Assembly: GCA_052327205.1 (NCBI GenBank)
Contig: CM126213.1
Coordinates: forward strand, 116,994,001 to 117,058,000
From: Somniosus microcephalus
Taxonomy: Eukaryota
Direction: 5' to 3'
DNA: 64,000 bases
Below are positions 1-64,000 of the stretch, piece by piece (within the stretch, counting starts at the first letter, position 1; the number at the start of each line of letters is the position of its first letter). Both the position numbers and the translations under genes were made by a program. The notes below the pieces were generated by a model, which saw only the letters and a program-made list of their open reading frames with translations, was not told the DNA's origin and did no database searches.

Positions 1-1744
1 GGCTCCCCTTACCTTTAACCTAACCTTTCAATTGTGATAGCGCAATAAAATTACAAACTTCGACATCCTTGATCATATTGTGTACAGCATATTGCAACGT
101 GATGTATTGTATAATGTCTTCATATACAATATTAAAAGTCACCCAAGCTTTCTCAAATAGATACAGGAGATATAAACGTGACTTCAGTCAGATCCACTCT
201 CTGCAAACCTGAAGTAGACAGTGTAGATGATGGGAGTTTGCGTGTGCACTGCTTTCAACGTTGTTCAATAATGTTTAGTGTGTTGTTACACACATACCTC
301 TGTCTCTATAAAGGCGTGACGTCTTTATCTATAGACAAATATAGATTAATGTCACTTGCGTTTATATATTTTATGACCAATACAGAATCCTATCAATCCC
401 AACCTGCACGTTTTCCTTTATTAGTCACTATACTCTGCTATGATACCCAATATTCCGATATATATTCCTCTATTAACGCATCCGCAGAGCAATCCATAAG
501 ATCGTCAGGATCCAACTTGTAAGGAAGAGATGTTCTCGGCTCATTTTGAAACCGACTCGGTAATGTGCAGGTTCAGGGAGAAGTGACTTGGAAGGAAAGC
601 ACAACACGTAACCTACTATAAAAGACTGCCTGACATTTCGGGCAACAATCAGAAACTATTAAATAGGCTCCATCGCACTGAAAAAAAGAATAGCCAATAA
701 GTCTACAACGTACAACGTGGGTAAATGTGAATCCTAATTTACTCTATAGACAGATGGCATAAAGATTTTTAAAGTGAAGCAGAAATTTGGATTTGACAAA
801 AACTTAATGTAAATCTTCCCAATTCTCCCGTTGCCAATTCTTGATCTACCGGCTTCTGACTGGAAGAAATGCGGTGTTAAATGTGACCACACAACAGTCA
901 CAAAACTTATTTAAAAAAGGACTAAAGGTCGATTTCACTTAAGAAAAGCGACATTCAAAGGTAATGTATAGACGCAACATTGAGCTGGCGTGCGGTCTAG
1001 TCAGTGTGCAGAGTTTTTCAGTGGGGTTTCATTCCACAGCCCAGGAAACTGTTCCAAAACATAATATTCAACACATATCTGTCTGTGCTTTGTATTAAAA
1101 TTGTAATCGGGACGTATTTTGAAGTACAAGTTATATTACAAAGTCAAACTAGCCGATTACTTTTAATTGTTCTCAAAGATTCGCGCTCGTTTTCAATTGG
1201 TTAATATTTTATGGAAGGTTATAAAGGATGTACACTTGAGGCTGAAAAATAAACCTTTAAAATCAAATAATATACAAAAATACTGACGGATTACGAAATC
1301 AAAACGGGCCGACTTAAAAAAACAAAATCTATTTTAGGTAATCGTGCACACGTACAGAGGGGGACAAACAGCTGCAGTCCGACCATTTATTTGCATTGAT
1401 TTACTTGGGCGATGAGATAAAAGCCAAGTATCCTCAGAGAAAGCGTTCACAGGTAATTTGTCATAACTTCCGTGAGAGGCAGTAACACAATCCGAATTGA
1501 TTCCTTTTCTCTTGTTCATATTGGTTATTTGAGGACTTTTCAGGCGTCGGAACAGTAACCTGCTTGGATCTGAAAAACCGAGCGAGGCTGAAACCAGACG
1601 TGAATCGAGTTTGTAAAGAGTTTTTTTTTTTGCTATCTTTTGAAAAGAGCCAAGAAGTTTTTTGTTGTTGGAGGCGTTTGCTGATTATCCCATGCCTGGC
1701 TCCCGTTTTCATTGATCATTCCATATGAGATAATGCAATTATAA

Positions 1745-1900
1745 ACATCAATAGGAGGTTGCTGCGGGAATCATTATCTGGTGACAGTGATAAATGATCT
1801 CCAGAAATAGCGGCGTTTTCTCTGACCCACTCTGGGCTCTAGGGGTTGGGATACACGGAGTCTCCATAGTAACATGTTTACAGCTAAAATGGTTGGTTAA
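1745..1900. promoter_or_regulatory. Candidate enhancer with adjacent MEIS and PBX-HOX sites and an RFX X-box
   Basis: TGACAG at 1782-1787 abuts TGATAAAT at 1788-1795. GTTACTATGGAGAC on the minus strand at 1860-1873. Confidence 0.45.
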
Positions 1901-4589
1901 AAATTCCAAAATGTAGAAAAATCTTTATACAGACTATTCAAATGTACTGCCTTTTTCCCCTCCGCTGGTTTTAACACATTCTTCAGTGTACAAGAGTTTG
2001 CAGTAAAGAGACGCTATTGCCTAGCCATTTATTTCCGTAGTAATTTATTTGGGACGGGCTCCAGTAATTACATCTAAAGAAATGTGATGACTTTTCTTGA
2101 TTTTTTATTTACTGTGATAAAAATATAGTTTTGCATTTGCAGTTGTCAATTATGTAAATGGAATTTTTGTTGGACTTTGATTTTTATAGATTTCCTCCCT
2201 TAAATTACTTTAGTGGAACTGCTTGTTTCATTTTAATCAATTTCCCCAAGAATACATTTAACATTGGAGTCGATACCAAATCGCTGCCAAACTTTCCAGC
2301 TTCACAGCAGATCTGAGCAGCGAATCTATAGGACGATATTATTTCCATCAGCACCAAAGACGGTTCTTTGACTTGTCTTATTAATGGAGCATTTCTTTCC
2401 TAAGTAATCAGAACTCCGCATTCGCAGAGTGCAATCTCCCATCTGCGCACAAAAAAATAAAACATTGATAAAAGGTTGCAAAACTCTATTTTATCAGGTT
2501 AGAATAATATCTATAAGAACCAGGTTTAGAATGCGCAAGGAGATACAATAGGAGGGTCTAAACTCACTAGATTTATTATTCATCATTCTTTGTGACTTTA
2601 AAGTCTAAAGCAGACGGGTCAAGAAACCCTTTCAGTTTTAAATGGCAATCCAGTTGCTCATTTTGCACCCCATGTCATTTCTTAGAACTAGCAATCCCTA
2701 CCAGCAGCGTTAATGCAACATTTATCATTCGATCTGCCTTAAAAAATGCACGGACAAAAAAAATACAATGTATTGTTTTAATGTATTAACAAATATTCAA
2801 CTAAATAACCCTAATCTTCAGATTAAGATCGACTGTTGTAAATAAAGAGCAATCAAATCATTTCAAAATGAATCCCAGTCCCCAGTTTAACGGCAAGAAA
2901 ATGCGAAGTGTTTTTTAATTCAATTTTCAAAAGTTTGTTTTTTTATACTAAAGTTAGAGGATAACGATCTTGAATGGCCACAGGCACCACACATTGAGGA
3001 TGGACTCACAGCGGGTCCTGCTGCACTGCATAGAGGGGCAACTCAAAACAAGTTGGAAAGTTCAGGCTCCCTAATCCAGAGTAAATGCACGGCTGCGTTT
3101 TGAAAGGGGAATGATGGGGGGGGGGAGCGGGTGCGCAAACTGACTTGAAAAATTCTGCCTTGGCTTATAACGAGAGTTTGGATTGTAAAAAAAAACAACT
3201 TCTTAAAGCAAAAGGCGCTTCATGAAACTCTCTGGGAAGGGACCAGCAAAGACGAGAAAGCGAATAATAAGTTTGAATTTTGGAATCAAAGTTTAACCAC
3301 CGGGTTTTAACCAAAAGTGTAGCGAGCGCCTTTAACCGCTTGCTGCAGCTGAGAAAACGCCGAAGATTGGGATAGTTCCTGAAATGCGGAGAAATAAGGG
3401 CATCTGCAAATGAAATGAAAGGAATATGACTGAAGTTCAGTAAAGGCGAGCCTCCAAAAACTTTATGATTAAACACATCAGGTGGTCAGTTTGGGGTCTG
3501 CAGCTTGCAATCTCCAATTCTCACAACACAAAATAGCACAATTCAAAATACTCAACACATTGAAACATGCCTAAAACCGTCACCCAATGCTCTCTGTACA
3601 TAACACATTTTAATGGTAGCAACCCAGGCTCTTTTTTTTAAATAAACTTTTATTAAGAAGCTCTGTAAACAAAAAGGAGAAACCTCCAGGGTTTTAAATA
3701 CAATATAACTCACTTCAAATGCTGGCCAATCTGATTTTCCACATTTCTATAAATACGTTTTTTTCCCCTCCCGCCACCACACTGACTTTACAAAAACTCT
3801 GGAACAATTCAGCCCGTTCGGTTTAACGATCAGAGAAACTGTTTGAAATTAGCTGATATTTTACCCGCTCACTTTGGTGGGAAAGTAGATCGGAGGAGGG
3901 GGTAGAGCTGGGGGAAGCTGTGAGACTGGCCTGTTTAAAATGAGCTTCCAATGACTTTAAAACCAGAAAAGGCAAATTCTGGGGATGGAGGGGGATGTAA
4001 ACATGGCGACACACAAATATAGAAAGGATTTGTAAAGTTGAACATGGTGGCTCGCATCACTTTTGAACTTTTTGTTTAAACCCCATACCTGCGACCAAGA
4101 TATTGATAAAGTTGTTCACTCCAACGGCCGGATTTCTTATTCTCCGGGTGAGTGTTGGTGTAGAAAACACTGTACAACATGTAGAAATGGGTTTTTTTTT
4201 GTAGAGAAGATACCCTGTTCTTAAACCCTCTTAAATACTCCAATACTGAGCTTCCTCTTCATTGAGCTTATGTTTTCCAGTTGCTGTTCTGTTCATGCTA
4301 CAGCAAGAAAAATAAAATCCTCCTGCTTTTTTGTATAAAACAGTGGCCACATCTGAGGAAGTGACAACCGCATCTTTGAAATATCACTCAGCGCCTGGGA
4401 TCAAATATAAGACTTCACACCAACTGCCTGTGTACAGCAGCAAACAATGGGTTAAATGTGAACCGTACAGGACTGAACTAACCAACGACAAAAACAAAAA
4501 CAGTCCTTTAGCTGCAGACACTTCTGGAGGGGTCTGTTAGAAAGTCCCAAGAAAGTTGAAGCCATTACAGGTGTGTTATCAAACAGAAA

Positions 4590-5684
4590 AAAAAATCTAA
4601 AAATGAAATATTTATTACGGCATTTTGTGACTGAACACCTTTTAAACATACGTCACAGTCCTCATACAAGTATTTATGTAATCTGACAAAGCTCGCAAGG
4701 GAAACAGCATTTTCCTCTAGTGACACGTGCTGATAAAAGTAAGGAATTCATTGACATACAATACCAATTCCACAGCAGATTTGATACTAGCAAAACATTC
4801 GTTATTTCTCATTGAGGTAAACACATAGATATCTAACATGTAACAATTAATATACTGAACTCTCTGTACCAAGTATGTTACAGTATTTTTGTTGTTGTTG
4901 CTTGTTCCAAGCAGTTTGAGTTCATTTAAAAAGGTCTCTGTTTTGGTGCAAGACCAGCAAAAGGATCTTTCATTAAGAAAATTCTGCCCAAGAGCATTCT
5001 GAGTTCGTGTGACAACGTTTTCTCAATGCTGTGGCCCACAGCCATAGGAGGAAGCTGCTAATTCATCTTCAGGTTTCCATCAACAAGCTCTTTGAAGAAG
5101 AGTCAGTCCAGAGCATGATCAGACATAGGTCCTTCACTCGGACCAAGTAGGCTTTGCCACTACAGGCCACATTCGTTCCAGTAAAATCAGGTATGTGAGT
5201 GCATTCTTAAAACCTTTCACCTATGGCCGCATCCAGAAAAGTCTCACGGATCTTCATCTTAGCTTCTTCCTCTATGGCAAGTTGGCTGGACTTGGGCAAT
5301 CTGGTCTGAAACGTGGCTCCATTTGCTGTACGAGGACAACCATTTTGGGAACAACACACATAGTGTGGAAAAAGGATAACTTTCTTTCTAAAAACTATTG
5401 GAAGCAACAGAAATAGAGTGATCAACAGAAATGTACAAGTTAACTTAGTTCCTATATTTATGCTACAGTAGTAATAAATCTTTCAGTCTTTTCCAGAGGA
5501 ACTTTACATTGGAGTTAAGTTCAGGTGAAGAAAGCCTTTGGCTTCACATTAGCCTGGGCTCGTCATTGGTCCTCTGCTGACGTTGAGAGAAAACAAAATC
5601 ACAGCTCATCTGGAATTCCATTAAGTGTCAACATCTGTTCAAAGTTTAAAGTCTTACATTTTTTTTCTCTTTTTTTCCCTTATA
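4590..5684 (-). other. MEIS2: MEIS2 3'UTR
   Basis: Follows the TAG and is free of recognisable repeats. Blocks such as AAATATAGGAACTAAGTTAA, TGTACATTTCTGTTGATCAC and CCACACTATGTGTGTTGTTCCC resemble the mammalian MEIS2 UTR as I recall it. The end point is approximate. Confidence 0.8.
4611..4616 (-). terminator. Main MEIS2 polyadenylation signal AATAAA
   Basis: Minus strand reads GTAATAAATATTTCATTTTTAG followed by a U/GU-rich tract. Confidence 0.75.
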
Positions 5685-5971
5685 CTATTGGGCGTGGATG
5701 TCCATAACCTGTCCCCCCACACTGGGGTCTACAGGATTTAACATTGTGGGGCTTTGTGCTGACATTGGCATTCCAGGGTGAGGCGGGGGTCCTCCATGCA
5801 TCATCATGGCCGGGTGATGTGGGTGACTCGGGAGATAGGAATGCATTGGGGGTCCGTGTCTTAACTGGGCAGGGTGTGGGGTCATCTGGGGAGGAGTGTA
5901 ACTTGGCTGTGCCATACTCATACCCATAGGACCACCCTGAGATACATAGTCCCCTGGCATGCCTTGTAAAC
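5685..5971 (-). CDS. MEIS2: MEIS2 terminal exon coding part, long C-terminus used when exon 12a is skipped
   Basis: ttttcag| then (G)LQGMPGDYVSQGGPMGMSMAQPSYTPPQMTPHP...GGQVMDIHAQ-TAG, the typical MEIS long C-terminus. Confidence 0.96.
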
Positions 5972-7749
5972 CTGAAAAGACAAAAATAAACAATTACAAT
6001 GTGTTAACATTTTCAAAAAATACATTCCATAAAAGCTTATTCTAATGTCTCATTAGTAGTTTTCTTATATGGACAGTGCACATACATCTCTGTGCATATA
6101 GAGTTACAGTAATATTGATGTATATGAGCTATTACATATTCGCAGATATTTTATAATAAATCACTGCACTCGTCACAATGATTAATTCAATAACCATGTG
6201 TTCAATCTTACTCATAGGTCACAGGAGATACATTGGTTCATGAAAGAAAAAAAGATCAAGTTTCAGGAAAAAAGAATACAGGGAACAATAGAAAAAAAAC
6301 TGAAGATTAAGCAGAACCAGAGAAGATATTAAAAGAAACATGGCAAGAGACCAAGAAGACATCTATATACAAGAAAGCTGGTGCAATGGGATCTCTCCCC
6401 TTCACACATGCAGTTTATCCAAATAAAAAAAGCACCCAAAAATTAATTGTCTTTTCAGATAAAATGGGGGAATTACTTCTCAATCCATTTTATGAATGTT
6501 TTTCAAGTAGAGTGGGACATTTGGATTGGGCTCTCTCTACTACATAACTGAAACTCAAAACATAGAAGGGAAGGAGGGGGGTCATACCTGTTGCTCTGAG
6601 AGCGTGGGATGTGGGCTTACAGTGGGAAAGATCTGTCAGTAAATGTTAATCAGATTATAGAGTCCATCCATCTAGCTAGAACTAATTTTAATATAAAATA
6701 ACTAGCAATATAGTTTCCAATGCAGAGCTAAAATCAGAGGAAATTAACTTTACCTCTATTCATCCACTAGCACTTACCAATAGAATTGTGGAAGGTATTT
6801 TTTGACACTATAAGCTGGTAATCTAAAGACCTGTAAGCTGTTGTCATTGTGTTAAGTAGATCTGCAGTACATTAGTAACCACAGTGGTAAAACCATACTG
6901 AGACAATAATACAGTCTGCACTGTGTAATAAGTCCAACTCAGCTCTGTTTATTCTAGCACAGCAGCATGCTCACTGGATGATGATAATTAAGTACCAAAT
7001 ATACCATATTGTGTGGCTGCATAATCAAATAAAGGGAGGATAATATTGTCTGTATTAAGCCATTAATGTAATTGGTTATGAAGCATAAAATATGTTATGT
7101 AATTAAATAGGCCAGAAATTATATGGCCTATATTAAGAATTATCCAAGCTGAGAAAATGTTGTCTCAATGACTGTTTTAGGGAACATTGATTTTAACATT
7201 TTTTTTGACTGCATTAGTGAAGGAAGGAAGGAAGGAAGGAAACTGACTCCATCACTGATGTACTATGGTAACCCCCTCAAAGATCTCACATGAAACTATA
7301 ACCATTATTTTACATAATCTGAAACAATCCAGTCAAGTTAAGTGACTGCAGGGAAGTCATTTTTTTGTGGGTAGCATATACAACTTTCAGTACAAAAGGA
7401 TTGAAGATGATTTAATAATGAAATAGTCTGCCATTCTTTTTCAAATGTAAGCATTAAGCTCAATGGTAGCGAAGAGTTTCAGTTATTAAATAAAACCTCA
7501 TGCTCTGATGCCTCAATGATGTGATGTATTGCTGTTTGCTGTATCTGAATTCCTCAAACATCACATACATTGGACACACTCCAACTGATGGATTATTTAG
7601 ACTGTAGCCAATCAGCTTCTCTGCCGATTCCATTCCTGCACTTGCAGTCATCTCATAATGTCTGCTACTGTTTTTTTTTACATTTTCCTTTCTCTTTTTC
7701 TAATCTCACAGAGGAGGTGATGCATATACTTTCAGGGGGGAAAAATTCC

Positions 7750-8165
7750 CAGTGAGGAATGTGTTGTATCACCAGTGCCATATATCCAGACTGCGGATTG
7801 CGAACTGCAACATTTCATCTTTGCATATAAGATAATTCATGCATCAATCGTTTCCTGACAGATTTATGTCACTCAAAGGACAGTCTCACTTCTCGTTTTT
7901 ATCGCTTCATGAAGCCTGGTTAATTTCTCTCAAGTCAATTGGTGCCCTGAAGATGTTTCTTTTCCCTTAAATGTCCCAATTGTTCATTCGCTGCTTGAGT
8001 TTGATTCTCTGGGCTTCATAATTAAACAGAATTACTCCAGACCTAATTTGCTCTGTATACTGTAAATTAGTTAGCTGACCTTTTGCAGCTTGCAAAATGG
8101 TGTCAAATGTCATGAGATAAATAATTACAACTGGCCCTTTATTGGAACAGCATGCAAATACGGGC
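7750..8165. promoter_or_regulatory. Candidate conserved non-coding element in the last intron
   Basis: Repeat-free and rich in TAAT/TGACA motifs. TGACAGATTTATGTCA at 7856-7871; two minus-strand TGCATG; octamer ATGCAAAT at 8152-8159. Confidence 0.5.
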
Positions 8166-8292
8166 AAGGAGAAAAAAATTGGAGTGGGGGGGGTGATGGG
8201 AATTAAAAAATTGCACTACATTAATAGACAGAATAAACAGCCCGATCGTACTTACTTCCCCCGTGCTTTGCGATTGGTTAACTAGATGAAGG

Positions 8293-8388
<96 letters not shown>

Positions 8389-8649
8389 TCAGCAAGGTCG
8401 ACTACTAGATAGTGAAAAAGATCCCTTATAATTTTTTTTGTATTTTAGGATCCGTGGGGTGGATAAATTCCTCACAAATCTCTTGTCTGAAAGATTTGTT
8501 TCCCCGTGGGTGCAAAGAAGACAGGCAAGGCAGGCAGCAGGCAGAGAGGAAAACCCTGTGATGGTGGGGCATGACAGGTGAAGTGGATGGAGAGATAGAG
8601 GAGGTGATGACGCTACATTTAGGGCGTGGAAGGACTGCATTTGGCTTAC

Positions 8650-8760
8650 CAGCAGGCCGAATTCCCATATGTTGCTGACCATCCAATACAAAACTTCCCA
8701 TTGGTTGGCCCTCTGGACTGTATGCTGCTCCTTGGCTTACTGAAGGATCAAGAAGAAAAC
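8650..8760 (-). CDS. MEIS2: MEIS2 exon 11 with two alternative acceptors (long form starts 8760, short form starts 8739)
   Basis: Long form: [37 protein letters not shown](G). A second cag| 21 nt downstream removes GFLLDPS. Donor G|gtaagc. The GFLLDPS insert is diagnostic of MEIS2. Confidence 0.96.
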
Positions 8761-9374
8761 CTGATTGTAGTCAAACGTGGACACAGAGGAGAAAGAAAAG
8801 ACATACCAAACAATCAGCAGTTACTCCTGAAACAGCAAACACAATACGTTGTCAAACACCAGAAACTTACATGGAAAGTACCATTAAAGAAATAACTTTA
8901 GCACTGAATGCATTCACCCCACCCCCTCCCCATTTCTGAAAAATCCTGGCAGATAGAAACAGATCAAAGGTGCAACGTTATATTGCAAAAGCACAGTGTA
9001 AAGAGTAGTGTTTCAAAGCATAGCTGCTCTCCCCAATGCCTAGAAGATTTGGAAACCTATTTTATGCAAGAGTTAGGTATTTCTTCTGCTTGCACAGTCC
9101 ATATCTCTTAATGCAAAGATTACATAGCTGGGCATTTTGCCCTGATGTTTCTCAATAAATAACCGTGACTAGTGCCTACACTTTCTTTAATTGCATACTA
9201 AGTATGAAGACATCCAGCCTAACTGTTAATGGGTTTATTCAATCAGTATTATCAAATTACACAAAACTAAGAAAAGTGTTATGCAATGCCTATAATTATT
9301 GTGCAACAATTTAAAATTAGGATGATAAAAAATAAATCATAGAGGCATTTCCTCAAATCTTATTAAGTGCTCTC

Positions 9375-9855
9375 CCGAGTATGGAACTGAGCTTTACAGA
9401 CCAGAGGGTCCCAGGTTCATAGATTCGTGGAATTGTACAGCAGAGGCAGGCCATTTGGCCCATTATGCTTGTGCCAGCTCTCTGCTTCTACCCCCCATAC
9501 CCATATCATTTTGTTCTTTTTCAAATATTTATCAACTTCCCTGAGTTAGGTGATCCTAGCCAACTAAGGGGCACTACAAATGGCTTCAGCATTCCTGAGC
9601 TAGGGAGAAGGGGAGAATAAAAATCAGCCAAGCCTCCCAGTCCTAGCTTCATTCCAATAATGTGTTCTTGAATGTGTGTGTGTTGATTTTGGGTAATGAA
9701 AGCATTAGGTTTGGCTGCAATGCCTCTCACGCTTGAACAACCTTCCAACACTCTCTGTATAGACTCATGCATGAAGAAAGCCACTTGGGCAGGTATGCAG
9801 AAGGCACCTGTGGATCCAAACCCCACCCAGAGTCAGTGCCTTCAGCACAGCGAGC
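9375..9855 (+). mobile_element. Degenerate tRNA-type SINE (same family as 23389 and 57700), interrupted by a short minus-strand CR1 3' fragment (~9419-9540)
   Basis: Shares gtcccaggttc, cactacaaatggcttcagc..gctagggag..aatcagcca and atgaagaa..gccacttgg with the other copies. Confidence 0.6.
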
Positions 9856-10878
9856 GAGAACATTTTTCTTACGTTATCTAGAATTTACTGAGCTTTATCG
9901 TACAGCAGTGAGATTAACTCTTACCCTGCCAATTAAAATCAGAACTCCCTCTGGCTATCAGAGCACATAAGATTAGTGTTTTGGCCTTCCTATTCTGTTT
10001 CACACTAGAGTACCGTTCCTGATCCCAGCAGAGACGCATGTTTGGAAAGCTGTATACAAGTCCCATAAATAAATAACAATTTATAAATTGAAGGAAAGCA
10101 GCGGGTGCAAATCAACATCAAATCAAAGCAGTGTGAGTGACAACCAAAACTTCGATAAAGCTTTTCACAAACCAATGCAGAAGGACACAACTCCATGGTC
10201 AATACAACATGTCCTTTGATTAAATATCGTGAATAAGCCAAATTAAAAAATAGATCAAATTGATTTTTTTTTAGCACTTTTACAATAGGGATTAACTTGA
10301 AATAAAATATATAATTTCACACCAGTTCTAATTTTCAATAAAATGTAGGTAAACAAGAAACTATGGACTATATTTTCCTCTATTGACCAACTTTGGCAAA
10401 AAAATAAGCAGACATGAGAGTATAGTAGAGAACACTGCTTCATACTCATGCTTACATTTCTTGTTAGAATTATTGAATGGAGCAAAATATATTCCTTGAT
10501 GTTTCATCCAACCAACTGGTAAACAGTGAGTGCATTTAGGTTAACTTTAGCAGTAATCTTTTCAAGCAATCCGCAGCTATCATTAATGGTGATTAAACAA
10601 CAGCATTGGTGAAATAAGTAAGCGCATTCACCAAGGAGTTGTGAGCAGTAAGGAAAGCATCAAGTGGCTGCGAAAGACGGCCAGTGAGTCAGCAGCAGTA
10701 CCCACTCAGCAAGCTACTTGTGGTGCAAGGATATTTGCCCAATTACCATTATTAACAGAAATAAAAGCAGCTTCAGGAAAGTGAGGGTGGGGAATTCCAG
10801 TTGGCACCAATTAGTGAGGTTGCTCCCTGCACTGGAATTCTGGGACAAAAGCTCTCCCAGAATGCCTGGCTGCCAGGT

Positions 10879-10967
10879 TTATTTACCAGGTGAAGGAACT
10901 CCTGAAGAATAACTTGATGTGGATTTGTGCCTGCGGGGCTTGAATACAGATACTACTTGGGACTTGC
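10879..10967 (-). CDS. MEIS2: Putative alternative MEIS2 C-terminus from read-through of the exon 10 GC donor (29 aa)
   Basis: In-frame GKSQVVSVFKPRRHKSTSSYSSGVPSPGK-TAA, with AATAAA (10878-10883) overlapping the stop. Resembles the MEIS1 read-through tail as recalled from memory. Confidence 0.6.
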
Positions 10968-11026
10968 CTGCTCGATTTGACTGGTCGATCATGGGTTGTA
11001 CTATTCTTCTCCTGGCATTAATAAAC
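10968..11026 (-). CDS. MEIS2: MEIS2 coding exon (exon 10), homeodomain recognition helix; ends in a GC donor
   Basis: Translates (W)FINARRRIVQPMIDQSNRA. Acceptor tttcag|, donor CAG|gcaagt (GC-AG intron); 59 nt. Confidence 0.96.
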
Positions 11027-13687
11027 CTGAAACAAATGAGAAAAGGGTAGATTTTAATTTCTTAGTTTGAAAACGCGATTTTAGAACTTACACTTTTGCA
11101 TCATTTTAATTCGTTGAAGGCACAGAAAAGACACCCGTACATGTGAGCACATTTGTCATCTGTTGATTTAAAGGCCTCTGACGTCAACTATTTAAAATGT
11201 TAGTGTTTAAAATGGAATGTCTGCCTGTGCAAGAGGCACAAACATGGTAAAAGTTCATTGCCTCAAATAGGTTGCTTTCTCCTCAGAGGGGGTGCAACTC
11301 CCCTTCCAGCTGTCCATAAATGAAGACCAGGCTTTGCCACTCTCTGCTTTCACAAGGTATTGTTATGTCAGCAAGCCCATCAATTAGGCTGTCTGAAGTT
11401 TTATCACCACAGCAGCAAATAAGTGCTGGTACAGAAAGGCTCCTGCTCATTCGCAGCTCCTGCAGTTTTAGACTGTAAAGTCAAGGGGTCATTTAGAGGT
11501 TAGCGACTGGCAACAGTGACCTTTTCAACCAAGATTTCCACACCCAGGGCAGGAAAAAAAAAGGCAAATGCCCATCAGGAATGTGGGTACTAAAAGACAT
11601 TTGAAAATAGACGACTTCTTTCTACAGGTCGAAACAGACACTTTTTATTTTGAGACGAAAGATACGTTTGCACTCAGGCACTTGTATCTTTTGTCATTTT
11701 GGGAAACAAAGGGGTGGAGAGGGATCAAAAATGGTGGTGGGGGCACCAGTCCATTAAGGTCTTTAAAATTAATACTTTTCTGGAAAACTTAAAAGTGCAA
11801 ACTTCTTACATAAAAAAAGTTCTCCAATTATTGTACTTCCAGAACACCACCAAAGTGCTGCAGTTGTAAAAAAAATTGTGGCAACCTTGGATTTCACTTT
11901 TGATTTGACAAATTATGATACAGCTTGACGGTCCCTCACTGTTACCAGAAAATTGCCACTTTCCTGTTCTTCCCAAACAGCCAGATAAAATCGCTTCATA
12001 AAAGATATGTGAAATTAATCATCTCAGGTCTGGCTTTAATTTATCTGCCCTGCCTCCCAGCCCAGCCACCGCGCACCCCCCGCCACAAAAAAACCCTCAT
12101 ATTTCTTACTATCTAAAATGTTAGCAATCTCTATGTGGAGGCCAAATGTTTGCATTTGAAATGGAGCCAAGCTACTCCACTGTCTTTTATATCCAACTCA
12201 GTGCAAGAAATACAACTCATGCGAATGGCATGTAACAAATGTCTCATGGCTGTGAAATTGGGGGATGGGGAGAAAGAGAGGAGAGTGAACCAGGAGCCCA
12301 AAAAAAACACTATCCCATGACGGATTTCTGATGCGAAATAGCCATAGTCAAATAGCTTATTATTCTAAAGTAAGCATTCTTATTTCAGAATTTACCTTCT
12401 AACAGGATTGTAATAATTTTTGCCAATGTTTTAGCAAGTGCATTATGAATTATTTTCTATCTATATGCGGATTATTGAAGGGGAATCCTCTAAAGATTTG
12501 CATTCTATCTTTGTTGTCAAAAAAAATGTCACCCAACACAATTACTTGTCTTGCCTAAGCTTCAGTTGAAAAGCTGCTTCAGGCATTAAAACTAGCTAAG
12601 CAACCGAAGAAAGAGATGTTCTTCAGGGAAATGGTGAGGCGTCTTTATAACAAGCAGTGCAGATATCATTAAATCAAATTGTCAGTAAACAAATGTCTGT
12701 TCCGCAGTCAGAATACACAAAGTGACCCTGTTCCGAATAAGAGCCAGTTCAGTTACGATTACCAGATCCAAACTGAATCCAATTTATCCCATGTTCACAC
12801 TTGCCACCATAATGAATTGTAGCAAGGCACAAAGTGATATTAAGTTATGCGTGTGACATGGGTGTCTGCAGATATATTTTTGATTTCAATCAATAGACTT
12901 TGAAGTCAAATCTGAATCAAGATCAAGTGCAATTAAACAGAACGGCTATAATGCACACCCACTGCAGTTTTTGGTGGAGGTTTTATGGGTAGTTTTGAAA
13001 CTGCAATTTTCAAATAAAAGCTTTTAGATGAAGGTCATTTTTTTTTCAATAGGAGTTGTGTCACTCTAGCAGTATGACTGGACTTCTAAACAGAGGTCCC
13101 AAGTCTGAATCCTGTGTTTAAATGATATTTAAGTGGTTGTCAGTTCTCAGGCAGGCCAGTAGATGGGGTACTTTGCAAAAGCAGGGTATTTTCACCCATG
13201 TGGGAAGAAAAATTGGCAGGACAAGTCCCACGCACTATATTGTGTCTCCCATTGACAAATCACAGAGCAGCATTCACGGCCGCAGTGGAGAACTCTGAAT
13301 TTCAGTGTTCTGAGCTCTTGGCTAATGGAGGAAGTGTCGCTCAGGTGGCAAACAGTACCAAACTGAAAGGGGAATTATAGGCAGACACTAATGTTTAGTG
13401 TCATGTAAAAGATCAATTGTGGGTTCAATTCTCACTTCCTGAACTAAGCAACACTAAAGCAGAAGCTGCAGTGTCTCCCTGTTGGGGGAGGGAATTCAGA
13501 AGGGAGAGTCCTGTCTGTCCAGTTAAAGTATCTACTGCTGGCTGGCTACAGGGAGCAATGATAGTAATGCGGGAGTAAGTAACACACACACCCTCTCAGT
13601 CGCAGGGGGTTTAAAGATCACGTGGACCTAACAAAATGGGGAATAATCTACGTCACAACATTACATAAAAGACATTTATCTGGAATG

Positions 13688-14815
13688 ACCTGGAATGCAC
13701 TGCCTGAAAGGGTGGTGGAAGCAGATTCAATAGTGACTTTCAAAGGGGAATTGGATATATACATAAGAACATAATAGGAGCAGGAGTAGGCCATTTGGCC
13801 CTTCGAGCCTGCTCCGCCATTCAATAAGATCATGGCTGATCTTCTACCTCAACTCCACTTTCCTGCACTATCCCCATATCCCTTGATTCCCTTAATATTC
13901 AAAAATCTATCAATCTCTGTCTTGAATTAACTTAACGACTGAGCCTCCACAGCCCTCTGGGGTAGAGAATTCCAAAGATTCACCACCCTCTGAGTGAAGA
14001 AGTTTCTCCATCTCAGTCCAAAATGGCCGACCCCTTATTCTGAGATTGTGACCCCTGGTTCTGGACTCCCCAGCCAGGGGAAACATCCTCCCTGCATCTA
14101 CCCTGTCAAGCCCTGTAAGAATTTTATATGTTTCAATGAGGTCACCTCTCATTCTTCTAAACTCTGGAGAATATAGGCCTAGTCTACTCAATCTCTCCTC
14201 ATAGGACAATCCCCCTATCCCAGGAACCAGTCTGGTGAACCTTCGTTGCACTCCCTCTATGGCAAGTATATCCTTCCTTAGGTAAGGAGACCAAAACTGT
14301 ACACAATACTCCAGATGTGTCTCACCAGGGCCCAAATAATTGCAGTAAGACATCTTTACTCTTGTACTCAAATCCTCTTGTAATAAAGGCCAACATACCA
14401 TTTGCTTTCCTAATTGCTTGCTCTACCTGCATGTTAACGTTCAGTGATTCGTGTACAAGGATACCCAGGTCCCTCTGAACACCAACATTTCCCAATCTCT
14501 CACCATTTAAAAAATACTCTGCTTTTCTATTTTTCCTACCAAAGTGGATAACTTCACATTTCTCCACATTATATTCCATTTGCCATGTTCTTGTCCACTC
14601 ACTTAGCCTGTCTATATCCCCTTGAAGCCTCCTTGCATCCTCCTCACAACTTACATTCCCATCCACCTTTACTATACTATAGTAATATACTAAAAGAGGA
14701 AAAATTTGCAGAACTACGGGGAAAGAGCAGTGGAGTGGGACTAATTGTATAGCTCTTTCAAAGAGTCGGCACAAACACGATGGGTCGAATGGCCTCCTTC
14801 TGTGCTGTATGATTC
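13688..14815 (+). mobile_element. CR1 LINE 3' fragment (outer element), split by a nested insertion
   Basis: tggaatgcactgcctgaaagggtggtggaagcagattc..ttggatatatac resumes at 14691 and runs to gaatggcctccttctgtgctgtatgattc, a CR1-type 3' end. Confidence 0.8.
13763..14684 (-). mobile_element. 5'-truncated CR1 LINE (RT C-terminal region and 3'UTR), frameshifted
   Basis: ORFs with LQGDIDRLSEW..WQMEYNVEKCEVIHFG and LEYCVQFWSPYLRKDILAIEGVQRRFTRL. Tail is tatgttcttat; flanked by duplicated atatac. Confidence 0.93.
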
Positions 14816-17800
14816 CAGGAGTTTTTTTTAAGAAGAAAAAAGTTTCAGGAATAACTTTTAATATTAAATGCCAGTAGGTATCTCTGAGTTTTTTTTAGGA
14901 CCTGTATCTGTTCATGGCAGTATGTTATCCCAGGTCTCCCAATTTTTCTCTTTGCAAGTAACCCCAAACTATGTGCCTACTGTGCTCAAGAGGGAAGGGT
15001 GCGTCACTTGCTCCTTGATCATTACCGATGTCAGTTCTGGCAGTATGGCTGAGGGAAATGGGGATTAAATCTGTCCCATTAACACTCGGTAGCACCAGAT
15101 ATTGCTTGTCTAACATGTTACACTATAGCATTATCGGAGCTACCTTTGATTTTACTCGGCTAACACCGTCTCACTGCGGTAATGGTAACTACCCAGGCTG
15201 ATCTAACCTGTTATCAATATAATGCTACCTCCCCACCCTCCCTGCATACTGAGTTTAATTAGGAGGTGTGTATTTGCACTCTGATCTAACATTATAGTAC
15301 ATTAATTTGTACTGTTTATATTTAACATTTTGATTTGAAACCGGCAAAAGGAAAGCACATCCAAATGTAACTATTTGAAGCCTGGTGTCAAATGCAATAG
15401 GACTGTTGCATCTAAAGAACTGTCCTGTCGTTCTCTTCAATTTTTAAAATGATACTTTATAATGTAACATTTAAAATTTGTGGGTTACTTTTTCAGATGT
15501 CAAGTGGGAAAAAGATGTGCTATCAGAACTCAAAGGTTTACAGGTGTAGGGTAAATTACACTTCAGATCTTTTGGTGTCCATACTTGCTCATTTTGAGCA
15601 TAGTAACCTTCTCCTTACTAGACTCACTGGCAGGCTAATGTGTTGTGTCCCTTTGGGAGTTGATTCAAAGCTCTGTAGCTACACTCCCTTTTATCAATCA
15701 GAATACGGCCAATTGAGATTATCAGACCAGGCAGATAAGGCTGTTTTCTCTCCTCCCAAGAGCCACTAATGGTGTGTGCACATGACACAAAAAAAACTCC
15801 AGAGATGAGAAGGAGACTTCATGTGCTCCTGTATCACATCACAGGGTAATGCACCCCTCCTCTTTCCCTTCCCCCATTCATTTCTCCCTGGCGTTCTCCA
15901 AGTAATGGGCTGGACTAAATTACTAGGTTTTTCTTTTTACCCCCAACCATTTTTATTATTTACATCTGGTAGTCTCCTTATTATAAAGTCTCTCTTGCTC
16001 CCCTCGTACACACTTGCACACAGAGCTGCAAACCATTATAGTCCCTCTCAGCATGGGAACTTCATACTGTCTTCAAACAAATAATTACAGGCAAGGTTAA
16101 GGGGTCACATAGAGGTCATATCTTTGGATACTCATCAGAATGTTTACATTAGTACGAAGAGTGGTTCATTTAACATGCAGAGATTTAAAAAATGTTTCTA
16201 CTGTCTCACAAATGAGAAATAGGCACTTTAAAATGCTAGCCAAAAACAGAAACACGAACTTCCAAATATATAATCCTGAAAGTTTGCATATGCTTATGTT
16301 TAATGCATTCACTAATTGATCCTGACAATACGAGTAGTGATTCCTCTGCAGTTACCTTTAAAAAACACACACAATTCTGTGTGGTGCCTCTATATGTAGG
16401 GTTAACATTCTCCTACATCTATGCTCAAGTTTTATTGAACTTATTTCCCCTTTACTCATACCACCCTGTTTTCTGCTTCACTGATTCAATACCACACCTG
16501 GCAACCTACTCCTATTTTTAGCATTCTTGCCATGAGAAATCTTCATGCCAAACCTTATTTATCTGGAATGAAGCCCACATTAGATCGTCACTTCTACTTA
16601 AGCAAACTATCCTCCAAAACTAGTTGTTTAACCGGTTTGTGAAATCTTGTAGCTGATAACTGGAATCTAGCCTATAAGCTGAATACCATGCCTATTAGTA
16701 AGCCTTTCATTCTGTGACAGGACCTAATAGGCATGCTGATGAACTTTGATATTTTAAACAGTAAAATGTATTTGTATGGTAAGCAGAATTTTACTTTCTT
16801 GTGCAGGCCAGGATGCATTATGATTTGATTTCTCCCTATACAGAAATATAAATGTTCCAGTTCGAATAAAAAGAATCAATAACCTTTGTCGAATCTTCTA
16901 TTTAATAGATCATAACAAATGCAGTTCAACTGAAATAACATGTAAATAATAATGGGAACACTTATGACCAGTCCAGCTACTAGAAGTATCAGCTCCTGGC
17001 CAGATTTTCCTGTTTCTGCACCTGGGGCTTTTGGATCACCTGGACACAGGAATATTGAGTAGGGAGGCATGGCCACCTGCAAGGGAGCCTTCCCAATTTC
17101 CATCCCTGTAAATTAATGAATGGAAATTTGGGCAACTCAATTTGAGATGGGTGCTCCTGACCCCTGATTTTCCTGGATTTGCTGCATCCAGCTTATCCAA
17201 TGGCCCTATTAGCTTGCTATCAGAAAATCCCATTGCAATTTTCCAGTGTACCTTTGTAGTTTAGAAAGGCTGCTGAACTAAGGAGTTATCAACATAGGCT
17301 AAAAGAGTTGGGACTCTACACTTTAGAGAAGGGTAGACATGGGGGTGATCTGATTGAGGTTTATAAGATGATGAAGAGAATAGATTGTGTCCCAGTTGAC
17401 AGTTTGATGTAATCTTTTCCGACACCTGCCAAATAATCCAATGGGGAAACCACGAGGGTTGTCTATCCCTTTAAGAGATTTTGTTTGTCCTGCACCATAC
17501 AACTTCCTTTTCCCATGCCCTAGCACCCTCATGTGGTCTCTCTTTCATTATTTTGACCTAGGTAGCATAAGGTTATGAGAAGAAATCCAAAATATGAATT
17601 CCATTTTTCCTGTATAGTTAAAAAAAAGAAACAATTTGCTGAACAGTTACATTAACAAAAATCAGAAAATTAATAATACTTTGTAGATAAAATTCAGATT
17701 CCTAGTTGTTAACATAATAAATCATAATAAATAATGTAATAAACCATTCTCTGTAGACCTCGGTCTGGGGAATATTTGGTAATTAGAAGATAACTTCATT

Positions 17801-18937
17801 TGTACTTCTTTACAAAGTGAATGATCTTCTTCCTTGTTAATTTTCTCACATATATAGGTCAGTTACCAAAGTAACTTCCATTTTATGAAAAAAGACCTGT
17901 CCAGTTAGGATCTGTGGTCGACAAAATTCAGCTCGACCGCATGCCTTTATTTCCTTCAGAGCCCAGGAGCATAAAGTGTGGGATGAACAAAGTCCATTCA
18001 ATCCAGCAAGTCTGTTCCCTCCACCAACCACGTAGAATTTGCCTGAATGCCAAACTTTTTGTGAAACATTTCCCTATGCTCCCAGAGATAATCATGCAAA
18101 ATATTAATCCAACCTCTGACTGGTTGCATTCTAATGCTACTGAAATCAGCTCTTGTAACCGCTACAGTCTTATAGAATGGACTTTAATTTACCGGTGTAG
18201 TCTTCTTTTCCTGCCATCCAGTAGTGATTGAAAAAGTAGGATGAAGAACTCTTTCCTCATGATTGCTGAGGTAAGACTGTGGAGTGATTAATACACTTCT
18301 TCACATCCTTCTATGTGATATTAAAGACATAATGAGGGTGGAAATTCCTGGGCCAAAGAGATTTATCTGGGCAGTAGTGTAATTCAGGACAGGACCTGGT
18401 TACATTGAGCCCATACACCATTCTTTTTGAACTTGCCAAATTCTGCTGCAAATGGGGATGGCCTCATTTTGTGCCCAGACCATTTCTGTGCAGATGTCAC
18501 AGAAATAGGCGGGACTAATGGGACAACGTCATCTGCAGAAGATCTGCCACTTCTGCCGCTGTTCTCCCAATACAATACATGAAGCCATCGTGCTAGTGTG
18601 GCAGGGCCTGAGCTTGGCGGAAGTGTGGCTTGCTGTGATTTCAAAGGCTGATTCCCTTGTGTCATTCGCTGACAGAGTGACTGACTACCATTACGGCAGC
18701 AACAACATTGAAATTAGAGCTGTGGTAACGTGCTGCAATCATATCGCTCCCCTCTCGCCCTCATTGCACCAGAAATGACACAGGTACCTGCCCAAAGTAT
18801 GCTCATTTGGAATAGGTTGAGGGTGCATCCATGGAGCAGATGGAAGTTCTGCCTTGCCCCAGATCTCCCTTCAGGCAGCTGCCACAGGAACACCTAGGCT
18901 CATATTTTATGTTAAATTAAGCTTCAGGTTCAAGGGG

Positions 18938-19665
18938 ACCGTTCACAACCTTGGTGTCGTATTTGACACCGAGATGAGCTTCCGACCACATATCCGTTCC
19001 ATCATCAAGACCTTTCACCTCCGTAACACCGCCCCACCACCCATGGTGGTGGTCCCTGCCTCAGCTCATCTGCTGCCGAAACCCTCATCTGTGCCTTTGT
19101 TACCTATCGACTTGACTATTCCAATGCTCTCCTGGCCAGCCTTCTATCTTCCACCCGACATAAACTTGAGCTCATTCAAAACTCTGTTGCCCATATCCTA
19201 ACTCGCACCAAGTCCCGTTCACCCATCACCCCTGCGCTCGCTGACCTACATTGGCGCCCAGTCTGGCAACGCCTCAATTTTAAAATTCTCATCCTTGTTT
19301 TCAAAACCCTCCATGGCCTCGCCCCTCCTATCTCTGTAGTCTCCTCCAGCCCTACAAGCTTCAAGGTCTCTGCGCTCCTCCAATTCTGGCCTCTTTTGCA
19401 GCCTCAATTTTAATCGCTCCACCATTGGCAGCTGTGCCTTCAGCTGCCTGGGCCCTAAGTTCTGGAAATCCCTCCCTAAACCTCTCCGCCTCTCTACCTC
19501 TCTCTCCTCCTAGAAGACACTCTTTAAAACCTACCTCTTTGACCAAGCTTTGGTCACCTGTCCTAATACCTCTTTACGCAGCTCGGTGTCAAATTTTGTT
19601 TGATAATGCTCCTGTGAAGCGCTTTGGGACATTTTACTACGTTAAAGGCACTATTTAAATGCAAG
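18938..19665 (+). mobile_element. L2-clade LINE 3' fragment
   Basis: VHNLGVVFDTEMSFRPHIRSI, homologous to the 24712 copy. Tail ctgtgaagcgctttgggac..aaaggcactatttaaatgcaag. Confidence 0.88.
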
Positions 19666-21136
19666 GTTTTTTGTACATTAGATTATACAAAAGAAGATTT
19701 TAATAAGCTCCAACTAGAAGTTTGTCAGAAGACCTAACCTTCTTGCCTCCTTTTGTAAATCCGGATACTAAAGGAAGTAATCTACTGCGTCCCTTTCCAA
19801 GGAAGAATGAAATCCAGAGATAGCTGTTACATGCAATCTAATAGTCTGCAATAATCCACTTTGGGCATTTTACTTTATTTCTCTCAGTAATGAGATCAGT
19901 AGACAAGGAGTAGTATATGCAGCATACCAAAACACTGTTTTCGTAAAGTAAATTCTCCTGTCTAGTCCAGCTGAAAAGGAAGAGGTAGAGATGGTCTCAG
20001 AACCATGCAATGAAGCAGTCAGAATGAAGCAGTAGAGATCATATTCATTTTCTCCTCAGCTAACATGGTTAGAGTAAAGAAATGGGTGGATGCTGCAATC
20101 TTCTCTGCCAGAGGAGTGACAAGCCATTGTGTGACACGGCTATGTTGTTTTGAATACTGTTCCTGGGGTGGAAGACTCTCAACTTTCTGCAGTTAAGCAG
20201 ACCTCTTGCAGTAAACAGACATCTTGCCATGTACTTCTTGGACTACAACTTTCTGATGGACTTCCCACTCTTAAGCCATATCATGTTTCTTGGTCCATGC
20301 TATCAGAATGTTCTGTGCTCCTGTTAGTTGCCGGGATATATTCAGTTTTGATACTAATAATAGTACAACACCAATAGCATGTTTTCGCAGAATGCCAGAT
20401 GAACATTTAAACAAACTGCAATTTAATTTGCTCCAACATTTTATGCCAAATCACTAAGGAGGAATGTCCACCCACAGAGCAGGAATCCCAGGAGCCATTC
20501 CTCTGGCTAAAGTAGATTTGAAATATGATTTTATTTTGTTAATAATGAAAACTGGCTCACGATGGCTGCAAAAAGTGATTTAATAATGGTGGTAGTGCTT
20601 ATTTTATAACTTATGTAGTCATGGTCTCTGTGACATGGGTTAACACTATGCTAGCAACATCTACAGAGACAAACATTTTATGCAGTTTTCCATTATCCCA
20701 CAAATTCTGGATTAGTACTCAGTCACTGGAGCACTACTGAAAAGTGCCAAAGGCTTTGTCCCTATGCAGGTGTTTGCTCACAGAAATAATCACGTAGTTC
20801 ACAATATTAAGTACTGGAGGGTGACCAGCAATGGGCAGTAACTGCCGGCCTTGCCAACAAAGCCTACATCCCAAGAATGACATTTTAAAAAACACGTAAA
20901 CACCAACACACCCGATATAAGCAGTGGGGACCATATCACACTTGTCCTCAGCAGGTCCATGGAACATCCAAACCTAAACTCTGCGATACTCATTCTTGGT
21001 GCAGAGACCTGACCCCAGGGATGGTGGATATTGTCTACTCCTGTGACTGTATCATGACTCAGCTCCCTTGATAAGTGTAATGTCTGTGTGACCAGTGTTA
21101 AAAGTGGCAATATCCAAGTTTCCCTTTAGAAGGGTG

Positions 21137-21605
21137 TGATGTAGTAATATCATCTTACAGAATCGCCAGGGTGGAGTTTGGGGCGCCAGGCTGAGAGAAT
21201 TACAGCCAAGGACCATTATCTATCATGAAGTTGCTTGCAGTAATCATTTTCATAATGCAAGTTGTTTTAAAAGGTCACTACAGATTCATGGTGCACCATG
21301 AGGGAGACTGCTGTATATAACAATATTACACAAATGACACCATGTATACTTTGTGAGGACATTATGTGTATGTGGTAAACCACTGTTTGTATTCCTGTTT
21401 GTCCTGTTTGTATTCCACTGTGTACATGCCTGGACATGCCTCGGCTGACTCCTCCCACAGGTCCTAGTATAAAGGTGACTGCTCCCCAGCCCTTGGTATC
21501 CTGGACCGGTCGACCACTCGAGGTAGACCTCCATTCTGTTGTTAATAAAAGCCTTTAGTTACTCTTCTAACTCTCAGTCTTTTATGAGTAATTGATAGCG
21601 CATCA
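21137..21605 (+). mobile_element. Solo LTR (469 bp)
   Basis: Inverted termini TGATG...CATCA, TATAAA at 21468 and AATAAA at 21544 in U3-R-U5 order. The TSD is only partially preserved (gtg/gtg). Confidence 0.7.
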
Positions 21606-22306
21606 GTGTAGAACAAGAATCAGGATCTGTCAACGGCCCACAAGTTCCCAATAATTTCTACATTTCCAGCTCAGCAACAGTGACTGCACTTCAAAGTAAT
21701 CCATTATGTGTGCAGCACTTTGGGACATTCCGAGAGAGGTGAAAAGGTCCTATATAAATGCATGTTCTTTCTTTCTTTTACCCATGGTATATGTCGAGCA
21801 AGAAATTAAGATGACTAGCAAATTTTGATCAGGTCCCAACTTGTTCCTGATTCGTACTGGTACAGTCATTCCTGTTTTGTGCAAATCTGTGTATGAGCAA
21901 TAAGTCTGTCCTGCATGTGGTATGCAATAGGAATCTACTGTAGTTCAGCAAACTTACAATCAGACTTTGTAATAACGGGTATCTGATTTTTTAAATACAT
22001 TTATATTTTGTGATTGCAATGGAAAATCAATTAAACGTATCCAAAAATTGAAATATTTTCCAGCTAAATATTTAAAACATTTAAAATTCATCAGAAAGAA
22101 GGAAAAATCAACACAAATAAGTTGTGCTATAGAATATCTATCTTGCCTTTACATTATGACATATTTTAATAATCCACCCACTAAGCCTACAGTATAGGAA
22201 TTCACACTTATAAATATAAACAGTAAATAAAATGGAAATTATATTTATTCAATGCTTTAATGAATCACTAATGTTCCTATTGAGGATATTAGAAAGGTCC
22301 TGTGAA

Positions 22307-23764
22307 ATACAAATTTTGTTTGAGCAAGTGATGTTAGCTGGTTAGCATGCGAGTGTGATATTGATGATTGATTAAAGATCACTTTATTATTTCACAGATG
22401 TGAATTCAATGTTCTGTTTGTAATTGAAAAATGAGTGGTATGGGATAGGAATGATGTGATTGTACAAATAACACTAATGTTAGCGATAAGACCTGTGAGT
22501 ATACAAAGACTAATGTTGAACACCATTTGATTGTGTCACAGTTTGAACATATAGCTATATCTATATATATAAAAAACGGTCTGTCTTTCCGTCTGTCTGT
22601 CCGGCTATACAATCAAAAGTTATAGAGCGTACCTACACATATGTTATATCAAAAGAAAGCTTATCATTAGGTGAGTCTCATAGGCATATTTACTTTTTGG
22701 TCAGACAAAAATTATTCGGACAGTATACAAAAAAGGTTCAAAAATCCTCAAAACTCCACTCATTAGCGGTTGACCAATCCTACCTCTCATTAGCGTTGAG
22801 TGACGTGCTGCTTGACCAATCCTACAGTTCAGTGACCTGATGGTTGACCAATCACGGGCGGGACCTAATCCTCCAGTCTCCCTAAACTTCGACGCCATTT
22901 CTTTCATCCCCACAGGGACAGCACCAGCCAAACAAACCCCCACATTGCGACTCCGGGACCGGCAGGTGAGTTTACACACAGCGGGCGGGTCATCGGCAGC
23001 GGCTGCCCATCAACCGCGCCACCCGCGGGGGAGCTCAGCGGCAGCTGCCGGCCGTCAACCGCGCGATCCCCTGGGGAGCTCAGCTCGGGTCCGTCTCGGC
23101 CCGAGATCCCGGCCGACCCTCAACCGCTAGGCCCCGCACGGCCCGTATCACAACGGCACCGGGCCTGAGGCGCTAGGCAGGGAGAGGGGAGGGAGGGACA
23201 GAGAGAGGGGGAGGGACGGGAGGAAGGGACAGGAGAAGAGAGGGGGAGAGGGAGGGAGAGAGAGAGGGGACAGACAGGGGCAGGGAGACTGTGCGGCCCA
23301 AAATTGCCCTGGTAACGCCGGGCACCCCCTGTAGTATATAATATCTATATCTTATATATATAGCAACACAATATTGCCCTAAGAAAATAGTCTCCCTGGT
23401 GGTTCAGTAGGTGATTTAATTGCTTAGGGTGATACTGAGGTATTTAATCAGCAAGGTTGATATTGTTTTGCTATATATATATATATATATATATATATAA
23501 GTATAGATATATATATAGCTATATGTTCAAACTGTGACACAATCAAAGTGTTCAACATTAGTCTTTGTATACTCACAGGTTTTATCGCTAACATTAGTGT
23601 TATTTGTACAATCACATCATTTCTATCCCATACCACTCATTTTTCAATTACAAACAGAACATTGAATTCACATCTGTGAAATAATAAAGTGATCTTTAAT
23701 CAATCACCAATATCACACTCGCATGCTAACCAGCTAACATCACTTGCTCAAACAAAACTTGTAT
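22307..23764. repeat. Long inverted duplication: left arm 22307-22559 plus 23335-23374, right arm 23460-23764
   Basis: The arms are reverse complements with about 5-6 differences over ~250 bp by hand count. The match continues through a (TA)n tract to tagcaacacaatat/atattgttttgcta. Confidence 0.95.
22560..23334 (+). mobile_element. Non-autonomous Helitron-like element (775 bp)
   Basis: Starts TCTATATATATAAAA with a ctgt-type microsatellite. GC hairpin gccctggtaacgccgggc lies ~11 nt before a ..GTAG end (variant of CTAG). Inserted between A and T with no TSD. Confidence 0.75.
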
Positions 23765-23992
23765 ATTCAAACCTCAGCTGCAGCAGCAATCATGGCATTA
23801 CAATTGGCCTTGGCACCGTTGAGTTAGGGATGGAGAAAGTTAGCCAAGGTTTCCACTTCTGAGTGTTATCCAGTAATCTCCGCTGGAAAGTTTATATGAA
23901 GATGTCAGCAGAGGGCAGGATTAGGTTCGACAATGTTGCCCTTCATGTTAGGTAAGCTCATACCTGAAGAATGGCCACTTGGATGAGATACC
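23389..23992 (+). mobile_element. tRNA-type SINE, head 23389-23459 and body from 23770, split by the right arm of the inverted duplication
   Basis: A-box-like tggttcagtagg. Body cattacaattggccttggcacc..tatccagtaatctccgctggaaag..tgaagaatggccacttgg matches the 57700 copy. Confidence 0.65.
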
Positions 23993-24234
23993 ATAGAAAA
24001 CATAGAAACATAGAAGATAGGAGCAGGAGTAGGCCATTCGGCCCTTCGAGCCTGCTCCGCCATTCAACGAGATCATGGCTGATCATCCAAACCCTAGCAC
24101 CCGATCCCTACACCGACAGCCATCCCACCCAAGCCCTATCCCTGTAACCCCGTAACCCCACGTATTTAATCCCCACTAACACTAAGGGCCAATTTTTATC
24201 ATGGCCAATCAACCTAACCCGCACATCTTTGGAC
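23993..24234 (-). mobile_element. HE1-like V-SINE with CR1-type 3' tail
   Basis: Minus strand gtccaaagatgtgcgggttaggttgattggccatgataaaaattggcccttagtg (V-domain-like) followed by the same CR1 3' end as at 13763 and a (tatgtttc)n tail. Confidence 0.7.
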
Positions 24235-24268
24235 CAGAGTGAACCCAACATCCAAACCTCATACTCCA

Positions 24269-24386
24269 CCACCATGAGGTACCTGAGTGAACCTAGATCA
24301 TAGTCCACCATGAGGTACCTGAGTGAACCTAGATCATAGCCCACCATGAGGTACCTGAGTGAACCTAGATCATAGTCCATCATGAG
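24269..24386. repeat. 36-bp tandem repeat, ~3.3 copies
   Basis: Unit ccaccatgaggtacctgagtgaacctagatcatag(t/c) starts at 24269, 24305 and 24341, with a partial copy at 24377. Confidence 0.95.
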
Positions 24387-24711
24387 TAAGTTGCTTCAAA
24401 TTTCAACGTAATTCTGTCAGGGATTGGAAAATGAGTGGAACCTAGATCAGCTGCCTTTCCACCCCTTTTACAGCGAAAAGCAAATCGTGGTGGTGGTTGG
24501 TGGGGGGGGGGGGGAGTAGTGCTTTTTCTGTCTGCACCGGTTAAGTCTGCCAGCACTTTAGCGGGCCTGTCTGGGGGCGTTCTCTGGCTACCCTGGGAAT
24601 CCTGCCCCATGTGCCTCTGATAGTCCCAACGGAATCTACATCTGCTGAGAGCTGGTGTAGGTTTTGTTCTGGAATTAATGAAGGTCCCTACACAGCAGAA
24701 TCTAACGGCAT

Positions 24712-26265
24712 TATATATTGGGAAGACCGAAGCCATTATTTTCGGTCCCCACCACAAACTTCGTTCCCTAGCCACTGACTCCATCCCTCTCTCTAACATC
24801 TATCTGAGGCTGAACCACACTGTTCGCAACCTTGGTGTTATATTTGACCCTGAAATGAGCTTCCGACCACATATCCGCAGCATAACTAAGACCGCCTATT
24901 TCCACCTCCGTATCATCGCCCGTCTCTGCCCTTGCCTCAGCTCATCCGCTGCTGAAACCCTCATCCATGCCTTTGTTACCTCTAGACTTGACTATTCCAA
25001 TGCATTCCTGGCTGGTCTCCCACATTCTACCCTACGTAAACTTGAGGTGATCCAAAACTCGACTGCCCGTGTCCTATCTCGCACCAAATCCCGTTCACCT
25101 ATCACACCTGTGCTTGCTGACCTACATTGGCTCCCGGTTAAGCAACGCTTCGATTTCAAAATTCCTGTTTTCAAATCCCTCCATGGCCTCACCCATCCCT
25201 ATCTCTGTAATCTCCTCCAGCCACACAACCAACGCCCCCCCCCCCCCCCCCCCCCGGAGATATCTGCGCTCCTCTAATTCTGCCCTCTTGAGCATCCCTG
25301 ATTATAATCGCTTAACCATTGGTGGCCGTGCCTTCTGTTGCCTAGGCCCTAAGCTCTGGAATTCCCTGCCTAAACCTCTCTGCCTCTATACCGCTCTTTC
25401 CTCCTTTAAGATGCACCTTAAAACCTACCTCTTTGACCAAGCTTTGTGGCTCGGTGACAACTTTTTTTTTGTCTTATAATACTCCTGTGAAGCGCCTTGA
25501 GACGTTTTACTACATTAAAGACACTATGGGGGAGAAATTGGGTGAGTAGCGCCACCTGTTAGCGCCTAAAGAGGCAGGCAGTGGCTGTAGCGCCACTGGC
25601 TGCACCTCCCACGATATTCAGGAGGGGCGCTAATGGTGGCGTTAGCCTGTTGCGCTGCGCCGCCACCGATGACGTCATTGGTGTGCGCAGTGCCCCATTT
25701 GCGCCCCGTTCGCGATATTTGGTAGCGAACGCCGCAGTTGCGCCGTTCGCTACCCGCGCCCGGTTCACGGGGCCTTACTGTGCCAGCAGCGGCGCAAGTT
25801 AAGGTGGAGGTGTGGGGCGGCCGCTTTTTCGGCGGCCGCCTGCCAGCACCTCCGTCCCCGGCCTCCTAACCGCCCCTCCCCCCCGCGGCATTGCCGGCTG
25901 TTTCCCGAGAGCCCGGCACTTCTCCTTGGTGCCGGGCTCATTTGCCGGCACTCGCGAGCGGGGATTGCGCTGTTGCAGACACCTCCCCCTTAACAGTGGG
26001 AGGAAGGCCTGCAGTACCGCAGCGTGCCGTGCTGCAGCGTGTGGCGCTGCGGCACGTTGCACTGCGATAATCAGTTTCAGCGCCCTAAGAGGGATGCGGA
26101 GCCCCTCGAGCCTCGCCCCGTGTCCCTCGAGGGGCACTGAAATGGAATTTCTGGCGATCGGTATTACTCCGATCGCTGCACTAAATCCTGCGCTCAGGCA
26201 ACTTTTGCGCCACTTTGGCGCCCCAACCCAATTTCTAGGCCTATATAAATACAAGTTGTTGTTGT
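24712..26265 (+). mobile_element. L2-clade LINE 3' fragment (RT C-terminus); tail split by the MITE at 25528-26241
   Basis: KTEAIIFG..VRNLGVIFDPEMSF..LIHAFVTSRLDYSNA..HWLPVKQR. The tail resumes after the MITE as tatataaatacaagttgttgttgt. Confidence 0.93.
25528..26241. mobile_element. GC-rich MITE, PIF/Harbinger-like (714 bp)
   Basis: TIRs GGGGGAGAAATTGGGT / ACCCAATTTCTAGGCC, 3-bp TSD tat, many intact CpGs. Confidence 0.85.
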
Positions 26266-27609
26266 GCTAGGTGGCTCTAATGTCTTGCCCAAAAACCTTA
26301 ATTTTCAGGCCGAACTGACTCCCACATGGAGCAGCAGGGTACCACTCCACACAATGAGTGCCCAGTGCTATTAGTTAAATAAACCTGTCCCTGGGATTTG
26401 GGGTGGGATCAAGATGACAGCTGAGTTGGCGGGTGGGCAGAAGTTCTGCCCTGCTGCATTTCTAGTGGTGTGATGCCACCGCAGAATTTGTAGGCTGCCA
26501 CCTGTAATCACTGGATAGATTTGAATCGTTATATGTTAGAATTTTCATGGATTAGTTGTACAGAAAGTATTTATATGCAATAGCTACAATGCTATATATG
26601 AATGAAAGTCTGTGAAAAAACTTCAGTTTTATAAAATGGACAATTCAGCAACTGTGGCTCATTTACATGGAAGCTCTATTCCTGTTGTCTTCATATTTAA
26701 GTACAACAATTCATTCATAAAGTAATTATCAACCTCCCTAAAGTAATATTCATAAGTTAAATTAATCAACTAAATGCACCTTGCTTTATGAAAGTTCCTT
26801 CATTTCTCAAAAGTGTTATTTCATTGATCTTTTAATTAAATGTGTTAATTAATTTTTATATCTTTTTAAATTTGTTGTTACTTATATTTTTTAATTAGTC
26901 GTGTTTTATTTGGTAGATGATTACAGTTCTAATGCATTAATCAGACTTATTTTTAATAAATATTTTGTCCTCCAGAAACTAAAGATTAATGTAATGAAAA
27001 TAAAATCATATACAACACTATTGCAATAAAGTTAATTCAATTGTTGCCAAGGGTTTTTGTGTTAATTATTTATACATTTTCAAAATAAAACAATGTCTTC
27101 CAAAACTTCAAATACAGCATTTAAAGCAAATTGTAATTTGATCCAGCAACTCTTACCCTACAGTTGAAACAGAATATTGTTTGATAAGAATGGTGCTGCT
27201 TTAGCTTATTTGCATTTAAAGATAACCTTTTGTGTGGGCAAGTATAAATTTTTAAAATCTTGCCATAGATAAGCAAGGGGTGAGGCACAGTAATTACAGT
27301 TGTAGGGAATACAACACATTAAATGATGGCTTGGCTGGGAAAGTGTGGGAATCAATTGACAAGTGAACAAAAATAAAATAATTTAAATCTTAGCACCTGA
27401 GCATCTTTGTTCATTCCAGAGGTAAATTTGATGTGACAACATTTATACGATGGCTTAATAAAGCAAGAAGCAGATATTAGCAGACAAAGTTTTGATATAG
27501 TTTGGGAATAATTCGCGAGAGGAGAAAATTAGTTTCTCCTAGTTTTGGCCTTAGAGTAAAGGTCTTCACATAGTTTAATGCTTCCATCTTTCCTTTATTT
27601 TTTCCCATT

Positions 27610-28000
27610 TAAATCATGATAAATGTTGTTATTAAACTCACAAAAGGAAATATGGACCAGTTAGCATCAGCAGTCGGACAGCTGTTAGCTGTCTATCAGC
27701 CACCTGAAGTGGACAAGCAGACCAGGAGCGAGAATGTCACTCCTTTGATCTGGCAAAGAGCAGCTGCTGATTTATGTACCAGGACTTTGTTCTTCTGTTC
27801 TATTTTACTTTCTTTCCTAAGGCAGAACCACGAAATCTGGTGGAAACTGCTCTGTTCACTGCAACATCAACAAGCTCTGACAACTGCAACAGGCTTTCGT
27901 TGGCTCGGAGACAGCTCTCAGGCATCTCTTCTGATGCTCACCTTTCGAGATTCAGTTGTTATTGTTCAATTTAACTTCTGTACATTGAATGGACTGTGGC
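27610..28000. promoter_or_regulatory. Candidate intronic enhancer
   Basis: TGATAAAT at 27617, CCTTTGAT (TCF/LEF) at 27742, TGATTTAT at 27768, and CAGCTG E-boxes. Confidence 0.35.
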
Positions 28001-31000
28001 CAACACGCCTGGGGCATAAACACACCTGTATGAAAGGAGCCTTATTGTGGCAACCATCTCGTCCAACCTGCATACACACTACCCATTTCCATAGCAAGAA
28101 AGAATGCTCCATCCTCCCCAATGGCAAATCTTGCCTGAAGTGTACTTCATTTTTCTGCTGACCTCTAAAGCCTTATCCACAGTCAAGAACATTTTTCCTT
28201 TTTTTATTTATTAAGGCTATAAGACCTAAAGAATGGGGATTAGAGAGGTTACTTTATATTTCTCTGTCTGTCAGTCACCAAAAAAAATCTCTCGGGATTC
28301 ATAGAACAAATCAGAATGACGATCCCTTTCTAGGGGTAGCTCCATTAACCCAAGCCCCCAAAACGTTGACACTTGCTATCTTGACATGTATATTGCTGAA
28401 GCAAAATCACCTCTTCACCATTAGTATATGTCACCATACACATCTTTCACTTTAGGTGTAGTGTTAGGCCAGCTTGTAGTTTGCAGAGCGCAGCATAGAC
28501 ATTTTCCTGAAAGAATTTTGGATGACCCAATGGATATTTCTTTTTGCAGATAATTCTGATGTGGTTAAGCTGCTTTGCTATTAATCATCCATGATGATAA
28601 ACACTAAACGTAATCAATACTCTACTTTCATGCAGTCGTGTTAGATTACTTGATTGGATTAGAGATTATATTAATGGACTTAAACACAATAAATCCTGAA
28701 CTCAACATATATTGGGATGGATCTCAATTCTTATATTTAATTCAATATAATTTTGAGATATACATAATTTAATTAACATTGTGCACAATAGCAGCACATA
28801 GGAACTGGTTGATTATTTTAAATACAGTATTTTGTATTTTGCAGAAGTAAATCATATCTTTGTTTCTGTTTTATACTCAGCTGCTTGGCCTACCTTACAA
28901 ATCTTTGAAACCACCAGTTCAGGTCAATAAACTGAAGTGCCTGACCTCCAAGTACTCCTGCAAGTGTCATTTAGAATAAGAGCAGTGAATCAGGAGCAGA
29001 GTGGAAAATATCTCAATTATGGGACTGATTGACTCCACAGAGAGTTGTTGCTCTGTCATTACAGAAGGCAGAAGCAGCCTGCACTGTATTGGCAGAGTTT
29101 AAAATTATTATTTGCTGAGGAACAACAGCAGGGTAATTCTATACAAGACAAGGGTAAAGTGATAATTGTTTGATCAATATGCCCAACATCATTCCCATGC
29201 CCAACAGCTCCTACTCAAACTTCATATAAAATCCCATTTCGTTTTGCCGCAGCCTCTGTAAATACCATCTACACAAGGACACATCTGCACAGCTAGCAAG
29301 TAATGATCTTTAGCAACCAAATCAAAAGGTGCAACTATAGAACTAAAATTGGGTTACATCAGAATTAATGCCTCATTTCTTCATACAAGCACTGCTCACA
29401 CTTGCACTATAAAATGTATTTTAGGAGCCGTACGTAGAATGAAACACAAACACTCAACAAGGGAATGGGATCAGAGCTAAATTTGTACCTGCTGGTAGAG
29501 CACTGGATTGAAACAACAGACCAGTCAGACTTCTCCCAAATCCCAAGGCAATACCCACAAAGCCTAACTGTCAAGAAAGTGCAAATGAAAGAAGATACTG
29601 GTTGTAGAGCTGGTGTGTCAGGTTCATCCCTAAGGCCACTGAATCGAGTTTTCAGAGTCATACAACATTAGTAACATACAGTACTTTCTCTACTTTTCAC
29701 TCCTGTTTTGCCTCAAATAGGTTTGTCTGAAAGGTACTCCTCTCCAAGCCCTTACTTGTTTTAATTCCTATTGGAATGAAAGAACCAGCAGCACCTCCAC
29801 GTAAAAAAAAATTGCAGAAAGCGCTTTTTTATAAAATATGTTCGAATGATGAGGGACTTCTTATAAACAGGAAATCCCCCATACCCTTGGAGATGGCGTT
29901 AGTTTATATCAAACATAATTTTCCCAAAATGATATTCATTCACCTCCAGTCTCCAACCTCTGTCACTAAAACCTAGGTTTCTCAATTTATAAAAAAACTT
30001 CCTTTGCTGTTAGTCTGAAGTGATCTTCCCAACCATCATGGTTTCAGAGCAGAAGAATAAATGTGATGTAATGAGCCATCACTGACTCACTAACATCTTC
30101 GTGACTGATGTGCACTATTCAAATTAGCCTCTTCTCCACTTGCCAAAGTCACATAGAGTGGATTTACACAACACCGCCAGATATCAACATAATTAATGTG
30201 CGCACACACATCTCAGTGTCATCAAATTATGTCAATACATTAGCTTTTTAAAAAAAAATCCATGGATAATTTGTGCACGTTTAGACAGGGTTAAAGTGAT
30301 AATATCTGAAATATCCTAAAGGGGGTGCTATTTCGGACTTGTCAATCTCACCAGTGAATTTTTCTACACGCTTCATCAGCACTGTAGCTAAGACTATCAA
30401 ACAAGTGACTTATCTTTCAGCATTTACAGAGAAACTGAAGAAGTCGACCTACTTTGATAAAACTTTTATATCCAAGTAAAAGATAAAAGATAAAAGATAA
30501 TGGACAACCTTGAAGTACTGAAGTTCCAAATTTCTCAATACCTGGTGATGTCAGAAGTTTTTTTTGAAAGAAGGGACTTGGGTACAATGAGAGTACTGAT
30601 TTGTACTTTTTAAAACAAATTCTAAAATGTAGTTAATCATCAGGAGAACAACAAAATCAGAATATAATGTGATTGGTTTCCATATCTTTTTTCCTTGCAT
30701 TGGAGAAGTAGTTCTTATTTTGAATATTATGCTGTTTCTTTCCCCTTTGCAGACTGATAATGGCTGACCAATAGAGACCAAGGTTTCACACACAAGGGAT
30801 CAGAAACTGATGTCTAGACCTAACCACTTAAGACAGGTGACTATTAGTCCTGGTCCCTGTGGTGACAGCCTCTTAACTAACTATCTGTCTGCTCTGCATT
30901 AATATCTGCAGATTTTCTTCTAAACTCCGCTCAATCTACAAAACATGCCAGTTTAAAGCCATCAGAACTGTAGTGCACAGCTTAGTTTTTGTGAGAATAA

Positions 31001-31819
31001 GCGAAAAAAAAATCTTATTGCAGTAACTTAGCAGCATTAAGCAAAAGTGAAAGCACCCATAAGCTACAACTAAGCTGATTTTGTAAACAGACTTAGTTTT
31101 TCTACCTGACTGTTGGAAATCCATCGGCAGCACTCAACCACTGGAAGAGTTTAATTAACACATTCACAAACCACAGCCTCTATCAGAGTGGCCGATCAGG
31201 TTTGATAACATCAGACCTTCTGTGGAATCCTCTTTAATTCAATTTATCTTCACCTTTTACCAAACATGGTGTTCTACCTTAAATGCCTGTATGCTACAAG
31301 CTGACTATCATTGGTTTTACTGTTACTGATAGCCTCTTCAAAATGTGCTCTCACTTGTGAAACCAGCAGGTACTCTGGTAAACAACTGCAAGCATTTCAA
31401 ATTCCTTTTAGACTCTGCGCTCCCTTTTCCTTCTAACATCAGCAGCGCTGATAATTTTCCTTCCAAAATACAGCATTTTATTCATTTGCTATGTTATCAT
31501 AAGAATAGTGAAATATATAATGGTAGGAATCTAAAAGTGAATTGATCTGTCTGGCAATTCTATGTAATAGTACCCCAGGAGGAGGATATGCTTGAAAAGT
31601 TGCCAACTAGAACAGGTCAGCCAGTGGTTTCTGCCCTGCCAGGCATAAAAAAGTCTTGCTGAACTCCCAGGACGGTGAAGATGAGCATTGGCTCAGAAGA
31701 GATTTTAACCATACAGTAACAAGGGCACATTAAACTGGAAAATCATGTTCTTTCAACACCCCAAACTCACAATGTCAGCAGTAAAGTTTTGTCTCAATTC
31801 TGCCGTGGATTTGGATTAG

Positions 31820-32235
31820 GAATATTAGGAACAGGAGCCGGACCATTCAGCCCCCTCGAGCCTGCCCCGCTATTCAATTAGATCATGGTCGATCTATACC
31901 TCAACCCCATTTACCCGACTTAGCTCCATATCCCTTGATACCCTTACCTATCAAAAAACTATCGTTCTCAGTCTTTAAAGCTCCAATTGACCCAGCATCC
32001 ACAGCCTTTTTTTTGGGGGGGGGGGGGGGCAGCGGTGAGGGGAGAGAATTCCAGATTTCTACTGTAAAAAGGCATTTCTTGATTATGCTCCTAAATGGTC
32101 TAGTTCTAATCTTATGTCCTATTATTCTCGATACCCCAATCAGAGGAAATAGTTTCTCGCTATCAAATTATTTTAACATTTTAAACACCTCGATCAGATC
32201 ACCCTCAATCTTCTATACTCAAGGCAAGTTTATGC
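31820..32235 (-). mobile_element. Degenerate CR1 3' fragment, followed by a plus-strand SINE/L2-type tail (~32300-32415)
   Basis: aggaacaggagccggaccattcagccccctcgagcctgccccgctattcaattagatcatgg is homologous to 13775. Tail acaacagtgactaca..aaaggcactatataaat. Confidence 0.75.
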
Positions 32236-34364
32236 AACTTATCATTATTTTGAGGGTCCTTGAGCACTTTTGTTTTAAAAGGAAGAGTTTCACACAAGAT
32301 AAATTCCCAACTATCCTACAACAGTGACTACAATTCAAAAGTACTTCATTGGCTGTAAAGTGTTTTGGGGCATCCTGAGGTCATGAAAGGCACTATATAA
32401 ATCATCTTTCTTTCCTTTTATCCAATGCAAATTTGACATTAACGTTATACTGCTTTTTTACACAAATATATTCAAAGTTTATGTCACAATCGGAGTTGAA
32501 TACATTTAGTCCCATATTCCACTTAGCACGCTCTGCATAAAATGTCATATTAGACTGGAGTTATACTGCAGCAAGTGTGAGCCTAAGTGGAGTGAGCTTG
32601 CCTCCTAGAGGTGGGCGCACATCACTGAGTAGATGTGATTTGGTGACAAACCAGAATTACAGGATGCAATTTGCATTGATACTAAGCCAAAACCTCTTTG
32701 CACTGAAGCAAACTAAAAAGTTTAAACTATAAATCTCACAGGATGGGAAGGAGTTGCTGTAAAAACTTCTACACTCTGTATTCCACAAATAAAAGATAGC
32801 AGCTAGTGAGAGTAGTGCTATTTGTCCAATCAGTAAGGTGTTTCCCAAACTCATGTGTTGTATTATACAAAGACTTCTGGTAATGCAGATGTCATTAAAC
32901 AAAAGAATATTTTATTTTACAAAACGTAATGCATAACGTAGGCGAATTTAAATAGATGCTCTTTCCCCTCGCTTAACAGTTTAAAAGCACAACCTGCTAC
33001 ACCGTTCTTCGTATCTGGTTTAGTGAGTTTTATTTTGACATTATTCCTACAGCTGTTAGCTCAGAAATATCAGACTGACTGCTTTTCCCCCCCTAAATTG
33101 TTCCTTTTTATAGCCTTCGATGGCCTTTTCATCTGAGTGATGCAGTCCTTGGTCACAAATCTCACTGCTATTCCACTGTGTGACATCTTCACTCGTTTGC
33201 TGCTGCTCATTAACAAACAATACTGCTGTGAAATTGGTTTAATGACAAAGTAATAAAATTGCTATTCAACTCACAGATTGCCTGAGGCTCTTTGAGCTCC
33301 TACAAGGCTTACACTGTGTGCCAAGATGCATTAAGCTGCTTATTTGTGTACACTGCATCCTTCACTCTGTTTTAGTCTATTTTTCTCTGTCTATATTCAA
33401 TACCATTTCCTTGCTGCCACCCACCTTAAAATTAAAGTTGATTTATGCGCACAACCTGTGCCACATTGACTCTGAGTGTGCTACATCACACAACTGCCAC
33501 TGCAGATATTAATAAGAAAAAAACTTGGTACCTCAAACAAGGAAAAAAAAATCTAGCTTTAATATACAATTCTCTGTTCAGATATAATAATATTGCAATA
33601 TTAGCCCATAATTTTGACCTGTCTCTAAGCAACTGAATAATCTTTCCAGGTTCACTTTTTTTTTAATATCATGATATCTTGCTCACAAGTATTAAAGGGG
33701 CCCATGTCATGAGATATTTCAGGTTTGCAAGCCATCAATTTTTGTTTACAGACATTGATTTGTGACATTGATGTCACCACATTGACAATACTACTGCTCG
33801 ACAGGAAATAGTGTGGTTGCATCAAATATGTCTACAATAAATAGAAATGTGCTGTGCGGTTTACAGTAAAGATGTTCTGACAATTTTTTTTAAAGAGCAA
33901 GTTCATATAAAAGCAGTACGACCATAGCCCCATAGAGAATGTCAGACAAACACTATTGTTATGGTAATGGAAGAGGCTGCTCTAAGCTGCCCCCAGCATC
34001 ATATCACCTCCCCTCCTTCCATGAGATGACACAGCGCCTTTAAATATCAGTTTGCCTTTTTGCTCGGGCTATTTGAAGATTTTATTAATACAAGATGCAC
34101 GCAAACCTACAAAGCTGTTTTGCTGCCACCTGTTTTTCATAACGAGTGCCCATTTCAAAAACTACTTGGTTCCCATTTCTGGAGGCCACAACCTCCTCCT
34201 GATTCACTGTTGTTGGACAACAGTGAAATAACAAAATGGCTATGTAACAGGTGGGTAATTCCTGCTAATTATAAGCAGTCAACATTTTTATTGCTGTAAC
34301 GTAAAGAACACTGTAAGTACTTTGTTTTTTTTTGTTTCACGAAACAGGCTTTTTGCCTTTCTTA

Positions 34365-34760
34365 TAGCAGTACCTTGCATTTGTAATAATGCTCCTCATG
34401 TACATGGTTGAAGAGAAGGGTTTTAGGAGGTTTTTAAAAGCAGGAAGGGAGATGGCAAGGCAGAGTGATATGGGAAGGGAATTCCAAACAGTATAGATAC
34501 GGTGGTTGAAACAGTGGCTACCAATGGTAGAGTTGAGAAAATGGGAAACAAGGTATTGGAGGGGATAGCTGAGGCGGGGTGGGATGATTCCATGGAGTTG
34601 TTTGAAAGCAAGGATAAGGATCTTGCATTCAATTAACTTGAGCAGGGACAGCCAATGGAGCTTGGCACAGATGGGCAATGGGAATGTGGAATTTTGTGCA
34701 GATAAAGGCAGGAGCTGAGACGTTCCGAATGAACTGTAATTTGTGGGGAGTGAGGATTGG
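34365..34760 (-). mobile_element. Old L2 LINE fragment
   Basis: Degenerate ORF LHWL..IECKILILAFK..WNSLP..FKNLLK, similar to the 24712 element. Confidence 0.7.
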
Positions 34761-34764
34761 TATC

Positions 34765-35176
34765 AGCTGTGGCTCAGTGGGTAGCACTCTCACCTCTGAG
34801 TCAGAAGGTTGTGGGTTCAAACCCCACTCCAGAGATTTGAGCCCATGATCCAGGCTGACATTCCCAGTGCAGTACTGAGGGAGTGCTGCACTGTCGGAGG
34901 TGCTGCCTTTCAGATGAGATGTTAAACCAAGCTACCTCTAAGGTGAACATAAAAGGTCCCATGACACTATTCAAGGAAGGGTAGTTCTCCTGATTAACTG
35001 GCCATCATTTAGCCCTCAACCAACGTCACTAAAATAGATTATCTGGTTATTTATCTCATTGCTGTTTCATCCAAATTGACTGCCACATTTCCCTAAATCA
35101 AAACGCTCGAAAAGTAATTAATTGACTGTGAAATGCTATAGGATGTCCTGAGGTTGTGAAATGCAAGTTCTTCTTT
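34765..35176 (+). mobile_element. tRNA-derived Deu-domain SINE (SacSINE1/AmnSINE1-like)
   Basis: A box TGGCTCAGTGG at 34770 and B box GGTTCAAACCC at 34814. Core ctgagggagtgctgcactgtcggaggtgc..gatgagatgttaaacc; L2-type tail. Confidence 0.85.
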
Positions 35177-35494
35177 GTCTTATGCCTCTGTGGAACATTT
35201 TTCAATATTAAAGGTGCTATAGAAATGCAAGTTGTTGTAACCAGAAATGTACTAGTTTTAGTCGGAGGGCTCCTGTCACTTCAAACTCTCTTGTTTTTTG
35301 TTCAGCAAGTTTTGCTGGTTCTGAATGGGATGCACTGCAGCACAATAGAGACTTTTATCGTCTCTAGAGGGAAGAAAAAAAACCCTGATATTTTCTATCT
35401 TTCCCTACTTGAATGATGTGTTATCATTAGAACAGACATGAAGAAGTCCCGTGTCAACACCATCTGCTTTCCTCATTTGAAAGAGCCCTATGAA

Positions 35495-35558
35495 TGGGCG
35501 GGGGTGGTGGGGTGGGGGCTGAACTGTGGGCGGGGGTGGTGGGGTGGGGGCTGAACTG
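35495..35558 (+). repeat. Perfect 32-bp G-rich tandem duplication (G-quadruplex-capable)
   Basis: tgggcgggggtggtggggtgggggctgaactg occurs twice in tandem. Confidence 0.9.
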
Positions 35559-38500
35559 AGGGGCACAAGTGCTATGTAAATGCAAGGACAAAGTCATATT
35601 GATATAGATGGTTCAACGACATGCAATTCAGACTGTGTTGTTCAAAAATAATTTTTATGCAACATAAGGTGGTACTTATACCTCTGATTCTTGTGCTTAT
35701 GTACAACATATGCATGTGCAAGCAAGATTTGAGTTTTACGGGTGGAAAGCTAAAGTATTGGTAAGGAAGCTTGAACATGGGATCAAATCACAGAATACAA
35801 GATGGGGCATGAGTTGTCAGGTGGAAATTATAACAGTAATTGGCAGCTATTTCTGAACTTTTTTTGTAGTTTATTGTTAAGATTACATTTCTCAAAGGAA
35901 TGATTTCTGTAATATCAGAAGTGGTATTTATCACAGAAGTGGTAGTTATTTGCTGCTACAGTGTTATAGTAAAAGGACTGGGTTAACCCTCGGACTCAGT
36001 ACAATGACCTAACAACAACGCAATCCCCTAATTAGCTGTCAATTAGCATTATTAAAATGAGGCCGATCATTTCATCTGCACAATGTTTCAATTTCACCAA
36101 GTGCCTTTAGGTCACATAAGCCACTAGTGGAGTTAAGACAGTTATTATAACCTTTCGTAACATGTCTCTCTATATATTGCCTTCCTACTTTGGCTAATTC
36201 TTTAGTTACTGTTAAGAAGTCAGTAAATGGAATCCATGTGCTGTTTGCATCACCACAAGTTGGAGATGTAGCAGATTGCAGTATAAACACACTGGGGTAT
36301 AAGTCACTGAACTCTAGTGTTCCTCTCATAGCAAATTGATAGCATAATTTTATTATGCTCTGAACAATGACTACAGGGAATGTGCAAGACCTGCACAGCT
36401 CTACATATAATCCATTTGACTAAATGTAACACTTCCATTAGATGAGTGTATAATGAAAGCAGTACTGGATGCCAGCAAGGACTATAACATTTCAGTTTTC
36501 AGATCTTGTCAAAAGGGCACACAATAAATCATACATATAGCTTATTAAATGTCATAGGCAGGTGATCCAACAGGGAGCACAAGGAGGGTGCTTATATTGC
36601 AAGATGACTTCTCTGTCATGTGATATGTATTCTTCCGAGCGCTAAGGTCAGAAATTCTTTCCATGGATTTTAATAAGCTACTTATTACCGTCTTTCGATG
36701 CTAATTATTTGATATATCCTTTTGGTAACCATCTATTAATATTGAAGTGGTAGCCATATTTTAACAATGATTGGGTAATAACAATCATTGTTCATTTTTA
36801 TATAATTGATAATGTAATTCTAGTGAAAAAGTGGGAAGATTCTATTGTCGGGATAGAATGAAAGAGATCTAGAAAAATTTGGTTATTAATTTTTACCCCC
36901 TATATGTTGTGGGGATAAAATGGCACTTTTTACATTTATGATATTAAGTGATTTCTAATAACTAATATCAGGCCCTTAATATAATATATCTCAAAAGAAA
37001 ACTGTTGATTAATTACCATATTAAATCTTAAAGTGAAGGTTTATTATAAATATCTAAGTTCCTTCACTGTCATCTTGTGCCGAGTTTAAAAATAAATCAA
37101 ATATTACGTAATTAAAAGGCATGTACTGGTGACAGGTAAGCTCATAAAATAAACTATCAACCATAATACGCATATGCAGGAAAGACCCATCTCTTTGTAC
37201 CATATGCAGCCATGCTGCACAGCCCAATTTAGAGCATTATCACTTCTGTTAACATTAACAAAGACGAATTAAATTACCAGCTTTTTTTTATTCAATTGCA
37301 TGGTTCGCAGTTTAGACTATGTACTAACCACAGCATAACCCAGAAAGATAAACTGAATCTGTACATGCATGCAAAATTTGGTGTCTGCCATCATTCATCA
37401 TATATAAGGATAAGATAAATTTCACACCATATGCCATTAAACACTGATTCTTGCCAAAAGCCTGGATGTAACCACCGCAATATTTTCCCATGAGTCACAA
37501 TTGAATCCAAAGATGTTTTCACAACAATCAGATAAACTCAAAAAGAAACAGTAATTTGACACTATGGAGCAAAACCTCAGTCTTCAGGTATCATGTGATT
37601 TTAAATCCCAGATAGTACTAAAATTCCCCTAAGTGAGCACACGCTAGAGAATTAAGTAAATCTTTCTTTCTAAATTTAGAACTGAAACAAAAGATAAAAG
37701 GTAAAAATGCACCTGACTATATGTAAAGTAAAATCTTTTTACCTCTCTATTTTTGCACAGAAGCCGTGACAATATTTCTCACTTCACTTTATCCAGCACA
37801 GTCTAAACATTGCTCACTATCCTTTTTTTTTTGCCTTTATCAACTGAACATTAGGTAAACTCCAAGGGATCACAAACCCAGTGTTTCAGCCGTCTGAGAA
37901 TGATGCGCCACTTGCTAATATCAAAACAGAGCTTCCTTGTGGCTTCTCCACGCCGTGATTGTGCTGCTGAGACAAAGGAATGATTCAGCATCTCCTTTCA
38001 TGTGGCTGCTGGAAACTAGAAACGACTGCTTCAGTCCACTGTCACTGACCATTAATTTGCTGATATCAAATAAGGGAGCTGTTCAAATTGATTACAGCAC
38101 TTCTGCAAAACATTCTTTAGCTTGGTAAGCAGGAACTTAATTTGAATGTATTTTATAGCTATTTAGTAGCCTTTTCCATTTTTAAAAGAAAGTGTACTTT
38201 TGTGGCATCTAATCAGAATATGATCCAGTACTTGAAGCCACCTGTCCAGTGTTTACAAATGTGGACCCTTGCATCACCTTTGACCTTTAGCTTGCCAACC
38301 TGTACAAACTGTTGTATATCTATTTTTTTTCAAAAATGACAATGTCAGCTGATAACCGTGAAAAGCCTTTAATGTTTGAGTAGCTGAGCTCTTAACATTG
38401 TCAGTTCTTTAGGATATACTAAATTATTAATTTGGTACAAGATGTATCAGATCTGACATAATATAAACTGGTAAAATTAAAATACTTAATTGAACCAACA

Positions 38501-38747
38501 GCTTTAACTGCTCTTGAACTCATCGCATTCATGCAGCCAATTCAAACATAAACATAATAATTGAATTTTAAGGAAGATGATTTTTAAAAAATATAAAACA
38601 ATTCGTTAATTTTTTTGATCTTCAGTACAGCAGTTTATTTCTGCATAAGTCACCCTGACAGAATCTAAGCAACTCAATTTTCTGCTCTGTAGCTAGGCAT
38701 ATTGCCTTCTACATAGCACTAGCATGAAAAGGCCCTGGCTAAGCTTT

Positions 38748-38982
38748 NNNNNNNNNNNNNNNNNNNNNNNNNNNNNNNNNNNNNNNNNNNNNNNNNNNNN
38801 NNNNNNNNNNNNNNNNNNNNNNNNNNNNNNNNNNNNNNNNNNNNNNNNNNNNNNNNNNNNNNNNNNNNNNNNNNNNNNNNNNNNNNNNNNNNNNNNNNNN
38901 NNNNNNNNNNNNNNNNNNNNNNNNNNNNNNNNNNNNNNNNNNNNNNNNNNNNNNNNNNNNNNNNNNNNNNNNNNNNNNNNNN
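38748..38982. other. Assembly gap
   Basis: Run of 235 N. Confidence 1.
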
Positions 38983-39712
38983 CAGGCACGGAGTCCGATA
39001 AACCTAAAAGCTTCGTTAATGTCTGCCTGCCTGTATCCCACAGATAGAGCACTTTGTAAATGAACCTGCTTTGATAAATATATTAAGGAAAGCTGCGAAT
39101 AAAAGGAAAGTCTTCTCATTTGTAAATACAACCTCTGCTACATGGAATTATAATGATAAAATGGGGTTCCATGTAATTAAGTTTGTATAAGACCTGAAAT
39201 CCGTGCAAATACCTTCCCTGAATTTTGAAAGGAAACTGTCAGTTCAATTAATCTGAACATCACCCGAGAATGTACTGAACAAAATTAAGCTGCAGATAAA
39301 GCCCGGGCCAGTATTTTGATAAGTAATTCCTGTATCATTTCTTTGGTACTGTGATCATTTTATTTAATCCAACCTCCCCCACATCCCCCCACCCCTACCA
39401 TTCAAAGTTATGTGTTAAGCCATCTACAAAGGGACAACTAGTATGACTGCAGTGGCGGTAATCCGTCATATCACACATGTAAAATGGAGAAAAAAAATCT
39501 ATTTTTAAAAAAAATGATCAAAAAAGGAAAATCAATATCATATTTTAAATACTACTGCATTTCAAAATGGGACAATGCAATGCTTCGTATCCAGCACACC
39601 AGAGCCAAAGTTGCATGTTTGTGGGCTAAATAGTTTTGCATCTCAAAAAGATAGGGGTTAGTTACAAATCAAAGAGCATCGCCAGAGAAAAAAGGCAGAG
39701 ATAAGCCACTCA

Positions 39713-39814
<102 letters not shown>

Positions 39815-42800
39815 TCAAGAGATGTTAAGAGCCACGAAACAAAAGCTGGCACTGATTAAATTCAGTCTAACTACAGAAGGATGCTGTTTCATTAAAACAA
39901 AAATCTTTGCAAAGAAAGAAAGTAATGCTCACCTAATAATGGATTTTTAAAAAATGAAATAAATTATTTTGATTGCTGGGTGTTGACACTTTTTTGGATC
40001 GGCCTCTAGCCCTTTTGAAAGCCATATAATTGCAGGAGGCTTTCCTCATCTTACCCTGTCCATATTAGTAATGACCCCTTGCTACTACTAAACCACTAAT
40101 AGTTTTCAGCAGAGGCGAAAGAAATGAATAGGATGAATCTAAATTCACAGTTGGTAATTTGCATTGTATAAGGCTGCTTTAGCCACTTGGACTGCTCTTG
40201 GCCATCAATCGTCCGCTGTCAGGCGCTACACTATGCCACAGTGATAAATACGCTTCCTAACACCAGAATTCATCCAAACAATGTAATTGTCCTATATTTT
40301 CTACTCAGTAATGAAGATTATTAATGGTTTAGATAAACAAGAAGGATGTTTCATCAGGAAGAGTAGTGGGTGAAATCAAAAGGCTTAAATGATAATTTTG
40401 AATGGCCAAAATACATGTTGCAGAATAATTTCTCAATATATCCCTAGTGGTTCAGGACTGTAGCCTCAAACATATTGTTTACTATATGTCATCTAAATAT
40501 GTGTTTTCTTTTTCTACATGATCCGTCAATATTGGCTCTATCTGTATTGAAGCCAACTATTCCAGTACAGATGACAATAAGTTGTCAGTATAAAACCAAG
40601 ACTAACTATTGTAGGAAAAGCAACACATCTTCAGGTAATGCAGTTATGCTATGTATATGGCCATTTGAAATCTCTAACTTATTCATTTTCTGGCATAGCC
40701 ATCCTGTAGCAATTGAGGTTTCCCAGTGGAATACATGCTAGAATATAGTAACAATGATGATGGATCACTTCATCACTGTGGAACCAGGCTGTGGTGAATT
40801 AAGGACACAGGTCATAGGTTTGGCTGTCCTGAAACCACTCTGCACTGATGAAGCTCTCAGAGGTGTGAAATGGTAGCTACACAGTGTGTACATTTTAACT
40901 AGATATTAATTTTCATCTTCCCTGTTACAAACTCAAAACTCTGCCTCTTAGTATTGTTGTCAATAATAACTTCAAATGATTTAACACTGGATACTTTCTA
41001 CTGCATTCCACACTGATTTTTTTCTGCACAAGATTAATTATTTTAACTCTCAACTGGCGTAGTCAATTTATGCTGCACCGTATGTGGATCTAAGTGTTAC
41101 TACTTCCTGACAACAGCCAAAACAGGCAGGAATGCTGCATGACTCACTTGGCCTCACAGACTTGTACTACTAAACATGGAGAGCGAGCAAAGCACAGGCA
41201 TTCAAATTGCAGCAAATAGCTTCACTTGCTTGCTGCCTCAACAGTGCTTACAGGCTACAGAACAACAATTATGGAAGCTCCAGTAAATGGCCTTCGTGAT
41301 TGTGTCTAGAGAAATAAAACAGTTATCATTTCATACACTTCAAAGGCCACGCTCAAAACCCAGTAGCTATGTAGTGCTATTGTGAACAGGGCTCCCCCAT
41401 AGAATACAGTGCTGCCCCCTCAACAATAGCTGGCTTCTCTCCTGCTCCCGCTTGGCTTCCAGCCAGACGCCTGTTTGCTACACCATTAATTCATGTTCAC
41501 TGAGTTGGTGCAAGGTTCTAGAGCAACGTTTGTTATCAATTTGCCTTCCAAGTTGAGCCTGTAGCCTGCCATATTTTGAAATGATATGTCTGAGGCCTCA
41601 TACCGAAATCTATCAGTACTGCTGTGTGAGGTTAAGGTGAAATTTAGTCATTTCCTCGTGTGTTCATACATGTATAATGTGGGAAGATCCAAGTGTCCAG
41701 TTATTGCCCTAACATATAGCTTTAACGCAAGTGAAATTTTCACTGAATCTAGGTAACGTTCTATAAATTACCTATACTACCCTGTCATAAATTTGTAGAA
41801 ATCGCATAGTGCACTCAATCAGCAAGTCCTCTGAATAAACATCAACACCAAATGAATGGCTTGTGCACACATTGTAAACCAGAGAATCTCAACAGAGGCA
41901 AATCAGATAAATCAAACAAACCTTAGCTCACACAGGCAAAAAGAGTTTCTAACTAGGGGTTTACACCAAGAGATTCTTTATTCCACAAAATAATTGAAAC
42001 TTTTTACTGTAAGGATTTGAAAATTATGCGCATGGAATAAATGTTGGAATTTTCTGTGATTGGAGGGTTACTGAACGCTGAAGCTTTTCATTTACAATTT
42101 TATCAACTGACAGTACTTGAAATGTATTTTGTTGTATATGACAAAATGGTTTATTTTAGCACACTTACATACTTTCAGACATAAATATAGACGGAGATTA
42201 TAATGCTGTGTGCATAATTGATTACAACTACATACCTCATGCCCCAGTTATACTACACGTTTGATGTTCATGTGGCGCAATCTTTTGCACCACACCAATA
42301 CCAAATATGTGGTGGAACTCAGCCAATTTTGCAGAAACTGCCAATTCAGCGCAAGTAGCAAATTCACCAGGGCAACGACAGTACAAATGGAGGGTGTAAC
42401 CGTAACCGTCTATTACAATCACGGTTAAAATGCTGCATCACTTGGTGCAGTTTAACTGGGACACTATGTGGCTCCCCAAAAAACCTATGTTAAAACCCGC
42501 CTCTGTTTTCACCAATAAGAAAAAAAGTTGCTACAGTGAAGATTCTCTACAGGAGCAAACAAAAAAAAAACAGTTTAAACCACCTACTGCTCCTCGCTTT
42601 AAACAAAACTGATAAAAAACACTCAACAGAAAGAATCAGCATCATAGATCCCAAGCACTGATGACTAGAGATGACAGTTCCATCCTGTACCCTAAATTAC
42701 TGGATCAGTGTAGCCAGAATTTATGAGAGTCAGACACCGGACCTCACATAGCTCACATATTAGACCATTAGGCATCTAACTACCTCTGAACAATTTCAAT

Positions 42801-45800
42801 GCATTATCTCTCCTTCTCCCTGGGGCACAAACTTCACTCTTCCATACTTTTAATATATTTTATCTGCACGAAGCAGATCGAGTTATTACATGCCAGCAGA
42901 ACACAGCAAACACCTATATCCTGGCTGTGAATGCAGGAGCTGTGATTTCAGCATGCCTGCTGCACGGACAGTAAAACAGGATAAACACTGACACAGCAAA
43001 CTTTATCTCGAGATGGCCGTTTTACTCCTGCGTTATAGCTTGACTTGTTTTCATACTGACTGTAGATCAAACGCTTTCCTAGAAAGAGGGTTCATTATTT
43101 TTGTTTACAAGTCATGCACACAAGGAATCCACTTATCTTAATTTCATAGAAAAGCTTGCAGTAACCACAAATAGAGGGGTGGTTTCCACATGAATTATCT
43201 CAAGTCAGCGGTTACACGGCGTTTGTTTCATCAGAAATCTCTGCTTACAGCTCATCAAATAAAGAGCACAATCGTACAACAGAACAATGGACTGTCAACA
43301 TAAAGGATCGCAACATCATTATGAAGGCATCATGGGTGAAAAGACTCTTATCAACAGAATATCTCCCAATAAGGCATGTTTACAACTTTTATTTATTGAA
43401 AGAAGACAAAATGTTCCTTCAAAAACCACCTGCTGGACACAAATAATGTTCCACCTAGTCAGCTGCTTGACGAATGATGGAAACTAATAAAAAGAAGTAG
43501 GCCTGCTTTCCAAACCAGATGATCGTAGGATTACGTCCCAGCATTTGACTGCAACTTGCATAGTTTTGATTTTTTTAAATCAGATCTTGGCCTGGGGTGT
43601 AGTTGGAGCATTCAGCTTCATGGAAACCTGCACTCCTGGTCTTTGCCCATTACAAGGTTATCCCTCTTACATGATAGCAAACCAGCATTTTATGAAGAAG
43701 TCCATCCTTCTGATTGAAGAAATATATGAAATGCAAGTGATTAATTTATGGGGGGCGGAGGGGGTAACAAAGCATATAAACAAATTTTTACATCTCTGTG
43801 ATGTATTTTGGGTCATTTTTCTACATCAAAGATGCTATATAAATTCAATTGTTGACAGCTATGACAACGACAATGTAACATGTGCAGTATAAACACCAGC
43901 ATGGACCAGTTAGGCTGAATGGCCTGTTTCAGTGCTGTACATTCTATGTTATGTGATTTTCGGAGTCTATTGGAATCTCTAGATGATGAGGTAAGTGCAC
44001 TAATATTTATACCACGGGACTGACAAATTGTAACAAAACCCACTCTAGTACTATTTGCATAAATGTTTGCAAACAAATCAAAAAGGATCAGTTTGCTGAG
44101 AATTTGCAATGAAATTGCAGCAAGTGACCACATTTAAATCGTAGAGGGTGACGATCAGTGTTGAATCTAAATTGAGCTAGAAAAATTTAAGTTTAGCCAA
44201 ATACGGACCATTCCAATTTTTAAGTATTTCTGTCCCTTTGAAATAAGTGAAATCCAGCATGCATGTGCAAAGGAACACATTATTTCTTGGCAGTAGAGTT
44301 TGCAATCCCTTATTCTAGAACTTTTCAACAAGCCCACAATCCTGGAATGTACAGCCAAAAAATCCTGCAATTTCAGAAGTGGCAAGGCAGTAAAAAATGA
44401 AGTTTACCCAATCGCTGAGAATGGTGCTGCCTTGGTGTGTTTATTGGTTGAAGAGTAGCTGGAACCAGATAGGGACACAGAAGGAGAGAGGCACAGGTAA
44501 GTGAGAAAGGAGCCAAGGCAAAAAAAAACAGCAGGTGAGAAAGAGAAGAACTGGGTGACAGAGATGGGGGGGGGGGGGGGAGAGAGGCCAGAATTGTAGA
44601 GATACTGTGAGACAGACACAGGTGAGAGAAGTTCTGGGTGCAATATAAAGACGTCCGTGGAGAGAACTGTTGGTGAGTGTGAGCAGAAGTCAGGGCTGTG
44701 CTATGCTCACTATAGGCTTCAGGAGTACAAGTGGCAAATTATTTCAGCAACTGTTTTGAATACTTGTTAGATTGTACTGGTTCGATATCGTACAGAGCTG
44801 TGGCACTTCTCTCTGGTAATGAACCACTAAGCTTGTCAACATTAAAGCAGCAGTCAGAAAACAACATCAAAGTAATGGTAAATAACAATCCCAGGCACTA
44901 GCAGGAATTGTAAGATTCAATCCTGAATTCCTATGCTCACAACAGTGCTCCACTATTACTTTCCTGCCATTTTATTATAGCAGCTTTGGGGAAAGGGCAG
45001 AGGGAAATGGACCCCATCACTAATGGTATGTGTTTTTACAAAGCCTAGCTTTTATGTCTGATAGCAGTTGATCCAATGGGAAGGCAGTATTTGTTCTTGG
45101 GGTAGGTAGAGACCTGACTGCTAATGTGCCAATGGAGGGTAAGGGGGAGTTATTATGTGGTATTGCGGAATGCAAGTCTGTATTCTTGTGCTGTGTATAT
45201 CTGATCCTTAGGAGACTCGTGAAGGGGATGCACAAAGTCCTTGGGTATGGAAGGCTAGTTCAAGACTTAAATTTCAGAAGATTAAATTCCTATTTGGGGA
45301 TTCCAAGATTTGAAAGCTGAGACTGATCCAAGCACTCATCATCGCTAAAGCAAAATCTCCCACCTCATTCCTGACTCTCTGTAGCTGTGAAGTAGAAGAC
45401 CCATATCACACATCTACATCTAATGCTGATTTCAGTTGGAAGTGTAAAGTCAGCACATATGCTGGACAAGCTACTTAACACCATCCTTACTACCATGAAT
45501 TGACTTAGGGCAATTCTTTGCTAAACCCTTGGGAATTGTATTTAGTTTGGATCTGGATGAACCAAACTTACTGCAGTCTCTGTGGATCTATAAATGTAAA
45601 TGGGGATTACGTGTAGCTAAAACAAATGTAATTGTGTACAGACCTAATTTCTCTATCATGCAATTTAGTATTAAAAAAAAGCTCACACACTATCAAGCTA
45701 GTGACAATAGATATAAGGCATTAAAGCAGATAATCAGCATCAAAATATTTTTTAACATACATGCATAACATATATTTAAGTTCTTACCTATTACCTTTCA

Positions 45801-47403
45801 CCTGAACTACCAGCATTTGCTTCTTTTCTTTCATTAGCTGTTTTCCCAGTCTGGCCTAACAGGATGTCTAAAGTGATCCTGACTCCTCCCTGGAGGCTGC
45901 TCATCAGCTAGCTCAGCTTACAGCAAAGAAAAATTGGTAACACACAAGAGCTCTGACCCTTTGGTTTTTATCAAATAATCTTTTATTACAAAAGATAATA
46001 AAAGAGCAACTGTCCTACCATATCCTAGCTAAGGCTGCTGGTCTTTTATGTTTCTTTGTTATTAGCATGACAATACTGATGTTCAAGCATTGTGATCATT
46101 ACCAACTCCAGTAACGCTGGCTAAATTGTTGAGCACACCAGCAGGTCATTAGCCTTTGAGCTGGATATATAATAGGTCTGAAACAGATTTGATAAACCTC
46201 AAGTTCTTTCCTGTTGACAAGTGTCTCAATTCTTTTCAACAACTTTCAGAATCATATAGGAAGAATGGAACAAACCCGCCAACAGAAGTAGCCCAAATAG
46301 CTTAGACAGCATATGCTGAATTGCAGTTGACTAAAAGTGGAAGACAGCTGTTGGTTTTTACTTGACATCGGAATAATTAATGAAGTAATCAAGCTATCAA
46401 CTGCAGACTTTGACCAGCAGGCACAAGCTTAACTAATGCCTTCAAACTAGGCACCAGTTGTAATGGACCCTTAGGATAATAATCCACCCCTTTTTTTTGA
46501 CATAAGAGAGTAGGTGTGCATAAAGGAAACTCAGTCGTCTCAAACTGTTATCCTTGTTTCCTTTACTATCTGCCTGCTGTGTTGAACAGCATTTACTACA
46601 CTTATAACTGTGAAGAGTTACTGTACAGTGTAATATTGTGGGGCCACTAGATGGGATTTGCAGCATTTTTATTTCTACTCATTTTGGTCTGAGCCATAGT
46701 CTGACCTGGCTGTGATTAATAGTCATGTCTAGTTCTCCCAGAAAACTACATATAGTCTTCTCTCTCCCTAATTAACATAAAGGTGCTTGTTATTCAAATC
46801 TGCACATCCATCAAAAGTATAGCGAATTGAAAACTCACAGCAATAGGTACCGGCACCATTCATTTTAAGGTTTTAAATTTGTATGCAAAATATATTTTCA
46901 AATGCATACTTTCATAACATTAAGAATGATTCCTAAGCATATATAGTCAAAATCCGATGCTAATCTGATTTACAAGTCTTCGGAAATGATGGTGCAAGGA
47001 ATACTTAGATACTTAGATTTTCTTTGTGCAAGACAGTGCTGTTAATTGTTGTGGTTGGTAAGAGTTTTTTTTGTGCCAAAGCAAAAGCTGAGCTAAGGGG
47101 GCTGGTGTACATCAAAGAAAATCTTGAGGTAGGCTAAGAATGGGGCACCGCAGCTACCATGCTGCAACGTGGCAGTAGTAGGAAACCTGCGTTTGACTCT
47201 CAGGTCGTGATTGACATTTGAACTTGGGGCTTCCCTAAGGGGTAAGCTTGCCAAGTCTTGACTAGTAGTCTGTAGAAGGGATGTAAAACTGTTTGGGCAA
47301 GGAATCCCTTCTCACATCACTGAAGTGCGCCTCCTGGTAAATCAACCAAGGAGAGATACTGACAGCATCTGTTGGCTGCACCATTTCATCCTCCTGACTG
47401 ATT

Positions 47404-47510
47404 GGGGGAGCAGGGGTGGGGGGTTAGGGGTGGGTGGGGGGGGAAAGGGGGAAGGAGTGGGGTGGAGGTGGGGGGGTGGGTGGAGGGTTAGGTTGGGGTG
47501 GAGGGAGGGA
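47404..47510 (+). repeat. G-run low-complexity tract (potential G-quadruplex)
   Basis: More than ten G3+ runs in ~105 nt. Confidence 0.8.
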
Positions 47511-50500
47511 GAAAAGAGCTTTTCTTTCTTGTTTAAAAAAAATCTAAGTTGAAGAATTACTTTCTGCACACAAAGAAAAGGCTACACTGTTTTTACAAAT
47601 CATACAATGATGTGTGTTAAAGGGCAGGGGCAGATTTATATGAAGGAATGCCTGGCAGAAAGGTTTCTACAGAGCACCACGACATTAGTAAAAGCTGGTC
47701 GATGTAAGTCATCAAATTTAGGCTAGAGAAAAGAAGCACCTGGGCCCGATAAAACCCAGAGCTGCCTTTTTTTCTTTTCTCTGTGCCGAGTTCTTTTGTG
47801 TGACCCTGGTCACTCGTTGCTGTAATAGGATATCACAGAGATTCTCCCCTGGAATCCTCAATCACCACCTGAAAAGCAATTCTGTAGACACTGCTCAGTA
47901 TCTCTGTAGCTGCGGGAAGCTAAGCTAAAGGCACACACACAGCGTTCAGTTAGCGCCCATCGACTGAAGTGCTCGGCGTGTCACTCGATTACTGTGCGGC
48001 TAACACAGCTAGCAAACCAGGAGCTAAAAGTATAAACTACAATTGCTTAATGGGTTTACCTGCATGCAAGCGATATCTGCGATTTCCACCCTCCCCACCC
48101 CCCAAAACAAACTGAATAGGGTACACACCAGGATACTGGAGGATGGAGAATTGCTCAACCCTACCTCGGCAGGCCATGGCTTTCTGTCTTCATGTAAATC
48201 AGTGCCTGTCACTGCATGCATGATTCACTGCTCAGAGTGTACTGTTCTGTGACGAATGAGTCCCGCTTAATTTGGCAGTGATTATGCAGGTTGCTAGCCT
48301 CCTAAACCCCTTTGAACTTGTAATTGCTGCTGGTTTAAATAATGAACATTAAGGGGGGGGATTCAGAAAAGTGTGGATAATTACAGGCTTTTTTTCCTCT
48401 TTGCTGGCAAAGGGTTGCTGAGGTGGCTGTGAATGGTGTCATAGCAGCCTGTGCAAGCTTGCTTTTGACATCAGGAAATCTCAAGAGCCCCTAAGAAAGG
48501 AGGGGCGATGGCACCGATGAATATTCATAAGGCAGCCACCTCTGTAGTTGTCTTGCTTCCCATTTTTTTGGTAAAGCAAAACCGCTCACAATTATGGATA
48601 TACAAAGGAGTGGTTTAGCAGTTGCACCGTATTACATGCTTAGGCATCAAAAATTACATTATCGTTAAAAACAAAAGCGGCCAAAGTCTGAGGCTACTTT
48701 TTTTAGATAGCTTTGAATGACATTACCACAACTGATGTAGAGTGCACCCTAATCAAAAAATGTTCCAATGTAACAGCGCAGCGTTTAATTTTCAAGTCAA
48801 ACGGTAAAGATTTATAGCAGCACTGGTGAACCAAAGAGTCCCTGTGTCTGTTTTTGATTTTACTACTTTCCTCCCCTCCAACCACCCCCTGCAACCCCCC
48901 CCCCCCCCGACCCTTTTAGCTCTTTGTCTATTTGCACTTTTGCTCTGGATTTTCTTTACCCTGGTGTGAGACGAATATCAAAGACCTGTGCTGTTTGTAG
49001 GCCTCCAGCACATAACAACATCTCAATGGTACATTTTTAGAACCTGCGTCACAACATGGCAGCCTATGATTAATGGCAACTACATTGAAAGCAGCAGCTC
49101 GTCAACAACGCCCTCCAGCAGCGCTGCAAAAAAGTACGCAATCCTGCTCTGCGAAGGTTGGCGCTGCCACAGAACCTAAATCGTGTGGAATACTGACACA
49201 AAACACCATATAAAGCCATACCTACACAAGTACATTTTACAATCTCCTTTGGATCGTATCACTTTTATCTGTTCATTATATTGCAAATAAGCAAGTTTGA
49301 TAGGAAGCATGTGACTAGGAAATGAGTATAGACTTAACAATCTGGATTTTCAATGCTGAAAAATGGAAGGCTTTCATGGTAAGGTAATTTTCTGGCTATT
49401 TATGTGAGGGCAGGTGAGTTCATTTTTTAATCCATTAAATTTTGATCTTGCAATGTAGGAATATTAAATTGCAGATGCTAGCAGGAAGATGACGAGGGTT
49501 TATTTTTTTTTAAAAAGCACATTTGGGTGATAAGTGAAAATCCACTCTTGTGAAAATACGGTTTTACAGAATTATATTTAAGTTCAAGTTTACAAAGCTT
49601 TTCTGAAAATATTTAAAAAAAAACATTTTTAGCTGGGATTAAAGTGGTATCTACAGGAAACCATGATTAATTCAAATGGATGGTTAAAAATATTAAGCAA
49701 GTGAAAAACTGAGATTAAAAAAAATCTGCACTCTACATTTTTAGATAGTTTGTTTGAGGGACACACAGTACTAACACAAAAAGAACAGATTACTCTTTTC
49801 ACTTTGTAAGCACTCCATAGTGGTAAAGGGGACTGCAAGCTTTAGTTTCAAAAATCTCTCTGAAGAAAAACCAATTGCTTGCTCTGCTCAGAAGTTCTTT
49901 TCCAGTCTACTCTTTGTGTTTTACAGATAAAGTCATCAATAAGCACTGTGTTTGACTTCTGCTAGTTCAAAAATATTTATGCCCTTTGAAGTGTAGCTAA
50001 GCTGGATTTGGGATTTACCTATGGTAGCACTTTATAAAGAAGGTGATCTATAAAGCATGAAAACATCTTGCTATTAGATGAGAAAGAAGTGCTCAAGACA
50101 TGCTAATATTTCCAGCAGTATTATAATTCAAGCTTCTGCCAATCTTTTCTACTAGTCACTGTCCAAATGAATCGTATATTCTGTGCATTAGAAATCAGGC
50201 TAAAGCTTTAGCCATTTCAAATGTCGCTAAATCTGCAATAGACCAGCCTTCCTCCAAAAATGCATATTTATACTTTTATTGTGGCGTACAGCTGAACACT
50301 AGGATTAGACTTAGAAGTAATACTGAGAAAATGTAAGACAGGGGCCAATTTATTTTTTGCGTTTCGGCTAAACATATTTTATGTCAATTAAAGCAGCAAA
50401 AGGTGCTTTCTACTGGTGTCATAAGCATGCAACAGGGCACTTTGGGAAGAGCATAATTAAAATAATGTCAGGATGTAAAAATCAGCCCTGTGGCAAACCA

Positions 50501-53500
50501 AAATCCCTTTCGATATTTACAGTCATTGGAAAAATGACAGTACCTTTTTGGCAACGTAAGCTCAGAGTTGTGCTAGATTTTCTTTCAGGCAAACTTAACC
50601 CGATCGTTTAAAAGAAAGATATTGGGGACTGGGGGTGGGGTGGGGTGGGCGCTGTGTGGAGTGGGGGATGGCTGGCACCATTCTTACTCGCCAACTGTTT
50701 GGGTAAACTAGTCCTCTATGCACTGCTGTGCAAAAAAATTGGTAGTGCTGGCATGACAACTTGCTGGAAACAGCATTGTACCATCGCTTAAACATTCACA
50801 GAGCACAAAACAATTGACAAAAACTATTTTCTGTGATTCAGAGCTAAGAGGGTATAAATGCCATGCGATTGCTGCTCCTATTCACCCTTATAAAATATAG
50901 CTGTAATACATTTATGTAATAATGGCTGATCTGGAGGATTTCAAATAAATGTAACTGGATTCAAAACTGTAGTTTCGAGAATAGATTTGTAAGACTTGCT
51001 GTAAAGAAAAGTTCTGTTTTATATCTGATTAAAAAATTGTTAGTTATTGCAATCCTGGAAGGGTTAATACCCCCATCTCATAGCTTCATTACTTCATGTG
51101 AGAAAACAGGACAAAGACAACAGATGGCAGACAGTGTTGACTTCTGTCCTTTCCATTGTACAAAAAAGGCTGCAGAGAACCTTGTTTGATAAAAGCAGAG
51201 GCTTTGGTGGCCTTCGCCATAATTATCTGATAGCTCTGTGACTGATGAGCTCTGGAACATTTAGTTTTCTATAGACACGGTCTGTGACAAGTGAACTGTC
51301 CCTAGGTTGCTATGGGTGACCAAAGTGCTGACATCGAGTCCCTACAGCAAACAAGCACATGACAAATGAGGCTAGGAGCCTCAATCAGTTCTGAATCTAG
51401 GTGACCCCCAGTCCCACTAGACAAAAAAAAACTGTCCAAAGGACCAGAATGGGTTAAACTGAGACCATAAATTTAATTCAAAACTTAAAAGAACATTGGA
51501 ATCTGTATAAAAAACATACGTTAAGAATAACTCAAAATACTGCTGCTTTTTACGATCTGGACCAGAAGGTAATATCTAGTAAATAATTCTGTTTTTATAT
51601 TTTGTTTTTCTTCATTGAAAGCCTGATAACAGTGCAAAACATAATTTTGGCAATTATTAATGCAAACAATAAGCAGATGTGTTCCAGCTATACAGGCTAC
51701 AGCAGCTCTGCCAGTTGAGCTGCAGTCCACTCTCCTGCAACAAGGCAGAATGTAAAAGAGGCCCTGCTGAACTATTGCTGGAAATGGGGCAGCCTGACAA
51801 ACAGGGTGTGCTAAAGCCTATGTCCATGCTATAATGGGTGGACTAGTCTTTGTGTCAAGCAAACATCCTCTCCTAGGATAAGATTGCCTGTAGCCATGTG
51901 TAACATGGTTAACTGTTAGCCTAACAGCTCAAAGGCCATGTGTGTTGCATCAAACTTAATGATAATTTTCATCACCATAGTGTTGCCACGGTGACAGAAA
52001 TGGAATTGTGCCAATGACTAAAATTTGTCATAATTAAAGTTCACAAACTGTCAATTATTTTTCTCTTTCAGAATTATATTTTGCATCCCAGTGATCTTCC
52101 AACTTACCTCCACTCCTGCAGTTTTATTCTGGTTGGGATAGCTGGCAAATGAAATGAGCAATTGTATCTTGAACTTAAACTTAAACTTTTAGCTTTGCAC
52201 AAAAGATTAATTTCAAGCATCTGATTGTAGTATTTCATTTGAGGAGATTTTTTTAAATCTGGAAAAGGTAACAATTTTACCCCATCAAAGCCTGTCACAT
52301 TCTAATGGAGGCCTGAAAGCCTCTACACTGAAATAAGAGCCACCTCAATGTGTTTGTTGTAGCAAAGATAAGGACATCTCTCTGAAAATTGATGTGAGCA
52401 TTTATGGGGGGAGGTCTTTGTGCCTGAGCACTTCCTGTTTTCATTCTGTGATCAAATATGTTCTTTGCAGAGCATACAGGAGAGTCCTTGAGAGCAAAGG
52501 CAAAGGAAGCCGAGGGGCTAATTGAGTGGTCTGAGGGCTTCTCAATATATCTAGTTTAAGGATCCTTCCTTTTCAGTCAATGAAAATCAGTCTTGGGTCA
52601 GGCTCAGCAAGATATCTTAACTGCTTGGCTTTGAGTATTTTGTTTAAACTAAGTCAAATCAATAGGAGCTTGTTGTTTAACTCAATGGTAATGTTGCTGG
52701 GCAAAATCGAAAAAGAATGCACCAGCTTCGATGATGTTTAATTCTGATTTCATTGGCATAGCACAACTACAAGGGAATGCAAGTGTAAAATTCCAGCGTC
52801 TCCAAGTGTCCTGCATCTGGCATGTGTGTTAAGCATTGCTACGTGGCGCACTCTATTCACATAATAGGGCAAAACTCAAGTCTCATGCATTTCAATGTTT
52901 AGAATTCGGAAACCCTAATAGTTAAATATCTGCATGTTAAAAAAACACCTTCCATATATCACTACCCCTCCCCCACCACATTATGAGCTGCAACACTAAA
53001 AATTTTCTTCACAGTAACAAAAAAATCTATAAAAATGAACACAACCAATGACAAGTGGAAACTATACTTTACTTTTTCCCCCCTTTGCTGCATTAAACTA
53101 ACTGCTGGGAATTGTTGTGGCTGGCCTTTGTTGTTTTTGTCCCTCAGAGTTGTTCAGAGGAGGTGACAATGGCTCAGAGTTGAGAACATATGTAGAAAGA
53201 CCCCTGCGGTTGATGGAAAAGTTGCTCCATGCTGCTTGGTTGTTTGAAAAAAAACAACCAATGTTCCTTTCTTCCGACAAAGCTAATGAATGCATGAATG
53301 CTAGAATGCAGCAATGACCCATTCAGAAGGAAAGTCTTAGGACCCTCCCTGCAAGAGCACATCCTGCGATAGTGAAATACATTTGCTTAACAAATTAAAT
53401 TAATGAGATAATTCAATTAGTCTTTTTGATGTGAAAAACAATACTGCTTAAAGAAGGGATTACTGTAGTACAAGAACAGTTTGGCCTTCACAAAGAGTGG

Positions 53501-53830
53501 AGCAAAAAAAAGCTTTAAAATAATGTATTAAAAAATGGAAGGACAATGAAGAGAACTTGCATTGAATTCTACAGTGGTTTTAGTTGTATACTTGTTTGTA
53601 TTAGCACAGCCAGATGGGAAAATTCTCACATTACTTCAGTCATAGGGAAACGTAATTGTTCGTCAATAAACTGGGAAATGTCAAGGCTGAGTAGGAGCCA
53701 AACAAAGTGAAACTTTTGACTTGCGTGTGGAAGGAGTGCTCTGGTGGGTGCTTCTGCCAAGGTTTTTTTTACACTAAAACAGCCATGCCCTGCAGGACAG
53801 GGGGAAAAAACTCCCAGCAGCTTCTCCAGC

Positions 53831-54122
53831 NNNNNNNNNNNNNNNNNNNNNNNNNNNNNNNNNNNNNNNNNNNNNNNNNNNNNNNNNNNNNNNNNNNNNN
53901 NNNNNNNNNNNNNNNNNNNNNNNNNNNNNNNNNNNNNNNNNNNNNNNNNNNNNNNNNNNNNNNNNNNNNNNNNNNNNNNNNNNNNNNNNNNNNNNNNNNN
54001 NNNNNNNNNNNNNNNNNNNNNNNNNNNNNNNNNNNNNNNNNNNNNNNNNNNNNNNNNNNNNNNNNNNNNNNNNNNNNNNNNNNNNNNNNNNNNNNNNNNN
54101 NNNNNNNNNNNNNNNNNNNNNN
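53831..54122. other. Assembly gap
   Basis: Run of 292 N. Confidence 1.
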
Positions 54123-55177
54123 CATGTTCTGTCTAATTCCTCTGTGCAAACGGGCACAGGGCACCTGACCTCCAAAAAGGCCATAGCTGCAAGGCAGAAT
54201 ACCCACTGCTTCAACAGAGCAGTGACCATTCTGGTTAATCCTGACCCCTAAGCCACAATCAATATACCTTCATTTACTAATAATGTCTTTACATCAAAGT
54301 GACAGTTAAGAAATGGGGATCCAATATTCACCTTTCTTTCACTATCTTTCTGACTTAAGTTTTAGAAGTTCCAAGCATCGATAAGACTTTTAAAAGGTCT
54401 GAATCATATTGTAACTGTCATTGAAACCAGAAAGCATTTTTACTCTTTTAAAGAGTTGTGACTCTGGCTTGGTCAGTACGTGTGTTGAAATAGGTTTGAA
54501 CTCAGAACCTTTCAGGTGAAGGAGTTACTTGTTCCCTCCTTTCAAAAGTTCTCCTGAAAGAACAAACATTTGTAAAGGGGAAGTGTACTGTGCTGAACTC
54601 TCACACAGTCCAGTGTTAACAAGGGGAATATCTGTAGGCCTATGAGTCTCTCCAATACTCTATTAGCTGGCTTTAGAACTGCTGATTAGAGGCAGCTCCG
54701 AAGCGTGCATTTTAGTGTATACCTGCCCCTCATGTGATGTCATGACTATCCACTCCAGTGACATTATGAATGGAGAATACTGTCAATAATCCAATCTACC
54801 CAAATCCATGATGCTACTGGATTGTTTCTTCTTCACGTCATGTGAGGGGGAGTTCCACACAATGTCTGTTCTTAGACTGTTTCTAATCAACAGTGCTAAA
54901 GCATAAAACAGGACAACAAGAGGCGAGTGAGACATAGTTACCTCCCTTTCGATTATGGGGCAATTAGTAGAAAATACAGTTGATTAAGATTTGTACACAA
55001 GACAATTAGTAAGGAAATAAATGTCTTAGAGAAGAAATTTAATTCAACAATGATGCACATCAGTACATCTACATACACAGCACTTGGCTTTACTGGACAG
55101 TAAAACCAATGCCTGCTTTAAGTCATCGTGGAATCAGCAGGTGGATAAAGTACAAAGTTGTGTACTAAAGAGATAAT

Positions 55178-55968
55178 GGCTCCAATACTTACGGGGAAGA
55201 AGGGAGGGTGCGGTGGAAGGGCGAAAACAACCTGGGTACGTGTCCAGGCTGGGGCACGGAGGTCCTGATGAATTTAACGGCAGGACCTTGTTCTAATTTT
55301 TTTCTTCTTTCTCCCACCCGGCAGCCAGCTGAAGTGACAGGCTGACTGGCTGCTGGGCAGGAAACTCAGTGGCAGGAGGTCACAGCTGGGGACACTTAGG
55401 GACAGTCCCCAACAACTGGCAGAGGGGAAGGGCTGAGATATGGGTTTGGGGGAGTGGAGGGTGGCGGGGGTGGGGGGGGGGGAAAGAGAGTGGCAATCGG
55501 GAGAGAAGAAGGCCGGAGATTGGGGCCTGGGAGAGGTGGGGAGAGAGAAGGATCGGGAGAGGGAGAAGACCAGAGATTGGGGCCGGGCCGGGGGGAGGCC
55601 ACAATGGCTGAAGGCTTCCTCGCGGGGCCAGGGAAAGCACTCCTGCTGTAAAAGGCACTTACCTTCTTCAGCCAGCAGCTCCCGCCTCTCTTTTACTGCC
55701 AGGTTTCCCGAGCCCTGGGAAACCTGCGCAACTACTGTTAAATTTAAATCAGGCTCCAAATTCCCAATGTGGGAGACTGATTTAAATATGTTGATGAAGT
55801 GCCCCACCTCTTCACGGCGTGACACTTGGATGCTGTGAAACCAGACGCCATAAAAAAGGCGGCAGGGGCATAGGCGGCGGGTTGAGGGTGCGTTCCCCGT
55901 TTTCACATTTTTAACAGCCCCCCACCCCGACACATTCCCGCCCAACTTGGTGGATTAATATCGAGGCC
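55178..55968. mobile_element. GC-rich MITE, Harbinger-like (791 bp)
   Basis: Imperfect TIRs GGCTCCAATACTTA / TTAATATCGAGGCC, 3-bp TSD aat, internal purine-rich repeats. Confidence 0.7.
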
Positions 55969-56160
55969 AATACCGCTGTAATAAAGTATTTACGTGTAAT
56001 ACAGACATTACCAGAAATTGCTTAAACATTTTGTTATTTTCTTCCCCCTTTTACAGCCTCCCTGCACTTCACACCATTTCCCAACTCACGTGGTGCTCAG
56101 GTGACCCGTTCCCGGGCCTCTGCCAATCCAGCTATTACACCAATGTGTGTACAAGGAAAG

Positions 56161-56760
56161 GGGGTAGAAATTGGACCTTGTTGCACCCGTAAATTTGGGG
56201 ACCAAGGGCCCCAAGGCTGCCTGACAGATGTTCAACCTGATATTGGGTCGGGCCATTTTTCAGGTGCCGGGGGTGGGGGGCTACATAAAACAGCCATTTG
56301 ACCCCTTGCACACACCAATGAGGGGCCTAATGTCTGTTTCAGGACCCCTCTGGGAAATTGGGCTGCTCTAAAGTGGAGCAGCTGCCGGGCCATCTCTGCT
56401 CAGATTTTCCTGGTGTGGATGTGGCCTAGCAAGTGGTCCCCACCAAAAAGGTAAGTACATTTTTGAAAAATTTGATGTAGAACCAAGAGGAGCAGGACTG
56501 CTCCTCGCGGCTCCACAGCACTCCCAAGGACCACTGCCGACCTGCGATCTCCTCAGGACTTATCTGAGGGCTGCTGCCCAAAATAAACCCGTTCGCAATG
56601 GGTGAGCTGTCTCTGGAGCCGGAAGTACTGGCAACTCACCCGAATTATTGAAAGGTAGTCAGAGGCCCAATTTCTGGTGAGCCTCTGGCTTCCCGGTTGG
56701 GGCGCTCGCCGTCTGTGTTGGTTATGTGCCCATAAACAGGCCGCGGCCCATTTCTACCCC
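56161..56760. mobile_element. MITE, Harbinger-like (600 bp)
   Basis: TIRs GGGGTAGAAAT / ATTTCTACCCC with exact 3-bp TSD aag. Confidence 0.88.
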
Positions 56761-56955
56761 AAGGTTACTTTTTTCCCTCACTTTGGGGGAACACCTCTCT
56801 TCTGCTTGTCTCTTTTTCTAAATGGCCTGGTTGACAGTGGGAGCTTATTGTGTGCCTATCACTGGAAGGCCTTAAGGTTATATTTTGATAGAGTAAAATA
56901 GCTGGAACTTAAGTGTCAGAATTCAGATTTCATTTTCCCACCTGGAAAAGACAGT

Positions 56956-57119
56956 GGGGTAAATCTTGACTTTGTGCGATAGTGTAAAATGGGTGACAAT
57001 GAGTCGGCAGCCTGTTACACATCTCTCTCAATTTTTATTTCCATTGACTTCAATGTAAAAGAGGCTGCCTTCTCCCTACCACCTATTTTACACTATCACG
57101 CAAAGTCAAGAGCTACCCC
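56956..57119. mobile_element. Short palindromic MITE (164 bp)
   Basis: ~40-bp TIRs ggggtaaatcttgactttgtgcgatagtgtaaaatgggtg / cacctattttacactatcacgcaaagtcaagagctacccc; flanks agt/agc. Confidence 0.88.
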
Positions 57120-57699
57120 AGCCTGTCTGCTGGTCTTTTTTCCCTCTGTTAAGTCACACCTGTACCTTGCATTTACACCCATAAGAAGAAATAAAGACAA
57201 TATAGAAGGCTGCTACAAATCTGTGTCTGCGTCCTGCTATCAGAATCAATTTGCTTTTCATCTCTGTTCTTGTAGTTTCTTATTATAAATCTATGAATCC
57301 CTTGTAAAATCTCCCATACAAAATACGGACAAATTGCAGCCGGTGTTTAAAATGAAGGGTTGCATTCAGGGAGCAAAAAAAAGGGTAATATTCGCTGCTA
57401 AAACAAGTGCAAGTTTCTGCCTTGATAGTACAATGCTGTACCTACATGACACCGTCATTAGTGCACAAGCATACTGTGCCTGGAGACCATCTCAATGGAA
57501 GTATTTTACTTCACACCAACTGTGTAACAGTAAAATCTTGCCGGTACAGGTTGTTGTGGATTTTATTGCAGTAACGGCATCATGTGATTTCATTAACTGT
57601 ATGCATGCTGATACTTTAAATATAAATTCTAAAATTTTGCACAAATACAATCTAGACTGACCGATGCAGTAAAACTTTTTCCCTCTTTCCCTTCTTTTT

Positions 57700-58128
57700 T
57701 TCTCTCTCCTGAAACTGTGACTCATTGCTAGAGTTTGGCATCGACGTCACTGGCAGTCCCCCCAGTACCTCATCCAAACTGGCCGTTCTTCATATGTGTG
57801 AAGTGACTATTCTACTGGGGGGGGGGGGGGGGGGGAGGGGAAGGGAAAGCGAGGGAAATCGCAGCTGATTCTGTCCTCACTGAACGTCTCCACATGTGCA
57901 CTATCCAGCAGGGGTTACTGGATCAGTAATCAGGAGAGGAATCCCTGGCATGTTTCTCCCTCCCCACGAAAGCCTGAGGATGCTGAAGTCAATTGCAGTG
58001 CCCTGAATACCAGCCTGGCTGAGATAAAACAAACCCAGTACAGCCCACCGGTTAAACCTGGGACCTTCCTGGTCATTGCAGCTCAGAGCCACAAGCACAA
58101 AGTGTATTAACCCACTCAGCTATTAGGA
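57700..58128 (-). mobile_element. tRNA-type SINE, near full length (same family as 9375 and 23389)
   Basis: Minus strand tagctgagtggg..gaccaggaaggtcccaggttt..gcactgcaattgacttcagc..tccagtaacccctgctgga..atgaagaacggccagtttgg. Confidence 0.7.
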
Positions 58129-60508
58129 TTCTCTATTTTATCATTCTTTAACAACCGCACAAATATTTGTACGTTTATCATGAATTATTCAGTGCAATTG
58201 TTTGAATGCAAAGACACCACATTCAGTGTCATTTAGTGGGAAACAATCACATCAAAGGTTAGATCTTACATTTTTAGGGGCTCAGCTCTAAGAATCCGCA
58301 GATAAGACACATTTATGTACGTTTCCCCCTACATTCCATATAACTGGAGAAGCTATTTTATTAACTCTGCCCAACAAGTTACTGGTCGTATTCACTAGCT
58401 TATTAATATTTTTAATAATTCACTACAATTTGATAATGTAACCTATAGCTTTGCATAAAAGTCTGTTGCCCAAACAATGACAAAATACGCTTAATTTTGC
58501 AGGTGGAAAATACTGTTGGCAAAGTTCGGTTGCTGTAGGAATGAAATATTTTTTTTTGATTAAAGGTATTCAGGTGATGACAGGAGCTGCACACTTCAGC
58601 GCACATGCTGTTACAAAGGAAGCAGCTGCTTCCCAGCTGTAGGACTGGACCCACATACTGTACAAAGCATCCCCGAGCTTAAAGTGCACACAAAGAAATT
58701 GCAGCGGCTCAACAAATGCATCTTAGTTTGCATTAAAACCTATCTTTGTGGCTAAACAAATGAGTTGAAACTGTGGGTTATCAGATGGGAACAATTTTTA
58801 AAATATATAAATGTTAAATCTTTATTGTGATTTCAGCAGGAAAGCTTTTTTTTTGGTTAACCCCTTAAGAGCCACTCATAAGTATATTTAACAAAATTAA
58901 TTTGCGATTTTCAAAAACACACCTTATAAATGTTTGGAAACTGAAACTTTTTGAATGTATTCACAGCAAAAACTAAATAACTAAACTTTTAACGCAAAGA
59001 ATAAATAACAATGTTACTCCCAGCTAATTGGGAACAGTAGTTTTCTGCAGAAGACACAATCCTTCAACAAAGAAAGATATCCACAACCTATGTATACACA
59101 TTATTACTGCACAGTACCCACTTATTTATGCCAACTGATTCTTTCACATGCAGAACTTTCATGTTGTCTTCCCATTTAATATATTTGTCCCTTTTAAAGA
59201 TTGTTTTGTGCCACATTTCCTCTTTGAGCTGGGGAAGTGGAATGAACGTTACATATCTATGAATCAACTCTTGAAAAGCATTTCCATAAATGTCCAGCAA
59301 GAGTTCCAAATTGAGCAGGGCATGTTGGACAGAGTCAGTTTGTTCCTCCTCCTCCGCCCACTTGCTGCATTTACTTTGTCGTGTCACCAAGCAAAGAATT
59401 GATGGAACTCACCTGACTGAGGCAACTGCATCTTAGTTACAGGTGGAACTTCAACTTGTGACATAGTAAAGTAAGGGCCCTGAAAGTCCAGAGGCCGAAT
59501 CCTGCGTAAGTGTCAGAATGCACCTGCACGGTACCTCTGAAACTGACCTGATAGGAATACGTGGGGTCGGGTGGAGATCCTTAATTAAAATATCAATAGC
59601 CGGCACCCACAATACTATAGCACCTCTTGTCCAACACCCCACCCCCCCACCACCCCCTCAGCCCCAGCCTCCTCCTCTAATGTGGATGGCCTCGTTTGGG
59701 GCAGAAACTGGTGGGCAAGGCCCAGGGACTGGCATGTCCAGGTCCCAGTTAATTTCTGGCTCTTTTGCCGCACTCCCGCTGGATTTACCAATATATTCAT
59801 TTGAATTTGTCATTAAAAAAATTAATTTCTCTGCTTTTAAAACAGAAAATTAAAATCCTTAAGATTATCTTATGTTCAGAGTCTTGTTACTTGGAAAATG
59901 CCTGTGGACAACCTAAAACACAGTCCCTCACTGTCTCCAACCTGGGATAAAAATTTAATCTGGACTGGCAGGTAATATCTCCACTTCCCCATTGGCTTGA
60001 CTGACATAACTCAGCTTAACATCTGAGATTCTCCTATCACAATGGGTACAGTTAATGACCCTGTAAATGTATAATGAAATCACCAGAAAGCCTGTTTTAA
60101 TGGGTTAACAGAATTGAAACAGAAATTAGCATCATTCACATTTAAACTGTACATCTATAGTTAGTAATAAAAGCAATGACTTGGAGACTTGATATATACA
60201 GCACGTGGTCAGAAAGTGCATTTCTGGCGCTCTCGTTCAGAAACATGCTCGCTAATGAAGTGATTTCTTAATAGTTCCTCAAAATACCAGACCAGAAACA
60301 ATATTAAACAATGTAAAAAGTGTTTCACATTCTTTCTTATGCTCTTGTGAATTTTGTCATCTACAAGAGAATGTTTAGCAAGGCTTGGTATTTCATATAT
60401 ATGTTGTCGTGCACAATTATACTTTAATGAGTTGAACATCTACAGAAAATGGAGCCCAGTGCTCATAGATTAAAGAAACAACTTCTCTTGAACTTTAGAT
60501 GCCATCTA

Positions 60509-60832
<324 letters not shown>

Positions 60833-63800
60833 TTAAAAATACTGAGTTGTTATGTGAATAATCTTTAATGCAAGGCACCATGTCTCCCAATCCTGTTTTG
60901 ATAAACTTCACATGAACACGCATGTATCATTAATTCAATTATTGCTATGCTTCTGACAGAGAGAAGTAGCCCTCTGTCAACTAAATTTATAGATGGTTTA
61001 AAAGCTGCAATGATAATTTTGTTTTGATCTCATTTTGCTCCCTAAATATATGGGATGGCTTATGTGCAGATTTTCTAACTAAAACTATATGACTACTTAA
61101 AAGCAAAGAAAAAAATCTGAAAATTACTGAGATTTTGCATAAGGTGTAAGTAACTATGTCATGGCTCGTTGCACAGAGCAGACCACAGTTCATCATCGCA
61201 CCCCTCCCCCCCCCCATTGTATTTGCATGGGATGACACCCTCTGTCTCCCTGCATCACTACTTCCGACTCTCATATTTAAGAGAATTAGGTACATATCAA
61301 GGCAGGGTGCATTCTTTAAATCAGGAGTTACCTCTATCCACTCTCACCACTGTTCTGCCTTTCCTTGCATTAATTGTGCATTAGCAAAAATCATTTACTT
61401 TTAACAGTCATAGTTATTTTTCTTTACCCTCAGGCAAAAATGCCTTGAAAGCCTGCCTAGAGGGCATCTAAATTATGTATCTAAAAAAACTCTGCACCAA
61501 GGCAATCCTGGACTCGTACTTTCGTAAAATTCATACGTGCTTGTCCTCCTGTTTTTGAGAGGCATCAATCAGAGCACCTATATATACCATATTTCCCCAT
61601 TAATATTTGAACCAATAACATTAAAAAGAAAGAAGAAAGAAGGGACCCAAAGTATAATCAAATGCAAAATAAATGAAGGATACTGAAACAGCATCAGGGT
61701 TTTTTTTTCATTCGACGGCTATGTTTTTTCTTGCACATCATTAGCCTAAAGCCACACGAAAGAAGAAAACAGAGAAGTGTAGAGTTTATGCTCCCTGCTG
61801 ATGTTTAAGAAGCCGAGGTCCTGGAAGGACATCTGGAAATTGCGCTGAGACTGTGGGTTTTGTAATTTAAGAATAGACATTCATTAGGAGTAAATGCCAT
61901 AAATCCCATGCTAAGTAAAAACCTTGTTCAGGAAAGCCTAAAACAATAAACTTAGGACTCAGCATAGCCAGAGCCGCATAGCTTCCTGAGGAATGCTACA
62001 AACGTAGTAGCTAATTCTACTACTGTCTTCTAGTTATATGATTACCAGGGTTGGTGGCACTGAACGCTTACATTAAATAAGGACCCTTTCCTCGGCAACT
62101 TTTACGCAAGTTAACAATTTTTTTTTACCTCTCCGGCCACAGAAGCTGAAAAAACCCACAGCAAAGAGTTGGCAGATTAATTTTATTGACGTTTCCATTT
62201 TCACTGCAATGTGATACCCTCCATCACGTCGAAGAGGCGACCCCAGTATTTACAGACTGACAAGCCACTTCATTACAGCCACCCAGCCCCAAGGCAGTGC
62301 AGCTCCCTCCATCTGCACAAATGTCAGTGCACAACCCTTCATCTACCACTAACTTTTGCTACTTCTCCGCGAACGTGAATCATGACGGCGAGCCAAAAAG
62401 GTGGAAATAATCATAAAAATGATGCTGGACCAGAAACATTCACAGAGCCTCATTACAATTGCCAAGCACAGAGGGCTGGTGATTTACACCCCTCTTCCAC
62501 GATGCCAGGAAGGAATGCTGCAGGGCAAATTTTCCCAAATGCTAATGGCTTCTGACTGTTCCTTGGCAACTATGGCATTTTAACCTGTGCGGATGTACAC
62601 TCCAAAACAGAAACTGGAAATGTCTTATCATCTGTCCATGTGACACAGATGGAGAGTGGCTATTAGGAGTTGGGCACTGGGCCTTGGGGATCTGAGGTGC
62701 TGCGTTAGAGCCTACGGCGGTTTTGGAAAGCTGTGCCTGGGGAGAGGAAAATTCTACGCCTAAAAAAAAAAGCTGGCATCAGAAGTATGTGTGCATATTA
62801 GAAAATGAGATGGGGAAGAAAGGAAAACGAACTAATAAAAATAAGTATCGTTAGGATTTAGTATTTGCTAAAATCATTAGCTATCTCAACCTTTCTCTCA
62901 AATTAAACCTTTGTAATAAGGTATTAATCTTAAATTTAGTATCTGGTCTTTTAGCGGTGTGATAATTGTAAGATATGAGGCAGTTCACTGATTTATTTTG
63001 TAACATGATGTTTTTGCCTGTAAGATAATGTTAGTTTCTTGGCACGTTTCATTTACAACACTAGGGTTAAAATGTATCAAAGTGGTGTTGCATAAAATGC
63101 ATTACTTTCCTCTTAATTTGCCTGAAACAACCAATACCTGACCCACTAATTACTAGGCTCTCTTTCTATCCTGCTGTGCTGTATGCTCTTGTGTGTTAAA
63201 ATTGAATTTTAGTAAGATTTATTTTTAAGTGACCAGATATTCAGCAGGGCATGGCCTACTGCGCTGGAGTTCTGTATAACAGCTGCACTTTCTTTTGTTG
63301 CATGCAACATTTACGAACTGTGTGGGTTTTCCTATGTTAAAGAGGAGACAGTGACCCATGCCACCTTCTTTACACTCAAAGGAGCACTAAAAAACTCTCC
63401 TCATAGGCTTACCTCAGGCTTCTCTGGCCCAGAACAACCTCCCTCTCTCCCCAACCCCCCTCCGGGTAAAAGCAGAGAGAGAGAAAAAAAGAACGGATTT
63501 TATGCTCCTTTCTCCTCAACTTTTCAGGCGGTATAAGCAGCATTTAGCACATTCAACCCCCAAATGGCTTCAAATGCTCTGAGCTGCAGGGGCTCATCTT
63601 TTGTTAGCCTCCCTCTATTTACACAGGATTTACGCAGGGCTCTCCAGTGAAGAGACCACATGTTACTGACAGAAAGCGGCTTCATTCACAACACATCAGG
63701 CAACGGGGCTGTAGCCATTGCTGCTCCGTGCTTAGGCAGGATTAAGACTCCAGTAACACTGAACCTAAAGACTCTTGCTAAATGGTAAACAAAATGTACC

Positions 63801-64000
63801 GGCTACTACTTAAACCAAATTAGGCAGAGATAGATCATAATATAAACATGCGAGGGCTAAAAAAGTAGATTAAGGTATTACATCCGTCTTTAAGCTTCAC
63901 CTTCAGCTTCCAATGAAGCAATGCAGTACACCTCACCTACTTATTTATGCAAATTCCTTTCTGACCGTCTTTCCAGGGCATATTTATAGCTAGAAAGAGT

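Follow-up and report, generated by a model that had tools for sequence, protein, structure and literature searches.

The reading frame beyond MEIS2 exon 10 in Somniosus microcephalus: very probably exon 10', a known extension between two same-phase splice donors

The 3' part of a MEIS gene lies on the minus strand of a 64,000-nt stretch of the Somniosus microcephalus genome (contig CM126213.1; hereafter the window), with an exon 11 of the MEIS2 type and an exon 10 whose translation is the same, over 19 residues, as that of solved MEIS2 homeodomain chains found in a PDB search. The question raised by this locus is what becomes of the frame past exon 10, which runs on for 29 codons, GKSQVVSVFKPRRHKSTSSYSSGVPSPGK, before it reaches a TAA at 10881-10879. 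A sequence-only reading of the locus had described the exon end (CAG/GCAAGT), the 29-codon frame, its stop and the overlapping AATAAA as we also find them, and had taken the whole for a hidden third C-terminus of MEIS2, reached when a weak GC donor is passed over. Here, we argue that the segment is very probably Meis exon 10', 81 nt between two 5' splice sites of the same phase, with use of the GT site predicted to insert 27 residues and use of the GC site likely to skip them in most transcripts. The element is already known, having been published in 2011 and being present in shark and ray gene models.

The two donors, set out with the other features of the gene in Table 1, cut at 10967 (GC) and 10886 (GT), 81 nt apart and both in phase 1. 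Scored over 11 positions against the U1 consensus, the GC donor has 8 matches, the GT donor 8 and the exon 11 donor 7, so that the GC site, previously called weak, equals the second donor. As the distal donor is in phase with the GC donor, and both exon 11 acceptors are in frame with both exon 10 donors, its use adds 27 residues and keeps everything downstream; these residues would come to lie between the homeodomain and the activation domain, the latter being retained. Most transcripts would use the GC donor, and a minority passing through the GT donor would gain a disordered linker of 27 residues. For the window MEIS2 itself, this donor usage is predicted from orthologous gene models, which are themselves predictions.

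Table 1. Features of the MEIS2 gene in the window (all on the minus strand)
Feature	Position	Strand	Basis or remark
Exon 10 (end of homeodomain helix 3)	10968..11026	-	AG acceptor ending 11027; translation
Proximal 5' splice site, GC type, within Gly-Lys-Ser codons	10960..10970	-	CAG/GCAAGTCC; 8/11 U1 matches
Exon 10', 81-nt in-frame extension, 27 residues	10887..10967	-	Homologs from sponge to mammals; database junctions
Distal 5' splice site, GT type, phase 1	10879..10889	-	CTG/GTAAATAA; GT at 10886-10885; coincides with database junctions
AATAAA, donor positions +4 to +9 (first three bases = +4 to +6)	10878..10883	-	Likely incidental
Exon 11, two acceptors 21 nt apart (starts 8760 or 8739)	8650..8760	-	Sequence
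Exon 12b, coding part (long C-terminus)	5685..5971	-	Translation matches MEIS2 models
Exon 9 (homeodomain, TALE loop)	39714..39790	-	Translation
Basic stretch, homeodomain start, exon 8	60626..60646	-	Translation

A phase-1 donor of the form G/GTAAG translates as Gly-Lys, and the distal donor, if left unspliced, reads Gly-Lys-stop; the exon 11 donor of the window MEIS2 also translates as GK. We infer that the 'GK-stop' end of the frame is the distal donor in translation. At +6 and +7 this donor has T and A, the bases that pair with U1, so that a TAA or TAG stop needs one more base only. For genes from which exon 10' has been lost, a hand count gave 25 distinct donor 9-mers, once six that keep the motif and one that is spliced were dropped, and in 17 of these an ordinary donor reads GK. 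At the proximal donor the order is the opposite one. Codons for Gly-Lys-Ser (GGY AAG TCN) spell a donor, and corals encode the same three residues as GGA AAG TCA, with no donor, so that the codons probably came first and gave rise to the site, the difference between GC and GT then being a silent change in the glycine codon. In the accessible text of Irimia et al. 2011 (Genome Biol Evol 3:551, PMC3140891), where exon 10' was named and described as an ancestral coding sequence that became an alternative 5' splice-site extension, Nematostella and Trichoplax have one continuous exon, the alternative donor lies inside it in bilaterians, and the upstream site is GC in 46% of the genes studied.

The same arrangement is found in a second copy in the same genome (L002), recovered by DNA search, whose translation matches that of a named shark Meis1 model without a difference over 46 residues. 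Both donors are repeated there letter for letter, which upholds the earlier view that the GC donor is real, and the TAA is kept, with AATAAT in the position of the hexamer. In ungapped comparison with the window, 60 of 81 nt agree over the segment and 8 of 8 just after it, followed by 11 of 60, with 18 of 60 in the upstream intron; as identity drops right after donor position +8, conservation stops where a donor ends. The 27 codons of the segment give, as point estimates, pN 0.21, pS 0.39 and a modest dN/dS of 0.45 between the paralogs, and pN is 0 in exon 10. Other loci differ. In L007, presumably MEIS3-like, the donor is of the GT type and the frame is closed three codons later, with no exon 10' frame, and the teleost-like L008 reads G/GTAAATAC, with no stop and no hexamer (AATACA); the latter was the sole vertebrate-type locus with the segment among the 80 of 329 loci kept from a metagenome scan. 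In two invertebrate-type loci, L063 and L067, the GC donor after exon 10 is kept and the coding sequence of exon 10' is gone. Intron 10 of the MEIS1 paralog, as placed by an exon 11 match (G000:C3:129462514-129507916), measures about 45 kb as against 2.2 kb in the window MEIS2; for most Meis1 genes, table 1 of Irimia et al. (PMC3140891) gives 1.1-1.8 kb.

How the segment is joined in proteins was read from database models. A 48-residue read-through query found 193 proteins, of which the best 120 were classified; exon 9 is joined in 73 of these, and 27 of the 73 have the 27 residues followed by exon 11, with none ending in GK-stop. The set grew to 270 proteins, 200 of them with exon 9 joined, through a further search and the listings of two clusters, which give no more than 15 members per cluster. 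Among these 200, 61 carry the 27 residues and go on to exon 11, 30 skip directly to exon 11 (not a frequency, the searches having selected for the segment), 12 read past the second donor and 97, mostly invertebrate, fall elsewhere; a GK-stop ending occurs in 0 of the 200 listed. The GK-stop frame does appear in nine hits, P0009 and eight others, all of which lack exon 9, as is expected of frames called on unspliced DNA. P0009 matches the MEIS1 tail that the sequence-only reading had put forward, and the similarity search it had proposed does return relatives of the peptide from sponge to mammals; the vertebrate models among them that keep the frame mostly splice on to exon 11. In place of a hidden third C-terminus, we thus find the published exon 10'.

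Within cartilaginous fish, the best-matching proteins among those listed are sawshark models. Meis2a models with the same 27-residue insert joined to exon 11 come from the sawshark Pristiophorus japonicus (P0001, which differs from the window in 2 of the 27 residues), Chiloscyllium plagiosum (XP_043553936.1), Pristis pectinata (XP_051880896.1) and Hypanus sabinus (XP_059811746.1); all are automated predictions with no function attached. Both exon 11 acceptors are represented, exon 10' being joined to the short one in P0001 and to the long one in P0004 and P0123. The MEIS2 models that carry the segment keep it in frame in six shark and ray species and show it frameshifted in two, so that the earlier expectation of an intact chondrichthyan frame holds for six of eight species and fails in the others, where an assembly error is possible. 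The exceptions are the models of Mobula birostris (net +1 nt) and Narcine bancroftii (net -11 nt), represented by P0021, P0122, P0124 and P0126, with shifts inferred from the protein; in Mobula hypostoma exon 10' is in frame. The frameshifts may reflect an assembly error or a recent loss. Among the matches listed there was no protein of human or mouse, where a GK-stop isoform may therefore still be annotated.

Some models read through both donors. Twelve ray-finned fish Meis1 models run past both (P0091, P0206-P0213, P0245, P0247 and P0259), 11 of them ending in intron 10, with tails that extend from a few to about 35 residues further and are unrelated in length and sequence; several models of the unclassified group resemble those ending in intron 10. 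Such models bear on a second account, in which intron 10 is sometimes left unspliced and the GK-stop frame is an unselected by-product. Under the rule of nonsense-mediated decay, by which a stop well upstream of a junction marks a transcript for removal, these RNAs would be eliminated if the later introns were spliced. Unrelated tails fit retention, or the annotation of pre-mRNA, and phase-1 donors commonly read GK in any case, but the teleost models may instead be annotation failures at the GC donor. The differing tails, together with the fact that in some species such a model is the sole one, suggest annotation failure, and real retained or terminated transcripts are possible. We regard intron 10 retention as a tentative explanation, which can coexist with that of exon 10'.

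The stop and the hexamer had also been read as a selected unit. If the GC donor were skipped and the transcript cleaved at AATAAA, a truncated MEIS2 would result that keeps the homeodomain, lacks the activation domain and could act as an antagonist. In its most elaborate form, the distal donor would be a stop/poly(A) cassette exposed at low U1 occupancy, yielding a shark MEIS2 that binds DNA and is dead for activation, with the teleost Meis1 read-throughs as the same switch bearing drifted tails. Several points agree with such a form: stop and hexamer are present in the window, one TGTA lies within 100 nt upstream of AATAAA, the TAA is found in both paralogs of the genome, teleost Meis1 models ending in intron 10 do exist, and Meis C-termini were truncated repeatedly, by other routes (PMC3140891). 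The stop after GK is kept in 9 of the 18 read-throughs of vertebrate type that were chosen by eye and is missing from the other 9, which continue (7 as GKY, 1 as GKW and 1 as GN). The hexamer is found in one of three vertebrate-type DNA loci with the segment, being missing from L002 and L008. Conservation of stop and signal, to be expected if the form were selected, is thus not seen.

The AATAAA is weak evidence alone, as the minus strand of the window holds 54 copies (0.85 per kb) and this one overlaps the donor at +4 to +6. A second AATAAA (9239) and an ATTAAA (9191) stand late in intron 10, at 9186-9239 on the minus strand, within the chance rate. Downstream of the hexamer, a U- or GU-rich element was sought with a simple composition test and none was found: the T fraction is 0.29, 0.20 and 0.24 in three windows (0.20 at 20-60 nt), not above the background of about 60% A+T. 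Moreover, U1 suppresses cleavage close to where it binds (telescripting), and the hexamer sits under such a site. To this may be added the absence of a GK-stop ending from the exon-9-joined proteins and the variation of the teleost tails. In the mouse long-read set (available S2 Data of PMC13379096), which has seven Meis1 transcripts, four with protein sequence, exon 10 is reached by two proteins, each of which skips exon 10', and none reads through, two known transcripts being without sequence there. A literature search by listings, with most subscription journals outside it, brought up no report of a MEIS isoform made by read-through or by intronic polyadenylation. We therefore consider a selected truncated MEIS2 very improbable, and the cassette version just as remote.

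What the 27 residues of exon 10' are for is a separate matter. Homologs are found in Nematostella, coral, Hydra, a nematode, a hemichordate and a sponge, and the window tail agrees with that of the hemichordate (P0011) at 19 of 27 positions. Judged by sequence, the motif is far older than the MEIS1/MEIS2 split, as its presence in cnidarians and a sponge places it well before that event, and together with the agreement between the paralogs this substantiates the claims, made before any database was consulted, of homology to the MEIS1 segment, an origin before the duplication and conservation as coding sequence. The residues include V-x-V-F-K, a basic patch, a run of serines and a Ser-Pro. In a set of 94 distinct tails that had been chosen for this core, the G, V, V, F and K columns are kept in 87-94, at least four K/R occur in 86, a basic kinase-type site in 63 and a distal Ser/Thr-Pro in 64; the window tail gives no match to the basic kinase site pattern. 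The usual nuclear localisation signal of MEIS we take to be the basic stretch of exon 8. In the accessible text of PMC13379096, the NLS is placed with the homeodomain. The NLS-like patch proposed for the tail does not match an ELM-type pattern for the classical monopartite core, which 11 of the 94 homologous tails fit. An AlphaFold model of P0001, built from 52 sequences, has a mean pLDDT of 52.8, falling below 50 at residues 373-411, which contain the segment, with no docked structure, and none of four PDB matches covers it. Exon 10' may encode a motif in a disordered linker, its conserved V-x-V-F-K core accompanied by basic residues in a patch and by Ser or Ser-Pro sites, that tunes the activator through phosphorylation or partner binding, a proposal to which we give about even weight.

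Alternatively, jawed vertebrates might keep the segment mainly as RNA or DNA sequence, for instance as a splicing element between the donors, with the peptide a decaying relic whose rare inclusion is inert. Irimia et al. (PMC3140891) report very low vertebrate inclusion by RT-PCR, with exon 10' skipped in all 27 human ESTs and all 6 from mouse, and at least six vertebrate losses, including every Meis3 gene and also Meis2 in zebrafish, in Xenopus and in mammals; inclusion is constitutive in nematodes and substantial in amphioxus and hemichordates. Low inclusion and repeated loss are what a relic would show, as are the frameshifted ray models described above. Likewise, of 27 residues, mammal-type MEIS2 tails (one named, three assigned by likeness) share 10-15 with the hemichordate tail as against 19-22 in sharks and rays, which would fit decay of exon 10' in MEIS2 lineages. 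Mammalian Meis2 is reported as having lost the coding meaning of exon 10' (PMC3140891), and the wolf Meis2 model P0014 has a degenerate yet in-frame segment of 27 residues. At the nucleotide level, the count of synonymous changes that separate the paralogs is 0 of 7 in codons 4-15 (10923-10958) versus 8 of 17 in exon 10, but the comparison was made post hoc, at p = 0.054, and L008 did not reproduce it (p = 1.0 and 0.25). A run of about 11 bases in the same interval is common to the window and L008 and is possibly a splicing element. Against a relic stand the 61 models with exactly 27 codons and the MEIS1 tails, which share 20-23 of 27 residues with the hemichordate; fixed length and MEIS1 identities suggest constraint at the level of the protein, at least in MEIS1. 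On balance, we consider it unlikely that vertebrates retain the segment chiefly as nucleic acid.

Exon 10' as found here is of little significance as it stands, being known since 2011 and present in existing models. A small question remains, raised by Irimia et al. in 2011 in leaving the function of exon 10' open (PMC3140891), namely why vertebrates keep a rarely included motif that extends from sponge to mammal. Sharks with an intact exon 10' in both MEIS1 and MEIS2 offer a useful outgroup for dating its losses and testing the role of the motif. Were the truncated form real and regulated, a major HOX/PBX cofactor would carry its own antagonist within its gene, which would be relevant to development and leukaemia.

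Three known systems invite comparison. In the composite, or bleeding, terminal exons produced by intronic polyadenylation, an unused donor is followed by a stop and then a poly(A) hexamer, and the window shares all three; it differs in that its hexamer falls within a second donor and is not conserved, and in having no T/GT-rich element downstream. The homeodomain-less MEIS1-HdL isoforms (PMC13379096) resemble the proposed antagonist in being natural MEIS isoforms that oppose the full-length protein, but they lose the homeodomain and not the activation domain, and in the accessible text exon 10' is not involved. The closest likeness is to exon 10' as described by Irimia et al. (PMC3140891), with which the segment shares its position, a GC upstream donor, an in-frame extension, an ancestral coding sequence, and the pattern by which certain vertebrate Meis1 and Meis2 genes keep it and Meis3 has lost it. 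The accessible text has no cartilaginous fish in its species list and mentions polyadenylation 0 times. Sponges are absent from the same list, and the motif is found here in the sponge Oscarella (P0114); the genome of the window keeps an intact segment in both MEIS1 and MEIS2.
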